64,000 nucleotides of DNA from Promethearchaeia archaeon (GTDB lineage Archaea > Asgardarchaeota > Lokiarchaeia > Sigyniarchaeales > SOKP01): NCBI GenBank assembly GCA_029856045.1, contig JAHQWG010000016.1:128001-192000 (forward strand). The letters are read 5' to 3'. Shown in pieces: positions 1 to 64,000 of this stretch. The number at the start of each line of letters is the position of its first letter. Positions within the stretch are counted from its first letter, which is position 1. Made by a program: the position numbers and the translations under genes. The notes beneath the pieces are model-generated. The model was not told where the DNA came from and ran no database searches. It saw only the letters and a program-made list of their open reading frames with translations.

Positions 1-128
1 GTTTAACATTAAAGGTTTTTTATAGAAAAAATTCCTTATAGTCATTTATAATGATTTATACTATTTTGATTTGATTATCTAGATAATTTTTTAACTTTAC
101 CAAAAAATATTTTATTAAAATAAATTTA

Positions 129-548
129 TTGATTTTTTCAAAAATGGGGAAAAAAAATAAAGAAAGTAGTTTAAAAAAAGCAGTTATTAAAAATAATAAG
201 GGTATTTCAATATCTTATGATAGAGAAGAGATTAAGAAAAATCTTCCTCATCTTTTTAATGAATTAAAAAAAAGTAATCAAAAAATTAGAATAAATGGAA
301 TTACAGATTCTAATGAAATTATAGAAAGATCGGACGAAATCTTTAATCCTGGGGTAGAGGACTTTATAAGACGTTGTAGTAGTCAAGAAGAAGCTTACGA
401 TATTTTAGATTATCTCCTTAAAAGAGAAAAAATATCTGAAAAGGAATATAATACCTTAAAGAAACGAGTAAAAAATGAGGGGATAGAAAGTTTTGGAGAA
501 AAAAAGACATGGGGTTATTATGAGAGAAAATATAGAGCTAGAAAGTAA
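129..548 (+). CDS. DUF2095-like archaeal conserved protein (true start possibly ATG at 144)
   Basis: C-terminal P-x-V-x-D-F-I-R-R-C...F-G-x-K-K-x-W-G-Y-Y pattern typical of DUF2095. Confidence 0.75.
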   Translation: MIFSKMGKKNKESSLKKAVIKNNKGISISYDREEIKKNLPHLFNELKKSNQKIRINGITDSNEIIERSDEIFNPGVEDFIRRCSSQEEAYDILDYLLKREKISEKEYNTLKKRVKNEGIESFGEKKTWGYYERKYRARK

Positions 549-631
549 ATATTTTGATTTTAAAATTTAAATAAATCTATAAATTAATATTAGATATTTT
601 ATCAAATGAGATCTTTTTAAGGGGAAATAAT

Positions 632-846
632 ATTAAAAAAATAATATTTGCAATTGCTGGAATAGGAAATGTTGGATCTGCATTAATTTAAGGAATAAAA
701 TATTATTAAAAAATTGATGAAAATAATTTATACACTCATGGTTTAATGAATACCAAGAGTGGTAACCTCCTCCAATTCAAGCCCCTTCTGATGTATTAGC
801 CAAACATTGGGTTCAAGAATTTATTGAAGGAAAAAGAGAAAGATAA
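632..846 (+). pseudogene. ino1: Remnant of myo-inositol-1-phosphate synthase (N- and C-termini only)
   Basis: Translates as IKKIIFAIAGIGNVGSALI*GIKYY*KIDENNLYTHGLMN (stops at 689 and 707), then after a frame change PPIQAPSDVLAKHWVQEFIEGKRER*; these match the two ends of archaeal/actinobacterial Ino1. Confidence 0.75.
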
Positions 847-855
847 ATTGATAGG

Positions 856-929
856 TGCATTCAGTTTGGGGCGACAAAATCATTGCCAAGAGCATTAGCT
901 CAGATTGTCACTGAGTACATCATCATGCA
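856..929 (-). ncRNA. Box C/D guide sRNA (D guide predicted for LSU Gm2251)
   Basis: Minus strand: C box ATGATGA, guide TGTACTCAGTGACAAT, D' CTGA, degenerate C' ATGATTT, guide TGTCGCCCCAAA, D CTGA, short terminal stem. Confidence 0.75.
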
Positions 930-953
930 TATTTACTTAATTTAAAATCTTTA

Positions 954-1223
954 TTAAATTTTATTTTTAAATTCTACTCGCTTTTTAAATTCGATTCCTC
1001 TTTCAGTTATGTGAAATTCTTCATTAATTTTACTTATTAAATTAAGATCAATCAAAACGGGTAGTCTTCCATTAATGCATTCCATCGGGACTCCAGAAAA
1101 TAATTTAATAGTGTCTTTTTTCCTTGCCCCTTTTTCAATAGCAAGGAGAATCTCAAACCCCATATCTCCTATTAAATATTTCAAGTTATTATTATTTTTT
1201 GGTTTTCTTTTCTTAGCAGACAT
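954..1223 (-). CDS. Small winged-helix protein
   Basis: HTH followed by wing ending 'LIDLNLISKINEEFHITERG'. Confidence 0.6.
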   Translation of the reverse strand: MSAKKRKPKNNNNLKYLIGDMGFEILLAIEKGARKKDTIKLFSGVPMECINGRLPVLIDLNLISKINEEFHITERGIEFKKRVEFKNKI

Positions 1224-1272
1224 TATATCCTAAAACCGATATTTTCGATTAAAAAATTAAGGGGGATTATTC

Positions 1273-2505
1273 TTATTTTTTCTTTTTTTTCTTAGATACT
1301 TTTTTTTTCTTATCCACTTTATTCTTATATGTAGATTTTGAAGATAAATCATCAAGAAAATTTTTTATATCAAATTCTTTTTTTACAGGTGGTTCATATT
1401 TATCAGCAATAACCGCTTTAGATTCTCTTGGTAATAATTTCCTGAGATATTTAGGAAACAAAGTAGTTATTTGAATATCAGTTTTTAAAATAACGTAAAT
1501 ATCCCCTTCATATTTGAATTCATCAATAATTTCAATTTTTTTTAAAGTGTCGAGAATTTCGAAATAAGATGCTAAAGCTTTTTCTGAGATGAGTTTTGGG
1601 AGAACACTTTTTAAAATAGGACCAGCTCTAAGTTTCGAAAGCACATTGTAAATTTTAGAGTCCGAAATCAATTGAAATAATTGAAATGAATCTTCTTTGG
1701 TTGGTTTATATACATCAAAAAATTGTGTTACTTTTTTAATAACTAGATCAATTAGCATTGGTTTTTCATCAAAATATTCAATAACACTTTTTGGTGGCAT
1801 TCGTATTGATTCAACTTCTTTTACAAGAAGAATATATCTTTCATAACCAATTTCATTTATGTGAATAAAATCTTGATTTATTAATGTTTTTATTAAATCC
1901 TCAAATAATGATTTTTTGAAAGTTTCATTGAACCATTTTTGTAAATCTTCATATGTAATTGGTCCATTAGAAAGTTTTTCTAGTGTATAAAAAATTTCTT
2001 TATCTTTTAGTAAAATTGAAATTTGTTCTTCTTCAGTTTTTTCACGAATTTCATCTAATGAGACCCAATATAATTCCTTTAGCCATAATTTAATTAATTC
2101 TTGATTTTCTTCTATTTTTTTCCGTTCAATTTCATCATAGCTATTTTTTTCATTTATATAAAATGCTTTATGTACTTCTTCATTAGATTGTAGCTTTTCT
2201 GCAAATTCAATACACGATGAAAGAATATTTTGTTCTATTTCTGGAGTCATAGATTGATCAATAATCACTGATAGCATTAACATTTCCTTGCCTCCTCGAG
2301 CTTTTTCTGAATAAATTTCAAAATAATAATTCATAGAGTTAAGATCTTCAATACTATGAGTAAAAAAGCCCTCTTCAATAGCTTGATCCATAATATTTGC
2401 AATTCTAACATATAATCTAGTATCTAAAGCATTTTCTGGAAATGAATAATATACTAATGGTCCAATCTTACGATGAAAATAACTAAGAGAAACGATGGGC
2501 TTCAT
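1273..2505 (-). CDS. Longin/uDENN (NPRL2-like) domain protein with two C-terminal winged-helix domains
   Basis: N-terminal 'LSYFHRKIGPLVYYSFPE' resembles the F-H-x3-G-P motif of NPR2/uDENN longins; two repeats of L-x-K-L-x-x-G-P-I...wing. Confidence 0.6.
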   Translation of the reverse strand: MKPIVSLSYFHRKIGPLVYYSFPENALDTRLYVRIANIMDQAIEEGFFTHSIEDLNSMNYYFEIYSEKARGGKEMLMLSVIIDQSMTPEIEQNILSSCIEFAEKLQSNEEVHKAFYINEKNSYDEIERKKIEENQELIKLWLKELYWVSLDEIREKTEEEQISILLKDKEIFYTLEKLSNGPITYEDLQKWFNETFKKSLFEDLIKTLINQDFIHINEIGYERYILLVKEVESIRMPPKSVIEYFDEKPMLIDLVIKKVTQFFDVYKPTKEDSFQLFQLISDSKIYNVLSKLRAGPILKSVLPKLISEKALASYFEILDTLKKIEIIDEFKYEGDIYVILKTDIQITTLFPKYLRKLLPRESKAVIADKYEPPVKKEFDIKNFLDDLSSKSTYKNKVDKKKKVSKKKKKK

Positions 2506-2788
2506 ATTTTACTTCATATAGTTTTTTCTTTAATGAAATCCAAGATTGAAGGTCTTTTTTTTAGTTAGTTTTTTTTTTATTATTTTTTATATATTTTAAA
2601 GATTGAAAAATATTCTAATGTGACTCTCTCTAAACCATTAAAAAACAAAATAGGATTTTATTACGTATATCAATATTAATTAATATCTGCCGATTAAATA
2701 TATAAAGATTTATTTTAATTAATTTTTATAAATTTCCTTAAGTTAAAAAAATATTTTCATTCATTTTTTTTTATGGTCTTACAGATAA

Positions 2789-3538
2789 GTGAAAAAAGTG
2801 GTAATTAAAGTAATAGCATTCGATTTAGACGATACACTTTATAATGCGACAGAATTAGCGAGAGAAGCTAGAATTAGTGGTTTAAAAGCTATGATTAAAA
2901 AGGGTTTAAAAATTGATTTAAAAAATGCAATTTCAATTTTAGATGAGATTGTTAAAGAATATGGCACAAATAATTCTCATCATTATGATATATTCATTCT
3001 ACGTATTAATAGATTTGAACCTCAAATTGATTTTATTAAAACAGATCAAAAAAATAAATATGTATCTGCTGCTGTTATGGCATATCACGAACAAAAAATT
3101 GAATTAATTAAGCCTTTTAATGATGTTATTCCTTGTTTGAAGCAAATTAGGAATTTAGATATAAAAACCGCAATAATTTCTGATGGAATACCAATTAAAC
3201 AATATGAAAAAATATTAAGATTAGGAATTGATGATTTAATTGATTTAATTGTAATTTCGGATGAGATTGGAATCAGAAAACCAAATCCTAAGCTATTTGA
3301 ATATTGTTTGAAAAAATTTAGGATTATAGGAGAAGAATCAATTTATGTGGGTGATAATCCAGAGAGAGATCTCGTTCCAGCTCGTATGAATGGAATGAAC
3401 AGTGTATATATTCATAGAGGTGGAAAATATAATAACATAACCACGGGAGAGAAAATTCTTAATGGAAAAAAACCTGAGTATGAAATAAATACTCTTCTAG
3501 AATTAAACAAAATTATTAAAGAAATTAATTCTAAATAA
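2789..3538 (+). CDS. HAD-superfamily hydrolase, subfamily IA
   Basis: Motifs FDLDDTL, ISDG, KPNP, VGDNPERD. Confidence 0.9.
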   Translation: MKKVVIKVIAFDLDDTLYNATELAREARISGLKAMIKKGLKIDLKNAISILDEIVKEYGTNNSHHYDIFILRINRFEPQIDFIKTDQKNKYVSAAVMAYHEQKIELIKPFNDVIPCLKQIRNLDIKTAIISDGIPIKQYEKILRLGIDDLIDLIVISDEIGIRKPNPKLFEYCLKKFRIIGEESIYVGDNPERDLVPARMNGMNSVYIHRGGKYNNITTGEKILNGKKPEYEINTLLELNKIIKEINSK

Positions 3539-3543
3539 ACGGA

Positions 3544-4359
3544 TTGGGTGTTAATTTGAAACTAATCTTAATTCAATCGGAAATGTTTGATAAAGACAAG
3601 GAATGTTTTATTGAAATTCAAAATCTCATAAATAGCATTCCATCTATAGAAGAAAATTGTGATTTAGTTTGTTTGCCAGAAAGATGGATTAAGATGAATC
3701 CAAATCTTGAAAAAAATATTCAAGAAGAGAGGGGGTCTCATTATCAATTCATTAAGAAAATTGCAAAAAAATATCATATTAACATCCTTTCAGGAGGTAT
3801 TTGGGAAAAAAGAGAAAATTCAAACAAAAATTATGTAACATGTTATTTTTTTAATAAAGATGGTGAAGAAATTGGACGTCAAGATAAAATTCACCTATAT
3901 CGTTATGAAAAATTTTTCTTTGAACCTGGAGATACTTTAAATTTATTTAATCTAAATGGACACCTATTTTCAATTTTAATTTGTTTTGATATGGTGTTTG
4001 AAACGCCCCGTTTTGCAGTTAGGAATGGTGCTGAATTTTTAATATCTCCTACATTAATTAGAGAAGAGGGAATGGAGAATTGGGGTGTTTATTTAAGGGC
4101 GAAGTCTCTAGAAAACAGAGTTCCAATCGCAGCGTGCAACTCCTTTGGAATTTTAAAAGACCGAATATTTCCCGGCAATAGTAAAATAATTTCTTTTGTA
4201 AAAGGTTTTTATTCACCATCTAAATTAAAAGTTCTTGAAGCTCCATTTAATAAACATGCTATTTTATTTGATAATATTGATTTAAGATTTCCAAATAAAC
4301 TTAGAAAGAAAAGATTAAAAGAAGCAATAAGTTTGGAGGAAATTAAATTAAAAAAGTAA
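3544..4359 (+). CDS. Carbon-nitrogen hydrolase (nitrilase family)
   Basis: Catalytic triad E (LPE), K (DKIHL), C (ICFD). Confidence 0.85.
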   Translation: MGVNLKLILIQSEMFDKDKECFIEIQNLINSIPSIEENCDLVCLPERWIKMNPNLEKNIQEERGSHYQFIKKIAKKYHINILSGGIWEKRENSNKNYVTCYFFNKDGEEIGRQDKIHLYRYEKFFFEPGDTLNLFNLNGHLFSILICFDMVFETPRFAVRNGAEFLISPTLIREEGMENWGVYLRAKSLENRVPIAACNSFGILKDRIFPGNSKIISFVKGFYSPSKLKVLEAPFNKHAILFDNIDLRFPNKLRKKRLKEAISLEEIKLKK

Positions 4360-4409
4360 AACTAAGGTTTATTAGCCGAAAAATTTGGAAATATTATTAG
4401 AAACTTTCA

Positions 4410-5153
4410 ATGAAATGTAAAAAACATAATTTATCCTATAAATATGTATGCCCGGAATGCTTCCAACCGTATTTAGAGGAGACACCCTTTTCGAGTTTAG
4501 AAGAAATCAGAAAATATCAAAAATTAAATTCTAAAAGAATTAAGACAACAAATCTAAATAATAAAATTAATTTAATTGCTTGTCTGAAAATTAAATATTA
4601 TAATAATGTTGCTTACGCTGGATCAATACTTTATAATATTAAAAACCAGAAATACAAAAATTTTAAGATAAGAAAGTATAAACAAATCATTCCTTATTTC
4701 CCTACTCTTTTATTTTTGAGAGATCTGGAAATTTATTTGAATTTAGCTGAACAGATTAAGTTTAATCCGGATTGTTATATATTAAATGCAAGTGGTCAAT
4801 TGCATCCTTTTCTATTTGGAGTTGCATCTGATTTTGGTGTAAAGTTAAAAGAAGAGATTCCAGTTATTGGAGTATCTAAGAATAATCTTTGTAAGAGTAG
4901 TATACCTATTAATTTAAAAGAATTAAATAAATCTAAGATTGTAGGAGACATAGTATTTAAAAACAAATTAGTAGGTAAATATTTATTAATTAAAAATCTA
5001 AAAAATGGCATTTATATTTCTGTTGGTAATAATATTAGTTTAAATTTCGCTATGATAATTATATCAAATTTATTAAAATATCGAATCCCTGAACCTATAA
5101 GACTATTAAACATTGAATTAAATAAAACTATTAAAAATGAAATTGAAAGATAG
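4410..5153 (+). CDS. Endonuclease V-like protein with degenerate active site and N-terminal Zn finger
   Basis: PYFPTLLFLRD, SGQLHP, FGVAS, IGVSK, IYISVG and YRIPEPIR motifs; CKKH...CPEC at N-terminus. Confidence 0.8.
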   Translation: MKCKKHNLSYKYVCPECFQPYLEETPFSSLEEIRKYQKLNSKRIKTTNLNNKINLIACLKIKYYNNVAYAGSILYNIKNQKYKNFKIRKYKQIIPYFPTLLFLRDLEIYLNLAEQIKFNPDCYILNASGQLHPFLFGVASDFGVKLKEEIPVIGVSKNNLCKSSIPINLKELNKSKIVGDIVFKNKLVGKYLLIKNLKNGIYISVGNNISLNFAMIIISNLLKYRIPEPIRLLNIELNKTIKNEIER

Positions 5154-5426
5154 ATACTTATTATTAAATTTACTTTCGTAATATTTACTTCTTAAAATAG
5201 AAATATTAAGATATATCTTAGAATGTTTAATCAAATTCCATATATCTCAGAATAATTTGATTATTTTATAAAAAATAATCCAAGAATATAAAGATTAACA
5301 AACTAATTCAGATGGAGCTTAGGTTTATTTTTAAAAAAAAAAGGGGACTTTATAAAGACAGAGAGTAAATTAAAAGTAAAAAATACAGAGAGAGAGAGTA
5401 AATAAAAAATAAAAGAGTAAAAAAAA

Positions 5427-6596
5427 ATGGCATCTCAAATAAAACCTATCTATTTTGGCCCTAAAGCTATATTTGATCCATATTTTATACCTCCTGAATT
5501 ATTGCATAGAAAATCTGAGGAAGAAATGCTTAGTACAATTTTAAAAGACTCATTTTTAGATAACTTTGGGGCTAATATTTTAATTAAAGGAATAAAAGGG
5601 GTTGGGAAAACTGTTCTAATAAATAAAGCGATATCAGATTTAAAAATAAAAAGTAAAGATAACGGCAAAGATATTTTAAAATTATTTGTAAATTGTGAAG
5701 GGAAAAATCTAGAAGAAATAATAATTTCATTGATTTTAAACTTAGAAAAGACAGAAGAAATGAAATTAGATATTAATTTCTTGGTAAATTTGACTATTCC
5801 AAGACTATGGAATATTTTAAAACTTGCTTGTAAAAAATGTAATACTTTTAAATTTCTTGTATTTCATAATATAGAGGAAATAGAGCCCAAGATTTTTAAA
5901 AAATTTTTAAGATTTGGTAAAGAGATGAAAATTTCAATAATATCAACAATTAACAAGATTTCCATCAATCCAGAATTAAACTTTCTTTCTGAATTTGATG
6001 TTAAGAAAAGGATTGATTTATATAATCCATCACAATTATCTGATATAATTAAACAAAGATTTGCTTTAACTTACCCCTTTAATATCGATGATTCTCTTTC
6101 AAATTTAATAGTTGATTTAGTTGCGGAATATGATTACTTAAGACCAGGCAAATGCATAGAATTGATGAGAGAAATTTACCCTATCATTAAAAAAAAAAAT
6201 GGATCAATTACATCTGATCACCTACGAGAACAATGTTTACTGCAATTTGATTCTTTTTCCTTAGACGAATTTGAGATAATTTCATATCTAACGGAAGCAG
6301 ATATTTTAATAGACATTTTTCTGGATAATTTGGCAAATTACTTTTCAAATGAATATAATTATTACATTGATTTAGTTAAATTAAAAGAATTATATGAAAT
6401 ATCATGTGAGACATTAGAATTTGAAAAAAAATCTAGTGAATTTAATCGAATACTCCAAAAGCTATTAGATTTAGAAATTTTAAAAGAATCAAAATTTGCC
6501 AGAAAATACCCCAATAATATAAGATTTTTTTATTCAATAATGCAGACATCTCAATTAAAAACAATGATTGATGTTATATTTGGAGAAATAAAATAA
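5427..6596 (+). CDS. Divergent Orc1/Cdc6-family AAA+ protein
   Basis: F-x-P-P-E-L-L-H-R, Walker A GIKGVGKT, VNC, C-terminal winged helix; Walker B degenerate (FHNIEE). Confidence 0.75.
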   Translation: MASQIKPIYFGPKAIFDPYFIPPELLHRKSEEEMLSTILKDSFLDNFGANILIKGIKGVGKTVLINKAISDLKIKSKDNGKDILKLFVNCEGKNLEEIIISLILNLEKTEEMKLDINFLVNLTIPRLWNILKLACKKCNTFKFLVFHNIEEIEPKIFKKFLRFGKEMKISIISTINKISINPELNFLSEFDVKKRIDLYNPSQLSDIIKQRFALTYPFNIDDSLSNLIVDLVAEYDYLRPGKCIELMREIYPIIKKKNGSITSDHLREQCLLQFDSFSLDEFEIISYLTEADILIDIFLDNLANYFSNEYNYYIDLVKLKELYEISCETLEFEKKSSEFNRILQKLLDLEILKESKFARKYPNNIRFFYSIMQTSQLKTMIDVIFGEIK

Positions 6597-6889
6597 TTTA
6601 AATGAATTTAAAATCGATTTAATTAATCCTTATAAAATTCTTAAAAAATTTGAAAACGAAACATTTAAATAGTTAAAGGGAAATATTTAAGTTTACAATA
6701 GAGAGATCGGTAACATATAGAATACTACTAAGCATTATTTACGCTTTAATTTAATTACGCTTATAAGGGATTCACTGACAAAATCATTATAATATAAATT
6801 TACGATTTTTTGGGGATTTGGGTTAGGAAATAGGTTCTGATGTATTTATAGTATTATTTATAAATTAAAAAAAAATGAAATAAAAAAAA

Positions 6890-7795
6890 ATGGATGATAT
6901 TAAAAATTTGATCAGTAAGAAAGAAATTAAGTTTTCAAATCAATGTCCCGAATGTGGAAGTGAGATTATTTCACAACCAAAAAGAGGAGAATTGGTTTGT
7001 GAAGGATGTGGTTTAGTAATAAGTGAACATATAATTGATACTGCTCATAATGGGAAAAGAGCCTTTACTCAACAAGAGAAAGAAAAACGAGAGAGTACTG
7101 GGTCTCCAATTACTTTATTATTGCCAGATATGGGATTAAGTACTGTAATAGATAAAAAGAATTTAAATGATCCCAATCTTAAAAGGGCTGCAAAATGGAA
7201 TACTCGGATGACTTGGGACAAGCGGAATATGTTACTAGCCACAACGGAATTAAAAAGAATTGCAAGTAATTTAAATTTACCTAATCATGTTAAAGAATTA
7301 GCTATAAAAATATATAAAAACGCTTTTAATAAAAAATTATTACGAGGTAGATCCATCAATGGGATGGTATCAGCAGGGTTATATTATTCCTGTAGAAAGG
7401 AAAAAATTCCCAGAACACTTCAAGAAATTATTGATCAAACCAATGTAAAGCCAAGAGATGTTAGAAGATGCTATAGAACTCTTGTTAGAGAATTAAATCT
7501 TAAAGTTCCTTCAACAAACCCAATTTTATTAATTCCACGATACGTTACAGATCTTGGACTTTCACAAGAAGTTGAGAAAGATACAATCGAATTATTAAAA
7601 AAATTTATTAAAAATTTCTCAACAAGTGGAAAAGATCCTAAGGGATTATGTGCAGGGGCAATATATTTAATATGTAAATTAAAAAATATAAAGGTCTCAC
7701 AAAAGAAAATTGCAACAATCATTGGTGTCACAGAGGTTACACTACGTTCCAGATATAAAGAACTTTCAAATAAGCTTAATTACAATAAACAATAA
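6890..7795 (+). CDS. tfb: Transcription initiation factor IIB
   Basis: Zn ribbon CPECG..CEGCG, RGRS, PRTL, GKDPKG, VTEVTLR. Confidence 0.95.
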   Translation: MDDIKNLISKKEIKFSNQCPECGSEIISQPKRGELVCEGCGLVISEHIIDTAHNGKRAFTQQEKEKRESTGSPITLLLPDMGLSTVIDKKNLNDPNLKRAAKWNTRMTWDKRNMLLATTELKRIASNLNLPNHVKELAIKIYKNAFNKKLLRGRSINGMVSAGLYYSCRKEKIPRTLQEIIDQTNVKPRDVRRCYRTLVRELNLKVPSTNPILLIPRYVTDLGLSQEVEKDTIELLKKFIKNFSTSGKDPKGLCAGAIYLICKLKNIKVSQKKIATIIGVTEVTLRSRYKELSNKLNYNKQ

Positions 7796-7874
7796 TAATT
7801 GAAGAAAAGATTAAGAAGTTACCAAAAACCAATGTTTTTGGAAAAATATTTTTTTTTTATTTATGATTAATTTG

Positions 7875-8465
7875 TTATTTTATTTTATCGATTAATATTT
7901 TCATAAAATCAGATAATGTTAATACATAACTCTGAATATTTGGTAATTGATTTTTTATTTTAATAAACATTTGTGAGTAATGTTCTGCACGTTCTTTTAC
8001 CTTTAGTAAATCATTTCTACTTTGTTCTCTTATTTTTTCTACAGGTATTCCTTTCATTATTGCTCTCTCTTGAATCGTTAAGCCAGAAGGAACTTGACTA
8101 TTTTCAAGGATAATGACACCTTCACCTATAGAAGCTCCTTCATAAATAATTGTTCCGGCTAACACTTGAATATAATCTGCGAAAACACATCCAAAAATTA
8201 ATACTCCAGTTTCAATTATACAGAAATTACCTATGATTATTGGAGATTGGTGCGTCCTAGTAATCAAAGCCACATTATTAAAAATTGTTGAATATTGGCC
8301 GATTCTTATTTGGGCATTTTCTGCTCTGATATACGAGCCGGGCCAGATTACAGCATTGTCCTGCACCTCGATATCGCCGATTAGAACACTATTTGGAGAG
8401 ACATAAGCATTTTCGCTTATTTGGGGTTTTTTACCATTATATTCAATTATTGGCATAATCATCAA
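7875..8465 (-). CDS. Gamma-carbonic-anhydrase-like hexapeptide-repeat protein lacking Zn-His ligands
   Basis: N-terminal GKKPQISENAYVSPNSVLIGD, left-handed beta-helix repeats, GIPVEKIRE; usual His positions replaced. Confidence 0.75.
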   Translation of the reverse strand: MMIMPIIEYNGKKPQISENAYVSPNSVLIGDIEVQDNAVIWPGSYIRAENAQIRIGQYSTIFNNVALITRTHQSPIIIGNFCIIETGVLIFGCVFADYIQVLAGTIIYEGASIGEGVIILENSQVPSGLTIQERAIMKGIPVEKIREQSRNDLLKVKERAEHYSQMFIKIKNQLPNIQSYVLTLSDFMKILIDKIK

Positions 8466-8576
8466 TTATATTTCTTAAAAATAATTATTAGAATTCTTAT
8501 ATATTATATTTTTCTTTATATCTTTTTAATATTTATTCTTAAAATTAGGGTCTTTAAAATTAAAAAAATGAAAACC

Positions 8577-9386
8577 TTAGATTGCATAAGAAAAGGGATC
8601 ATTTGAATCAAAAAAAATAAAAGACTCTCGGGGAAATTCAATTGAAAGAATTTTATATAGCTCTTTCATTCCAATAATCTCGCTATTAAAATGAGGGGTT
8701 ATAATTAGATCTAAATTTAAATCTCTAGCGATTAATGCTGTTTCATATTGGATATCTCTTGTTAGCATACAATCACAATTAAGTTTTAATGCATTTAATA
8801 GTGAATTCTTAGAAACTTTTTCAATTATACAAATTTTACTTATCTCATCATTTATTTTACCGATGTATTTTATATATCTCAAATTCAGATTTTTTTTAAT
8901 TCGATTTATCAAATCTTCCAGCAAGAAAGGTTTAGTATTATTAAAAAACTTTTTAGGTGTACAAATTCGGCCTAAAGGGATTTTTTTACCAGATTTATCT
9001 TGTAATTCAAATAAATTTTCGATTTTTAATGACAACCGATTTGCAATAATTTCCAAAATACCATTTTGAGCGACTTCAAATGCTATATTAATAACAAAAA
9101 GAATAATATGGGCGCTTGATAATAAGTAAAATTTTTTGATAAGATTTTCGTGAAAATATTTTGTGGGAGTGTGAATTAAACCATGATGGGAGATAATCAA
9201 TGAAACTTTTTGTTTTACACCTTCTATTATTGCATCTAGAGAAGGATCTAAGGTAAGCATAATTTTTTTTATATTTCTATCCTCAAATTTTGGCCCAAAT
9301 TGAATTCCATAAATATCATTTTTAAAAGCAAAATGTTTTGGTGCAATTTTTTTCTCTAGAAAATCAGTTATTTGACTTAAAAGCAT
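8577..9386 (-). CDS. Nif3-like dinuclear metal-centre protein
   Basis: D-x-x-G-x-Q, LTLD, ISHHG, PHFNSE. Confidence 0.8.
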   Translation of the reverse strand: MLLSQITDFLEKKIAPKHFAFKNDIYGIQFGPKFEDRNIKKIMLTLDPSLDAIIEGVKQKVSLIISHHGLIHTPTKYFHENLIKKFYLLSSAHIILFVINIAFEVAQNGILEIIANRLSLKIENLFELQDKSGKKIPLGRICTPKKFFNNTKPFLLEDLINRIKKNLNLRYIKYIGKINDEISKICIIEKVSKNSLLNALKLNCDCMLTRDIQYETALIARDLNLDLIITPHFNSEIIGMKELYKILSIEFPRESFIFFDSNDPFSYAI

Positions 9387-9566
9387 AATTATACGAGAAT
9401 TTCTTAGTTTTTTTAAATTTTAATAGGCTCAAAGTTTATAGGAATACAAAAAGGAAATGGTATGAAAAAAAGGATAACAAAAAAAATAAATACTTATTAA
9501 AATTTATAATTACTATTTTCTGATATTTTTCATAATAAATAAAAAATATAAATGTGATAAAGATAA

Positions 9567-9983
9567 ATGGCATCGAATCAAAACTGTATTTTCTGTAAAA
9601 TTATAATGGGGGATATACCTTCTAAAAAAGTATTTGAAAATGATAAAATTTTAGCTTTTCTGGATATTTTTCCAATATCTCTTGGTCATACAATAGTGGT
9701 CCCTAAATCACACGTAAATTATTTTGAAGATGTTGATAAAACTGAAGTTTGTGAAATTTTCAATATAGTCCAAGATTTAGCTAATGAATATTTAAAAAAA
9801 TTAAATATAGATGGATATAACATACTGGTTAATAGCCATTCAGCAGCAGGTCAAGAAATAAAACATTTTCACGTACATATTATTCCTAGAAAATTAGATG
9901 ATGGAGTAATTAGACATAAAATTCCTAAAAATCAAGCAACATCGGAAGAACTTGAAAAAATTTTGAAAGAAATATCTTCTTAA
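9567..9983 (+). CDS. HIT family protein
   Basis: CIFCKI, GHT, HFHVHIIPR histidine triad. Confidence 0.95.
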   Translation: MASNQNCIFCKIIMGDIPSKKVFENDKILAFLDIFPISLGHTIVVPKSHVNYFEDVDKTEVCEIFNIVQDLANEYLKKLNIDGYNILVNSHSAAGQEIKHFHVHIIPRKLDDGVIRHKIPKNQATSEELEKILKEISS

Positions 9984-10130
9984 AAAACTCTTATTTTCTT
10001 TATTTTTAATTTTTAATAAAAATAATTAGTTTTAATTTTAGAAAAATTAGAGAATTTTATATAGTTTTATATAAAAAAAAAATCGGTTTTAACAAGATTA
10101 AATATTTATAATAGCTAAAAGGATACAAAT

Positions 10131-10715
10131 ATGAAATTTGACAAAAAAAATAAAATAATTGATGTAAAAATCGTTTTTTATGGTCCTGCACTAAGTGGAA
10201 AGACTACAACTTTAAAATATCTATTTCAAAAATTTGGGAAGTTAGATAAAATTAAATCCATTAATACTACCACTGGAAGAACTTTATTTTTTGATTTTGG
10301 TATAATAAAGTTAAAAGGGATTAAGTGGGATGTTAAATTTTTGATATATTCCACAACAGGTCAAGATTTTTATTATATAACTCGTCCAATGACCTTGAAA
10401 GGAGCAGATGGTATAATTTTTGTAGCAGATTCATCGGTAGAAAGTTTTGATAGAAATTTAAATTCATGGAAAGAATTAGCAAGTTTATATAATGAAAAAT
10501 TATTGAAAATGCCTATTGTATGCAATTTTAATAAGCAAGATTTGTCAAGGAAATTTAATTATTTAGATTTTTTGGAGAAAATATATTTTAAAAAATATAA
10601 ATCATTTGCGTTTTTTAAAACAATAGCTCTTGTAGGAGATGGTATTGTAACCTCTTTTAAAAAAATAATTGAACTAATATTTCCAGGATTAATAATTAGT
10701 CAAATATCAACCTAA
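10131..10715 (+). CDS. MglA-like small GTPase
   Basis: KIVFYGPALSGKTT, RTLFFDF, TGQ, NKQD. Confidence 0.85.
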   Translation: MKFDKKNKIIDVKIVFYGPALSGKTTTLKYLFQKFGKLDKIKSINTTTGRTLFFDFGIIKLKGIKWDVKFLIYSTTGQDFYYITRPMTLKGADGIIFVADSSVESFDRNLNSWKELASLYNEKLLKMPIVCNFNKQDLSRKFNYLDFLEKIYFKKYKSFAFFKTIALVGDGIVTSFKKIIELIFPGLIISQIST

Positions 10716-10770
10716 AATCAAAATTTCCAAAAGAAATAGGAAATTCATATTTATTAATAAAATAGATTTT

Positions 10771-13700
10771 TCATAAAATTTCTGGAATATCTCTTCCACA
10801 AAATTTACAAATTTTATCATTAATAATTATTTTTTGGCCACAGTAGGGACAGAATTTAAATTCTTTTAATCCAATATCATGCTCAAATTTATAATTATTA
10901 ATCTCGTAATTATTTTCATAATAATCCTCATAAGTTTTATTTAAATCACGTGTTTTTCGAGATAATAAAAGAAATGTTATGATAATTGTACCTATTACAC
11001 CTATAATTATTAGAATTATGACTATTAAATAAGGATCAATTCGATCATCACTTATATTCATAAGAATATAGAAAGTATCAAATCCCCCTTCAGAATCTTG
11101 AACAGTTATATAAAATAGACCATAATAGCTACTATACGATGCTACAGATTTTTGGATTACTCCATTATCTGAAGTATAATTTATAAATTCCGGAATTAAA
11201 AATGCACCTAGGAAATTTTTAGAATCCGTATTATAACTTAACTCCAAGAACACAAAATTTGAGGAGAATAAAAGGCTAACAACACCATCAGTTGAGGAAG
11301 TGACTATAAAAAAATTTATAAAAACTCTCAATTCATCTTGATTATCCTCATAGTCAACTAACTCACCCGTTTTTATTTGGAAATTATAGTTTGTTAGAAG
11401 AAAAGTATCTTGAATAGTTAAACTTTCATTAATTATAGTTTCATTGAAATATATATATGATCCGTAAAAAGATTCAGTTAAATTAATAATAGGGTCATTA
11501 TTTTCGATATTAAAGAATAAACGATTAGAATAGGGATTAGAGTAATTTTTAGAGGATTTTGGGATTAAATAAAAAAAAGCATAACCTGCCGTATCTTCAA
11601 TGTTAGGAATGAAAGTGTATTTATATTTATTTGAACTTTCTTCTTCAAAATTTAAAGTTTTATTAATTGTATTTCTTGAATTAAAGAAGGAACTAGGATG
11701 AATTCCCATATAAGCAGTTAAATTAATATTAGATTTATCTAAATTAACAATTATTTGATTATATATCCCACTTTCCCGAGTTATGCTAGAGTATTCTATT
11801 GAATAATTAATGATTTCTGGGATTTTAGATTTATTAGGGTGAAGTAATTTAATCTTCTTTTCAAAAATTTCATTATTAATTTTTACAGAGATACTAATTA
11901 TATAATTTTCATAACTAAAATTTGGTAATTTTATTGAATCGTTATAATAGACACCATCTCCCAAATTTAGTAATGTAATGTTAATATCTTTTTTTGTTAC
12001 CGGATTTTCGATCGATGTATTAAGACTGGTTCCAATAATTAAATTAGAAATTCCCATTTCAGTAGTCTGATTTTTAATAAATACAGATAAAGATGTAGTA
12101 TTTGTGAAAACCCTTTCTGATTTTAATCCGAGATTGATAGCTAAATCATCTTCAGGAAGTAAAAATTTAATGGCATTCTGTAATAACATGGAGTGATCTG
12201 ATGAATAAGAAATATCATCATAAAATTCATCTAATAGCCAATTCAAATCTCCAAACGCTAAGAATTTGCCTTTGCCTTCATCTGATTTATCACAACTTGC
12301 TACAACCGACGAATTATATAATTCTGCTTGGGATACTCCATTTCCATAAACATCAAAGGCACAACCGGTTAACCAATAAAATTTAGAGACTCCTTTAAAT
12401 ATTGAAGAATTTTCTAAAAAATCTTTTACTTCATTAGAATCTAATATCGCGCCAATTCCTACATGAGTTGAATTTTCAATATTTTCTCCTTTTATTTGAA
12501 TTCCAACATTTAATTGATCAAATAAAGAATTAATATTTTCTGTGCATATTTCTTGATATCTTGCTCCCAGAAATAGAATATTACCTCCCGTTTCAAAGTA
12601 TTCTTTTAAAGCTTTTACTTCTGATTGACTATAAGGTAAAATTGGGTTTTGCAAAATAATTAAGTCATAAAAACTTAATTTTTCTGAACTTAGAATAGAG
12701 TTATTTAAGGACGAATTATATTTAGGTATCCATTTATCCATAAAGTATATAGGGGAACAATTTAGATTTGAAAGATCTTTCATTGATCTATAAAAATCAA
12801 TTTGTTTGAAAGAATATTCCGGAAACCAATCATTTAAACCATGAAATGACTCATATAATATTTTAAATTCGGGTATTTTTTTTTCAATTTCTATTTGTAT
12901 CTGATCTATTATTTCTCCTGTAATATCATCAGACATGTTTATCGTGATTTTTTCAACTCCTGGAGTAGCATTAAAAAGAATTTCAACATAAATTGATAAA
13001 AAATCAACTCCGTGAGAGTTAAAATTTATTTTTTCCTTATCTAATTCTATCCTAATATCAAGAACTTGATCAGATATTTGAAATGTAATATTTCTTGTGA
13101 TTCCTGATAAAACCGTTAGGTTAAAAATTTGTTTATCGCCTGGATAATTAAGAAGATCAAATGGTTGTATTGGAAGTTTATTGGGATAAATAGTTGTAAT
13201 ATTGTTTACATCTTTAGTCGAAGAATTAATATCATGTAATAAATTAATAGATTTTGATATATTGATAATTCCGGCACCGATTTTCAGGGTTTCATGGTTA
13301 TTCGTTTTATATGCTCCTTTCAATAATGCAATTTTTGCTGCTTCTGGATTTAAATCAGGAAATGCTTGTAATAACAAAGCTAAAGCACCCGAGACCATTG
13401 GACATGACATAGAAGTTCCACTGAGTGGATAATAATCATAAGAACCGGGATAATTAATATAATCTCCAAGATATTTCTTTTCATTGGAGATTATAGAATT
13501 AATTGCTTCTGTAGAGATAATATTTTCTCCTGGAGCGCATATACTTGGGTAATATTGATAAGTATTTGTTGGACCCCTGCTACTAAATATAGATAAATTT
13601 CCATTTTTATCAACCGAACCTACAGCGATGGCATTTACACTTGTTGCGGGGATTCCGCCAGAATAATAACTGGGTCCATCATTTCCTGCTGATACAACAC

Positions 13701-14736
13701 ATAAAACACCTTGATTAGTCGCATTTGTTATGGCTAATGTAATTGGATCATATACTTCTGGATATGAAGTTCCAAAGCTCATACTAATTATTTGAGCACT
13801 ACTTTCTACAGACCATTCAATAGCTTTTAGAATATCAGTATCTTTTAGACTTCCTGATGAATTACCAGCTTTAACATTCATAAGATTTACATTTGGAGCC
13901 ACTCCTCGATATTTTCCTGAGGAGATTTCTCCATCTCCTCCTATAATTCCTGCAACATGTGTTCCATGTCCATTTCTATCTATAAAATCAGAATTATCTG
14001 TTTCTTCTCCCTTAGAAGCGAAATTTGTTTGCTTTATTATTCTTGTTTGAAAATCGGGATGAGGGTAAATTCCAGTATCAATAATAGATACATTAATTCC
14101 TGTACCGTCATATGTTAAATTTTCAGCACCAATTGATTGTAGCCACCAATTATTCCAGTCCACTGGATTTAAACTATTTTCTTGAATTTTCATGTTATTT
14201 GGGATTGTATAAATATTTTCCTTAAAGATTTTTATGATTTCATTGGATTCTTCAATTAAAGTTTTTAATTGTAGTAATTCTGAACTCTGACATTCCAAAT
14301 ATATCCCAGGAATAATATTAAATTCATAAATTATGTTAAAATTGCTAAAAAGCTTTGTTATTTCTCCTAATCTTTCTTTCTTTGACAATTCTTCATTAAA
14401 AATGATTATTACTGGAACTTTTTCATCATATAATTTATTTTTATTATTAAGTAAGGATTTTTGTAGATTAATACTATATTTTGATAACCTTTCCAACTCT
14501 AATTGATTATATTCTTTACTTCTGATGTAATTTTTATAAATATTATCATTGAATTCATTTGATTGCGAAAAAAAATCATTAACTGCATCTTCTGCAATAT
14601 TATAATCAAATTCTTTCTGGTTAATATTTAATTGATTATGTGACAGATCTAAAAAAAAGATATTTGTAAATAAAAACAAATAGATAAATGATATATAGGC
14701 AATATTATAATAATATTTTACCAAAATTGAATTCAC
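10771..14736 (-). CDS. Membrane-anchored S8 subtilase with S1P-like middle domain, C-terminal TM helix and Zn ribbon
   Basis: Catalytic IIDTG, HGTHVAG, GTSMSCP; KILYESFHG and GKFLAFGD motifs; C-terminal TM and CPYCG..CKFCG. Confidence 0.85.
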   Translation of the reverse strand: MNSILVKYYYNIAYISFIYLFLFTNIFFLDLSHNQLNINQKEFDYNIAEDAVNDFFSQSNEFNDNIYKNYIRSKEYNQLELERLSKYSINLQKSLLNNKNKLYDEKVPVIIIFNEELSKKERLGEITKLFSNFNIIYEFNIIPGIYLECQSSELLQLKTLIEESNEIIKIFKENIYTIPNNMKIQENSLNPVDWNNWWLQSIGAENLTYDGTGINVSIIDTGIYPHPDFQTRIIKQTNFASKGEETDNSDFIDRNGHGTHVAGIIGGDGEISSGKYRGVAPNVNLMNVKAGNSSGSLKDTDILKAIEWSVESSAQIISMSFGTSYPEVYDPITLAITNATNQGVLCVVSAGNDGPSYYSGGIPATSVNAIAVGSVDKNGNLSIFSSRGPTNTYQYYPSICAPGENIISTEAINSIISNEKKYLGDYINYPGSYDYYPLSGTSMSCPMVSGALALLLQAFPDLNPEAAKIALLKGAYKTNNHETLKIGAGIINISKSINLLHDINSSTKDVNNITTIYPNKLPIQPFDLLNYPGDKQIFNLTVLSGITRNITFQISDQVLDIRIELDKEKINFNSHGVDFLSIYVEILFNATPGVEKITINMSDDITGEIIDQIQIEIEKKIPEFKILYESFHGLNDWFPEYSFKQIDFYRSMKDLSNLNCSPIYFMDKWIPKYNSSLNNSILSSEKLSFYDLIILQNPILPYSQSEVKALKEYFETGGNILFLGARYQEICTENINSLFDQLNVGIQIKGENIENSTHVGIGAILDSNEVKDFLENSSIFKGVSKFYWLTGCAFDVYGNGVSQAELYNSSVVASCDKSDEGKGKFLAFGDLNWLLDEFYDDISYSSDHSMLLQNAIKFLLPEDDLAINLGLKSERVFTNTTSLSVFIKNQTTEMGISNLIIGTSLNTSIENPVTKKDINITLLNLGDGVYYNDSIKLPNFSYENYIISISVKINNEIFEKKIKLLHPNKSKIPEIINYSIEYSSITRESGIYNQIIVNLDKSNINLTAYMGIHPSSFFNSRNTINKTLNFEEESSNKYKYTFIPNIEDTAGYAFFYLIPKSSKNYSNPYSNRLFFNIENNDPIINLTESFYGSYIYFNETIINESLTIQDTFLLTNYNFQIKTGELVDYEDNQDELRVFINFFIVTSSTDGVVSLLFSSNFVFLELSYNTDSKNFLGAFLIPEFINYTSDNGVIQKSVASYSSYYGLFYITVQDSEGGFDTFYILMNISDDRIDPYLIVIILIIIGVIGTIIITFLLLSRKTRDLNKTYEDYYENNYEINNYKFEHDIGLKEFKFCPYCGQKIIINDKICKFCGRDIPEIL

Positions 14737-14889
14737 ATAAAGGTTATGATTTTTTTTTATTATAAGATCTCAATAATATATTTTAATATAAATCTAATGT
14801 TAAACATTTAAAAATCTAAATAAAACTCACCAATTACTGTAAAGTTCTAAAAAGTTTAATATTAAAAGAAGAATATTATAATAGCAACT

Positions 14890-15780
14890 ATGTTTAAGAA
14901 ATATGGATTTAAAACTACAAAAGAATTAGAAGTAAAAGCTGCTAAGGAGAATTATGCTGTAGGAGCCTTTAATTTTAATAATCTTGAACAAATTTTAGGA
15001 ATAATTAAGGCAGCATCAGAATTGAATAGTCCGGTTATTTTAGCCGCTAGTCATGGTGCAACGAAATATGCAGGGACTATCTTTTTAGTTCACTTAGCAA
15101 TTGCTGCAAAAAAAAAGTTCCCTAATATAGAAATGGCATTACATTTGGATCATGGATTGGATTTTAATAAATGTAAGGAATGCATTGATTTAGGTTTTTC
15201 TTCTGTAATGATAGACGCAAGTAAATATCCATTAAAAGAAAATATAAAGAAATGTAAAGAAGTAGTAGGATATGCACACAAATTTGGAGTATCTGTTGAA
15301 GGAGAGCTTGGTCGTTTATATGGAGTAGAAGATGAGATTAATGTATCTGAAGCTGAATCGGCTATGACAGATCCTAAAGAAGCTGCAGTTTTTAGTGAAG
15401 AATCAGATATTGATTCTTTGGCCATTTCAATTGGAAATTCTCATGGATTATATAAAACTGATAATCCATTCATTGATTTTGAGAGATTAAAGGAAATAAA
15501 GGATTACGTATCAATACCATTAGTATTGCATGGTGCATCTGGAATTCCTGAAGATTCGATTCGCAAAGCTTGCAAAATTGGTATTTCAAAAGTGAATATT
15601 GATACTGAGTGCAGGTTAGCTTTTCGACGAGAGATTGATAAATTTATTTATTCTAATCCATTTGATGATCATAAATCAATAACTTATGATCCAAGAAAAA
15701 TTTTAACTCCTGCACTTGAATCTATTACCGAAGTAATAAAAATGAAAATAAACTGGTTTGGATCAAGAAATAAATTATAA
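14890..15780 (+). CDS. fba: Class II fructose-1,6-bisphosphate aldolase
   Basis: HLDHG, SSVMIDAS, VEGELG, GNSHG, LVLHGASG, KVNIDT. Confidence 0.95.
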   Translation: MFKKYGFKTTKELEVKAAKENYAVGAFNFNNLEQILGIIKAASELNSPVILAASHGATKYAGTIFLVHLAIAAKKKFPNIEMALHLDHGLDFNKCKECIDLGFSSVMIDASKYPLKENIKKCKEVVGYAHKFGVSVEGELGRLYGVEDEINVSEAESAMTDPKEAAVFSEESDIDSLAISIGNSHGLYKTDNPFIDFERLKEIKDYVSIPLVLHGASGIPEDSIRKACKIGISKVNIDTECRLAFRREIDKFIYSNPFDDHKSITYDPRKILTPALESITEVIKMKINWFGSRNKL

Positions 15781-15820
15781 TTTTTTAAAATTTTTAAATC
15801 AAATAAATAAGATATTTACT

Positions 15821-16060
15821 TATACCCCAAGATTTCCACTGTAAAATTAGTATAATTTCTTTTTGGTTTTTTATCAATTTAATATGAAATTATTTAGATG
15901 ATAATATTGAATTGTTTTTTAATTATTAAAAAAACTTAATTGATAAATAAAAAATTATTTATATTATGAAAATAAGAATCTATGGGGGGTATATTTAATT
16001 AATTAATTTAAATATATTATTAGGTGTATATTTAAAAAAATTTCAATGGAAATATAGGAG
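15821..16060. promoter_or_regulatory. Candidate replication origin: ORB-like elements flanking AT-rich DNA
   Basis: Minus-strand TTTACAGTGGAAATCTTGGGG (15825-15845), plus-strand TTTCAATGGAAATATAGGAG (16041-16060) and AATCTATGGGGGGTATA (15977-15993) around a very AT-rich spacer. Confidence 0.45.
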
Positions 16061-16145
16061 TCTTTGTTCATTTTTATTTGTCGAAGAATTAATTAAAATA
16101 ATAATTTATTTAAAAAAGATATAAATTAATTTTTCATGTTCACTC

Positions 16146-16430
16146 TTATTCGATATTTAATTTCCAGAAAATTTGAGGTCTACCACGTTCTCCATTATTT
16201 CTTGCAAATTTAGAAACTATATTATTCCTTTGCAATTTTGATAAATTATCAAAAATAGTGGTTCTAGCTTTATCTAATTTTTTCACTAAATCTCGTCTTG
16301 TTAATGGTCCATTTTTATATAGTTCTATTATTATATTATGTTGAAGAGGAGATCCATTTTCTCGTAAATTAAATCTATTTGTTAATAAAGAATTTTTAAA
16401 CATTTTTTTCTTCACTTTTAGAAAATACAA
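16146..16430 (-). CDS. Winged-helix transcriptional regulator
   Basis: GPLTRRDLVKKLDKARTTIFDNLSKL...RGRP. Confidence 0.8.
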   Translation of the reverse strand: MYFLKVKKKMFKNSLLTNRFNLRENGSPLQHNIIIELYKNGPLTRRDLVKKLDKARTTIFDNLSKLQRNNIVSKFARNNGERGRPQIFWKLNIE

Positions 16431-16618
16431 AAGAAATTTTTTATTCTAAATATATTAAAAATTGTTTAGTATTTAAATGATGCTTATTTACATATAAATA
16501 ACATACTTTTATCATCTCTTCACCATAAGATTTTTAAATGTCGATTTTTGTCTTATTATTAAAAATATAAAATTTAAAAATACAGATTGAAAGAAATTTA
16601 TGTGGTTTTAAATAATTA

Positions 16619-16984
16619 ATGACAGATACTGAAAGAACAACCATAACACTAAGTAATTACCATATGAATATTATCAAAAGTTTAATAGGTATTAAAGGTA
16701 ATACTGCAGCTTCAGTTATAGCCGGAGTTATTGCTTCTTGGATAGATCAAAATTTACAGGAAATTAAAGAACATCTTCAAATGAAAAAGTTAATGTTACC
16801 TCCTTCTGAAGAGGAAATTAATAAGAAATTGAAATTAATTATGGAAAATTTTGAAAAATTAAAAATAGATGATCTCGCAAAGCTATGTAAAATTGATAGA
16901 CAATTAATTATTGAAAATATTGCTTACTGGAGTAAAAAATATAATATTATAATTAGTGGAGATTTTGTAATTAAAAAGAAATAA
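16619..16984 (+). CDS. Putative ribbon-helix-helix protein with C-terminal winged helix
   Basis: N-terminal ERTTITLS beta strand plus two helices; C-terminal LKIDDLAKLCKIDRQLI. Confidence 0.5.
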   Translation: MTDTERTTITLSNYHMNIIKSLIGIKGNTAASVIAGVIASWIDQNLQEIKEHLQMKKLMLPPSEEEINKKLKLIMENFEKLKIDDLAKLCKIDRQLIIENIAYWSKKYNIIISGDFVIKKK

Positions 16985-17111
16985 AATGTCTTAAATTATG
17001 TTTTCTATCCTGATAAATTTCAAAATCTTCCCAACCACCACTAAAATCTTTTTTTAGAAGAGAAATAAGAATTAAATCATAAGTTTATATAGATAGATAT
17101 AAAAAATTATT

Positions 17112-18950
17112 GTGCCTAATCTTAAAAGAAAATCAAAAATAATTCTAATTTTGTTTTTTTTAGCACAATTTACTATAATTATTCCAAATGTAATTGCAGT
17201 ACTTCAAATAAATATTTTAAATTTTAATACTGATAAAAATGAATATTTTACAGATGAGGATATAATAATAGAAGCTTCTTGGATTTTAAATTACAATCCA
17301 ATTGAAGAATGGGCCTATGTTCAAATACAACTCTATAATAATCTTGATCAATTGTTATGGTGTTCCGAACAAAATGATAGTATGGGGATTATTAATAAAA
17401 CTTGGAATGTTAATATTTTAGATTTGAATTTTAGTTTTTCTGAAAATCCTATCAATTTTAGTGTTATTTTTTATCTTTTTCATATGGTTGGTGAGGAAAT
17501 TTTTAGTTCAGGTCCCATTGCTACAAAATCTATTCAAATTTCGAAAAAATTAATTTCTTGTTCTTTATTTAATTATAAAGAAAGAATTAATTACGGAGAG
17601 CCTATAGATTTTCAAGCTCTATTCTATAATATCACCGATACTATAACTTATTATCCCGATAATCTTTCAATCACCTTAGAACTGTATAAAGCAAATGAAT
17701 CGGTTTTTAGTCAAAACTATAATACTGTAAATGGATGGATCAATGTTAATATCTCAACTACAACATTTTTAATCGTTGGTAAAATAGAATTAAGATTAAT
17801 TGCATCTGAGAATTCTTTTTATTTTGGCAATGTTTTTAATTATGATTTAGAAGTTGAGCAATTAAATTTATTTTGCTCTCTCTATAATTATATAGAGAAA
17901 ATTAACTATGGTGAGCCTATAGATTTTCAAGCTTTATTCTATAATATCACCGACACTATAACTTATTATCCCGATAATCTTTCAATCACCTTAGAATTGT
18001 ATAAAGCAAATGAATCGGTTTTTAGTCAAAACTATAATACTGTAAATGGATGGATCAATGTTAATATCTCAACTACAACATTTTTAATTGTAGGTGAAAT
18101 AGAATTAAGATTAATTGCATCTGAGAATTCTTTTTATTTTGGCAATGTTTTTAATTATGATTTAGAAGTTGGGCAATTAGATTTATTTTGCTCTCTCTAT
18201 AATTATATAGAGAAAATTAACTATGGTGAGCCTATAGATTTTCAAGCTTTATTCTATAATATCACCGACACTATAACTTATTATCCCGATAATCTTTCAA
18301 TCACCTTAGAATTGTATAAAGCAAATGAATCGGTTTTTAGTCAAAACTATAATACTGTAAATGGATGGATCAATGTTAATATCTCAACTACAACATTTTT
18401 AATTGTAGGTGAAATAGAATTAAGATTAATTGCATCTGAGAATTCTTTTTATTTTGACAATATTTTTAGCTACAGTTTGAAAGTTCAAAAGTTGGGATTA
18501 AACTATTATATTAATGAATATGATAAAAATATAAAATATCAAGAAGATATCCCAATCATCATAAGATTTTTCAATCGTAGTAATGGTCAAATTCGATATC
18601 TAGAAATTTTTAATATTAGCATGAAAATTTTTTCAAATAATATTATGATTTACAATAATTTTTATAATAGTGATAAAAATGGGACTCTCATTATAGTAAT
18701 TCCTAGTGAAATATTTGAAGAGAATGGAGAAATATCAATTAACATCAACATTTTCAATAATTCATACTACAAAGATCTATCAATTAAATTAATATTAAAT
18801 GACCAAAATGAAAATAATTTGATCTTCAATTTGAATAATCTAATCTTAATTTTAGTTGTTAGTATTTTTAGTGGTGCAGGAACTTTTTTTATTTTCCTAA
18901 GAAAGAGAAAAATTAATAAAAATTTATTTGAGATAACATTCAAACATTAA
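17112..18950 (+). CDS. Cell-surface protein with tandem Ig-like repeats and C-terminal membrane anchor
   Basis: N-terminal signal/TM, beta-rich 105-aa repeats with N-x-S/T sequons, C-terminal TM then LRKRK. Confidence 0.75.
   Translation: MPNLKRKSKIILILFFLAQFTIIIPNVIAVLQINILNFNTDKNEYFTDEDIIIEASWILNYNPIEEWAYVQIQLYNNLDQLLWCSEQNDSMGIINKTWNVNILDLNFSFSENPINFSVIFYLFHMVGEEIFSSGPIATKSIQISKKLISCSLFNYKERINYGEPIDFQALFYNITDTITYYPDNLSITLELYKANESVFSQNYNTVNGWINVNISTTTFLIVGKIELRLIASENSFYFGNVFNYDLEVEQLNLFCSLYNYIEKINYGEPIDFQALFYNITDTITYYPDNLSITLELYKANESVFSQNYNTVNGWINVNISTTTFLIVGEIELRLIASENSFYFGNVFNYDLEVGQLDLFCSLYNYIEKINYGEPIDFQALFYNITDTITYYPDNLSITLELYKANESVFSQNYNTVNGWINVNISTTTFLIVGEIELRLIASENSFYFDNIFSYSLKVQKLGLNYYINEYDKNIKYQEDIPIIIRFFNRSNGQIRYLEIFNISMKIFSNNIMIYNNFYNSDKNGTLIIVIPSEIFEENGEISININIFNNSYYKDLSIKLILNDQNENNLIFNLNNLILILVVSIFSGAGTFFIFLRKRKINKNLFEITFKH
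17556..18500 (+). repeat. Three tandem 315-bp near-identical intragenic repeats
   Basis: Units start at about 17556, 17871 and 18186; copies 2 and 3 almost identical at nucleotide level. Confidence 0.95.
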
Positions 18951-18986
18951 AAAAATTTAAAAAAATCAAATTAATTAATCTAAAAT

Positions 18987-20789
18987 TTATGAGACATAAT
19001 AAAATTCATTTATTTTTTTCTGATATTCATCTTTTGTACTTCCTGGTTTATTAACTCTAGGTCGTTTTGTCAAATTATCTCGTCTAAATGTAATATCCAT
19101 AATTTTAAGAAATTTATTAAAACCATCTCTTAAATCCAATGGAACTGAAGCAACTCCTTTTATTCCTGGAATCCCCTCAAAAATCAAAATTGAATCTGCA
19201 ATGAAATCTTGTGTAACTATATCATGTTCGACAACAAAAGCTGCTTTTTTCAGCTCTTCAATAACTTTTCTAATTAATTGAGCTACATTTAATCTCATTT
19301 CAACATCTAAAAAAGCACAGGGTTCGTCTATTAAAAAAAGATCTGCTTCTTCAGCCAAACATTTTGCTATTTCAACACGTTGTAACTCACCTCCACTTAA
19401 TTCAGTAATTTTTCTTTGTTCAATATTTCGTAAATTGAGATTATTGATTAAACGTTTTATTATAGGTGGAGATAAATGAGGTTTTGATATAATATTAGAT
19501 ATTATATTTTTAACCGTTAGATCTTGTTCTGGTTTAATATATTGTGGTTTTATTGATATTAAAAGTTCGTTAGATTCTTTTTGAGAAATATTTTTTTTAA
19601 AATTCCCTTGATTGGCTATAAGATTAATGAAAGTAGTCTTCCCAATTGCGTTTGGCCCCAAAATCCCAATAACCTCACCTAAATGTATCTCACTACCCGA
19701 TACCTTTAAATGAAATTCGCCCATGTGTGTTTCTGAATCATTATACGAAAAAAGAACTTCTCCTTTATCAAAGGAAGAAATTTGTGGAGGACGGACATGG
19801 AAAATTATCGGTAATTCTCTAATACGCATATTTTCATCTTTGATATATCCTTGTAGATAAATGTTTATTCCATTACGTACACTTTGAGGGTGTGAAACTA
19901 TTCCATACACTCCAGGTTTTCCGTAAAAAATTGAAACGTAGTCACTTAAATAATCTAAGATAGCTAGGTCATGCTCAACAACTACGATTGTTTTTCCATT
20001 TTCTGCTAAAGATCTAATAATTCTTGCTACTTTTATTCGTTCACTTACGTCTAAATATGATGTTGGCTCGTCTATTAAATAAACATCTCCATCTCTTAAA
20101 AATGCAACTGCTATTAATATTCTCTGTAATTCTCCTCCGGACAAAACGGAAATTTCCCTATCTAAAATTTTTCCTAAATTTAATTTTTTAATAATTTCAT
20201 CTAAATAATTACTATTACTTATTCCTTTCAAGATATCTTCTACTTTTCCTGAAATCCTTTTGGGAATATCAGTAATATTTTGGGGTTTATGAATTATCTT
20301 AATATTTTTTTCCCTTAAATCAGTAAAATATCCTTGTAATTCTGAACCTTTAAACTGATTTATAATTTTATTCCAATCTGGAGCATCATTATCGAATTTG
20401 CCTAAATTAAGAATTATTTCTCCAGCTAAAATTTTTAACATAGTACTTTTTCCACAACCATTTGGTCCAATTAAACCCAAAACACTTCCCTTCTTAGGTA
20501 TTGCCATACGAAAAAGAGCAAAACCATCTGTAGCATACCTATAAGATATTTCATTTTTCAATGGATCAGGTAAATTTATTATGCTGATACTATTAAACGG
20601 ACACTTTTTAACACAAATTCCGCATCCTGAGCACAAATTTTCAAAAATCTCAATTTTTTTCTCATTTAATAGAATTATTGTTTTAACACCCGTTCTCACC
20701 ATAGGACAATATTTTATACAGGGTTTTTGACCAAATGGACTACATTTATGTGGTTTGCATGTCTCTCTATTAAGAACGGCTATTCGCAT
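18987..20789 (-). CDS. rli1: Ribosome recycling ATPase ABCE1/Rli1
   Basis: N-terminal Fe-S domain (CSGCGICVKKCP), two NBDs with LSGGELQR, C-terminal RPRVNK. Confidence 0.97.
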   Translation of the reverse strand: MRIAVLNRETCKPHKCSPFGQKPCIKYCPMVRTGVKTIILLNEKKIEIFENLCSGCGICVKKCPFNSISIINLPDPLKNEISYRYATDGFALFRMAIPKKGSVLGLIGPNGCGKSTMLKILAGEIILNLGKFDNDAPDWNKIINQFKGSELQGYFTDLREKNIKIIHKPQNITDIPKRISGKVEDILKGISNSNYLDEIIKKLNLGKILDREISVLSGGELQRILIAVAFLRDGDVYLIDEPTSYLDVSERIKVARIIRSLAENGKTIVVVEHDLAILDYLSDYVSIFYGKPGVYGIVSHPQSVRNGINIYLQGYIKDENMRIRELPIIFHVRPPQISSFDKGEVLFSYNDSETHMGEFHLKVSGSEIHLGEVIGILGPNAIGKTTFINLIANQGNFKKNISQKESNELLISIKPQYIKPEQDLTVKNIISNIISKPHLSPPIIKRLINNLNLRNIEQRKITELSGGELQRVEIAKCLAEEADLFLIDEPCAFLDVEMRLNVAQLIRKVIEELKKAAFVVEHDIVTQDFIADSILIFEGIPGIKGVASVPLDLRDGFNKFLKIMDITFRRDNLTKRPRVNKPGSTKDEYQKKINEFYYVS

Positions 20790-20892
20790 ATTAAATTACC
20801 CTTTAATTATACTTAAAAACTAAAAATTAAATTTGTCTAAAAACTTTTATCTTTATATTAATAAAGAATTTATAAATTATAATTAAAATTCA

Positions 20893-22611
20893 TTGAGGAT
20901 TTTGCATAAAGAGTACCCTATTCACTGGCTTGAAGAAATTATCAATAAAATTCAGGACAAAAATTTATTAGAAATTACTTTAGCTACTGGCAAAACCCCC
21001 TCTGGACATATTCATATGGGGATTTTAAGAGAACTAATAATATGTGATTCAATTCGTAGAAAATTAGAGGAAAATAGAAAAAAGGTAAATTTTTTCTTAT
21101 TTATTGATAGTTTAGATGCTGCTAAACGATTTCCTGAATATATTGATAAAACTTTTACTAAAAAATATTTAGGAAAACCATTCTCGAAAATTCCGTGTCC
21201 AGTAGATGAAACAGGTTATAATAGCTATGCTGATTATTTTGGAACAGAACTCCTCTCGACCTTTAAACAATTTGGAATAAAAGCTGATGTAATTTGGACT
21301 CATGAATTATATCAAGATACAATAATGAAGGAGAAGATAAGAATCTCATTAAACAATACTGATAAAATCAAAGAGATAGTTAGAAAAAATATTTTACCAA
21401 CTTTAGACGAAAGAAATAGAAAATTATTTATAGATACTCAAAAGAATTGGTTTCCAGCAATGGTTATTTGCGAAAAATGCGGCAAAATGCAAAAAATAGA
21501 TGATGATAATTCAATAAAACCTAATCGTGTTTTATCTTATGATAAAAATAAAGATACTGTTACCTATTATTGCACATCATGCGGTAATAGCGGAGAAATT
21601 CCAATTAATATAGGAGAATTAAAATTAAATTGGCGGGTTGATTGGCCTGCTAAATGGGCAATATTTGAAACTACTTGTGAACCTGCAGGGAAAGACCACA
21701 GTGTAAAAGGAGGATCTTATGACACGGGTTTGGAAATATGTAAAGCTATTTTCAATTATGATGGACCAATCAAATTAAGTTATGAATGGTTAAGATTGGG
21801 CGATCAGGATATGAAAACATCAAAGGGAATAATCTTTACACCAAAAAAATACCTTGAAATAGCTGATCCCGAAATTTTACGTATGGTATTTTTAAGAACT
21901 CCTCCAAATAAACACATTTCATTTAGAATTGAAGAATTATATCAACTTTACGACTCTTATGAAAAAATGGAAAACGTTTATTATAATTTAGAACCTGCTA
22001 ATTCAGAAACAGAAGAAAAAGTTCTAAAATACATTTATCCACTTTGTCAAATAAATAGTATTTCAGCGAAAAAACCTCTTAGATTACCTTTTAAATATTT
22101 AACTACTATAGTACAATTAAAAAACATACTTAAAATCGAGGAAATCTATGAAAAAGCAAAAAATATTTTAAGATATAAAGGTTTTAATGAGAATCTTCCT
22201 TTTAATGACTTTAAAATACAATTAAATAGGGCAGAAAAATGGATAAACGAAATTAAAGATATTTTTAAAAATGAAAAAAATGAATCCATTAAAAAAAAAA
22301 TATTGAAAAAAGTAACAATATTTGAAGTCCCTGATACCGTTACAGAAGATATCAAAAATAATTTAAGTCCCACTCAAAAATTAGGAATAAAATTATTAAA
22401 GATGTTTTTAATCTCAAATAAGGATTTAAGTGATGAAGTAATTCAAAATAAAATTTTTGATATAGCTAAAAATGAATTAAAAATTAAACCCCAGAAGTTA
22501 TTTAAAGCAATTTATTTAATAATAATAGGAAAAGAATTTGGTCCAAGATTAGGCCCATTTCTTCTAATGTTAGATAAACATTGGTTAATAAATCGTTTAT
22601 CTATTGAATGA
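20893..22611 (+). CDS. lysS: Class I lysyl-tRNA synthetase
   Basis: TPSGHIHMG, WRVDWPAKW, EPAGKDH, MKTSKG, GPRLG. Confidence 0.95.
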   Translation: MRILHKEYPIHWLEEIINKIQDKNLLEITLATGKTPSGHIHMGILRELIICDSIRRKLEENRKKVNFFLFIDSLDAAKRFPEYIDKTFTKKYLGKPFSKIPCPVDETGYNSYADYFGTELLSTFKQFGIKADVIWTHELYQDTIMKEKIRISLNNTDKIKEIVRKNILPTLDERNRKLFIDTQKNWFPAMVICEKCGKMQKIDDDNSIKPNRVLSYDKNKDTVTYYCTSCGNSGEIPINIGELKLNWRVDWPAKWAIFETTCEPAGKDHSVKGGSYDTGLEICKAIFNYDGPIKLSYEWLRLGDQDMKTSKGIIFTPKKYLEIADPEILRMVFLRTPPNKHISFRIEELYQLYDSYEKMENVYYNLEPANSETEEKVLKYIYPLCQINSISAKKPLRLPFKYLTTIVQLKNILKIEEIYEKAKNILRYKGFNENLPFNDFKIQLNRAEKWINEIKDIFKNEKNESIKKKILKKVTIFEVPDTVTEDIKNNLSPTQKLGIKLLKMFLISNKDLSDEVIQNKIFDIAKNELKIKPQKLFKAIYLIIIGKEFGPRLGPFLLMLDKHWLINRLSIE

Positions 22612-22661
22612 AAAGTTTTTTTACAGATTCATTTTTTGTTGTGCTTTTTCTGTTATTTTTT

Positions 22662-22859
22662 TTAAACTTTCTTTCTAATTTTATTCTTAAATCGTTTAAA
22701 TATTGATCCTTTCATTTCTTTTTCTTCTTTTTCTTGCTTGATTTTTTGGGAGCATTTATCACAATATTCTTTGGTTTCTGAAATCATCGTGTTGCATTTT
22801 AGGCAATGCTTATGTGGATAGATCCATTCATTTTTTTTATACTTTTCAAACTTACTCAA
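22662..22859 (-). CDS. DUF2116-like Zn-ribbon protein
   Basis: PHKHCLKC..I.....YC..C. Confidence 0.7.
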   Translation of the reverse strand: MSKFEKYKKNEWIYPHKHCLKCNTMISETKEYCDKCSQKIKQEKEEKEMKGSIFKRFKNKIRKKV

Positions 22860-22938
22860 AACAGATTCACCTTATCATAAAATAATTTAGCTAATTAAAA
22901 AAATTATTGACTTTTTAAAGGATTTATTAAAATAATGA

Positions 22939-23565
22939 TTGATGATTGAAAAAAAAATATTTAAGGAAATCTTATTTTCTTTTAAATTAATTTTAATTTT
23001 AATAATTATATTAATGCCTTTTTTGCTTTTTAAAGAAAATTTATATGTAATTACTTCAAATTCAATGTATCCTAATCTAAACATTGGAGACCTTATTTAT
23101 GTAGAAAAAAAAAATAGCTCAAATATAAAAGTTGGATTTAATGAGGGAGACATCTTAGTTATCCAAGGTCCTGATTATTATTATGAAAATGGTTTAAATC
23201 CTATTTTTTTTAACAATTTATTGAATAATACTCCAATCATTCATCGAGTAGTGGGGAAAATACAAAAAAATGAAAAATATTATTTTTTATTAAAAGGAGA
23301 TAATAATCTTTTAGTTGATGGAGCCTATAAATTAATTAATAGTTCTGAAGATTATAGTTATTTTTTCATTGAATATAACAAATCAGATGCTATATATGTT
23401 AGCGAAGATGAAGTTTTAGGAGTGTTTATATTCAAAATTCCTTATATTGGGTATTTAAAAATATTTTTTCCGTATATTTTGATTTTTGTTATCTCTATAA
23501 TCATAATATTAATCTGGTTAAAATTAACTGGTTATAAAATTAAAATAATTAAAACCAAATCTTAA
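22939..23565 (+). CDS. Signal peptidase I (S26B, Sec11-type)
   Basis: SNSMYPNLNIGD, IIHRV, KGDNN, IPYIG. Confidence 0.9.
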   Translation: MMIEKKIFKEILFSFKLILILIIILMPFLLFKENLYVITSNSMYPNLNIGDLIYVEKKNSSNIKVGFNEGDILVIQGPDYYYENGLNPIFFNNLLNNTPIIHRVVGKIQKNEKYYFLLKGDNNLLVDGAYKLINSSEDYSYFFIEYNKSDAIYVSEDEVLGVFIFKIPYIGYLKIFFPYILIFVISIIIILIWLKLTGYKIKIIKTKS

Positions 23566-23623
23566 TTAAAATCACGAAATTCTTCGGAATTTAAAATATT
23601 CTTTCTAAATTGAATATAGAATA

Positions 23624-24808
23624 ATGATAAAAAAAGGAAAATATAATCTTTTCTCTTTTTCTATAGAAAATGAAATGATTATATATTATAGTAAAAACAG
23701 AATGAAAAAATTGGTTATTTTTAATCTTCTGAAAACAAATAACTTAGAAAAGATGATTCCGCTTTTAAACACCTTATTAAAGAAGGGTTTGATAAAATAT
23801 TATTCCATTCAATTTTTAAATAAAAATCATCTAAAAACTTTTATTTTATTAAATTACCAAAATAAGACAAAAGAGAATATTTTAAAGTCTATAAATAAAA
23901 TTAAGGAAGAAATAAAAGAATATACAATAAAAAAACCTTTACATATAGAATTTTTAACTGATAATGAATTGAAGAGAGAGTTTATCAATATCATTCTTGA
24001 AGAGGATTTAGATAAAACTCTAAAAATAAATATTAGAAAAAAATTCTGTGTTATAAGAAATAATAAAAATATTCAATCTATTAAATTATATTCATTATAT
24101 TTTATTCAGGATACGCTAATTGAGTCTATTTTAAATATATTTTTCAACCTTATTACTGATTTAGGAATAAAAGGAAATTTAATTTTAAATTTTAAATTAA
24201 AAAATGGAAATATCATTTTTTCCTCATTTTTTGTTAAATATTCTTATAATAAAGAGATAGCCTCTAAAAATGTTGAAACTGTAAATGAATTTATTTCTAA
24301 TGAATTATACATAAAGGAGCAGAAAATTAAAATAAATATGATTGGATATATATTATGGAGATTAAATTTTACTAAAAATTATTCAGATTATGATAAAAAT
24401 AAAGGCTTAGTATTCTCTTTATGTAGTGTTATTAATCAAAATGAAAAACCATCGGTCTTAAATGGACAAAAAAGATCATTATCGCCAATAAGTAAAAATT
24501 TTATGACTCTTCTCATAGAATTTCTAAAAAGAAATAATATTGAGTTTAATAAAAAAGATTCCCACCTAATAGAAATAAAGAATCAATATATAATTTTATC
24601 AATTGATGATTTTAATCCATTAATAATCAATGATATCTTCCAAAAATATTATCAAAATCGAATTATTTATATTATATTGCATGATTTATTCTTTTTCAAA
24701 AAGTTAGTATTAGAAACAAAAATCACTAATCTTTTAGGAGTTAAAATATTCAATCCAATAAGCTTCATTAAATTTTTGAAAAAAGCAAATTCATTAATGA
24801 TTTATTAA
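23624..24808 (+). CDS. Hypothetical protein
   Basis: 394-aa ORF, no recognised motif. Confidence 0.55.
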   Translation: MIKKGKYNLFSFSIENEMIIYYSKNRMKKLVIFNLLKTNNLEKMIPLLNTLLKKGLIKYYSIQFLNKNHLKTFILLNYQNKTKENILKSINKIKEEIKEYTIKKPLHIEFLTDNELKREFINIILEEDLDKTLKINIRKKFCVIRNNKNIQSIKLYSLYFIQDTLIESILNIFFNLITDLGIKGNLILNFKLKNGNIIFSSFFVKYSYNKEIASKNVETVNEFISNELYIKEQKIKINMIGYILWRLNFTKNYSDYDKNKGLVFSLCSVINQNEKPSVLNGQKRSLSPISKNFMTLLIEFLKRNNIEFNKKDSHLIEIKNQYIILSIDDFNPLIINDIFQKYYQNRIIYIILHDLFFFKKLVLETKITNLLGVKIFNPISFIKFLKKANSLMIY

Positions 24809-24876
24809 ATTATATGCTTTGTTCAAAACAATCAATATTTTAACTTGAGAAAAGTGATATTAGTAATTAAAAACAA

Positions 24877-25140
24877 CTAAAAAATTCCTAAATCTATAGC
24901 GAGATCAGAGGCTGAGTTATCTGGGTGAAGTTTAATAAACGCTTTTTTTTTCCCATCAGGTGTTATTAGAGTATTTATTTTTACAACTTTAACTTTATGT
25001 ATTCGTTCAATTGCCTTTTTAATTTGATTTTTATTTGCTTTTCTTTCTACATAAAAAACTAGTTTGTTTTCATTTTCTATTAAATCAAATGTATTTTCAG
25101 TTATCAATGGCTTTTTAATAATTTTATAATCATTTTCCAT
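24877..25140 (-). CDS. rpl23: Ribosomal protein uL23
   Basis: PLITE, ANKNQIK, GKKKAFIKL. Confidence 0.97.
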   Translation of the reverse strand: MENDYKIIKKPLITENTFDLIENENKLVFYVERKANKNQIKKAIERIHKVKVVKINTLITPDGKKKAFIKLHPDNSASDLAIDLGIF

Positions 25141-25144
25141 AAAA

Positions 25145-25933
25145 TTACACCAATATTTTTAATTGATTTAAATCATTGAAAGCATTTTGTGCCCATAATA
25201 CTAGTCTCCCTGGAATTCCACCAGGGGCAAAATCAATAGTTGATACATTATTTATATTTTTAATATCTACTCCAGGAATATTTCTTGCGGCTTTATATAT
25301 CCCAAAATCTTCTTTTATGATGATCAAAATACCTTTTTTATTTTTATATTTCCTACCTCTCCTTTTACCTTTACCAGCTCTAATTTTTTTTCCTTTTTTA
25401 AAACGTTTAATCTCATTCTCTAATCCTAATTTTGTAAAGATTTCCATTATTTTTTTAGTATTTTTTATAGTTTGAATTTTATCATCTATAACTAACGGAA
25501 TTTCAGGGATATTTTCAATAGAATACCCTCTTTTTTTGACCCAATTTATATCACCAGAGGCAGAAATTGATGATATTAATGCAATTGATTTTTCTTTTTT
25601 ATTTATTTTTTTAACTATTTTTTTTATGGGTTTTGGAGCATGTGCTAATCTCCCTCCTTTTGCGGAAGGAATAAATCCTGCATTTCTTGAAGTTAAAAAT
25701 CCTGAACCTTGAATCCTGGGCACTCTAGCCATCCCAAACCCAGTTCCCCAGCTACGAGCAGTATTTCTTTTACCAGCAAGGGGATCTTTTCCTTGTTTTT
25801 GTTTACTTTGACTAAAATGGGCATTTATTGCTCTTTGAATCAAATATAACTTTGGTTTTTCCTTAAATATCTGTGGTATCGAAATTGATTCTTTAGGTTT
25901 TCCATTTAAATTGTAAATATTTATTTTTTCCAT
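25145..25933 (-). CDS. rpl4: Ribosomal protein uL4
   Basis: SWGTGFGMARVPR, KGGRLAH, IRAGKGK, APGG..GRL. Confidence 0.97.
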   Translation of the reverse strand: MEKINIYNLNGKPKESISIPQIFKEKPKLYLIQRAINAHFSQSKQKQGKDPLAGKRNTARSWGTGFGMARVPRIQGSGFLTSRNAGFIPSAKGGRLAHAPKPIKKIVKKINKKEKSIALISSISASGDINWVKKRGYSIENIPEIPLVIDDKIQTIKNTKKIMEIFTKLGLENEIKRFKKGKKIRAGKGKRRGRKYKNKKGILIIIKEDFGIYKAARNIPGVDIKNINNVSTIDFAPGGIPGRLVLWAQNAFNDLNQLKILV

Positions 25934-25946
25934 AATGCATCAATTC

Positions 25947-26966
25947 TTATTTTAATTGTTGGCTTTCTCGATTAACATATGTAATTTCTACTTGTGAATC
26001 AATAAATTTTTGAGCGCCTCTATTGGTCTTTCTAAATTGTATTAATCTTTTTTTGGGTCCGGGTACAGAACCTAAAAGCATGATGTAGTCACCCTTTACA
26101 ATGCCATATCTAATAAATCCACCTTTTGGATTAATTTCTTCGCCGTTCTCACCAATTTGCATAATTCTTTTATGGTATTCCGTTCTTTGGTGAAAACCCA
26201 TTTGTCCTGCTCTTGGAACTGTATATAAAACTCTAGCGGGATGCCATGGACCGATGCAAGCAACCACTCTCCTAGCTTTACTATTTTTTCTAGATAAAAT
26301 AGTAATTCCAAATCGTTTAACTGGACCTTGGAAACCTTTACCTTTTGTAATACCAATAACATCAACTAAATCTCCAAGTTTGAAAACATCTCGAACTCTA
26401 ATTTCCTTTCCCAAATTTTTAAAAGCTAAATTTAAAGCTTTCTTTGGATCATTACCATTAGAAATTTTTATTTCAATAATATCTGGTTTTTTCCGTGGTA
26501 ATGAAGCTTTATGAGGTTGAGTTTGAAAAATTCCAAAAATCTCTGCTCCCTCTTGGATTTTTTTTTCAATTTCTTTTTTATCTTCTTCTGGATTAAAATT
26601 TTCTAATTTAATATTTTTAATCTTTCTTTGAAGATATTTATTAATTTCTTTAGTGAAAATATCTCCAATTATATATTTTCCATAGTTATCTTGATTATAT
26701 ATTCTAATTCCAATTAGTATTACTGGAGGAGTATCGATGATAGTAACTGGTTTCATTAATTCTTTACCAAATGTAGAACTATATTTATAATCATCGATAT
26801 ATGTAATATGCGTCATTCCTGCTTTAAATCCACAAAAACCCAAAAAACTTGTTTCTCCCTCATGATATCCCCAATGTTTAATGTGCCCCTTTATTGAAGA
26901 TGCTCGTTTTCTAGGTAAAAATGCAAGAGAGCCATGCCTTGGCGCGTGTTGCTTTCGATGTCCCAT
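25947..26966 (-). CDS. rpl3: Ribosomal protein uL3 (start at the MGHRK ATG)
   Basis: PRHGSLAFLPRKR, GFKAGMTH, TKGKGFQG, IGPWHP, RAGQMG. Confidence 0.97.
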   Translation of the reverse strand: MGHRKQHAPRHGSLAFLPRKRASSIKGHIKHWGYHEGETSFLGFCGFKAGMTHITYIDDYKYSSTFGKELMKPVTIIDTPPVILIGIRIYNQDNYGKYIIGDIFTKEINKYLQRKIKNIKLENFNPEEDKKEIEKKIQEGAEIFGIFQTQPHKASLPRKKPDIIEIKISNGNDPKKALNLAFKNLGKEIRVRDVFKLGDLVDVIGITKGKGFQGPVKRFGITILSRKNSKARRVVACIGPWHPARVLYTVPRAGQMGFHQRTEYHKRIMQIGENGEEINPKGGFIRYGIVKGDYIMLLGSVPGPKKRLIQFRKTNRGAQKFIDSQVEITYVNRESQQLK

Positions 26967-27267
26967 TTTGTTTAACACCTAAATTAAATAGATAAAAGAA
27001 ATAAAATAAATAAATTTTTTGATACAAGAAAAATTAAATAAGATTAAAATAAGATTAAAATAAGAAAATGTTGATAGATTTCTTGAAATTGTTAAAATTA
27101 GAGAAATTTTATCACTTAATTAATTTTTTGATTAATTGTAAAGATTTTAACATTTTTATCTTAAAGCTTAATTTTTTTAAATATTTCTATCTCAATTCAT
27201 TTTTAATTTGTTCCCTCCCTCCCTCCTAGGAATAAACTTCTTTTTAAAGGAAATCTTGTTCTATTAG

Positions 27268-28398
27268 ATGGTAATCTCCTTTTCAAAAAATGAAATAAAA
27301 GATTTAAGTCTTTTTATTAATAAAAAGGGTGTTTTATTTAATTTGTATCATAATTCAAATTTTGAAAGAAAAATCTCTAATAATTTACTTACTTCTTGTC
27401 CAGAATGTGGTTGTAAAATAATTAATTCTGATTTTGAAAGAGTATGCAAAAATTGTGGACTTGTTATCGGTGAAATTTTCAGTGATCATTCATATATAAT
27501 GAATAATACGATTGAATCATATAATTTATCAAATAAGCAATATGTTGCGTTAGGAGAGCGAATTAATTTTATTGGGGGATTGGGAACTTGTATAGATTTT
27601 GAGAATTCTTATTATCTTAAGGATAGAAACGGCAAGTTATTATCTCCAAATAGTCAAAAATTATTTCGTCGTTTAAAAAAAAATTATTCTAAATTTATTA
27701 GAATTAAAAATTTTGAAACAGAATATAGAATTTTAAAAATTTTAAATAATGTTATTTCATATTTAAATTTAAATAATAATATCAGAAATAATGCAGCATA
27801 TTTTTATAGGAAAATAATAAAATCTGCTCCTAGAATAATTAATAATATTTCACTCATCGCTTTTTGTCTATTTTATTCATTAAGACAGAATAATGATTAC
27901 ATTCCACTATCAATAAAAGAGATTTCGGAGATTTTTCAAATAATTGGTCACCGTGTCACACCTCGATTAATAATTCGTGATGGAATCATGTATAAGAAAT
28001 ATCTTGATAAGAAGGATTCCTCCCTTAAAAGTGAAAAATATCTACCAAGATTAATTAATGAAATTGTTGCCCATAAATCTTTAAAAGAACGTTTAATCAA
28101 GAAGGAAATTAAATGGAATCTTAGTAATTATAAGAAGGAATTAACAATAATGTCAGAATATTTGCTAAAGAATCTTAATCAAAAACAAAGAGGTGGAAGA
28201 AATCCATTAATTCTGGCGGGAGCAATAATTTATTGTGCAGATAAGATTTTAGCAATTAAAAATTCTCAAAAAAAGATTTTAACACAAAAATTGATATCGT
28301 TAGCTACAAAAATTGCAGAATATTCAATCAGAGATCACTATGTGTCATTATTAAAACCCATCTTTCTGGCAAAAAATTTAAATAAAATTCCCAAGTAG
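27268..28398 (+). CDS. Divergent TFB/TFIIB paralog
   Basis: CPECG..CKNCGLV Zn ribbon, cyclin repeats, GRNP, IAEYSIR. Confidence 0.8.
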   Translation: MVISFSKNEIKDLSLFINKKGVLFNLYHNSNFERKISNNLLTSCPECGCKIINSDFERVCKNCGLVIGEIFSDHSYIMNNTIESYNLSNKQYVALGERINFIGGLGTCIDFENSYYLKDRNGKLLSPNSQKLFRRLKKNYSKFIRIKNFETEYRILKILNNVISYLNLNNNIRNNAAYFYRKIIKSAPRIINNISLIAFCLFYSLRQNNDYIPLSIKEISEIFQIIGHRVTPRLIIRDGIMYKKYLDKKDSSLKSEKYLPRLINEIVAHKSLKERLIKKEIKWNLSNYKKELTIMSEYLLKNLNQKQRGGRNPLILAGAIIYCADKILAIKNSQKKILTQKLISLATKIAEYSIRDHYVSLLKPIFLAKNLNKIPK

Positions 28399-29682
28399 AT
28401 AAGATCCTTCTATTTTTTCAATTTTAATATTAATAAAACTTCCAATTTTTCCTTCATTGATATAAATTGGAACATAATAAATATTTTTTCCAAAGAATAA
28501 ATTTTTTCTTATCTTTTTTGTAATTAAAATTTCACCCTTCCAATTTATCCACTTTCTAAAATGCTCCAACTTTGTTCGATTATAAAGATTACTCAGTTCT
28601 CTCGTTCTTAGTTTAATAATTTCACTTTTAATCTGTGGTTTCTTTTTTGCAAGAGTTCCAGGCCGAGGTGAGAATTTTGAAATATTAAGAATTTCTGGGT
28701 TTAACCATTTAATAAACGAAAGAGTTTCTATAAATTCCCTTTGATTTTCCTCTGGAAATCCACAAATAATATCTGTTTCTATAGTTAATCCAGGAATTTC
28801 TTTTTTTAAATTTTTTAATTTTTCTTTTAATGTCTGAATTTCATAATTTCTACCCATTTTTTTTATTATCTCATCACTTCCAGATTGAATTGGAATATGT
28901 AGGAATTTGTATAATTTCTCATTTTGATAAAATTTGATAAAATCATCAGAAAAATCAATGAAAAATGCTGGATTTATCATTCCTATTCGTAAATAAAATC
29001 TCTGATTCAAAGTTAAAATCTCTCTTAGTAAATCTATAAAATTTAATCCATTATAATAATAACAACTACAATCCTGAGCCGTTAAGAAAATCTCTTTTTT
29101 TTCACCTCTTAATTGATATTTTACTTGATTTAAAATGCTCTCTAAATCAAAACTATATGATATTCCTCTACTATTTTTAACACAACAGTAAGTACAACTC
29201 CCCAAACAACCCTCAGATATGGGGATTATTGCTGTAGTATTATTTTGTGGATAATTTAAAAGAAATTTGGATTTATCAATTCTTTTTTCAGATTTTATAA
29301 TTATATTTGTTTTTCCTTTTAATATCTCTTCTAAGATTAAATTAATTTTATGAATACTGTCAACATCAATTATTGCTGAAAATGATGGAACTAAGTTAAC
29401 AATTTTCTTTAAAGTACTATTAGTGATTTGAGGCAAACAACCTGTAATAATTATTTTTTTTTTTAAAAATTTTTGAGAGAGAATTTTCAATTGATGCATG
29501 ATTTTATTCTCAGTCACTCCCTTGACTGCACATGTATTAATTATAATAAAATAAGAGTTTTGGATTGAAGTTTCAGTAAAATTATTCTTCTTAAGGATTT
29601 CTCGTATTATTTGAGAATCTACTTTATTATAGGCACATCCATAGGTTTGTAAGTAGAAAGTTTTTTTTTTCACAAAATTCAC
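28378..29682 (-). CDS. mtaB: tRNA threonylcarbamoyladenosine methylthiotransferase (MtaB/CDKAL1-like radical SAM)
   Basis: TYGC, NTCAVK, TGC, EGCLGSCTYC, LRIGMINP, HIPIQSGS, FSPRPGT. Confidence 0.85.
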   Translation of the reverse strand: MNFVKKKTFYLQTYGCAYNKVDSQIIREILKKNNFTETSIQNSYFIIINTCAVKGVTENKIMHQLKILSQKFLKKKIIITGCLPQITNSTLKKIVNLVPSFSAIIDVDSIHKINLILEEILKGKTNIIIKSEKRIDKSKFLLNYPQNNTTAIIPISEGCLGSCTYCCVKNSRGISYSFDLESILNQVKYQLRGEKKEIFLTAQDCSCYYYNGLNFIDLLREILTLNQRFYLRIGMINPAFFIDFSDDFIKFYQNEKLYKFLHIPIQSGSDEIIKKMGRNYEIQTLKEKLKNLKKEIPGLTIETDIICGFPEENQREFIETLSFIKWLNPEILNISKFSPRPGTLAKKKPQIKSEIIKLRTRELSNLYNRTKLEHFRKWINWKGEILITKKIRKNLFFGKNIYYVPIYINEGKIGSFINIKIEKIEGSYLLGNFI

Positions 29683-29816
29683 AAAAAATATTTAAATCGT
29701 ATAAAAATCTTACTAAATTCCATAAATAAGTTTTATTACTTTTAAGGAGGAATCCGATGTATCTGATTTCTTTTTTTCCATTATTTTAATCATCAATACT
29801 TAAACAAATTAAATAA

Positions 29817-29912
29817 TGCTTCTGGGGGGATTTGAACCCCCGTCAGGAGGGTGAGAACCTCCGATGCGTTACCCTAAATTTTATTAGTTTGACCGAGCTA
29901 CACTACAGAAGC
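29817..29912 (-). tRNA. tRNA-Glu(CUC) with 21-nt intron at 21/22 (29868-29888)
   Basis: Acceptor GCTTCTG/CAGAAGC, anticodon arm GGAGG-TTCTCAC-CCTCC, T arm GGGGG-TTCAAAT-CCCCC; AT-rich hairpin in the D loop. Confidence 0.9.
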
Positions 29913-30002
29913 ATAAATGACCTTATCAATAGAATTTTTTCGAAATTAAATATATAAAAAATTTGGTATTGGATTTGAGATTATAATATTCTTATCCTTT
30001 AT

Positions 30003-30407
30003 TTAAAAAGAATTTTTTCTTAGTTTCTCTATTAAATTTAGAAAATTTAATAATGTAAACGAATAAGATTCTAAATTTTTTATTTGATCCTCATCTTCCA
30101 ATTTACTTAATAGCCATTTAAATTTATTAATTAAAATATTCTCTAATTTTTTAGTAACTTCAGTATAATTACTTAATGTTGGCTCTTTTGTATATTTTAA
30201 ATTTTCTACACTGATGTCATTATACTTCTTAATTATTTCTTCTCCTTCTTTAACAATTCTTACTTTCTTATTACAAATTGGGCAGAAAACATCTTCACTC
30301 TTGAATTTAAATAAAGGAGAATTACAAACAGGACAAGCCTTATTTAACATTGTTGAGCCTTTTCTTAAAAGTTCTGCCATTTTTTTAAAATCTTTTTCTT
30401 TAAGCAT
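30003..30407 (-). CDS. UPF0148 / Sjogren autoantigen-1-like Zn-finger protein
   Basis: MAELLRKGSTML...CPVC.SPLF.....FCPIC. Confidence 0.85.
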   Translation of the reverse strand: MLKEKDFKKMAELLRKGSTMLNKACPVCNSPLFKFKSEDVFCPICNKKVRIVKEGEEIIKKYNDISVENLKYTKEPTLSNYTEVTKKLENILINKFKWLLSKLEDEDQIKNLESYSFTLLNFLNLIEKLRKNSF

Positions 30408-30433
30408 TTTCTTTACAATTATACTCTCTTTTT

Positions 30434-30637
30434 CTAATTAGATTCCTTTTTTTCTTTTATATTAAGCAGATTTACAACATATCCGGCTATTCTATTTCTT
30501 AAGTGTTTTGAATCTATCTCCGCATACTTATTCAATAAATCTTTATTTTTATTAAAGTCGGTAGTAAAAATATTCGGATATTTCTCAATTAATTCTTTTG
30601 AAATATTTTTTATTAAAATAGTTCTAATTTTTCCCAT
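30434..30637 (-). CDS. rps17e: Ribosomal protein eS17
   Basis: MGKIRT, FTTDF..NK, SKHLRNRIAGY. Confidence 0.97.
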   Translation of the reverse strand: MGKIRTILIKNISKELIEKYPNIFTTDFNKNKDLLNKYAEIDSKHLRNRIAGYVVNLLNIKEKKESN

Positions 30638-30759
30638 TTTTTCTTAAATTCCTCTAATTTCAATAATAATATGAATATTTTATTATAAATCTTAAATTTT
30701 TTGTTTTTAAAATAACATCAATTATTTATTTTAAAATTATATTCTTCTATAAAAAATGT

Positions 30760-31101
30760 TGATGACAAATGAAGAGCATACCCACCCTTTAGTTTTATTT
30801 TTTGTCACCAAAAAAAAATTCGGATATTAAACTAATTCGGCATACCTAAAGTTCAAATCCAAAATTTCATCACTTTTATTTTGCCTTTCTCCAAGATTTT
30901 ATATCGTTTCAACATATCCCTAATAATAAATTTTCCTTGAATTTCTAAACAATCTCAAATCATTAAAATCAAATTATAGGGCTGTTCCGTTTCTATAATT
31001 TATAGATGATTTCTCATCATTTAATTAATCTTGTTTGGATATGAGGGGTGAAGTTCCTCATTGTAGATACAACGTTAATCCGAGCTCTTCATTTGTCATC
31101 A
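30760..31101 (-). ncRNA. rnpB: RNase P RNA
   Basis: 18-bp perfect terminal P1 stem; P4 halves GAGGAACTTCACCC and AACTAAAGGGTGGG; conserved TGAGAA, AGAAAC and TGAAAC segments. Confidence 0.85.
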
Positions 31102-31216
31102 TTTAATTAAAGAAAATCATTATTATTAAATATTTTTCATAGCTAGATTCAAAAAATAAGTATTTTTTATCCAAAGAAATTTAAATCAAAGGAATTTAAA
31201 GGTTAGCAATTAATAA

Positions 31217-31546
31217 TTAAATCAAGCTCTTTATTTCAGAAAAAGTCTCATCTCTTAATCTCTCGACATCTTGTAACTGAATTTCATCTGCTTGTTTAGC
31301 AGGAACTTTTAAATTTACAACTGAATTGATAGCTTTTATTTCTTCTGAAGAAATAGTGAATTCTACACCTAATCCCTTTACAATTATTGAAATTTTAATT
31401 GGAAAAAATTGAATTTTGATACTTCTTACGATTCCTACTTTTCTAGCATAGGAATCAATTACTTCAAGACCAATTAATTTTCCTGGTGCAGGAAGTTCAT
31501 ACAATTCTGTTTCGATTGTAGTATTAAGTATTTTATCCAATTTCAT
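31217..31546 (-). CDS. PRC-barrel domain protein
   Basis: KLIGLEVIDSYARKVGIV. Confidence 0.7.
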   Translation of the reverse strand: MKLDKILNTTIETELYELPAPGKLIGLEVIDSYARKVGIVRSIKIQFFPIKISIIVKGLGVEFTISSEEIKAINSVVNLKVPAKQADEIQLQDVERLRDETFSEIKSLI

Positions 31547-31989
31547 TATGAATCAATTTCAATTATCAAAAAGAAATAATAATATATCATGTGTATATTA
31601 CAATCACAATGATATAAATTTCTAAAAAAGCTCGAAAATTAGATATAATAATATTATCCTCTAAGGAAATAGAAATCAAATTACGATAAATCAATTTCAA
31701 CATTTAAAAATCTTCTTTAAATAAAAAAGTATAATAATTATTCATTTAAGAAAAATCCACTAAATAAATTCTTCTCCATTAAAAATTTGTTCAATTTAAT
31801 TCGACAAAATCCTGTAAATAATATAAATATAGAATCTTATCTTTCTATTTTTTTGATTAATGCTAAATTATTATTTTTCTGATTTATGTTTTATGAATTT
31901 TTATTTTTATTTAATAATAAATTAAAACTCTGTTTATTATTATTAATCTCATTTTTTTTTAAATAAATATACTAAAAGAGTGGGAAAAG

Positions 31990-33195
31990 ATAATTCATAA
32001 TTATATTGAGGATCAACTAAAAAAATCTACTTTATTCATAGATGAAAGCAAATTAGATATAAATTTTATTCCCGAAGATTTACCTCACAGAGATAAAGAA
32101 TTAATTCTTCTCTCGCAATTATTTCTCATATTAATAACACAACCAAATTCAGTTTCGAGAAAAGTTTTAATAACAGGTGGAATTGGTGTCGGGAAGACGG
32201 TTACAATAAAACGATTTGGCCAAATAATTACGAACACAGCAGAAAAAAGAAATATTCCAATTGAATATTTCCATATTAATTGTAGAAAAGAAAGAACAGG
32301 ATATAAAATATTAGTAAAAATTATGAAACATTTTAATAAAAACTTTCCTTCTAGAGGTTTTTCATCTCAAGATTTACTCGATTTGTTGAAGGATAATTTA
32401 AATCGACAAAATAAGCATTTAATTTTGGTTTTAGATGAATTAAGTTATATAATTATGAAAAATGATGACATAATCTATGCATTAACAAGAATTAATGAGG
32501 AGATGTTAAATGCTTCTCAAAGACTATCACTTATCGGAATTATTAAAGATATTTCAACTTTAAACAATTTAGATGAAAGTACATTAAGCACACTTCAAAG
32601 TAACATTATTCATTTTAATAAATATAGTAAAAGTCAAATAATTGATATCCTAAAGTCTAGAGCAAAAATAGCAATAAAACATAATGTAATTGATGATAAT
32701 ATCATTGATATGATCTCTAATTTAGTATATAAAAGGGGAGATATGAGAAAAGCGCTAGATTTATTATGGACAGCTATAAAGATTGCAGAGGAAAGAAATT
32801 TAAAAAAAGTTTCACCAGAATTTGTTCGGTTAGCAAATAATAAAACAATATCAAATTTTTCACAAGATCTTCTAATCTCTATTGAATCTCATAAATTACT
32901 CCTTCTTTTTTCAATCTTAAATCTCTTAGAAAAAAATAAACAATCTTATGTACTTATTTCAAAAATAAAAGAAGAATTTGATCAAATATGCGAATATTTA
33001 AAACTATCAATTATCTCCTATTCACAAATAATGAATTATCTTCATGAACTGGAAAAATATGGGATTATATCGATAAAAATTAAAAGTAAAAATATTAGAG
33101 GAAGACATGCCCAAGTAAGTATAAATGAATTTTCTCTCGAAATATTAAAAAATAAATTACTATCAATTTTTGAAAGTCGAGGGTTAAATATATGA
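31990..33195 (+). CDS. cdc6: Orc1/Cdc6 replication initiator; conserved N-terminus begins about 333 nt upstream of the listed ATG, with an ATA/ATT start
   Basis: In-frame upstream FIPEDLPHRDKE, Walker A TGGIGVGKT and HINC; then VLDE and GDMRKAL; in-frame stop at 31960 with no ATG/GTG/TTG before 32323. Confidence 0.9.
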   Translation: MIHNYIEDQLKKSTLFIDESKLDINFIPEDLPHRDKELILLSQLFLILITQPNSVSRKVLITGGIGVGKTVTIKRFGQIITNTAEKRNIPIEYFHINCRKERTGYKILVKIMKHFNKNFPSRGFSSQDLLDLLKDNLNRQNKHLILVLDELSYIIMKNDDIIYALTRINEEMLNASQRLSLIGIIKDISTLNNLDESTLSTLQSNIIHFNKYSKSQIIDILKSRAKIAIKHNVIDDNIIDMISNLVYKRGDMRKALDLLWTAIKIAEERNLKKVSPEFVRLANNKTISNFSQDLLISIESHKLLLLFSILNLLEKNKQSYVLISKIKEEFDQICEYLKLSIISYSQIMNYLHELEKYGIISIKIKSKNIRGRHAQVSINEFSLEILKNKLLSIFESRGLNI

Positions 33196-33482
33196 AAAAT
33201 ATAATTCAAAATAATTATACTATTGAAAATCTTTTCTGTTCAAGGGCGAGAGCCAAAATAATAAAAACTTTAGCTCTAAATAATGAACTAAATATATCCA
33301 AAATAATAAAAAATACAAATTTGAATCATTCTAATGTTGTAAATCATTTAAACTTCTTAAAAAAAATTAATTTTATTCAAGAAAAGAATTTTGGCCGAAT
33401 TAAAATTTATAGATATAAAGAAGAAAATTTGAAAGCCCATTGTGTTAAAAAGTTAATAGAATTGATAGAAAATATTGATTAA
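33192..33482 (+). CDS. ArsR-like winged-helix regulator
   Basis: LFCSRARAKI, LNISKI, HLNFL, FGRIKIY. Confidence 0.8.
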   Translation: MKNIIQNNYTIENLFCSRARAKIIKTLALNNELNISKIIKNTNLNHSNVVNHLNFLKKINFIQEKNFGRIKIYRYKEENLKAHCVKKLIELIENID

Positions 33483-33583
33483 CTTTAAATATAAGAATAT
33501 TACTCGAATATAATAAAATTCCTAAAACTAAATCCCTATAAATTATCTAGGTTAAAATATTTTAATATCAACTAATATTTGAA

Positions 33584-34225
33584 ATGATTTTTTTTATAAT
33601 TCTGTTAATAGTTTCTATTTACTTTTCAATTTTAGATCTTCGAAATCGAAGAATTCCAATAAAAAATTATAAAATTTTATTTCTAATCAGTTTATTTTTT
33701 ATTTTTTTTACATTTAATTCTCTTGATTCTGCCTTAATCCTTCTTTTTTTATTACAGATGATTTTTTTGTTTTTTTTTTGTTTTATTTTTTATGTGTTAA
33801 ATTTTATTGGGGGTGGAGATGCAAAATACATCTTTTTTATTTCAATTTATAATTTTTGTTACTCATTTGAAATAGTTAATTTAATCGATTTCTTTTCTAT
33901 TTTCATTTTAATTTATTTTTCATTACTCATACCAAATTTAGCAAAAAATCAATTTTATTCTCGTTCATTATATGAGCAATTTTTAATATTTTTTAATAGA
34001 AAGTGTTTCTTTATAGATTTTTATCTGAAATTGTGTTTCAAATTTTTTCCTTTAAAATCCATAAACAAAATTGATGATATTAAATATAAAATAAAATCAT
34101 TCTTAATTTTATTTGATTTTAAAACGGGTAATTTTTATTTTATTTCTCAGTATAAAATGCCTGTTATAATTGTGTGTTTTTTAGCGTATCTTTTCTATTT
34201 GACTCTGAATTTTTGTGTATTTTAA
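33584..34225 (+). CDS. Prepilin/preflagellin peptidase (A24)
   Basis: LDLRNRRIP and GGGDAK aspartate motifs, multiple TM helices. Confidence 0.85.
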   Translation: MIFFIILLIVSIYFSILDLRNRRIPIKNYKILFLISLFFIFFTFNSLDSALILLFLLQMIFLFFFCFIFYVLNFIGGGDAKYIFFISIYNFCYSFEIVNLIDFFSIFILIYFSLLIPNLAKNQFYSRSLYEQFLIFFNRKCFFIDFYLKLCFKFFPLKSINKIDDIKYKIKSFLILFDFKTGNFYFISQYKMPVIIVCFLAYLFYLTLNFCVF

Positions 34226-34249
34226 ATAGATCAATTTATAATATAAAAT

Positions 34250-34558
34250 ATGTTATTGAAAAAAAAAACATTAGAAAAAGCTATAGATTTTATTTCCAAT
34301 ATTAATTTTGATGATTCAGAACAATTGAAGATTTTTAATAAAGTTAAAAAAATTATCTTAAATCTAAGGGATCCTGAAATATCAAAAAAAATAGAAGAAT
34401 TAAATGAATTATCTTCAGACTTACCTTTTATTGAGTTATTTAAACAAATTTTGGAGAAATTAACTATCGAACAATTGAATTCAATTTTTAAGCAGTTTAT
34501 AAATAATGAGGATCTCATTGATTATTTACAAGATATGCTTTTAGAAAAGATAATTTAA
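34250..34558 (+). CDS. Hypothetical helical protein
   Basis: 102-aa ORF collinear with neighbours. Confidence 0.55.
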   Translation: MLLKKKTLEKAIDFISNINFDDSEQLKIFNKVKKIILNLRDPEISKKIEELNELSSDLPFIELFKQILEKLTIEQLNSIFKQFINNEDLIDYLQDMLLEKII

Positions 34559-34646
34559 TCTTTTTAGGCAAAGAACTGTCTATCCAAATTATTGTAAGAT
34601 TTATTTTTTCGTTTTTTTTATAAATCATCTAATTTTTATATACATA

Positions 34647-35396
34647 ATGTCCATCTTAATCGATATTATTCTCGTTATGTGTGCATATCTTTATGTTTTA
34701 ACTGTGATATTAATCCCAAAGTATTTAAAAGAAAAGGGAAAGATTTCAAAATTTGCTGCACGCAAAACAGTTCACTTACTTGCTGGTCTTTCAATATTTG
34801 TAACTCCCTTTTTAGAATTTTATTGGTATTCACTTATAATTTCTGGCTCCATGATGCTCCTTACCTATTTAAGTTCTAAAGAGAGTAAAGTGAAACAATT
34901 AAAGAGTTTATTTGACGCAATTGGTGAGGAAGCTGAAGAGAAAGCTGGATATTTACAAGGACCATTTAATTACTGCCTTTCAATTTTTATTCTTATGTTA
35001 TTTTTTTCAATATTTGCTCCAACAATGTTTTATTTTCCAATTTCAGGAATTTTAATTATGATTATATCAGATACTCTTGCGAGTGTGGTAGGGAAAAAAT
35101 ATGGAAAAATTAAAATTAAAATTAAATGGACTCATACAGAAAGGACGATTATTGGCTCATTAACTCTTTTCTTAACAGCTTTTTTCTTATCATTTTTTTC
35201 TTATCTTTTATTCGGTGTCATTATTCCAACTTCTCAGCAGGTTATTAATATTGCTCAAGTTATCATTTTCTCATTTTTAACAAGCATTGTTGCAACAATT
35301 ACAGAACTATTATCACCAAGTACTTATGATGATTTAACTGTACCGATAATTACTACACTAATTATCTTTCTTCTTTCTTCGATTTTAATTGCTTAA
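34647..35396 (+). CDS. CTP-dependent polyprenol/phytol/diacylglycerol kinase (Sec59/Vte5/Dgk1 family)
   Basis: RKTVH, GP..Y, SDTLASVVGKKYG, RTIIGS, DDL..P. Confidence 0.85.
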   Translation: MSILIDIILVMCAYLYVLTVILIPKYLKEKGKISKFAARKTVHLLAGLSIFVTPFLEFYWYSLIISGSMMLLTYLSSKESKVKQLKSLFDAIGEEAEEKAGYLQGPFNYCLSIFILMLFFSIFAPTMFYFPISGILIMIISDTLASVVGKKYGKIKIKIKWTHTERTIIGSLTLFLTAFFLSFFSYLLFGVIIPTSQQVINIAQVIIFSFLTSIVATITELLSPSTYDDLTVPIITTLIIFLLSSILIA

Positions 35397-35490
35397 CATA
35401 ACTTTAAATTATTGACTTGTCATTTTAAAATTAAAAGTGATAATTTAATAAAATTTGAAAAAGATAAATTTGATATAACTAGGGATTTAA

Positions 35491-35910
35491 ATGGAAATTG
35501 AAAAAAAAAGAGAAACAGTATGGAAATTAAAACAAAAAGAAAAACAAAAATATATTGAGTTAATTTCAGTTGAGGAATCTGGAGAAGTTAATCAAATTAA
35601 ATTGTCCTTAAAAAAAATGGAAGATGCAATAACAATTGAAATGAATAAAAGTGAATTTAATAATTTTTTATCAATATTATTAGCGTTTAAAGATGTAGTA
35701 ATTGGTTCAGAGATAAGTGTATTAACTCCAGATTTCAAAGATTTTGATGCAATAAAATCTCAAGAAAAAGAAGAATCTGTTTCTATTTCAGAAAAAAATG
35801 AGGTTATAGAAAAAGTTCCAGTACAAGAACTCACGGATGTTCAAGATAACGTTCCAAATGAAAAACTACATGAAGAGGAATTGAATCCTAAGGAATGGGA
35901 TCCCTGGTAA
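35491..35910 (+). CDS. Hypothetical protein with acidic tail ending EWDPW
   Basis: 139-aa ORF. Confidence 0.6.
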   Translation: MEIEKKRETVWKLKQKEKQKYIELISVEESGEVNQIKLSLKKMEDAITIEMNKSEFNNFLSILLAFKDVVIGSEISVLTPDFKDFDAIKSQEKEESVSISEKNEVIEKVPVQELTDVQDNVPNEKLHEEELNPKEWDPW

Positions 35911-36227
35911 TTAGAGTGATCTGATCCTTGAAAATAAAAAAGAAATTTTTATAGCATATTTCCATTCTTACCACCCGTCACCAATAAGCGTAAATTTTTT
36001 GATTTACGACTGCTCCATCCCTGACCTGGTCGGGTTCATCATCAATTGAGTATATTTCTCCTACAAGAAATATCTCAAAAATAACTTACCTAATTGGGCG
36101 AATGGATCATTGAAACATTAAATATGTATAAAAATCATTTTTAATTCCTCAGATCATTTCTCAATCCGTTATAGAGCATTTACGGTCCACCCAGTATAGG
36201 GTTTCAGGAATTGCCCTAGATTCCCAC
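35895..36227 (-). ncRNA. ffs: SRP RNA (7S)
   Basis: Helix-8 signature GAACCCGACCAGGTCAGGGATGGAGCAG; 5' end GTGGGAATCTAGG pairs with 3' CCAGGGATCCCAT; TATA-like element upstream. Confidence 0.85.
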
Positions 36228-36335
36228 GATCAATAATAATATTTTTATTAACAAATATAAAGCTTATTATAAATGTAAAAAGGTTTTAAATAATTTATTT
36301 TGAAAAATCCAATGATAATCAATTAGAAAATGTAA

Positions 36336-36839
36336 TTAAGTTCTTTTTTTTTCAATTTTGAAAATACAACATCTCTTTTCCTTATCTGTTATCATACATT
36401 CTATCTCTGAAACAGAAGCACGATACAATGCAAATTCTCCAAAACCAGATAATATTCCAGACATGAAATAACAAATATATTTAAAATTATTCTCCATGTA
36501 TGATGAAATATTATGATATAATTTTAAAATTATAAGTTCCTCCGATATTTCTTGAGGTTCAATATTCCCCCATCCCATATTGCTAAACATTTCACAAAAT
36601 AGATCTGTTAAATCTTTAAGAGTTTTAGGTTTTAAATTTTCTTCCCAAATTTCTATTAAAACCCTACCCATTTTTTTACCTAACCATATTAATAAAGGTT
36701 TTACTCCCTCGCCATATATAGATGATAACAAATCTATAATCTGAGGAGGAAAAAACACAAATCTCTGATTAAATAATCTGTATATTCCATCAGAATATTC
36801 TAATCCCTTTAATTTTAAATCTTTCATCTTTTGATACAC
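36336..36839 (-). CDS. V4R domain protein
   Basis: MGWG, ICYFMSGILSG, EIEC......CIF. Confidence 0.85.
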   Translation of the reverse strand: MYQKMKDLKLKGLEYSDGIYRLFNQRFVFFPPQIIDLLSSIYGEGVKPLLIWLGKKMGRVLIEIWEENLKPKTLKDLTDLFCEMFSNMGWGNIEPQEISEELIILKLYHNISSYMENNFKYICYFMSGILSGFGEFALYRASVSEIECMITDKEKRCCIFKIEKKRT

Positions 36840-36915
36840 ATTGAGATCTTCTAAAATAATTAATATGTTTTTAAAATATTTTCACAAGTTTTTATAATTA
36901 TTTATATGATCTTTT

Positions 36916-37212
36916 TTGATTATGTTAAATTATAATCTGTCAATAATTATTGTTTTATTATCTTTTTTGTTTATTATATTTATTTTTTCAATATTTACGA
37001 CTAATATAGATGCATTGTTCATATTTATTTTCTACATGGTCTTAATAATCTATTTGAATCTAATTATTTTACAAAATTATATAGATTTAAAAAGTTCTAA
37101 TGATCTTCTTAATTTTAATTTTTTAACATTTCTGGCAAATCTTTCTTTTATTTGTGAATTTTTTATTGGAATCTTTATTTTAATTCAAGTAATATACAAA
37201 TTCATCACATAA
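36916..37212 (+). CDS. Possible small multi-TM membrane protein
   Basis: Hydrophobic 98-aa ORF; may be an artefact of T-rich DNA. Confidence 0.35.
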   Translation: MIMLNYNLSIIIVLLSFLFIIFIFSIFTTNIDALFIFIFYMVLIIYLNLIILQNYIDLKSSNDLLNFNFLTFLANLSFICEFFIGIFILIQVIYKFIT

Positions 37213-38611
37213 AATTTAAGATATTTACAAAATTTAAACTAATTGAAAGAATAATTATAAAAATTAACACAAAAAATAAATTGGAAGTAAATATAATAAT
37301 TATTTTAGACTCTATGCCGATTATTTTAGAGAAATAATACCCACTTATAATGTTGCTTAATAAAAAGGATCCAAATATGAGTATCAGATCAAATGAATCA
37401 AAATTATTATAAAAAGGAATAGTTGTTGTAAATTCTGGATTATTTAAAAGATTAATATGATAAAAAAAAGATGGAAATACACCAGAAATGACCCCAAGAA
37501 TAAAAGGTAATAAAAAAATAAAGATTAAACTTTTAAATTTTTCACCTTTAATAATGATTCGTTTTCGCTTTTCTAATTTTTGATGCATTGATATTATTTC
37601 TAATAGATCCCAAATTTTATTTGCAGTATGATATGTATCTTCATGGATCATTTTTTTTACTACATTTAAAATCAGTTTGCAACGTGGTGATTTTAGATTA
37701 AAAATAAATGAATCAAGCATCTCTTTTATTGATATTGAATTTTTAATCAATAATGATATGGGATGTTCCAATTTTTTCTGAAAAAAAGTAGGTGTTTTTT
37801 TATACGCATAATATAATGCATCCTCGGGCGACGTTTTCCTTGATAACATAATTGCAAAATTTTTTAAAAATAATAAAAAACCATTAAACTCTCTTCTATT
37901 ATTTTTAGGCTCAGAGCTTAAAATCCCTAATAATTTTATATCCTCATTTAAAAATTTTGATGACAAATATCTAATAATAATGAAATAGAGAGGTATGATA
38001 AAGATTAATGAGAGAGATTTAATTTCTTGAAGTATTATGAGAAAACAGCTTCCTATCGGGAAAAATAAACCTATAAAGAAGATTATACTTAATTTTGATT
38101 CAACGCTTCGTATAAATGTTTCAAATAAATCTTCTGAATAGGAGTATTCATTTATTTTAACCAAATTAGTGTCTTCAAAATTATTAGAGATTAAGTCATT
38201 TACAAAACTTTGAAAATTTTTTGAAATGATATTTAAATTTTCTAACTCATTTTCTGGGTTTTTGCCAAATTGAATTTTTTTTATAATTGATTTAAAAAAA
38301 TTAGAAACTGGATAATTATATTTAGAAATAGATTCAATAAAATTAATACATTTATCGGAAATTGATGTAAAAAGGGAATTAATGAGAGCAAAATCTAAAA
38401 TTATTAATTTTAAGTAAGCATTAATATTTAACTCTTCATTTTTTAATCTTTTGTATAAATATATATTAAATATGTAAGTAATTATTATAGAAGAAATAAA
38501 AGAAAATAGGCAACTTATTTGAATTACAAACTGCATCTCCAAGATTTTAAAAATGATATTAAAATAAATTGAAAAAATAAAAAATAAGAAATAAAAAGTT
38601 AAAAAAACCAT
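37205..38611 (-). CDS. Type IV/Tad pilus membrane platform protein (T2SSF, TadB/C-like); frame open upstream to an ATT at 38764
   Basis: Two cytoplasmic T2SSF-like domains (GKNPENEL, TSPEDAL), each followed by TM helices; downstream of the secretion ATPase. Confidence 0.7.
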   Translation of the reverse strand: MVFLTFYFLFFIFSIYFNIIFKILEMQFVIQISCLFSFISSIIITYIFNIYLYKRLKNEELNINAYLKLIILDFALINSLFTSISDKCINFIESISKYNYPVSNFFKSIIKKIQFGKNPENELENLNIISKNFQSFVNDLISNNFEDTNLVKINEYSYSEDLFETFIRSVESKLSIIFFIGLFFPIGSCFLIILQEIKSLSLIFIIPLYFIIIRYLSSKFLNEDIKLLGILSSEPKNNRREFNGFLLFLKNFAIMLSRKTSPEDALYYAYKKTPTFFQKKLEHPISLLIKNSISIKEMLDSFIFNLKSPRCKLILNVVKKMIHEDTYHTANKIWDLLEIISMHQKLEKRKRIIIKGEKFKSLIFIFLLPFILGVISGVFPSFFYHINLLNNPEFTTTIPFYNNFDSFDLILIFGSFLLSNIISGYYFSKIIGIESKIIIIFTSNLFFVLIFIIILSISLNFVNILNFM

Positions 38612-38783
38612 AGTAGTTGCTTTGTTTATATCGCTAATTAATAGATTATATTTAAGAAAAATTATTTTTGAATATCTTGAACTTGGCTTTTTAATTTTAA
38701 ATTGTGGAATTTTTTTATTTCGGAAGAAAAAACAGAAATTGCAATATAAATCAAGAAAACTAATAAAATAACACCTTTTATTT

Positions 38784-39185
38784 TTATAAAAAATTTAAGA
38801 AAATTACTTCTGAAATTATATATATTTTTAAAATGTGATAACCTGGGTTTTCATAAAAAAAATTTATAAATTGGTAAATAAATTCGTAAGTATATTCATG
38901 TTCAATATTATTTACAATAAATGTATACTTTATTCTATTTCCGGAAGCTAATAAACTAAAATTTTCTGGTATCTCAATAACGCAACTAAAATTTAAAGAG
39001 GGATTTTCAATTGTTCTTGTTATTCCAGAGTTAATAATAGATATACTTGTTAAATTATTTTTAATATCCGACTCAAGATTGTAATTCTCGATAAATTTAA
39101 AAAAGGGAGCAATTATAGAAAGAAAAATAACCAATATTGTAATTCCAAATCCAATCATAAGGGATTTCTCTAAAATTTCTGTCAT
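38784..39185 (-). CDS. Pilin-like protein
   Basis: N-terminal EILEKSLMIGFGITILVIF helix resembles the mature Flp pilin at 41456; lies between ATPase and platform genes. Confidence 0.5.
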   Translation of the reverse strand: MTEILEKSLMIGFGITILVIFLSIIAPFFKFIENYNLESDIKNNLTSISIINSGITRTIENPSLNFSCVIEIPENFSLLASGNRIKYTFIVNNIEHEYTYEFIYQFINFFYENPGYHILKIYIISEVIFLNFL

Positions 39186-41368
39186 AGCATATTTTTATTA
39201 TAATTTTTAAATTTAAAATCCCCTTTTTTTAAATTCTTCTTGATTTTCTCCCAAAATTGAATTAATTCCAAATAATTATTTTTTGATGCCAAAAATCCAA
39301 TAACATTAAAAATTGAAACTAAATCTGAGATTTTATTGGATCTAAATTTGGAAAGGAAATCAAAAATTTCTTTAAATAGGTTTATTATTAGATTAAAATC
39401 TTCTTCCGGTAGATGTTCATACTTTATTATTTTTTTTAATATATTCGTATGATAAAGGTTCTTTTTCCTCATCCAATTATTTGTCATTGGATTATAATCA
39501 AAAATCTTTTCAACAGAAATTCTGTTATTTACACTAATTTCTATAATCGCCACGATTTTTCGACCAATTGGTAATTTTTTCATTAAAATAATTAGATCTA
39601 AATCATTCAAACATATTTTTTCAATTTTAAAATGATATAGGAACCGATTAATTAATGCGGAAATATCTTTTGAATGAATTGTTTGAAACCCTCTTAATCC
39701 TGCGCTTAAACAATGAAATAAAGCTTTACACTCCTCCATTGTAAGAATCTCGCCCAAAAATATAACATCTGGAGTTCTATGTAATAAGGTTTGAATTAAA
39801 TTACTTTTTGTAAATTGAGAATTTTCAGTATTTTCTAATGATTGAGTTTTATATTTTACTTGATGCATATCAAATTTTAATTCATCTAATGATTCAACAG
39901 CATTTTCAACATAAATCTTTCGAAATTCTTTAGGTGTTAATAGATCAAATGCATTAATCAGAGTTGTTTTTCCTGTGTCTGTTTCTCCAGTCACTGTTAA
40001 ATTTATTCTCTTGATAATACAAAAGTATAAGAAGGAAGCAATTTCCGAGGATAAAGTTTGATAAAATATTAAATCAGGAATTGAAAAAATATTTTTATTC
40101 AATTTTCTTATATCTAAACAAAATCCATTCAATTGTAATGGGAAGATATCAATTGAAAATCTACAATAAAAATAATTATTTTTTATAACAGTTTTAACAC
40201 TAGGATGGTTTATATCAAGCCTTTCTCTACTATATAATCTCAAAAAGGTTTTAATTCTCTCAATTTCTTCCAAATCTAAGCTAATTTCTGTACGACATCG
40301 TCCATATATTTGATGATTAAGATAAATTTTATCATTTGGCTGATCTAAAAATATTTCTTCAATATAATCATCAATTAAAAGTGGTAATAATTTTTTAATG
40401 TTAAGTATATTAATAGATGAAAAAAAAGACAATTTATGCTTTTCACTGGTTGATAAATTTGGCATAATTTCATTCAAATAAATTAGTGAATGTTTTAAAA
40501 GTAAATCAACCAATTCTTGGAATGTGAGAATTTTATCAATTTTTAATGATTTTAAATAGCTACTAATTTTATTTATTATTTCTTTATAATAATCTGATTT
40601 ATTAGGATTTTCAAAAAAGATTTCAACTCGATATAATTTCTCAGTATGATATTTCCAATTATAAATTGATATTTGAAAGTATTTGCTTGATCCAATAAAA
40701 TATGTTTTTATAAGAATTTTATTTTCAATCAAATTTTCACAATTGAATAACTTACATTGAGTTTTTGCTTTTTCAGTAAATTTTTCTCTTGAATGATTCA
40801 AATCAAATGTTTTTTGGGTGCTTATTAGATTTTTAATAAGATTCAAAGAATCTAAGAGTAATAAGATTTTTTTAATATTTTCATTTAACTCATAAAACCA
40901 TTTTTGAAAAGAAAGATCATGACTATTTTTCTTTAAATTTAACTTGAGTTGTTTCCTTAATTTCTCATATAAAAAGAAAGGATCAATTTTTCTTAAATTT
41001 ATATCAAAATCTAACTCTAATTCAAAATATCGAAATTTTTTTCTGTCCCTATGGACTAACTTTTGAATCTTTTTAAATATTTTATTCAAATGCTTAAAAT
41101 ATTTAATATAATCTAAAAAATATGAAATATATTCATCTTCAATTATTTTATGATTTTGATGGTCAAATATTGTGCTTATTGTTTTATTTTGATATTTTAT
41201 TAAACAATTTATCAAACAAATACGACATTTACTATTAAATAAATGCGAACAATTATTAAGATGAAAATTAGAGCAGTTTAAACAATTTATTTTAATATTC
41301 CACAGTTTTTCATCATAGCTTTCTGAGAATACTGGGATTAGAAAGCAATTTTTAAGATTTTTATACAT
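39182..41368 (-). CDS. Type II/IV secretion ATPase (TadA/CpaF/VirB11 family)
   Basis: IEEIFLD, LDIRK, Walker A GETDTGKTT, LHRTPDVIFLGEI, QTIH. Confidence 0.9.
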   Translation of the reverse strand: MYKNLKNCFLIPVFSESYDEKLWNIKINCLNCSNFHLNNCSHLFNSKCRICLINCLIKYQNKTISTIFDHQNHKIIEDEYISYFLDYIKYFKHLNKIFKKIQKLVHRDRKKFRYFELELDFDINLRKIDPFFLYEKLRKQLKLNLKKNSHDLSFQKWFYELNENIKKILLLLDSLNLIKNLISTQKTFDLNHSREKFTEKAKTQCKLFNCENLIENKILIKTYFIGSSKYFQISIYNWKYHTEKLYRVEIFFENPNKSDYYKEIINKISSYLKSLKIDKILTFQELVDLLLKHSLIYLNEIMPNLSTSEKHKLSFFSSINILNIKKLLPLLIDDYIEEIFLDQPNDKIYLNHQIYGRCRTEISLDLEEIERIKTFLRLYSRERLDINHPSVKTVIKNNYFYCRFSIDIFPLQLNGFCLDIRKLNKNIFSIPDLIFYQTLSSEIASFLYFCIIKRINLTVTGETDTGKTTLINAFDLLTPKEFRKIYVENAVESLDELKFDMHQVKYKTQSLENTENSQFTKSNLIQTLLHRTPDVIFLGEILTMEECKALFHCLSAGLRGFQTIHSKDISALINRFLYHFKIEKICLNDLDLIILMKKLPIGRKIVAIIEISVNNRISVEKIFDYNPMTNNWMRKKNLYHTNILKKIIKYEHLPEEDFNLIINLFKEIFDFLSKFRSNKISDLVSIFNVIGFLASKNNYLELIQFWEKIKKNLKKGDFKFKNYNKNML

Positions 41369-41455
41369 ATTAGAGTTTTCTACAAAAAATAATTTAAATT
41401 TCTACTTTTTTCGGAGTTTTTAAGTTTAAAATTTAAACAAAAAATGTGATATAAA

Positions 41456-41650
41456 ATGAAAATACAAATCAGAAATATAATTCTTAGATTGAAAAATTTT
41501 TTAAAAGATGAAAGCGCTGGCTCTCTATTAGAATATGGATTATTAATTGGATTTAGTATCTTAATTTTCATTATTATTATTGAAATAATCTTTTCAATGT
41601 TTGAATGGACAGGCACGCAGATCTCACAATTTTTTGATGTTATAGGATAA
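41456..41650 (+). CDS. Flp/Fap-type pilin
   Basis: FLKDESAG|SLLEYGLLIGF: basic leader, cleavage Gly, EY Flp motif; 64 aa. Confidence 0.8.
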   Translation: MKIQIRNIILRLKNFLKDESAGSLLEYGLLIGFSILIFIIIIEIIFSMFEWTGTQISQFFDVIG

Positions 41651-41688
41651 TTTGAGGTGCCAATCTTATTTCACAAAACTTAAAATCT

Positions 41689-41883
41689 ATGAATTTAGAT
41701 AAAAATCTTTTGGATGAAATAATAAATCGAATTAAAAATAAATTAGCAAATAAAAGGCAAATAATGTATTGTGATGTTATCAACTATATAGTTAGATCCA
41801 AATTAAAAGGGAAATCTTATGATAAGATAATAATTTGGTGTACTTATAATATCCGATTAGGACATTTATATATAAATTTTTAA
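41689..41883 (+). CDS. Small hypothetical protein
   Basis: 64-aa ORF after the pilin gene. Confidence 0.45.
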   Translation: MNLDKNLLDEIINRIKNKLANKRQIMYCDVINYIVRSKLKGKSYDKIIIWCTYNIRLGHLYINF

Positions 41884-42168
41884 AATCCTCATTATCAATG
41901 TATCACATATCAGATTTCTGATTCTCTATTGTTTTTTTAAAAAAATTTTATAGTTAGATTTGAAACTACTTTTGCAATGATTACAATCTAAACGAAATGA
42001 AGTTTAAACAAAAATTTAAAAAGTGAAAAACAATTCTTTTATTAATATCTAATCCATAATGAAATTATTGATAAAAAAATTAATATTAATGATTATATTT
42101 TTGTAATTTGATTAGAATTAGTTATTAACAAATATTTTGAGAAAACCTTTATTTTTGGCAGATATTAT

Positions 42169-42822
42169 ATGGTGAGAGTTACAGCAGATCATCGCATATA
42201 TATAAAAATTTTATACTGGGGAATGGCTAGCTCGGGTAAAACTACTATAGTGGATACTTTATATCGTCTTACAAAAGAACAAAAAAAAGACATAGAACCT
42301 ACAGGAAATTTAACGAAAATTGCTATGGCAAGTGGCTCTACTCTCTATTTTGATAGAGGAATTTTTCAATCTACAAAAGAACGAAAAGTCTATTATCATG
42401 TTTATACAGTTGCTGGACAAAGTCGATTTTCTCCTTTAAGAAAAAAAATATTTAAAGGAACAGATGGAGCAATATTTGTTGTAGATTCTCAAACTCATCT
42501 TTTCGAAGATAATATTGAATCATTAAAAGAATTAAAAAAAGTAGCTAAAGGGTCATTAATGAAAGAAATTCCTCTGTTGGTAATGTTAAATAAGAAAGAT
42601 TTAACAGAAACGATAAATGCAAGTGAATTTGAACAAATTTTAAAGGAAGAAGAATTATGGTATGAGGCACCTCATAAATTAACGCTCTGGAATCCTATAA
42701 TTTACGAATCTTGTGCATTATATAATAAAAAAAGAGAAGTATATCGAAGTTTTTATGAATGTGCTAGGAGAACAGCATTGTATCATATATATGGAAATGG
42801 AACAGCTCCATTAGATAATTAA
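42169..42822 (+). CDS. MglA-like small GTPase
   Basis: KILYWGMASSGKTT, TLYFD, YTVAGQ, NKKD, SCAL. Confidence 0.85.
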   Translation: MVRVTADHRIYIKILYWGMASSGKTTIVDTLYRLTKEQKKDIEPTGNLTKIAMASGSTLYFDRGIFQSTKERKVYYHVYTVAGQSRFSPLRKKIFKGTDGAIFVVDSQTHLFEDNIESLKELKKVAKGSLMKEIPLLVMLNKKDLTETINASEFEQILKEEELWYEAPHKLTLWNPIIYESCALYNKKREVYRSFYECARRTALYHIYGNGTAPLDN

Positions 42823-43090
42823 TCTTAAAAAAATAATGAGTAAACCTATCTTTTTTTCTCACGATTAAATTTTCTATGTTTTAAATTCATTATTTGATCA
42901 TAATTCCTTTAAAAATTACTCTAATTAAATTTAAAGCAACACATTTATTATCTCTCATAATCTGAACTACTCAATTTTTGCTTTAATTAAAAAATTTTAA
43001 TTTAATTTGTATTTTAATTAAAAATTATTTATGAAATCTTAATTTATTTTTTCAAGATTTTTTAAACTAATCTTTTAAGAAAAGATATCT

Positions 43091-43161
43091 AATTCTCAGC
43101 GTAACTATTAACTCATCACTCGTCCAATGACATCAGATTTGTCTAGTTTCATCATAGAATT
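43091..43161 (-). ncRNA. Box C/D guide sRNA
   Basis: Minus strand: AATTC stem, C ATGATGA, guide AACTAGACAAAT, D' CTGA, C' GTGATGA, guide GTTAATAGTTACG, D CTGA, GAATT stem. Confidence 0.85.
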
Positions 43162-43480
43162 ATAAATAAATAAATTAATACAACTTAATAAAAAACTAGA
43201 ATTTCTAATAGTAATTGAAAATATCATCTTCAATTCTAAGATTTTACTAAAGGCTTAAAAAAAATAATTATTTTTTTAACAAAAAAAAGTTATCTTTTAA
43301 TTTCATTTAAAAATAAAATTACTTTTAATCAATTTGGGTTTTTTTTTTGATTCGGATAGGGAAAAAATTTCAATTTGCTATAATGAAATTGGGATCGCAA
43401 ATAACAATAACTTAAATATTAAAATAATTATAAATAAAATTAATTTGTTAAATATTGATAAAAATTATGTGATCTAATTT

Positions 43481-45073
43481 ATGGAAAAAATTATACCATT
43501 TATGATGGGAGATATAAAATATGTCCCCTCTAAAACTAGGAGAACATTTATTGAAGAAATAGCTTTGTCTTTATGTGTCTTATTTGAAGAAAATGGTAGT
43601 ATCATAAAAAAATGGGGTACAATTGAAACAATTTCCTTATGCTTTTGGCCGGTGAGATTAATCCCTTTGAGTGAAAATCGTACTTGTATAACTAGTTATT
43701 TATTTCAAAATGCTCCTAAAGTTCCTGTTGGTCCTTTTAAAAAAATTCCATTAAATCCTGAAGCAGTTATTAAGGCTTCTGATCCTGAATCTTTTGTTAA
43801 ATCTTTAATCTCATATGATTCTAAATATCTTTCTAGTAAGGCAAATTTTTCACGAAAAATAATTATTCAAGAAGCTTTATTTGGTATTGAAGAAATCAAT
43901 TTTTTTAAACCCTTTTTCAATAATAAATTTGATTTAAAGTCATTTGAAGAGAAGAATTTTATTCTGTCTGGAGATCCCATAACAAAGAGTGTCAATCAAA
44001 TCAATATTCGTAAAGAAATTTATGATTTTATAAATTTTACAGAAGTTAAAATATTAGATCAATATAATGAAAAAATCAATAAATTGTGTGACAAATGGAT
44101 TGAAAAAACTTCAAAAGATGTTGATAATTATAAAATTAAAACAATAGATCACCAAAAGGAAGAAGAACAGTTAGAAAGATTGAATAAAGAATTAAGGGAA
44201 GAAAAAGAGAGAGACCTGCATGATTCTGATGAAGAGTTATTAAATTCAGGAAAATTTAAGATTAATGATACTTCATCTGTTATAATTAATGAAATTGAAT
44301 CATTAAAAAAAGAAATATTAAAACTAGGTCAGTCAGCAAAAGGAAAAAATCTACTTCTAATTAAAGAAAACATTAAAAACTCATATAGAGAGTGTAAAAA
44401 AGTTGAAAATTCCATAACACAATTTGATAACGAATTAACTATATTAAAAAGAAACTTAATAAAAGAAAGAAATAATATTCAAAAAAACCATAACTCAATA
44501 ATTTCTAGTATAGAATCCAATATTAATTCAATACAAGCAAAAATGAACTCTGATGAGAAAGATTATAATAAAGAATTTGTAGATCTTCAAGATATATTAA
44601 AACAAATTCAAAAATTAAAACAAAAAGTCAATAATAATTTTTTAATCATTAAAGAAATGGAGTTGGATCAAGTACAAAAATTTTTACATGAATATACTCT
44701 AGAGATCAAAACAGAAAATGTGATTGTTGGAATACCAATCTTTATTTTCAATTTTCGAAGTCAAAAGGCGGAAAAAGTAGATAAATACATGCCTGTATTA
44801 CCTATTTTAATTAGTGAAGGGAAAAAAAAGGGGAATGTTGCAAATGTAAAATCTAAAATAAAAACAATTTTTACAGATCGTTTCATTAAAATATTTAATA
44901 AATATAAGGCAATGAAAGATTTAATCTCGGTAGAAAGTAAGAATAATAATATATTAGAAATTAATAATTTAACATCTTTATTATTAGAATCTATAGATGA
45001 GCTTAGAATGAAGGAGCTAATCTCAAATAAAATTGCAACAAATGTAAAAGATCTAATTGAATCTATAATTTAA
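43481..45073 (+). CDS. Long coiled-coil hypothetical protein
   Basis: Central heptad-rich region between globular ends. Confidence 0.65.
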   Translation: MEKIIPFMMGDIKYVPSKTRRTFIEEIALSLCVLFEENGSIIKKWGTIETISLCFWPVRLIPLSENRTCITSYLFQNAPKVPVGPFKKIPLNPEAVIKASDPESFVKSLISYDSKYLSSKANFSRKIIIQEALFGIEEINFFKPFFNNKFDLKSFEEKNFILSGDPITKSVNQINIRKEIYDFINFTEVKILDQYNEKINKLCDKWIEKTSKDVDNYKIKTIDHQKEEEQLERLNKELREEKERDLHDSDEELLNSGKFKINDTSSVIINEIESLKKEILKLGQSAKGKNLLLIKENIKNSYRECKKVENSITQFDNELTILKRNLIKERNNIQKNHNSIISSIESNINSIQAKMNSDEKDYNKEFVDLQDILKQIQKLKQKVNNNFLIIKEMELDQVQKFLHEYTLEIKTENVIVGIPIFIFNFRSQKAEKVDKYMPVLPILISEGKKKGNVANVKSKIKTIFTDRFIKIFNKYKAMKDLISVESKNNNILEINNLTSLLLESIDELRMKELISNKIATNVKDLIESII

Positions 45074-45142
45074 CATATTCAAAAAAATATTTAACTAATC
45101 ATTAATTCTTTTATTTAATTAAGTTGATAGATCGCACTAATT

Positions 45143-45328
45143 ATGGGTCTTTATAGTAAGGTTAAAGAGAATATATCTGAAAAATTTTCAATTTTTCAGT
45201 TAATGTCTTTATTAGAGATGGATGAATCAGATATAAGAGAGTGTAGAAACATTTTGAAACAATGGTATTTACTGGGTTACATCAAAAGAATCTCTAAAAA
45301 TATGTATCAGAAAATAAAAAAATCTTAA
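45143..45328 (+). CDS. Small winged-helix protein
   Basis: FSIFQLMSLLEM...RNILKQWYLLGYIKRISKNMYQK. Confidence 0.55.
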   Translation: MGLYSKVKENISEKFSIFQLMSLLEMDESDIRECRNILKQWYLLGYIKRISKNMYQKIKKS

Positions 45329-45380
45329 AAACATTATTCTCTATTTTAATTATTCCTTTTTGCTATATTAAAAAAAATAA

Positions 45381-45959
45381 TTAATTGATTACAATATTTA
45401 TTTGCGGAAAGATGAAATTAAGCATTTTTTTAAAAGACTCAAAAATTCCAATACCATCTGTTGCAATGGTATTAAGAATATCAACTTTTTCAAAAAGATT
45501 GAAATTAATTTCATTTAAAAATTCTGATTTTTCTATTTTATTTTGCAAATCCCATTTATTTAAACAAATAATAATAGGCATATCATAAAATTTATTTGAG
45601 AAAAAGGTATATAATTCATTCCAAGACCTCAAATTCTGTTTTATACATGTATTTTGTGAATCTACAATAAAAATTATTCCATCAACTCCTATTAATGTTG
45701 CTGGTCGTGTACTTGCATAAAAATCTTGCCCCGTAGCTGAATATAATAGCAATTTAATATTCCATTCAAAACCTTGAAAATTCAATACTCCAAAATCGAA
45801 AAATAATGTTCTTCCAGTTGTACTTTCTATTGATTTTAATATTTCTTGTTTTCCAAAATATTTAAATAAGCTTTTTAATGATGTAGTTTTTCCTGACATT
45901 GCAGGACCATAATATACAATTTTAATTTGAATTGTTTTGTTACAATAGTCAAATAGCAA
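45381..45959 (-). CDS. MglA-like small GTPase
   Basis: KIVYYGPAMSGKTT, RTLFFDF, ATGQDFY, NKWD; close paralog of 10131..10715. Confidence 0.85.
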   Translation of the reverse strand: MLFDYCNKTIQIKIVYYGPAMSGKTTSLKSLFKYFGKQEILKSIESTTGRTLFFDFGVLNFQGFEWNIKLLLYSATGQDFYASTRPATLIGVDGIIFIVDSQNTCIKQNLRSWNELYTFFSNKFYDMPIIICLNKWDLQNKIEKSEFLNEINFNLFEKVDILNTIATDGIGIFESFKKMLNFIFPQINIVIN

Positions 45960-45963
45960 AATA

Positions 45964-46863
45964 TTACCCCCATAAGGATTCTAAATGATCTCCAATTTTT
46001 ACATGCTTCCCATTTTTTAATAATGGATCAAACCCTTCACCCCATTCATAATATATAAATGAAAGTATCCTTTCTATTGGCGCGATTTGATAATCTATTG
46101 TATTTAAAAGGATTTTTCCACTAATTGTTGCATCTAAACCTAAAGTTGATAGTAAATTTAAACGATTTAAAATGAAAAAAGCTCTTTTTGATGCAGAAAA
46201 GAAATTTTGGATCTCTTTTTTAAAAATATTTTTTTGGATCTCTTCTTTTTCTATAGAAAAATCCAAAAGGCTAATCATTGTACCATCATCAATATTTGTT
46301 GTGTTTGTTTTTTGGGATAAAATCCTCTTCATTCTTATTATGGAATTTTCAGTATCTTGTGAACTTTTTCTAAGAATTCTCCTTTCTAATTTTAGATTAA
46401 TATCACTTGAGTTATCACCTTCTAACTGTACTGATATCGAGTTATTTATTAGCATAATAGAAAGAAATAGAAAATATTTTTCACGCATCAATTTTTTTAT
46501 TATTTTAATTTTCTGTTGATTTTTTATTTGGATCTCTATTCCAATAACCCAAGATTTAAAATTTTTAATATTATTTAAAGCTTTTAAAACAACACTTGAA
46601 GGGCATCTAATAATAATTCTTTGAGAATTATAATCAATTTCCTCATTTTTACATAGGTTTTGATATTCAATTTCTGATACAAAATCTGTATAATAGATTA
46701 ATTCTTTTCTAAAATGCATCAGATCACATAATTCTGCCGAATAATTATCAACATCAATTTCATTTTCTCCAAATATCATTATCGGTATTCTATTAAGAAG
46801 ACTATATAAGATAAGGGATATTTTTTTTTCACCTATCTTATCTATTGAATGAATAATTTGCAA
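45964..46863 (-). CDS. cDENN-like domain protein
   Basis: 'LILYSLLNRIPIMIFGE' and 'SWVIGI' resemble the DENN/folliculin core. Confidence 0.5.
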   Translation of the reverse strand: MQIIHSIDKIGEKKISLILYSLLNRIPIMIFGENEIDVDNYSAELCDLMHFRKELIYYTDFVSEIEYQNLCKNEEIDYNSQRIIIRCPSSVVLKALNNIKNFKSWVIGIEIQIKNQQKIKIIKKLMREKYFLFLSIMLINNSISVQLEGDNSSDINLKLERRILRKSSQDTENSIIRMKRILSQKTNTTNIDDGTMISLLDFSIEKEEIQKNIFKKEIQNFFSASKRAFFILNRLNLLSTLGLDATISGKILLNTIDYQIAPIERILSFIYYEWGEGFDPLLKNGKHVKIGDHLESLWG

Positions 46864-46886
46864 GTTCCTAATCCCTCCTTAATTAT

Positions 46887-47921
46887 TTACTTTATAATTA
46901 ACTCTCCTAAAAGCTTTTTAATATCAAAATGTTTTTTGTAATCTTCAATAACTAATGCTTTTTTAATAATTTGGTTTAATTTATTTGCATACTGAGGTAT
47001 TATCAACCTGAGTAGGCCTAATTTATATTTTCCTTTATCAATAAGAGAACTAAAAATTCCTTTATCAAGACCATAAATAAATTGAAAATTGGTTTCACAA
47101 TCTAAAAGAATTGTATTAATTTGCATTTTCTTCAACAACCAAGCGCATCTATTTGATGTTTGAAATAATGAGGAACTCATAGCTGCAGTTGTTTCAAGTG
47201 GATTATACCGAAAAATTTCTTTTTTTATAATTTTTGAAGCGATAAAACCTCCTTCCAGCGTTAGAAAAGAACATCTTAAATCAGGTATCGAAAAAGAAAA
47301 AGTTTTTAAAATTTCATCTAATTGATAAGAATCCTTTTCAGAAAACCCTAATGAATAGGCTGATAATTTAAAATTTCTTGAAAAATCTTCTTTTACATCG
47401 AATTCTTCCATCATCTTCTTTATTTGTTCGTTGTTAAACTCAATCAAAGGTGGTTTGAAAGATTCACCTGATGTAATCAATGTTCGTTTAATTTTCATAA
47501 GACTATCTCCTGTTTGTAAAAAAATACTTCCAAGATTTACTGTTGGGAGTGTAGTAATTGCTATAAAAAACTCATTATCATTTTCAAAAATACCTTGTTC
47601 TTCTAAAATTTTATTAAGTGGAGAATCATATGAGTTTTTAAGTGGAGCGATTAAAATTTTTGCCTTTTTCCCCTCAATTAATATATATTTTAGTTCTTTT
47701 GGATGTAAATGAATACCGATATTATAAATTGCACTTGTGGCTGCAGAAACACCAAAGATTTCATCTTTTGAAAACCAAACCCCACTTGATTGAATGGGAT
47801 TACCATCTCTCTGAGTTAAGACAACATTTTCTACTCCTTTTAGATTTTTAATTTGATCCAAATGTTTTCCTATTCTTTCTCTAATTGTCATTAAATAACC
47901 TAAAAATTGGAATTTAACCAT
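46887..47921 (-). CDS. Tandem roadblock/LC7 (MglB-like) domain protein
   Basis: GVENVVLTQRDGNPI and FLTLEGGFIAS; LGSI and LGLL ends of two roadblock folds. Confidence 0.8.
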   Translation of the reverse strand: MVKFQFLGYLMTIRERIGKHLDQIKNLKGVENVVLTQRDGNPIQSSGVWFSKDEIFGVSAATSAIYNIGIHLHPKELKYILIEGKKAKILIAPLKNSYDSPLNKILEEQGIFENDNEFFIAITTLPTVNLGSIFLQTGDSLMKIKRTLITSGESFKPPLIEFNNEQIKKMMEEFDVKEDFSRNFKLSAYSLGFSEKDSYQLDEILKTFSFSIPDLRCSFLTLEGGFIASKIIKKEIFRYNPLETTAAMSSSLFQTSNRCAWLLKKMQINTILLDCETNFQFIYGLDKGIFSSLIDKGKYKLGLLRLIIPQYANKLNQIIKKALVIEDYKKHFDIKKLLGELIIK

Positions 47922-48240
47922 TTTTTTAAAAATAGATTTTTAAACTCCATTATTTTTTAAAACTCGTAATTTCTGGTCTCAAAACGTAAGTAAAATTTGC
48001 GATTAAAAGCAAAAATTTAAAATATATAGATTGATTATTAATAATGTATTTAAATCGTAAATTAATCGGCGTGAGCTCGGATGACGGTATAACTTCCAAA
48101 AAATGATGGGTTCCTTTCAAATTACGATAAAAAAAATGTGGTTTTAATTTTAAATTAAAACTGAAAAAAGTACAATTAAAAAAATAAAAATATCCGCCAA
48201 AGTAATTTAAATTAGTCTTCAAAAACCGATTCCACTTAAT

Positions 48241-49738
<1,498 letters not shown>

Positions 49739-49865
49739 TTAACTTTTCTTAATTTTTTTTATATTCTTTTAGAGAAATTTAATTCAAATTTTCTTGTTAA
49801 AATAAAAAAACTCTTTAAAATTAATTTTAAATAATAAAAACATTTTAATATAATATGAAATATAT

Positions 49866-50003
49866 GGGCCTGTAGATCAGTGGAAGATCATTGGGTTCGG
49901 TCTCGTATCCAAACTTAGGCTTGACTTGCACACCAGCTTGATTGATTTTCATTCAAGAGGTCAAGAGTTCAAGAGGTCACGGGTTCAATTCCCGTCAGGT
50001 CCA
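49866..50003 (+). tRNA. tRNA-Ala(UGC) with two introns: 25/26 (49890-49918) and 37/38 (49931-49967)
   Basis: Acceptor GGGCCTG/CAGGTCC, D stem GATC/GATC, anticodon stem CTTGA/TCAAG around TGC, strict BHB at 37/38. Confidence 0.9.
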
Positions 50004-50397
50004 TTTTTTTTATTGAATTTATATAAAATAGATCTTTTATTTTTTTGATTATATTTTCTGCTTTAATCATACATTTCCTGCTTGAGAATCCTTTCGGAAA
50101 CTCAATCCAAACAATATATTTTTCAACATTAATGTTTAAAGGAAGTATTATTGAATACAGATTATTCGTTTGAATTATTAATTTTTTCAATAAATATAAT
50201 TGTTTATAGTTAATAGAATAAAAAATATCTAAAATTTTTTTAAAAGATGCAATTAATTTTTCTCCCGTTTTTATGTTTGAAAAAAAAATTAAACCTTCCT
50301 CTGTTCCTAAAATAATTTTAAATTTTGTGCTTTGAGGGTTAAATAAATGTTCTAAAATTTTATAAATTTCATCATAATTTGTGATTTTATTATACAT
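49969..50397 (-). CDS. Roadblock/LC7-like protein; 3' end overlaps tRNA-Ala antisense
   Basis: KIILGTEEGLIFFSN and roadblock-like secondary-structure pattern. Confidence 0.55.
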   Translation of the reverse strand: MYNKITNYDEIYKILEHLFNPQSTKFKIILGTEEGLIFFSNIKTGEKLIASFKKILDIFYSINYKQLYLLKKLIIQTNNLYSIILPLNINVEKYIVWIEFPKGFSSRKCMIKAENIIKKIKDLFYINSIKKMDLTGIEPVTS

Positions 50398-50554
50398 TTT
50401 TTGTTAAACACCATTTTCCAAATAAGAGTTGTTAGAAAAATGTTATTTTTCTTTTCTATTAAATTAAAATAGAAATATATAAACTTCACTTAAAAAGATT
50501 TTAATAAAATATAACATTAAAATTATAAATTGTATTAGAATTTGGCATTATATT

Positions 50555-50674
50555 ATGTTAATTCAAATTCCTGGGATCGATGGAACTAATTATGAATTCA
50601 TTATAAATCTAATAGGTGTTATTTTATTAATTTTTATTTTAATATACATTGCCTTAACATCTCGTTCAGAATAG
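50555..50674 (+). CDS. 39-aa single-TM microprotein (not in ORF track)
   Basis: MLIQIPGIDGTNYEFIINLIGVILLIFILIYIALTSRSE*. Confidence 0.4.
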   Translation: MLIQIPGIDGTNYEFIINLIGVILLIFILIYIALTSRSE

Positions 50675-50683
50675 ATATTCTAA

Positions 50684-51934
50684 TCATTTTGCTGAAAAAA
50701 TTTTTATCACATCATTATCTTTTAAAATATAATTCTCTCCTAATTTCATTTTCGATTTTACCTCCATCCCGTAAATAAAATGTTTTGCTAAGTCAGTGTG
50801 AATTTTTTCTCTAATAAATTCCCGTAATTTTGTTCCTTTTCTAATTAAAAAAACATCAGGGAGTACATTTCCATCTTTATCTGTTAAAGTATTTAAATTT
50901 GCAACAGGATATACAGTAATTTGGTCTAATAAAGAATATACTGCGTAATTTAATGTTTTTTGAACTCCTGTACCTCCAATTCCTCGTAATAATTTTTCTC
51001 TAACCTTTTCTAGAGCTTCCAATTCATTTTTTTTTAGATTCTCTTTTTTTATTATAATAAAATCAGTATCACCAGGCATATATTTGATAATACCTTCCTT
51101 ACTATATTCCCTAAGAATGAATTCTGCTAAGGCACTGCATGGAATAATTTTCTTCTTATATTTTTTCTTTAATTCATCCAGTTTTCTCATACCAATCTCT
51201 TTATCAATTTTATTAGCAATTATTATTATCGGTTTAGAGATTTCTCTTAGGTTTTTTGAAAAAAAATTTAGTTCTGCTTTATCCCATTTTGATATTGGCT
51301 TTCCATCTAAATTGGATTTTTCAATTGATTTCTCTATATCGTCCTTTTTAATTGATAATCCTGATAATCTTTGATATAATGCTTCAATAAGCTCATTCCC
51401 CCCCTTAATAACTCTCATTGAAAATTTTCTCCAATCCTCTCTTTCAATAATTCCTTTAAACCATAAATTTATTTCATCTTCTAAAAACATTATATCTTCG
51501 TAAGGATCATGGGACCCTGACTCTACTGTATTTCCATTTGCATCCAAAGAACCTGTAATATCAATAATATGTAATAGTACATCTGCTCGGCTTAAATCAC
51601 TCAAAAATCTATTCCCAAGCCCCTTCCCCTCATGAGCTCCCGGTACTAAACCAGCTACATCTAATAATTGAATAGGAATAAAACGAATTTGTTCTATACA
51701 TTTTGAATTCTTAGGATTATCCTTAACATTCAATTCTTTACATACGCACGGTTTTTTAACATATGCTATTCCTTTATTGGGATCGATAGTTGTAAAGGGA
51801 TAATCTCCAACTTTAGCATGAGTTAAACAAGCACTATTTAAGAATGTACTTTTACCGGAAGAAGGTTTAGGGTTAAATTAGAATCTTTATATATAAATAA
51901 TCTAAAATAATTTCCCTACCACACCGATTAGCAC
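50684..51934 (-). CDS. ychF: YchF/Ola1-family (archaeal Ygr210-like) Obg NTPase; exons 51934-51912 and 51866-50684 give 401 aa
   Basis: Joined product MLIGVVGKPSSGKSTFLN...YPFTTIDPN...CVC...DVAGLVPGAHEGKGLGNRFL...ANKID...TGS-like tail. Confidence 0.9.
51867..51911 (-). other. 45-nt BHB-type intron in ychF mRNA
   Basis: Splits the first Lys codon of the P-loop (GK|PSSGKS); in-frame TAG; central helix AGGG/CCCT with AAA bulges and an internal hairpin. Confidence 0.8.
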
Positions 51935-52241
51935 ATATTTTCACTTATAACTTAATTTATTTATATTTAATTTATTGCATTTTAGTTAATTTAAAAAAAT
52001 ATAATTATTAAAGTTCTATTTTTCTTTTTAATAAGATTGCATGATAATAACATTTTAATGAATTTATTAAAATTAATTTTTTCTTAATAATTTAAATTTT
52101 TTTAGTTATCATTATTTATGTTTTAATGACCATTTATTATAATCTATTCAGTTCTTAATAAAATATTGATACCCAAATTTCTTGAAATCGTTTTTTCTTC
52201 GTTTTAAAGAAATATTAGTAAAGAAATTAAAGAATCTTATT

Positions 52242-55001
52242 TTAAGAAACTATTTTTTCTTTAGTTAAAGTATTTTGGTTTTTTGGGTTAATTAAATTTT
52301 CAATTAATTGCTTTAAAAGTTGAAAATCTTGTTCCTTTTTGGAAGAAAATTCAAGATTTTTAAATGATATAAAAAAGGATTTTATTTTTTTGTCTAATTT
52401 AATAAAAATTTTTTTTAGAATTTTATAATTTTCAAGTATTTCCTTTTGATTAACTGATATTTTGGAAAAATAACTCGTTCTGTTTTGAAAATAAAACCCT
52501 TTAAAAATCAGTTTAATTTTTTTAATCTCTTTAATTGAAGCCTTTAATATATTAAAAATTTTTGCATCATCAACTTCTTTTGAAATTTCTGTTTCTTTAA
52601 AGATTAAAGATAATAATAAATTCTCTTTAAATTCTCTACTCCATTTAGATGAGATTTGAAATAATTGATTATAGATATTATATCCTTCTTGAGCAAAAAT
52701 CTTACTTTCAATATTGTTATTAAAAGAAGAAAAGATAATTGACTGAAGTTTATCTGGTAATTTCAAAGTTGAAATTTTCAAGAACAGATTAGGTCCTTTT
52801 GTGCTGTCAAAAATTGACAATAATAATATATAATTTGGAATTTTTTTTTTATCTGTTTCTCCTTTCATCTCAACGTTGATAAGTTCATTTGAATCGATGT
52901 TCTCTATTAATTCTTTAAAATAATATTCATGCGCATTATGAAATTTTTTGCTTTTACTATTAAAGTTTTTTCTTAAATTATTTAATTTTAAAAATACTCT
53001 TTTGGTATATTTTAAAAGGAGATTCGCATCCTCTGCAGAAATTTTTCCTGTAGAATCGGTTATTTCAATAATTTTACTGAGTTTCTTCAATTCTGAATAT
53101 ATAATAAAACTCTTTTGTAATTGATTTTTTTCAATATTCGCTAGAAAATCATTAATATTATAGAATTTGAAATTTAGTCGACATGCTATTTGTTCTAAAA
53201 GCTCCTCAATGATGTTTTTACATTCTAGTCTACAATATTCAAAAGATTTACTCAAATAATATTTTTGAGCACTTTTAATTCGCTCTTTTAAATTTTTAAT
53301 TGTTATTTTCCTTTTCTCATAAAAATTTTTCATATTTTTTTTTTCAGCGTTATTTGAAAACTTATCCTCCGTATCTTTTTTAAACTCAACTAAATTTTTA
53401 TTATTCCTATTAAAGGGTTTCAAAACATCTTTTTTATTATTTCTAAATGACTTTTTAAAATTAATTGATTTGAATTTTAATCTTTGTTTTCTCGAATTTA
53501 ATACTTTTTTCATTGGGTTGATCCTATTTTTCAATAAAATAGAATTACGATTTTCTAGCTTTGATTCTAATTTTCTTTTTTTTTCTGCCATAAAAGGAAT
53601 TTGAAGAACAAATGGGTCTTTAATTGAATTCACTCTTACAATACATTGACCTTCATTCAAATAAGATAAATAATCATAATGATCTTTTGGTAATGACAAT
53701 AATTCTCCTAATATTTCCTTTTCATAATAATTTTTAAAACTTACAACGACACCTGAATTTGCTAAAATCTCTTCACTTATATCAGGTCGAGTTGCAATAC
53801 ATATAAGACATTCACCAGTTCCCCTTTGTAATAAGGCAATATCCTCTAAATATGTACTTAATTTACTTTTTTTAACTATACTTCTTGGTACAAAATATTG
53901 TGCGTCTTCTATAATAGTGATGTGTTTAATCCCTTGATGTTCTCCAGATTCTAAGTTATAATCCCATAAATATTTAAGTATAACATTTAAAAAGAAAAAT
54001 AAATCCTCTTTATCCCCACCAAGACGAATAATCGAACTTAAATCCAAAATACAATCTCTTTGTAAAATTTCTTTTATTGAAATTGATGTATTATTTTCAA
54101 AAACTTTTTTTAAAGGTCCTTCAGAAAACCTTCGAATCCTATTCTTTATACTTATTATCGTTTGTTTTAATTGAGGGATTTGATTTTCATATTTCAGTAA
54201 ATATTCTTCACAAAAGTTATGAAAACTTTGCCAACTTCTTGTATTTTCTTTATAACAAACATTTGTCATGATCTCTACCAAAACTTTTTCCATCTGTGGT
54301 GTGTATTCAACATTAGATTCGAGAAATTGAGAGCTTTTTAAGATCTCAAATATTCTTTCAGCATGAATAGATGGATTTGTAAATTCCGGATTGAAAATAT
54401 TAATTGAAAAATTTTCTCCAGGGGATAAAAGTAAAATATTCTTTAACCTTTTACATAGAAACTTATATTCTCCCTTAAATTCTACTAAAAAAAATGGAAT
54501 ATTTTCTCTTTTTTTAAAATTTATTAAAAAATTTTGTACAAAATTGCTTTTACCTGTTCCCGTAAATCCACAAATAAATATGTGTCTTTCTAAGTCTTTT
54601 TTTGTTAAATAAAAATTAAATTTTTTCCTCCTTTTTCTGACCAACCGACCAATTTTTATTTTACCTTTTTTTGAATCCTTTCTGGCAGGAATCGGTAAAT
54701 CTATAATTTTACTATTAGCTGGATAAAAAGATGACAAAATTAGTAATGTAAATGAAAGAATTATACCAATTAATATAAGAGAAATAAATAAATTTAGCGA
54801 AATTGATTCAGATTTTATATTATTTTGAAATATAAAATAAAGAATTAAAAAAAATATATTGGCTGCATTAAGAATTATTATCGATTTCTTATGGTTGGGC
54901 ATGCTAAATCCTTTTTTTCTTAAAAGGAAAAATAAAAAATTAATGAAAATTAGAAAAAAAAAAAATCCGTAATAAAGTAAATGCCAAAAAATATTAACCA
55001 T
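52242..55001 (-). CDS. Membrane-anchored HerA/FtsK-family (DUF87) ATPase with C-terminal longin-like domain
   Basis: Three N-terminal TMs, RHIFICGFTGTGKS, VEFKGEY, IIEDAQ, IATRP; C-terminal LSIFDSTKGP. Confidence 0.75.
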   Translation of the reverse strand: MVNIFWHLLYYGFFFFLIFINFLFFLLRKKGFSMPNHKKSIIILNAANIFFLILYFIFQNNIKSESISLNLFISLILIGIILSFTLLILSSFYPANSKIIDLPIPARKDSKKGKIKIGRLVRKRRKKFNFYLTKKDLERHIFICGFTGTGKSNFVQNFLINFKKRENIPFFLVEFKGEYKFLCKRLKNILLLSPGENFSINIFNPEFTNPSIHAERIFEILKSSQFLESNVEYTPQMEKVLVEIMTNVCYKENTRSWQSFHNFCEEYLLKYENQIPQLKQTIISIKNRIRRFSEGPLKKVFENNTSISIKEILQRDCILDLSSIIRLGGDKEDLFFFLNVILKYLWDYNLESGEHQGIKHITIIEDAQYFVPRSIVKKSKLSTYLEDIALLQRGTGECLICIATRPDISEEILANSGVVVSFKNYYEKEILGELLSLPKDHYDYLSYLNEGQCIVRVNSIKDPFVLQIPFMAEKKRKLESKLENRNSILLKNRINPMKKVLNSRKQRLKFKSINFKKSFRNNKKDVLKPFNRNNKNLVEFKKDTEDKFSNNAEKKNMKNFYEKRKITIKNLKERIKSAQKYYLSKSFEYCRLECKNIIEELLEQIACRLNFKFYNINDFLANIEKNQLQKSFIIYSELKKLSKIIEITDSTGKISAEDANLLLKYTKRVFLKLNNLRKNFNSKSKKFHNAHEYYFKELIENIDSNELINVEMKGETDKKKIPNYILLLSIFDSTKGPNLFLKISTLKLPDKLQSIIFSSFNNNIESKIFAQEGYNIYNQLFQISSKWSREFKENLLLSLIFKETEISKEVDDAKIFNILKASIKEIKKIKLIFKGFYFQNRTSYFSKISVNQKEILENYKILKKIFIKLDKKIKSFFISFKNLEFSSKKEQDFQLLKQLIENLINPKNQNTLTKEKIVS

Positions 55002-55427
55002 TTCAAGAAAAAATTTGGATATTACATTTAAATACTAAACCATAAATTCTAATATCTTTTAATTTAACCTTGCCTTAGAAAAACTATAATTTTCTATTTT
55101 TATTTCGTCTTTGAACTTTTACAACTGGATTACTAATCATTTAAAATCTTTTTTTTAAAAAGACTTATCTTTTAATTAGTAGAGATGCGTCAGAACTGAT
55201 TCTTCTTTAAGACCAATCCTAAATAGATTAAAGAATGATAAGTTAATGTTAAATCAATCAAAAATTTTGATTAATTACCGCAAAAACATTTTTATAACAT
55301 TGCTTTTATAAAATTTTCTAAATAATCTCACAAACATTTTAAAATCTTTAAAAAAAGGAAATATTTTTATGACATAGAGTTCTATAAATATAAAATATCA
55401 AAATTAATACTTTTAAAGGGAAAAAAA

Positions 55428-57059
55428 ATGGTACAATTCTCAGGAGTTCCAGTAATTGTTTTAAAAGAAGGTACTGAAAGAAAACAGGGAAGAAATGCAC
55501 AGAAGAATAACATAACTGCTTCTATAGCTGTATCTGAAGCAATAAGAACGACATTAGGTCCAAAGGGAATGGATAAAATGTTAGTTGATTCTTTAGGAGA
55601 TGTAACAATCACTAATGATGGGGCTACCATACTCAATGAAATAGATGTTCAGCATCCAGCAGCTAAAATGATGATAGAAATTGCAAAAACTCAAGATTTA
55701 AGAGTCGGAGATGGAACAACAACAAGTGTTATAATAGGAGGATCACTTTTAAAATCAGCACAAGAATTGATTGATCAATCCGTTCATCCAACAATTATTT
55801 TGAGAGGATATAGAAAAGCTCTAATCAAAAGTAAAGATATTTTAAAAGAAATTGCTGAGAAAGTAGATAGTTCCGATAAAAAAATATTAAAACAGGCTGC
55901 AATAACAGCGATGAATAGTAAATCAATAGCGGGGATGAGGGAGCATTTTGCAGAAATTGCTGTGGAATCCATACTCCAAATTACTGATCTTAGAGGAGAT
56001 TTAAAAATAATTGACATAGACCAAATTCAAATAATTAAAAAAGAAGGGGGAAGTCTGTCAGATACTGAATTAATCAATGGATTGATCATTGATAAAGAAA
56101 TAGTACACCCAATGATGCCTAAGATCTTAAAAAATGTAAAAATAGCTCTAATCGATGCTCCTTTAGAAATTGAAAAGACTGAGTTCGATGCTGAAATTAA
56201 AATTCAATCACCAGATCAAATAACTCGTTTTCTTGAGGAAGAAGAAAATATGTTAAAAAGAAAAACTTCTGCAATTATTAATTCAGGAGCAAAGGCAATC
56301 TTTTGTCAAAAAGGAATTGATGATAAAGCTCAGAATCTTTTGGCAAGAGAAAATATAATCGCAATTAGAAGAGTAAAACGTTCAGATATGGAAAAATTAT
56401 CAAGAGCTACAAAAGCTAAGATTATAACCAATCTTGTTGAACTTACTCCCGAAGATCTTGGAACATCTGGATTGGTAGAAGAAAAAAAAGTTGGTACTGA
56501 CAATATGATTTTTGTTTCAGAATGTTCAGATCCAAAAGCTGTAAGCATCTTGATTCGAGGTGGTGTTGAACATGTTGTGGATGAAGCAGAAAGAACATTA
56601 AATGATGCCTTATGCGTTGTAAGAAATATAGTAGATAATCCATATATTTTAGGAGGTGGTGGATCTTCAGAAATAGAATTATCAAAACAATTAAAAGATT
56701 TTGCCACAACTATTGGTGGTCGAGAGCAATTAGCAATAGAAGCATATGCTTATTCTCTAGAGGTTGTTCCAACTACTTTAGCAGAAAATGCAGGATTTGA
56801 TCCAGTTGATTTATTAGTCGAATTAAGGGCGAAACATGATACCCCTGATGGTAAAGCAATAGGTATAAATATTCAAACTGGAAAACCAAGCAATATGATC
56901 CAAGAAGGTGTAATTGAACCTTTAGTGGTTTTAATGCAAGCTATCCAATCTGCGACAGAAGTCTCATCAATGATTTTAAAAATAGATGATGTAATAGCTG
57001 CCTCAGGTGGAATGAAAGCAGGAGCAGGTGGTCCACAAATGCCACCGGATATGGATTAA
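55428..57059 (+). CDS. ths: Thermosome subunit (group II chaperonin)
   Basis: [36 protein letters not shown]. Confidence 0.97.
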
Positions 57060-57115
57060 ATATATTTTTTTAATTTTTTATTTTTTTATAATAAAAATCT
57101 CAACTTTTTTTACAT

Positions 57116-57571
57116 ATGAACAAAATCAAACTCTTTGCATTACATTTTAATGAATGCGACCCCACAAAATGTACTTCAATAAAATTGAAAAAGTTCAATT
57201 TGATAACAGTCTCAAATAAAATTCTGAATAAAATGAAAAATACTATTCTTTTAGACCCCTTTACAGAAAAATTATTATCAGAAAAAGATACTAATTTGGC
57301 GATTAAATATGGAATTACAGTAATTGATTGCTCCTGGAAAAATATTTTAAATATTGCAAATTTAAAATTTAAAAATAAAAGAAAACTACCCCCGCAAATC
57401 GCAACAAATCCGGTAAATTATGGTAAATGGGAGAAATTGAGTTCTGTTGAAGCATTAGCTGCAGCTTTATACATTATGGGATTTAAACCATTCGCAAAAT
57501 TACTTCTCTCGAAATTTTCTTGGGGAACTGAATTTTTGAAATTAAATTTTGAAGGTATAACTAAAAATTAA
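57116..57571 (+). CDS. tsr3: SSU rRNA aminocarboxypropyltransferase
   Basis: CDPTKCT, DCSW, LPP..ATNPVNYG, LSSVEALAAAL, FSWG..FL.LN. Confidence 0.93.
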   Translation: MNKIKLFALHFNECDPTKCTSIKLKKFNLITVSNKILNKMKNTILLDPFTEKLLSEKDTNLAIKYGITVIDCSWKNILNIANLKFKNKRKLPPQIATNPVNYGKWEKLSSVEALAAALYIMGFKPFAKLLLSKFSWGTEFLKLNFEGITKN

Positions 57572-57573
57572 GT

Positions 57574-58587
57574 TTATTCGAATTTTGAGCCTGTAATGAT
57601 ATTTATAGAATTTATTAATTGTTCTGTGATATCATTAGTTCCTATTATTTCTAATATCGAAAATATTATGTTTCGTGCTTCCCCCATTGCTGGAATTCCA
57701 CCAAATGTTAAAGGAAATAAAGCAACAAAAGAAATATTTTGCATATTTGATTCTTTTGTAATTTCATTAGAAAACTGTAATGTTCCTGAATGACATGCTA
57801 AAATTCCGTAAAAAGATTCAGAATCTTGACCAGAAATACATATATATGATAAAAGGCGTCCCAAAGCAATATTTTGAGCTTCCTCTAACATTTTTTGGAA
57901 ACCAACATTTGCATTTGCTGAGAAAGCTTCCATTGTTAAGGGTAAAGATTGGTCAGATACATCTCTTGCATCTAAAGTTAAACCAGAAAGATTCACCAAA
58001 CAGTATCTAGAAAAAACCGGATTTTTAATTGAATCTAAAATCTTTCCAATTGCTTGTAACTTCTCTAAGTCCTTGTAATTATCACTATTATATGAAGTAA
58101 AAGAGATTTCTGTTCCCATTGAAAATAAATAAATTGCACTGCGCACTTTATTAGAAAATTCTTCTAAATCCTTTTCTGAATTGGGATATCCGCCAAAAAA
58201 ATTCCCAATTTCTCTTTTTAAGTGATAAGTACTACTTGCAAGATTATCAGGATCTAAAGGCCATTCGCCTTTATAATTATGCACTATAGTTAATAGTGTT
58301 TGATTTATTCTAATTGTAATTAAACAAACTTTTTCAAAAAAAGAAAAGGAAATTATCTGGTCTTTAATTCTCAAATCATTCCAATTTTCTTCACTTGCAG
58401 AAAAAGCTATTGAAGCAAGTCCAGTAATTATATTAGTATCTAAATTAAGGTCACTTTTTCTGCCTATGTGTGCGATTGATAATCCATTTTCATCACACAA
58501 TATTACCATTAAAGTCTCTTTTGAAGATCTTAAAATCGCAGTTAAATATTTAATAAATGACTCCCTAATACTCATTAATATAACCAC
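57574..58587 (-). CDS. Tandem roadblock-like domain protein
   Basis: VILCDENGLSIA and CLVNLSGLTL strands. Confidence 0.65.
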   Translation of the reverse strand: MVILMSIRESFIKYLTAILRSSKETLMVILCDENGLSIAHIGRKSDLNLDTNIITGLASIAFSASEENWNDLRIKDQIISFSFFEKVCLITIRINQTLLTIVHNYKGEWPLDPDNLASSTYHLKREIGNFFGGYPNSEKDLEEFSNKVRSAIYLFSMGTEISFTSYNSDNYKDLEKLQAIGKILDSIKNPVFSRYCLVNLSGLTLDARDVSDQSLPLTMEAFSANANVGFQKMLEEAQNIALGRLLSYICISGQDSESFYGILACHSGTLQFSNEITKESNMQNISFVALFPLTFGGIPAMGEARNIIFSILEIIGTNDITEQLINSINIITGSKFE

Positions 58588-58721
58588 ACAAACTATTTCT
58601 CTGTTTTTTTAATTCTCGTGGATTATTTTATTAAAATTATATTGATTTTTATAAAATTTAAAGTTATTTTAATTTCAATAATGCTTTTAGATAAATCTTT
58701 GCAATACTTCTTTCCTTAATT

Positions 58722-58823
58722 TGCAGGGAGGGGGATTTGAACCCCCGTACTCCTATGAGAGTGAATCCTAAGTCCACCGCCTTTAATCAATACTATTTTT
58801 TGACCGGGCTTGGCGATCCCTGC
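58722..58823 (-). tRNA. tRNA-Leu(UAG) with 17-nt D-loop intron (58783-58799)
   Basis: Acceptor GCAGGGA/TCCCTGC, anticodon arm GTGGA-CTTAGGA-TTCAC, long variable arm; central helix GGTC/GATT. Confidence 0.9.
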
Positions 58824-58999
58824 ATTTTTCAAATTATTATTATCCTCCTATGATATTATATAGAAAATAATTTTTTCATTAAAATATTAATATTATAATA
58901 ATTTTTATTCTATTTTTTTTTATTTAAGAAAAAACCTCATGAATAAATTTTAATTTTATTATTAATATTTCTCAATAAATTAATTTAAAAAAAAAATTT

Positions 59000-59093
59000 G
59001 CTCTCGTAGTGTAGCTCGGCCAAACTTTAAAATTGAGGCTAAGCATGCTAGGCTTTCACCCTGGTGACCCGGGTTCGAATCCCGGCGAGAGCA
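59000..59093 (+). tRNA. tRNA-Glu(UUC) with 19-nt intron at 21/22 (59024-59042)
   Basis: Acceptor GCTCTCG/CGAGAGC, anticodon arm CTAGG-CTTTCAC-CCTGG, central helix GGCC/GGCT. Confidence 0.92.
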
Positions 59094-59366
59094 TAAAAAT
59101 ATTATTTTTTAATCCTTATTATTTAAAAAAATCGAAAAATATTGCAGCTTTTGGGTACTTACAAATGTTAGTGATATAATTTTGATTTTATCAAAGAACT
59201 ATGGAGATTCTTTATTTAAAGTTATAACTTAATTAAAAAATTATTTTCTATCATTGAATTTTGTACCCAACCCTCTTTTTTCATTTAAATAGTTTCAATT
59301 TATAATTTTTTTAATTCAAGTTATTCAATAAAATAAAATTTGTAAAAATTGACATATTGAAGTAAA

Positions 59367-61799
59367 ATGAGTGAAATTAGCGGAAATATATTTAGAGATA
59401 CTAAAAGTGATAAAAAACGTGAAAAAAAATCAGACACTTTGAAAGAAGTTAGTGATAACTATGTTTCATATGAGGAATTTATGAAAACCGTTAAAAAAAC
59501 GAGAATTTTGCCTTACTCTTATAAAAAGTTTCCACATTTTGATGAAAGATCTCCAGAACAACTAATAGAAGATATAGAAGCAGGTAAAAAGAAAGTTGAG
59601 ATTGAAACTGAGCAGATTTTTGATAGGCACTCTGGTGTTCTTAATGTAGATAAGGCTGAAGAAAGTAACAAACACGTTTCTTATGAGGATTTTTTAAGAA
59701 GGGTTAAAAAAACCAGAGTCACACCTCTCTCTACAGGAAGTTTGCCAAATTTTGAAATGAAACCTCAAGAACAAACCATAAAAGATAGTACTGGTGCTAA
59801 AAAGAAAGTTGAAGATGATAACGAAAATATATTGGTATTTAAATCTAAAAATGATTCAGAAAAAATTGATAAGACCTCAGAAAAAGTAGAAAATAAAACA
59901 AAAAAAGAGCCTATTAAAAATAGTGATGTAAAAGTAAAAGTGGAAAAATCAAAAGTTGAAGAGGAGAAGAGAAAAGAGACTTCAAAATCTTCAGAAGAAA
60001 TTTTAGAAGAAAAGAAAAAATCCAAAGATATTAACCGAGAACAAAAAGAACAAAAAAAAGTTAAGGAAAAGGATAGTAAAGAAAGTGAAAAAAAAAAGGA
60101 AAAAAAATCAAAAAATATAGATACAAAAAATAAGCGAGATATTTCAAGCGAAAAAAACAAAATTAATGAACCCAAGAAAGAGAAGGAGAAAGAGATTGAG
60201 AAAAAGAAAGTGACAAAGGAACATTTAGAAAAGCACAAAGAAATTAAAGATATTACAAGCAATATTAATGATTTAGAAAAAAGACGAAACAACAATAACA
60301 ATTTAATTGATCATAGTAAAAAGAAATTACAAGAGGGAATTTTTAACGGAATTATAACGCGTGAAGGATACGAAAATAAATTAAAAGAATTAACAAAAGA
60401 AAACCAACAAATTGAGAAACAATTAAGAGAATTTAACGATAAATCTTATCACTCTGAAAGATTAAACAATGAAAAATTAAGAGCGAAAAAAGGAGAGGTA
60501 TTAGAAAAGAAAATTACTGAGCTAAAACAAAAACAAAAAAACGAAGAATTGAAAGAACAAGAGCAAATTTCAAAGGAAAAGGCTAAAGAATTAAAAAACT
60601 TACTTTCTAACCAAGAGAAACAAGAGCAAAAAAAGCAAGAATTGAATGGAAGCGAAAACATATCAAATAAAGATAACTCGGATTTTAAAAAGGTAAAAAA
60701 TAATGAAAAAATAGAGAATAAGATGACTTCGGAAACGATTGAAAAAAGGATAGATGTAAATATAAAGCAAGAGGAAAACAAGAAAGAAACCCTTACAGAT
60801 AAGGTTTCAAATGAATTTTTAGAACCAAAGAAAGAATTTGAACAGTCTTATGGATATATTTATAAAGCAACAAACACAGTAAATGGAAAAGTATATATTG
60901 GACAAACTACAAGAAAAAAATGGGAAAAAAGATGGAAAGAACATATAAAAGAGGCTAAAGATAAGAGTTATAGTTCTACACATTTGCTAAATAGTATTAG
61001 AAAATATGGGGAAAAGGCATTTTCTATTAAAAAAATTGATACTGCAAATAATCAAAAAGAATTAGATGGGAAAGAAAAGGATTGGATTAAGAAATATAAT
61101 TCAATGAATCCCAAAAAAGGTCATAATATGAGAGATGGTGGAGAAGGCGGCAAATTACGACCAGAAGTAAAAGAAAAAATAAAAAAATCTATGGAAGAGA
61201 AGTGGAAAGACCCAGAACATCAACGAAAAGTAAGTAAAGAAGTGAGTAAAGCAATGAAAAAGAAGTGGAAACACCCAGAACATCGAGAAACAGTAATCAA
61301 CGGAGTGAGTAAAGGAATGAAAAAGAAGTGGAAAGATAAAAAATATCAAAAAGATCAGAGAAAAGTAAGAGAATCTCCCGAATTTAAAGAAAAACATAGT
61401 ACATCAATGAAAAATAAGTGGAAAGATCCAGAACATCGAGAAAATGTGAGTAAAGGGGTGGAAAAGAGGTGGAAAGATAAAGAATATCAAAAAAAGCAGA
61501 AAAAAGTAAGAGAATCTCCCGAATTTAAAGAAAAGATGCGTAAAGCAGCGGAAAAAAGGTGGAAAGATAAGGAAATATCTAATATAAAAGAGTTTCTAAC
61601 TGATATAAAAAATAAGATCCTAAAGAAGGATTTAGAAAAAAAATATAACATCACTGGTCCAACAATAAACAGTAAAATAAAAGATATATTAGGTTCAAAT
61701 GGTCCAAAAAATTATAGAGAAGCAAAACAATTTCTTAAAGATAGAGATATTGATAACATTTTAAAGATTAAAAAAAACAAAAAACAAAAAACAAAATAA
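59367..61799 (+). CDS. GIY-YIG endonuclease with NUMOD3-like repeats and a ~490-aa charged N-terminal extension
   Basis: GYIYKATNTVNGKVYIGQT, RW..H, GHN...GG; repeated K-W-K-D-P-E-H-R units. Confidence 0.8.
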   Translation: MSEISGNIFRDTKSDKKREKKSDTLKEVSDNYVSYEEFMKTVKKTRILPYSYKKFPHFDERSPEQLIEDIEAGKKKVEIETEQIFDRHSGVLNVDKAEESNKHVSYEDFLRRVKKTRVTPLSTGSLPNFEMKPQEQTIKDSTGAKKKVEDDNENILVFKSKNDSEKIDKTSEKVENKTKKEPIKNSDVKVKVEKSKVEEEKRKETSKSSEEILEEKKKSKDINREQKEQKKVKEKDSKESEKKKEKKSKNIDTKNKRDISSEKNKINEPKKEKEKEIEKKKVTKEHLEKHKEIKDITSNINDLEKRRNNNNNLIDHSKKKLQEGIFNGIITREGYENKLKELTKENQQIEKQLREFNDKSYHSERLNNEKLRAKKGEVLEKKITELKQKQKNEELKEQEQISKEKAKELKNLLSNQEKQEQKKQELNGSENISNKDNSDFKKVKNNEKIENKMTSETIEKRIDVNIKQEENKKETLTDKVSNEFLEPKKEFEQSYGYIYKATNTVNGKVYIGQTTRKKWEKRWKEHIKEAKDKSYSSTHLLNSIRKYGEKAFSIKKIDTANNQKELDGKEKDWIKKYNSMNPKKGHNMRDGGEGGKLRPEVKEKIKKSMEEKWKDPEHQRKVSKEVSKAMKKKWKHPEHRETVINGVSKGMKKKWKDKKYQKDQRKVRESPEFKEKHSTSMKNKWKDPEHRENVSKGVEKRWKDKEYQKKQKKVRESPEFKEKMRKAAEKRWKDKEISNIKEFLTDIKNKILKKDLEKKYNITGPTINSKIKDILGSNGPKNYREAKQFLKDRDIDNILKIKKNKKQKTK

Positions 61800-61806
61800 A
61801 AAAAAG

Positions 61807-61929
61807 CGCCCCAGACATGGATCGAACATGTGACCGCTCGGTGTCTTTACAATCTGTTTGATTGTTTAACAGCCGAGTGCTTTTAGCACACCATATTTAA
61901 CGGTGCCTACCAAACTGAGCTACTGAGGC
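61807..61929 (-). tRNA. tRNA-Asn(GUU) with two introns (25 nt at 22/23; 24 nt at 37/38)
   Basis: Acceptor GCCTCAG/CTGGGGC, anticodon stem CTCGG/CCGAG around GTT, T arm ACATG-TTCGATC-CATGT; intron hairpins GCACC/GGTGT and ACAATC/GATTGT. Confidence 0.88.
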
Positions 61930-62047
61930 CTGTATGAAATTATTATTTTTAATGATATCTTAAATATATCTTCAATTTTAAAATTTTATTTTTATATTTT
62001 TAAAGCTCAATTTCTACGTCAAAATAGATGAATAGGTAAGATTTGAA

Positions 62048-62575
62048 TTATTTTTCAAGAGAAGCATAGTAAATCAACCATTTTGCCATTGCTTGAAATG
62101 TTTCATTGATGTTTAATTCCATCTTTGCAGAAGTAAAAACAGATTGATTACATTTGGCTTGTTCAGAGTATTTTTGAGCAGTTTCAATATCAATTTCATG
62201 ATTAGGTAGATCCCATTTCATTCCTAATAAAATAATTGGAATAAAACCAGCAACTTTTCTAATGATTGTTAACCATTCAGGTAGCTGTCTAAATGTATCA
62301 TAATCAGTGATATCAAAACAAATAAAAGCACCACTTGTTCCCTTGCAATAATCAGGTAAAATGGTTCTAAACCTTTCTTCTCCTGCAAAATCCCAGAGCT
62401 GCATTTTACATTTTTCACCTGTATCTAATTTCTCTTCCTTAGTATAAAATGCAGCTCCGATTGTCATCTTATGATCTTCAATAAATTTTCCGGTACAATA
62501 TCTTGTAACCAGTGCTGTTTTTCCCACACCACCAGCACCAGCTACTATTACTTTAAATATCCACGAACTTGACAT
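62048..62575 (-). CDS. Rab-like small GTPase
   Basis: FKVIVAGAGGVGKT, TIG..F, LWDFAGEERF, GMKWD, TSAK. Confidence 0.9.
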   Translation of the reverse strand: MSSSWIFKVIVAGAGGVGKTALVTRYCTGKFIEDHKMTIGAAFYTKEEKLDTGEKCKMQLWDFAGEERFRTILPDYCKGTSGAFICFDITDYDTFRQLPEWLTIIRKVAGFIPIILLGMKWDLPNHEIDIETAQKYSEQAKCNQSVFTSAKMELNINETFQAMAKWLIYYASLEK

Positions 62576-62753
62576 TTGATATCACTTTTATCAATTTTTT
62601 CTATAAATTTAAAAAAATTCTACTTATTTTATTTTATTTATTTTTGCCTAACATCATATAAATAGATCCTTAATTTGGAGTGAAAGATTTTTATAAGATT
62701 TAATTCTAATAATAATTATATTTTAAAAGTACCTTTTTAAAAAAAGTAAGGTA

Positions 62754-63116
62754 GTGTATAGAACAATACCTAATGACCAAAATATCTGTCCAAAATGCTC
62801 TTTTCCTAAGGATTTATGTATTTGTGAATCGTTAGGTCAAGAGGAACAACGTGTTGATATTTATACTGAAAGAAGGAAATGGGGTCGAGAAGTTACTGTT
62901 GTTTCTTTTCTAGGAAATATTGATATAAATTTAAATGATTTCTCAAAAAAGGCAAAAAAATTTTGCGCTTCTGGTGGAACAGTAAAAAACAATACAATCG
63001 AGCTCCAAGGTGATCATCGACTTAAAATAAAAAAATTTTTAATAGATAATGGTTTTCCAGAAGAAAATATAGAAATTCGGAATGTTGCCAAAAAAAAATA
63101 TAAAAAACGATACTAG
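62754..63116 (+). CDS. aif1: Translation initiation factor aIF1/SUI1
   Basis: CPKC.FPKDLC.CE, KKFCASGGTVK, IELQGDHR. Confidence 0.95.
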   Translation: MYRTIPNDQNICPKCSFPKDLCICESLGQEEQRVDIYTERRKWGREVTVVSFLGNIDINLNDFSKKAKKFCASGGTVKNNTIELQGDHRLKIKKFLIDNGFPEENIEIRNVAKKKYKKRY

Positions 63117-63549
63117 AAAGTTTTATAAAATTCTATTTAAAGGAATTTTAGATTCGGAGGAAAATATTTTAAATTTAACTTTTGAAGTGTTGTCTTTAAA
63201 AGAACCAGTAAAGATTGAACCTACCTCTATAAATAAAATAAAAGAATTAGCAATAAAGAGAGAAAACATTTTCTTTTTTCAAAATATTAAGGAAGTTCTC
63301 CAATTAGGAAAAGACTTTCAATTTAGTAATTGCCCTTATTATTTTATTCTTCTCTATAAGTTGAAATCAAATAGCATGAAAAAGGGAATATTAATAGGTA
63401 ATGTAAAATCAATTGGAGATGTCATTATTGGAATTTGGCCAATTGAATTCAATTTAAAAAAGAGCTTTAATTTAAATCAATTAATCTCTGAAATAAATCA
63501 TATGATTAATAATCCAGATGATTTCATAAATATAACTTTAATCAATTAA
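63082..63549 (+). CDS. Hypothetical protein
   Basis: 155-aa ORF overlapping the aIF1 end. Confidence 0.55.
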   Translation: MLPKKNIKNDTRKFYKILFKGILDSEENILNLTFEVLSLKEPVKIEPTSINKIKELAIKRENIFFFQNIKEVLQLGKDFQFSNCPYYFILLYKLKSNSMKKGILIGNVKSIGDVIIGIWPIEFNLKKSFNLNQLISEINHMINNPDDFINITLIN

Positions 63550-63597
63550 ACTTTTAGAAGTTAACATTTAACGTATATTACAAAATATATAAATAAA

Positions 63598-64000
63598 CTA
63601 CTCAGAAAACGAGTAACGTCCTAGCAATGGTACGAAACGAACACTACATACCTTGTCGACCTTAAATTTATCTTCTTTTATTTTGGTATATAAATATAAG
63701 TCTTGGGAGAAATTCTTTGATCCAGCAGGGATACACATAATTCCTCCGACTTTTAATTGATCTTTAAATGGTTGAGGTATAGGGAGTGATGAGGCGGCTG
63801 TTACAAGAATTCTTTCATAGGGTGCTTCTTTCTCATATCCTAAGGTTCCATCAGAATGTATAACATCAATTTTTTTACTAAACCCTGCTTTTTCAATATT
63901 TTTTCTAGCATTATCAACCAGTTCTTTAATTCTCTCAACTGTATATACATGACCTGGGTTTTTTGAATGTTCAGGAGCAATGATATAAGCACATAACGCT
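63598..64000 (-). CDS. pcm: Protein-L-isoaspartate O-methyltransferase (3' part; truncated by window edge)
   Basis: VYTVERIKELV..A, DGTLGYEKEAPYERILVTAA, QLKVGG, VRFVPLLG. Confidence 0.9.
   Translation of the reverse strand, partial: ALCAYIIAPEHSKNPGHVYTVERIKELVDNARKNIEKAGFSKKIDVIHSDGTLGYEKEAPYERILVTAASSLPIPQPFKDQLKVGGIMCIPAGSKNFSQDLYLYTKIKEDKFKVDKVCSVRFVPLLGRYSFSE

What the first reader, a model, noticed from the sequence alone, without database searches (positions are those of the whole stretch)
51867..51911. Probable BHB intron inside a protein-coding gene (ychF) of an Asgard archaeon
Seen: the listed YchF ORF lacks its N-terminus. Upstream on the minus strand, GTG CTA ATC GGT GTG GTA GGG AA (MLIGVVG-K) is separated from A CCT TCT TCC GGT AAA AGT (K-PSSGKS) by 45 nt containing an in-frame TAG. 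The junction folds with a 4-bp central helix AGGG/CCCT, an AAA bulge on each strand, an inner helix TTA/TAA extended by TTAGA/TCTAA, and an imperfect outer helix. Cutting after the second base of each bulge (the tRNA-endonuclease rule) restores an intact P-loop GKPSSGKS and a 401-aa protein. Established: this is the substrate of archaeal EndA/RtcB; the main precedent for an archaeal mRNA intron is crenarchaeal cbf5. Inference: mRNA splicing by the tRNA machinery in an Asgard lineage, possibly a regulatory switch on a translation GTPase (loosely like eukaryotic HAC1/XBP1 non-spliceosomal splicing). The relaxed BHBs in all five tRNAs here suggest the endonuclease would accept this substrate.
Basis: partly seen in the sequence, partly recalled or inferred. 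Interest (0 to 1): 0.95.

Follow-up and report, generated by a model that had tools for sequence, protein, structure and literature searches.

The report
tRNA-type intron splitting an Asgard GTPase gene
A 45-base insert that breaks the nucleotide-binding motif of an essential-looking GTPase gene in a Lokiarchaeon-like (Asgard) archaeon is almost certainly a tiny intron cut out of the mRNA by the tRNA-splicing enzymes, and related genera carry a second, independent intron of the same kind only 7 bases away, which makes protein-gene introns in the closest prokaryotic relatives of eukaryotes look recurrent rather than a one-off.

Summary
Observation confirmed. On the minus strand, exon 1 (51934-51912, MLIGVVGK), a 45-nt insert (51911-51867, in-frame TAG) and exon 2 (51866-50684) give a 401-aa YchF-related GTPase with an intact GKPSSGKS P-loop once the insert is removed. 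[quoted passage not shown]

All five genomes of the genus carry the insert at the same codon. Lengths are 45, 45, 47, 47 and 44 nt, so it cannot be translated through. Exon 1 changes only synonymously and the inner helix shows compensatory changes. The 33 other genomes read at nucleotide level lack this insert; about 105 of the 115 class genomes with a match are uninterrupted here.

New here: five genomes of two other genera carry a different 31-32-nt textbook hBHBh' intron 7 nt downstream in the same P-loop, with covariation and frozen synonymous sites.

The genome encodes a heteromeric EndA (alpha with the broad-specificity loop, non-catalytic beta) and RtcB. No RNA evidence could be obtained. 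The regulatory-switch idea has no support.

The scan had already flagged this kind of intron in other genes of this genome (mevalonate kinase, B12-mutase, dnaG); I re-verified two. New member of a known kind (crenarchaeal cbf5).

The parts
51912..51934 (-). Exon 1: GTG start plus 7 codons and 2 nt (MLIGVVG + AA of the Lys codon)
   Evidence: Conserved in all 5 genus members. The 4 substitutions in codons 2-8 are all synonymous. The start codon is GTG in four genomes and TTG in G003.
51867..51911 (-). Intron A, 45 nt, with in-frame TAG and further stops. Excision after the 2nd base of each bulge restores GGG AAA CCU.
   Evidence: Orthologous inserts are 45, 45, 47, 47 and 44 nt.
50684..51866 (-). 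Exon 2: last base of the Lys codon plus 393 codons and TGA. It encodes the YchF-related GTPase body (MMR_HSR1, YGR210-like G4, TGS).
   Evidence: NF007171 scores 488.7 bits against a cut-off of 387 and matches profile positions 10-396 only.
51914..51917 (-). Central helix, 5' strand AGGG (exonic, codons Val-Gly)
   Evidence: pairs 22-25 with 69-72 are invariant and paired in 5/5 genomes.
51869..51872 (-). Central helix, 3' strand CCCU (intronic)
51911..51913 (-). 5' bulge AAA; predicted cut between 51912 and 51911
   Evidence: a 3-nt bulge in the MFE folds of all five orthologs.
51866..51868 (-). 3' bulge AA(A); predicted cut between 51867 and 51866. The third A can pair with U51918.
51901..51910 (-). 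Inner (intron) helix, 5' strand UUA-uu-UUAGA
   Evidence: In G003 it reads CUAAUUUAGG, which pairs fully.
51873..51882 (-). Inner (intron) helix, 3' strand UCUAA-uu-UAA
   Evidence: Compensatory changes U:A to C:G at pair 29:68 and at pair 33:64.
51918..51920 (-). Weak outer (exon-exon) helix, 5' strand GGU, pairing with ACC at 51866-51864
   Evidence: Broken in G001 (AGU) and extended to 7 bp in G003 through synonymous changes.
51924..51928 (-). Distal exon-exon helix AUCGG, pairing with CCGGU at 51858-51854
   Evidence: 5/5 paired, with one C:G to U:G change.

Best explanation
The 45 nt at 51911-51867 (minus strand) are an archaeal bulge-helix-bulge intron in the pre-mRNA of the single-copy YchF-related (YGR210-like) Obg-family GTPase gene.

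Proposed mechanism: exon-1 bases AGGG pair with intronic CCCU to form the 4-bp central helix. An AAA bulge lies 3' of each strand. An AU-rich intron hairpin forms the inner helix, and a short offset exon-exon helix closes the outside. The heteromeric (alpha-beta)2 splicing endonuclease EndA cuts after the second base of each bulge. RtcB joins the 2',3'-cyclic phosphate and 5'-OH ends, giving ...GGG AAA CCU... and a 401-aa protein with an intact Walker A motif GKPSSGKS. The intron is probably released as a 45-nt circle.

Unspliced mRNA can only yield a 10-residue peptide, so splicing is obligatory for function.

The intron was gained once in the ancestor of this genus. A separate intron of the same kind (31-32 nt, textbook hBHBh') sits 7 nt downstream in some members of two other genera of the family.

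Shown: the sequence anatomy, conservation, covariation and presence of the enzymes. Inferred: the actual cleavage and ligation, the circle, and the timing relative to translation.
For: 1. Anatomy and register. The MFE folds of all five orthologs give the same architecture independently. The BHB cut rule restores the P-loop exactly. The chance rate of such a motif at a fixed boundary is 0.18%.

2. Comparative.
- The insert is at the same codon in 5/5 genomes of the genus, down to 73% protein identity, with lengths 45/45/47/47/44.
- Exon 2 is open over 393 codons in all five.
- Exon 1 shows 4 synonymous and 0 non-synonymous changes.
- 93.6% of pair cells are paired in register against 26-56% when slid, with two compensatory pairs in the inner helix.
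- The 33 other genomes read at nucleotide level lack this insert, and about 105 of 115 class members with a match are uninterrupted at this site.
- Only one copy of the gene was found in this genome.

3. Independent second case in the same gene. Intron B in G062, G060, G009, G059 and G160 is a full hBHBh'.
- 97.1% of cells are paired, with 4 compensatory pairs including one in the central helix.
- Synonymous divergence in the helix codons is 0.21 against 0.45 for the rest of the gene, while the same codons score 0.58 in intron-less relatives.

4. Machinery.
- There are two EndA paralogs.
- One aligns gap-free to the A. pernix catalytic alpha subunit 3p1z_B, keeps Tyr/His/Lys, and keeps loop residues K55/R57, equivalent to K44/R46. 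Those residues confer broad BHB/BHL specificity (PMC3241643).
- The other paralog lacks the catalytic His.
- There is one RtcB.
- Asgard EndA is reported as (alpha-beta)2 with the L1 loop (PMC5829648).

5. Same genome, other genes. My classifier confirms a 32-nt hBHBh' intron in the B12-mutase small subunit and a 32-nt HBh' intron with AAA/AAA bulges in dnaG.
Against:
- The outer helix is weak and offset. With strict 3-nt bulges the motif is only HBh', and the MFE draws a 2-nt 3' bulge.
- The folding z-score is unimpressive (-1.5 to -2.4).
- Covariation rests on five related sequences, four of them near-identical (61/500 shuffles reach the observed values).
- No excess synonymous constraint is seen on the exon bases next to intron A (0.200 against 0.203).
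- Identical AAA triplets at both ends are also what a ribosome-hopping model would need.
Confidence: 0.85

Rival explanations
1. Translational bypassing (ribosome hopping, as in phage T4 gene 60 or yeast mitochondrial byps). Peptidyl-tRNA-Lys takes off at AAA (51913-51911), slides over 45 nt and lands on the identical AAA (51868-51866). The RNA is never cut.
For: The codons flanking the gap are identical (AAA/AAA) in all five genomes, and a hairpin begins right after the take-off codon. The gap of 44-47 nt is in the known size range for bypass (own knowledge).
Against: - Take-off would occur at codon 8, too early for the nascent-peptide signal that gene 60 bypassing requires (own knowledge).
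- The first stop is three codons after the take-off codon, not adjacent to it.
- The same model fails for the sister cases. For intron B in G009 the flanking codons are AGU and GGU. For dnaG they are CAA and UAA. The BHB cut rule is exact in every case.
- The 4-bp central helix with 3-nt bulges has no role in hopping.
Confidence: 0.04
2. Decaying or inactive gene: the insert is a disabling insertion and the locus is a pseudogene, or makes only an N-terminally truncated, P-loop-less protein.
For: The ORF as it stands lacks its start and the first Gly of the Walker A motif.
Against: - Exon 2 is open for 393 codons in five species down to 73% identity, in a 29.5% GC genome where stops arise easily.
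- Exon 1 is retained with only synonymous changes.
- It is the only copy of a near-universal GTPase found in a 100%-complete genome.
- There is no in-frame start between the intron and TTG 51733.
- The helices are maintained by compensatory changes.
Confidence: 0.03
3. The insert is excised at the RNA level, but by something other than EndA/RtcB: an unknown endonuclease or ligase, or a self-processing element.
For: The 3' bulge and outer helix are non-canonical, and no cleavage assay exists.
Against: - The central helix, 5' bulge and inner helix are exactly the EndA recognition geometry.
- The alpha subunit carries the loop shown to allow HBh'/BHL substrates.
- 45 nt is far too small for group I or group II introns.
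- No Rfam family matches the site.
Confidence: 0.06
4. Assembly or sequencing artefact.
For: None beyond the fact that these are MAGs.
Against: The same insert is in five independently assembled genomes and one JGI metagenome contig, with lineage-specific differences.
Confidence: 0.01

Closest known systems
BHB intron in cbf5 (pseudouridine synthase) pre-mRNA of Crenarchaeota (Watanabe 2002; Yoshinari 2006; Yokobori 2009, PMC2738675)
   Same: Both are short introns in a protein-coding gene, bounded by a bulge-helix-bulge motif. Both are removed by the tRNA splicing endonuclease of a lineage with heteromeric EndA, and both show lineage-specific gain and loss.
   Different: The gene differs (YchF-related GTPase), and cbf5 itself is uninterrupted in this genome. 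The phylum differs (Promethearchaeota, i.e. Asgard). The intron lies only 23 nt into the ORF, inside the Walker A codons. The motif is relaxed (HBh'). Splicing is not shown experimentally here.
Non-canonical (HBh'/hBH/BHL) tRNA introns cleaved by (alpha-beta)2 EndA with the Crenarchaea-specific/L1 loop (PMC3241643; PMC5829648), and the heavily interrupted tRNA genes of Asgard archaea (bioRxiv 10.64898/2026.10.13.758758)
   Same: The recognition geometry and the predicted enzyme are the same. The genome's alpha subunit keeps the loop Lys/Arg, and its tRNA genes are often interrupted: 14 of 25 Rfam hits exceed 80 nt.
   Different: The host RNA is an mRNA, so excision must restore a reading frame. 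No tRNA-like context is present.
Other candidate protein-gene BHB introns in this same genome (mevalonate kinase, B12-mutase small subunit, dnaG), flagged earlier in this scan
   Same: They have the same size class (31-32 nt) and the same cut rule, and all lie near the 5' end inside conserved binding motifs. The dnaG intron also has AAA/AAA bulges and a G/C-rich central helix.
   Different: Intron A is longer (45 nt), purely AU-rich, and lacks the CCACUUCGG hairpin shared by the dnaG and MVK introns. It has no paralog in the genome.
HAC1/XBP1 unconventional cytoplasmic mRNA splicing (Ire1 + tRNA ligase/RtcB)
   Same: Both are non-spliceosomal excision of a short intron from an mRNA, with ligation by the tRNA ligase (RtcB in metazoa).
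   Different: The endonuclease there is Ire1, which recognises twin 7-nt loops rather than a BHB, and that system is stress-regulated. Nothing here indicates regulation. This is an analogy only.
Programmed translational bypassing (T4 gene 60)
   Same: Both have a gap of about 45-50 nt with identical flanking codons and a hairpin at the take-off site.
   Different: See the bypassing rival above: there is no room for a nascent-peptide signal, the stop is not adjacent, and the model fails on the sister introns.

Membership tests
Archaeal BHB (EndA-dependent) intron | 4-bp central helix with one bulge 3' of it on each strand | tested here: met
   AGGG/CCCU (3 G:C + 1 A:U) with AAA after each strand. 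It is paired in 5/5 orthologs.
Archaeal BHB (EndA-dependent) intron | Both bulges exactly 3 nt, closed by flanking helices h (exon-exon) and h' (intron) of at least 2 bp (strict hBHBh') | tested here: not met
   h' is present (3 bp + 5 bp, and 8-12 bp in G003). h is absent in strict register (U.C next to the bulge). The MFE instead draws a 2-nt 3' bulge plus GGU/ACC. It therefore falls in the accepted relaxed class HBh', not strict hBHBh'. Intron B in other genera does meet the strict form.
Archaeal BHB (EndA-dependent) intron | Cutting after the 2nd bulge base on both strands yields a functional mature RNA | tested here: met
   Excision restores GKPSSGKS and a 401-aa ORF. Exon 1 supplies the profile positions missing from exon 2.
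Archaeal BHB (EndA-dependent) intron | Host encodes a splicing endonuclease able to take relaxed motifs, and an RtcB ligase | tested here: met
   EndA alpha has Tyr/His/Lys and loop residues K55/R57. EndA beta lacks the His. RtcB scores 578 bits.
Archaeal BHB (EndA-dependent) intron | Structure conserved with covariation while loop sequence and length drift | tested here: met
   Lengths are 44-47 nt, the loop has diverged, 2 pairs are compensatory, and 93.6% of cells are paired against at most 56% when slid. The sample is small (5 sequences).
Archaeal BHB (EndA-dependent) intron | Spliced junction and/or circular intron observed in RNA; cleavage by EndA in vitro | not testable with these tools
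None of the single-contig (closed) relatives I read at nucleotide level carries the intron.
YchF-related putative GTPase (NCBIfam NF007171; Pfam YGR210-like_G4 + MMR_HSR1 + TGS) | Score above the curated cut-off over the full length | tested here: met
   488.7 bits against 387, covering profile positions 10-396 of 397.
YchF proper (TIGR00092, redox-regulated ATPase YchF) | Score above the curated cut-off | tested here: not met
76.7 bits against 279.2.
Programmed translational bypass (gene 60 type) | Matched take-off and landing codons, stop adjacent to take-off, upstream nascent-peptide signal | tested here: not met
   The codons match (AAA/AAA). However, the stop is 3 codons later, only 8 residues have been made at take-off, and the sister introns lack matched codons.

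The most novel reading that the evidence does not exclude
The first ten codons of this GTPase gene, the Walker A segment, are a recurrent landing site for mobile BHB introns in Lokiarchaeia-like archaea.

Two unrelated introns sit 7 nt apart in different genera. One has a patchy distribution that needs losses, transfer or re-insertion. Several other genes of the same genome (dnaG, B12-mutase, mevalonate kinase) are hit near their 5' ends in conserved motifs.

This would imply an active pathway that moves tRNA-type introns into mRNAs, for example reverse splicing by EndA/RtcB followed by reverse transcription, or recombination with spliced or unspliced copies. It would operate in the closest prokaryotic relatives of eukaryotes. 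It might also carry a functional bias for 5'-proximal sites, where an unspliced message aborts after a few codons.
Probability: 0.25. Interest if true: 0.9.

Novelty: new member of a known kind. Interest (0 to 1): 0.77.

Why it matters
In the papers I searched, cbf5 of Crenarchaeota is the only protein-coding gene documented to carry an EndA-type intron. I found no paper reporting one in Asgard archaea.

This case is a well-supported one in a Promethearchaeota genus, in a housekeeping GTPase. A second, independent textbook BHB intron lies 7 nt away in related genera, and I re-verified further cases in the same genome. Three consequences follow.

1. **Annotation.** Gene callers truncate or miss such genes. 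This one is listed as a 349-aa ORF that lacks its P-loop.
2. **Scope.** tRNA-type splicing of mRNAs may be a regular feature of this lineage rather than a curiosity.
3. **Testability.** Intron gain and loss in mRNAs of the sister group of eukaryotes becomes directly testable, with defined junction sequences and recombinant enzymes.

It does not bear on spliceosomal intron origins by homology. It does show that interrupted protein genes and an RNA-level repair system coexist in these organisms.

Tried and rejected
- **Genome-wide de novo census.** I scanned for BHB motifs whose excision joins two open frames and got 18,901 hits. Chance motifs spanning ordinary gene-to-gene gaps dominate. It is unusable without homology and was abandoned.
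- **The 138-nt tRNA at 49866-50003.** I removed BHB-bounded candidates and ran ARAGORN. This gave 1,077 tRNA-like solutions of many identities, so it was uninformative.
- **Paralogs of intron A.** blastn-short found none in the genome, so there is no clue to its source.
- **Synonymous-site constraint around intron A.** There was no signal (0.200 against 0.203), because four of the five sequences are near-identical. The same test was positive for intron B.
- **Metagenome scan for more intron-A orthologs.** It returned one hit that is identical to G004 in the intron, so no power was added.
- **Phylum-wide search.** Only the best 150 of about 330 matches were listed. Absence of further interrupted copies is shown for the listed rows only.
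- **Other explanations considered and rejected.** An intein, readthrough or frameshift is excluded by multiple stops and lengths of 44/45/47 nt. Group I and group II introns are excluded by size. An alternative downstream start is excluded because none lies in frame before codon 52 of exon 2.
Full report
**1. What is in the sequence.**

On the minus strand, a GTG at 51934 opens GTG CTA ATC GGT GTG GTA GGG AA. Forty-five bases follow (51911-51867) that carry an in-frame TAG and further stops. The text then resumes with A CCT TCT TCC GGT AAA AGT and runs open to TGA at 50686-50684.

Deleting exactly those 45 bases yields a 401-codon frame beginning MLIGVVGKPSSGKSTFLN, which is an intact Walker A motif.

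As it stands, the ORF list offers only a 349-aa fragment starting at TTG 51733. The exon-2 frame has a TAA four codons before the junction and no start codon.

The product is the 'YchF-related putative GTPase' subfamily (NF007171, 488.7 bits against a cut-off of 387). It has MMR_HSR1, YGR210-like G4 and TGS domains. It does not reach the cut-off of YchF proper, TIGR00092. The NF007171 match covers profile positions 10-396, so the nine missing positions are what exon 1 would supply.

**2. The fold.**

- a central helix AGGG/CCCU;
- an AAA bulge after the 5' strand;
- an inner helix UUA/UAA continued by UUAGA/UCUAA;
- on the 3' side, AA (or AAA) followed by a short GGU/ACC helix and a distal AUCGG/CCGGU helix.

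The geometry is the correct one for archaeal EndA. The 5' strand of the central helix is exonic and the 3' strand intronic, each bulge lies 3' of its strand, and the cut falls after the second bulge base.

With strict 3-nt bulges the outer helix begins with a U.C mismatch, so the motif is class HBh' rather than full hBHBh'.

The folding z-score is modest (-1.65). Against that, the boundary is fixed independently by protein homology. A motif with 4/4 central pairs and an inner helix of at least 3 bp occurs at only 0.18% of random fixed boundaries in this 29.5% GC genome, or 1.2% with +-3 nt slack.

**3. Comparative evidence for intron A.**

The window lies in a 3.34-Mb, 55-contig genome. Same-genus MAGs are titled 'Promethearchaeota archaeon', i.e. 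Asgard.

- All four other species-level genomes of the genus, with 73-93% protein identity, carry an insert at the same codon. Lengths are 45, 47, 47 and 44 nt, so three of the five inserts are not a multiple of three.
- Exon 2 is open over 393 codons in all five.
- Exon 1 is kept, with four substitutions in codons 2-8, all synonymous. The start codon is GTG in four genomes and TTG in the most distant one.
- Each ortholog folds on its own into the same architecture.
- On the alignment, 93.6% of pair cells are standard pairs in register, against 26-56% when partners are slid. Two inner-helix pairs change on both sides: U:A to C:G next to the bulge, and two U.U mismatches become A:U/U:A in G003.
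- Five related sequences are too few for the shuffling control to be decisive (61/500).
- The 33 other genomes read at nucleotide level lack this insert. About 105 of the 115 class members with a match are uninterrupted at this site.
- On a gene tree the intron-A bearers are one clade (100/99), which fits a single gain.
- Only one copy of the gene was found in this 100%-complete genome.

A pseudogene, an assembly error, readthrough, a frameshift or an alternative start cannot account for this pattern.

**4. A second intron in the same P-loop.**

I searched an uninterrupted ortholog against the class. Five further genomes matched only from residue 6-11 onward: G062, G060, G009 and G059 of genus g6, and G160 of genus g3.

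They carry a different insert of 31-32 nt, 7 nt downstream of the intron-A site. It splits the first Ser codon...GGA AAG CCA A | GU UCU GGC AAA....

This intron B is a textbook hBHBh' in every one of the five genomes:
- an exon-exon outer helix of 7-9 bp (GUCGGAA/UUCUGGC);
- a central helix AGCC/GGYU;
- two 3-nt bulges;
- an inner hairpin of 8-10 bp.

The cut rule restores GxVGKPSSGKSTFLN.

Pairing is 97.1% in register against 31-54% when slid. Four pairs are compensatory. One lies in the central helix, where the exonic Lys codon AAG/AAA co-varies with intronic GGCU/GGUU.

The codons that form the helices are frozen at synonymous sites in the bearers (0.21 against 0.45 for the rest of the gene; 6 of 269 windows are as low). 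The same codons are hyper-variable in intron-less relatives (0.58 against 0.42).

The distribution of intron B is patchy. Within g6, a nested clade (G020 + G061) lacks it. In g3, G160 has it and its sister G006 does not. This requires losses, transfer or repeated insertion, as was argued for cbf5 (PMC2738675).

Introns A and B share no sequence similarity and sit in different registers, so I take them as independent gains.

**5. Machinery.**

- The genome has two EndA paralogs of about 200 aa.
- One aligns without gaps to the catalytic alpha subunit of Aeropyrum pernix EndA (3p1z_B, E = 1.8e-38). It keeps the Tyr/His/Lys triad. It also keeps K55 and R57 at the positions of K44 and R46 in the Crenarchaea-specific loop. 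That loop was shown by mutagenesis and loop grafting to give broad BHB/BHL specificity (PMC3241643).
- The other paralog has Pro in place of the catalytic His, so it is a structural beta subunit.
- This matches the report that Asgard archaea have (alpha-beta)2 EndA with the L1 loop (PMC5829648).
- One RtcB is present at 578 bits.
- Many tRNA genes here are interrupted: 14 of 25 Rfam tRNA hits exceed 80 nt, and fewer are detected than a full set needs. This agrees with a recent preprint on Asgard tRNA introns.

**6. Other split protein genes in this genome.**

Earlier notes of this scan named mevalonate kinase, a B12-mutase small subunit and dnaG. I located each by family search and applied the same classifier.

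| Gene | Insert | Class | Helices and bulges | Spliced junction |
|---|---|---|---|---|
| B12-mutase small subunit | 32 nt | full hBHBh' | outer GCCCG/CGGGC, central GCAU/AUGU, inner 10 bp | restores KPGIDGHWRGG |
| dnaG | 32 nt | HBh' | central GGGC/GCCU, AAA/AAA bulges | restores GAIFGQ\|TEGLL |
| mevalonate kinase | 31 nt | relaxed | only 3/4 central pairs | between GKTILFGE and HFVVYG |

In dnaG, and in intron B of G009, the codons flanking the gap do not match. This rules out ribosome hopping as the general mechanism.

cbf5, the classical host of an archaeal mRNA intron, is uninterrupted here.

**7. Mechanism and what remains inferred.**

The best-supported reading has five steps.
1. The gene is transcribed.
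2. The BHB forms between exon 1 and the 3' end of the intron.
3. The heteromeric EndA cuts after A51912 and A51867.
4. RtcB ligates the exons.
5. The intron is released, probably as a circle.

Because both bulges are AAA, the mature sequence GGG AAA CCU is the same wherever within the bulges the symmetric cuts fall.

Unspliced message can give only a 10-residue peptide, so splicing is obligatory for function.

Cleavage, ligation, circle formation and any coupling to translation are inferences. No RNA data could be obtained.

**8. Novelty.**

Full-text searches found cbf5 as the established case and no report of protein-gene BHB introns in Asgard archaea. The library is incomplete, so this is not proof of absence.

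The mechanism is a known kind, so this is a new member: a new gene in a new phylum. Three features are of interest:
- an exon 1 of only 23 nt;
- insertion inside the Walker A codons;
- an independent second intron 7 nt away in sister genera.

The scan had already reported this kind of intron in another gene of the same genome (e1-2110050). This report adds intron B, the covariation and synonymous-site tests, and the EndA subunit analysis.

Noticed in passing
L068:174-265(+), L069:194-285(+), L070:157-247(-), L071:126-216(-), L072:152-242(+) (genomes G062, G060, G009, G160, G059): A second, unrelated 31-32-nt textbook hBHBh' intron lies 7 nt downstream of the intron-A site in the same P-loop codons. 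It is present in some members of two other genera and absent from their closest relatives (G020, G061, G006).
   Followed up: yes
G000 contigs C32 about 5677-5716(+), C43 about 19930-19975(-), C36 about 116790-116850(+): Three more protein genes of this genome are split by 31-32-nt inserts: the B12-mutase small subunit (full hBHBh'), dnaG (HBh', AAA/AAA bulges) and mevalonate kinase (relaxed, 3/4 central pairs). The dnaG and MVK introns share a CCACTTCGG hairpin core that intron A lacks.
   Followed up: partly
ychF, mutase, MVK and dnaG loci as above: All the protein-gene introns seen so far lie near the 5' end of the ORF (from about codon 8 to about codon 40) and inside conserved nucleotide- or cofactor-binding motifs. 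This may be ascertainment bias, since a missing N-terminus is what readers notice, or it may be a real insertion or retention bias.
   Followed up: no
window 49866-50003 (+): A 138-nt tRNA hit (Rfam 44.4 bits) lies immediately downstream of the 16S rRNA (48242-49736) and next to the GTPase gene. It must hold about 60 nt of intervening sequence. ARAGORN misses it, and I could not resolve its intron(s) unambiguously.
   Followed up: partly
window 35914-36235 (-) and 30767-31094 (-): SRP RNA (77.2 bits against a gathering score of 96.5) and RNase P RNA (70.4 against 84) match full-length but fall below Rfam gathering scores. They are divergent AU-rich versions that default annotation would miss.
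   Followed up: no
window 48242-49736 (+): The 16S rRNA gene appears to stand without an adjacent 23S in the window, since only an SSU hit was found. It is 50% GC in a 29.5% GC genome.
   Followed up: no
G000 C27:269132-269473 (+): cbf5 (TruB_N) is a single uninterrupted 330-aa frame. The classical crenarchaeal mRNA intron is not present in this Asgard genome.
   Followed up: yes
class-level search: About 40 genomes of the same family, several more than 94% complete (G008, G021, G078, G079), gave no match to this otherwise near-universal GTPase at E<=1e-60. This could reflect contig breaks, or genes interrupted more heavily than the search tolerates.
   Followed up: no
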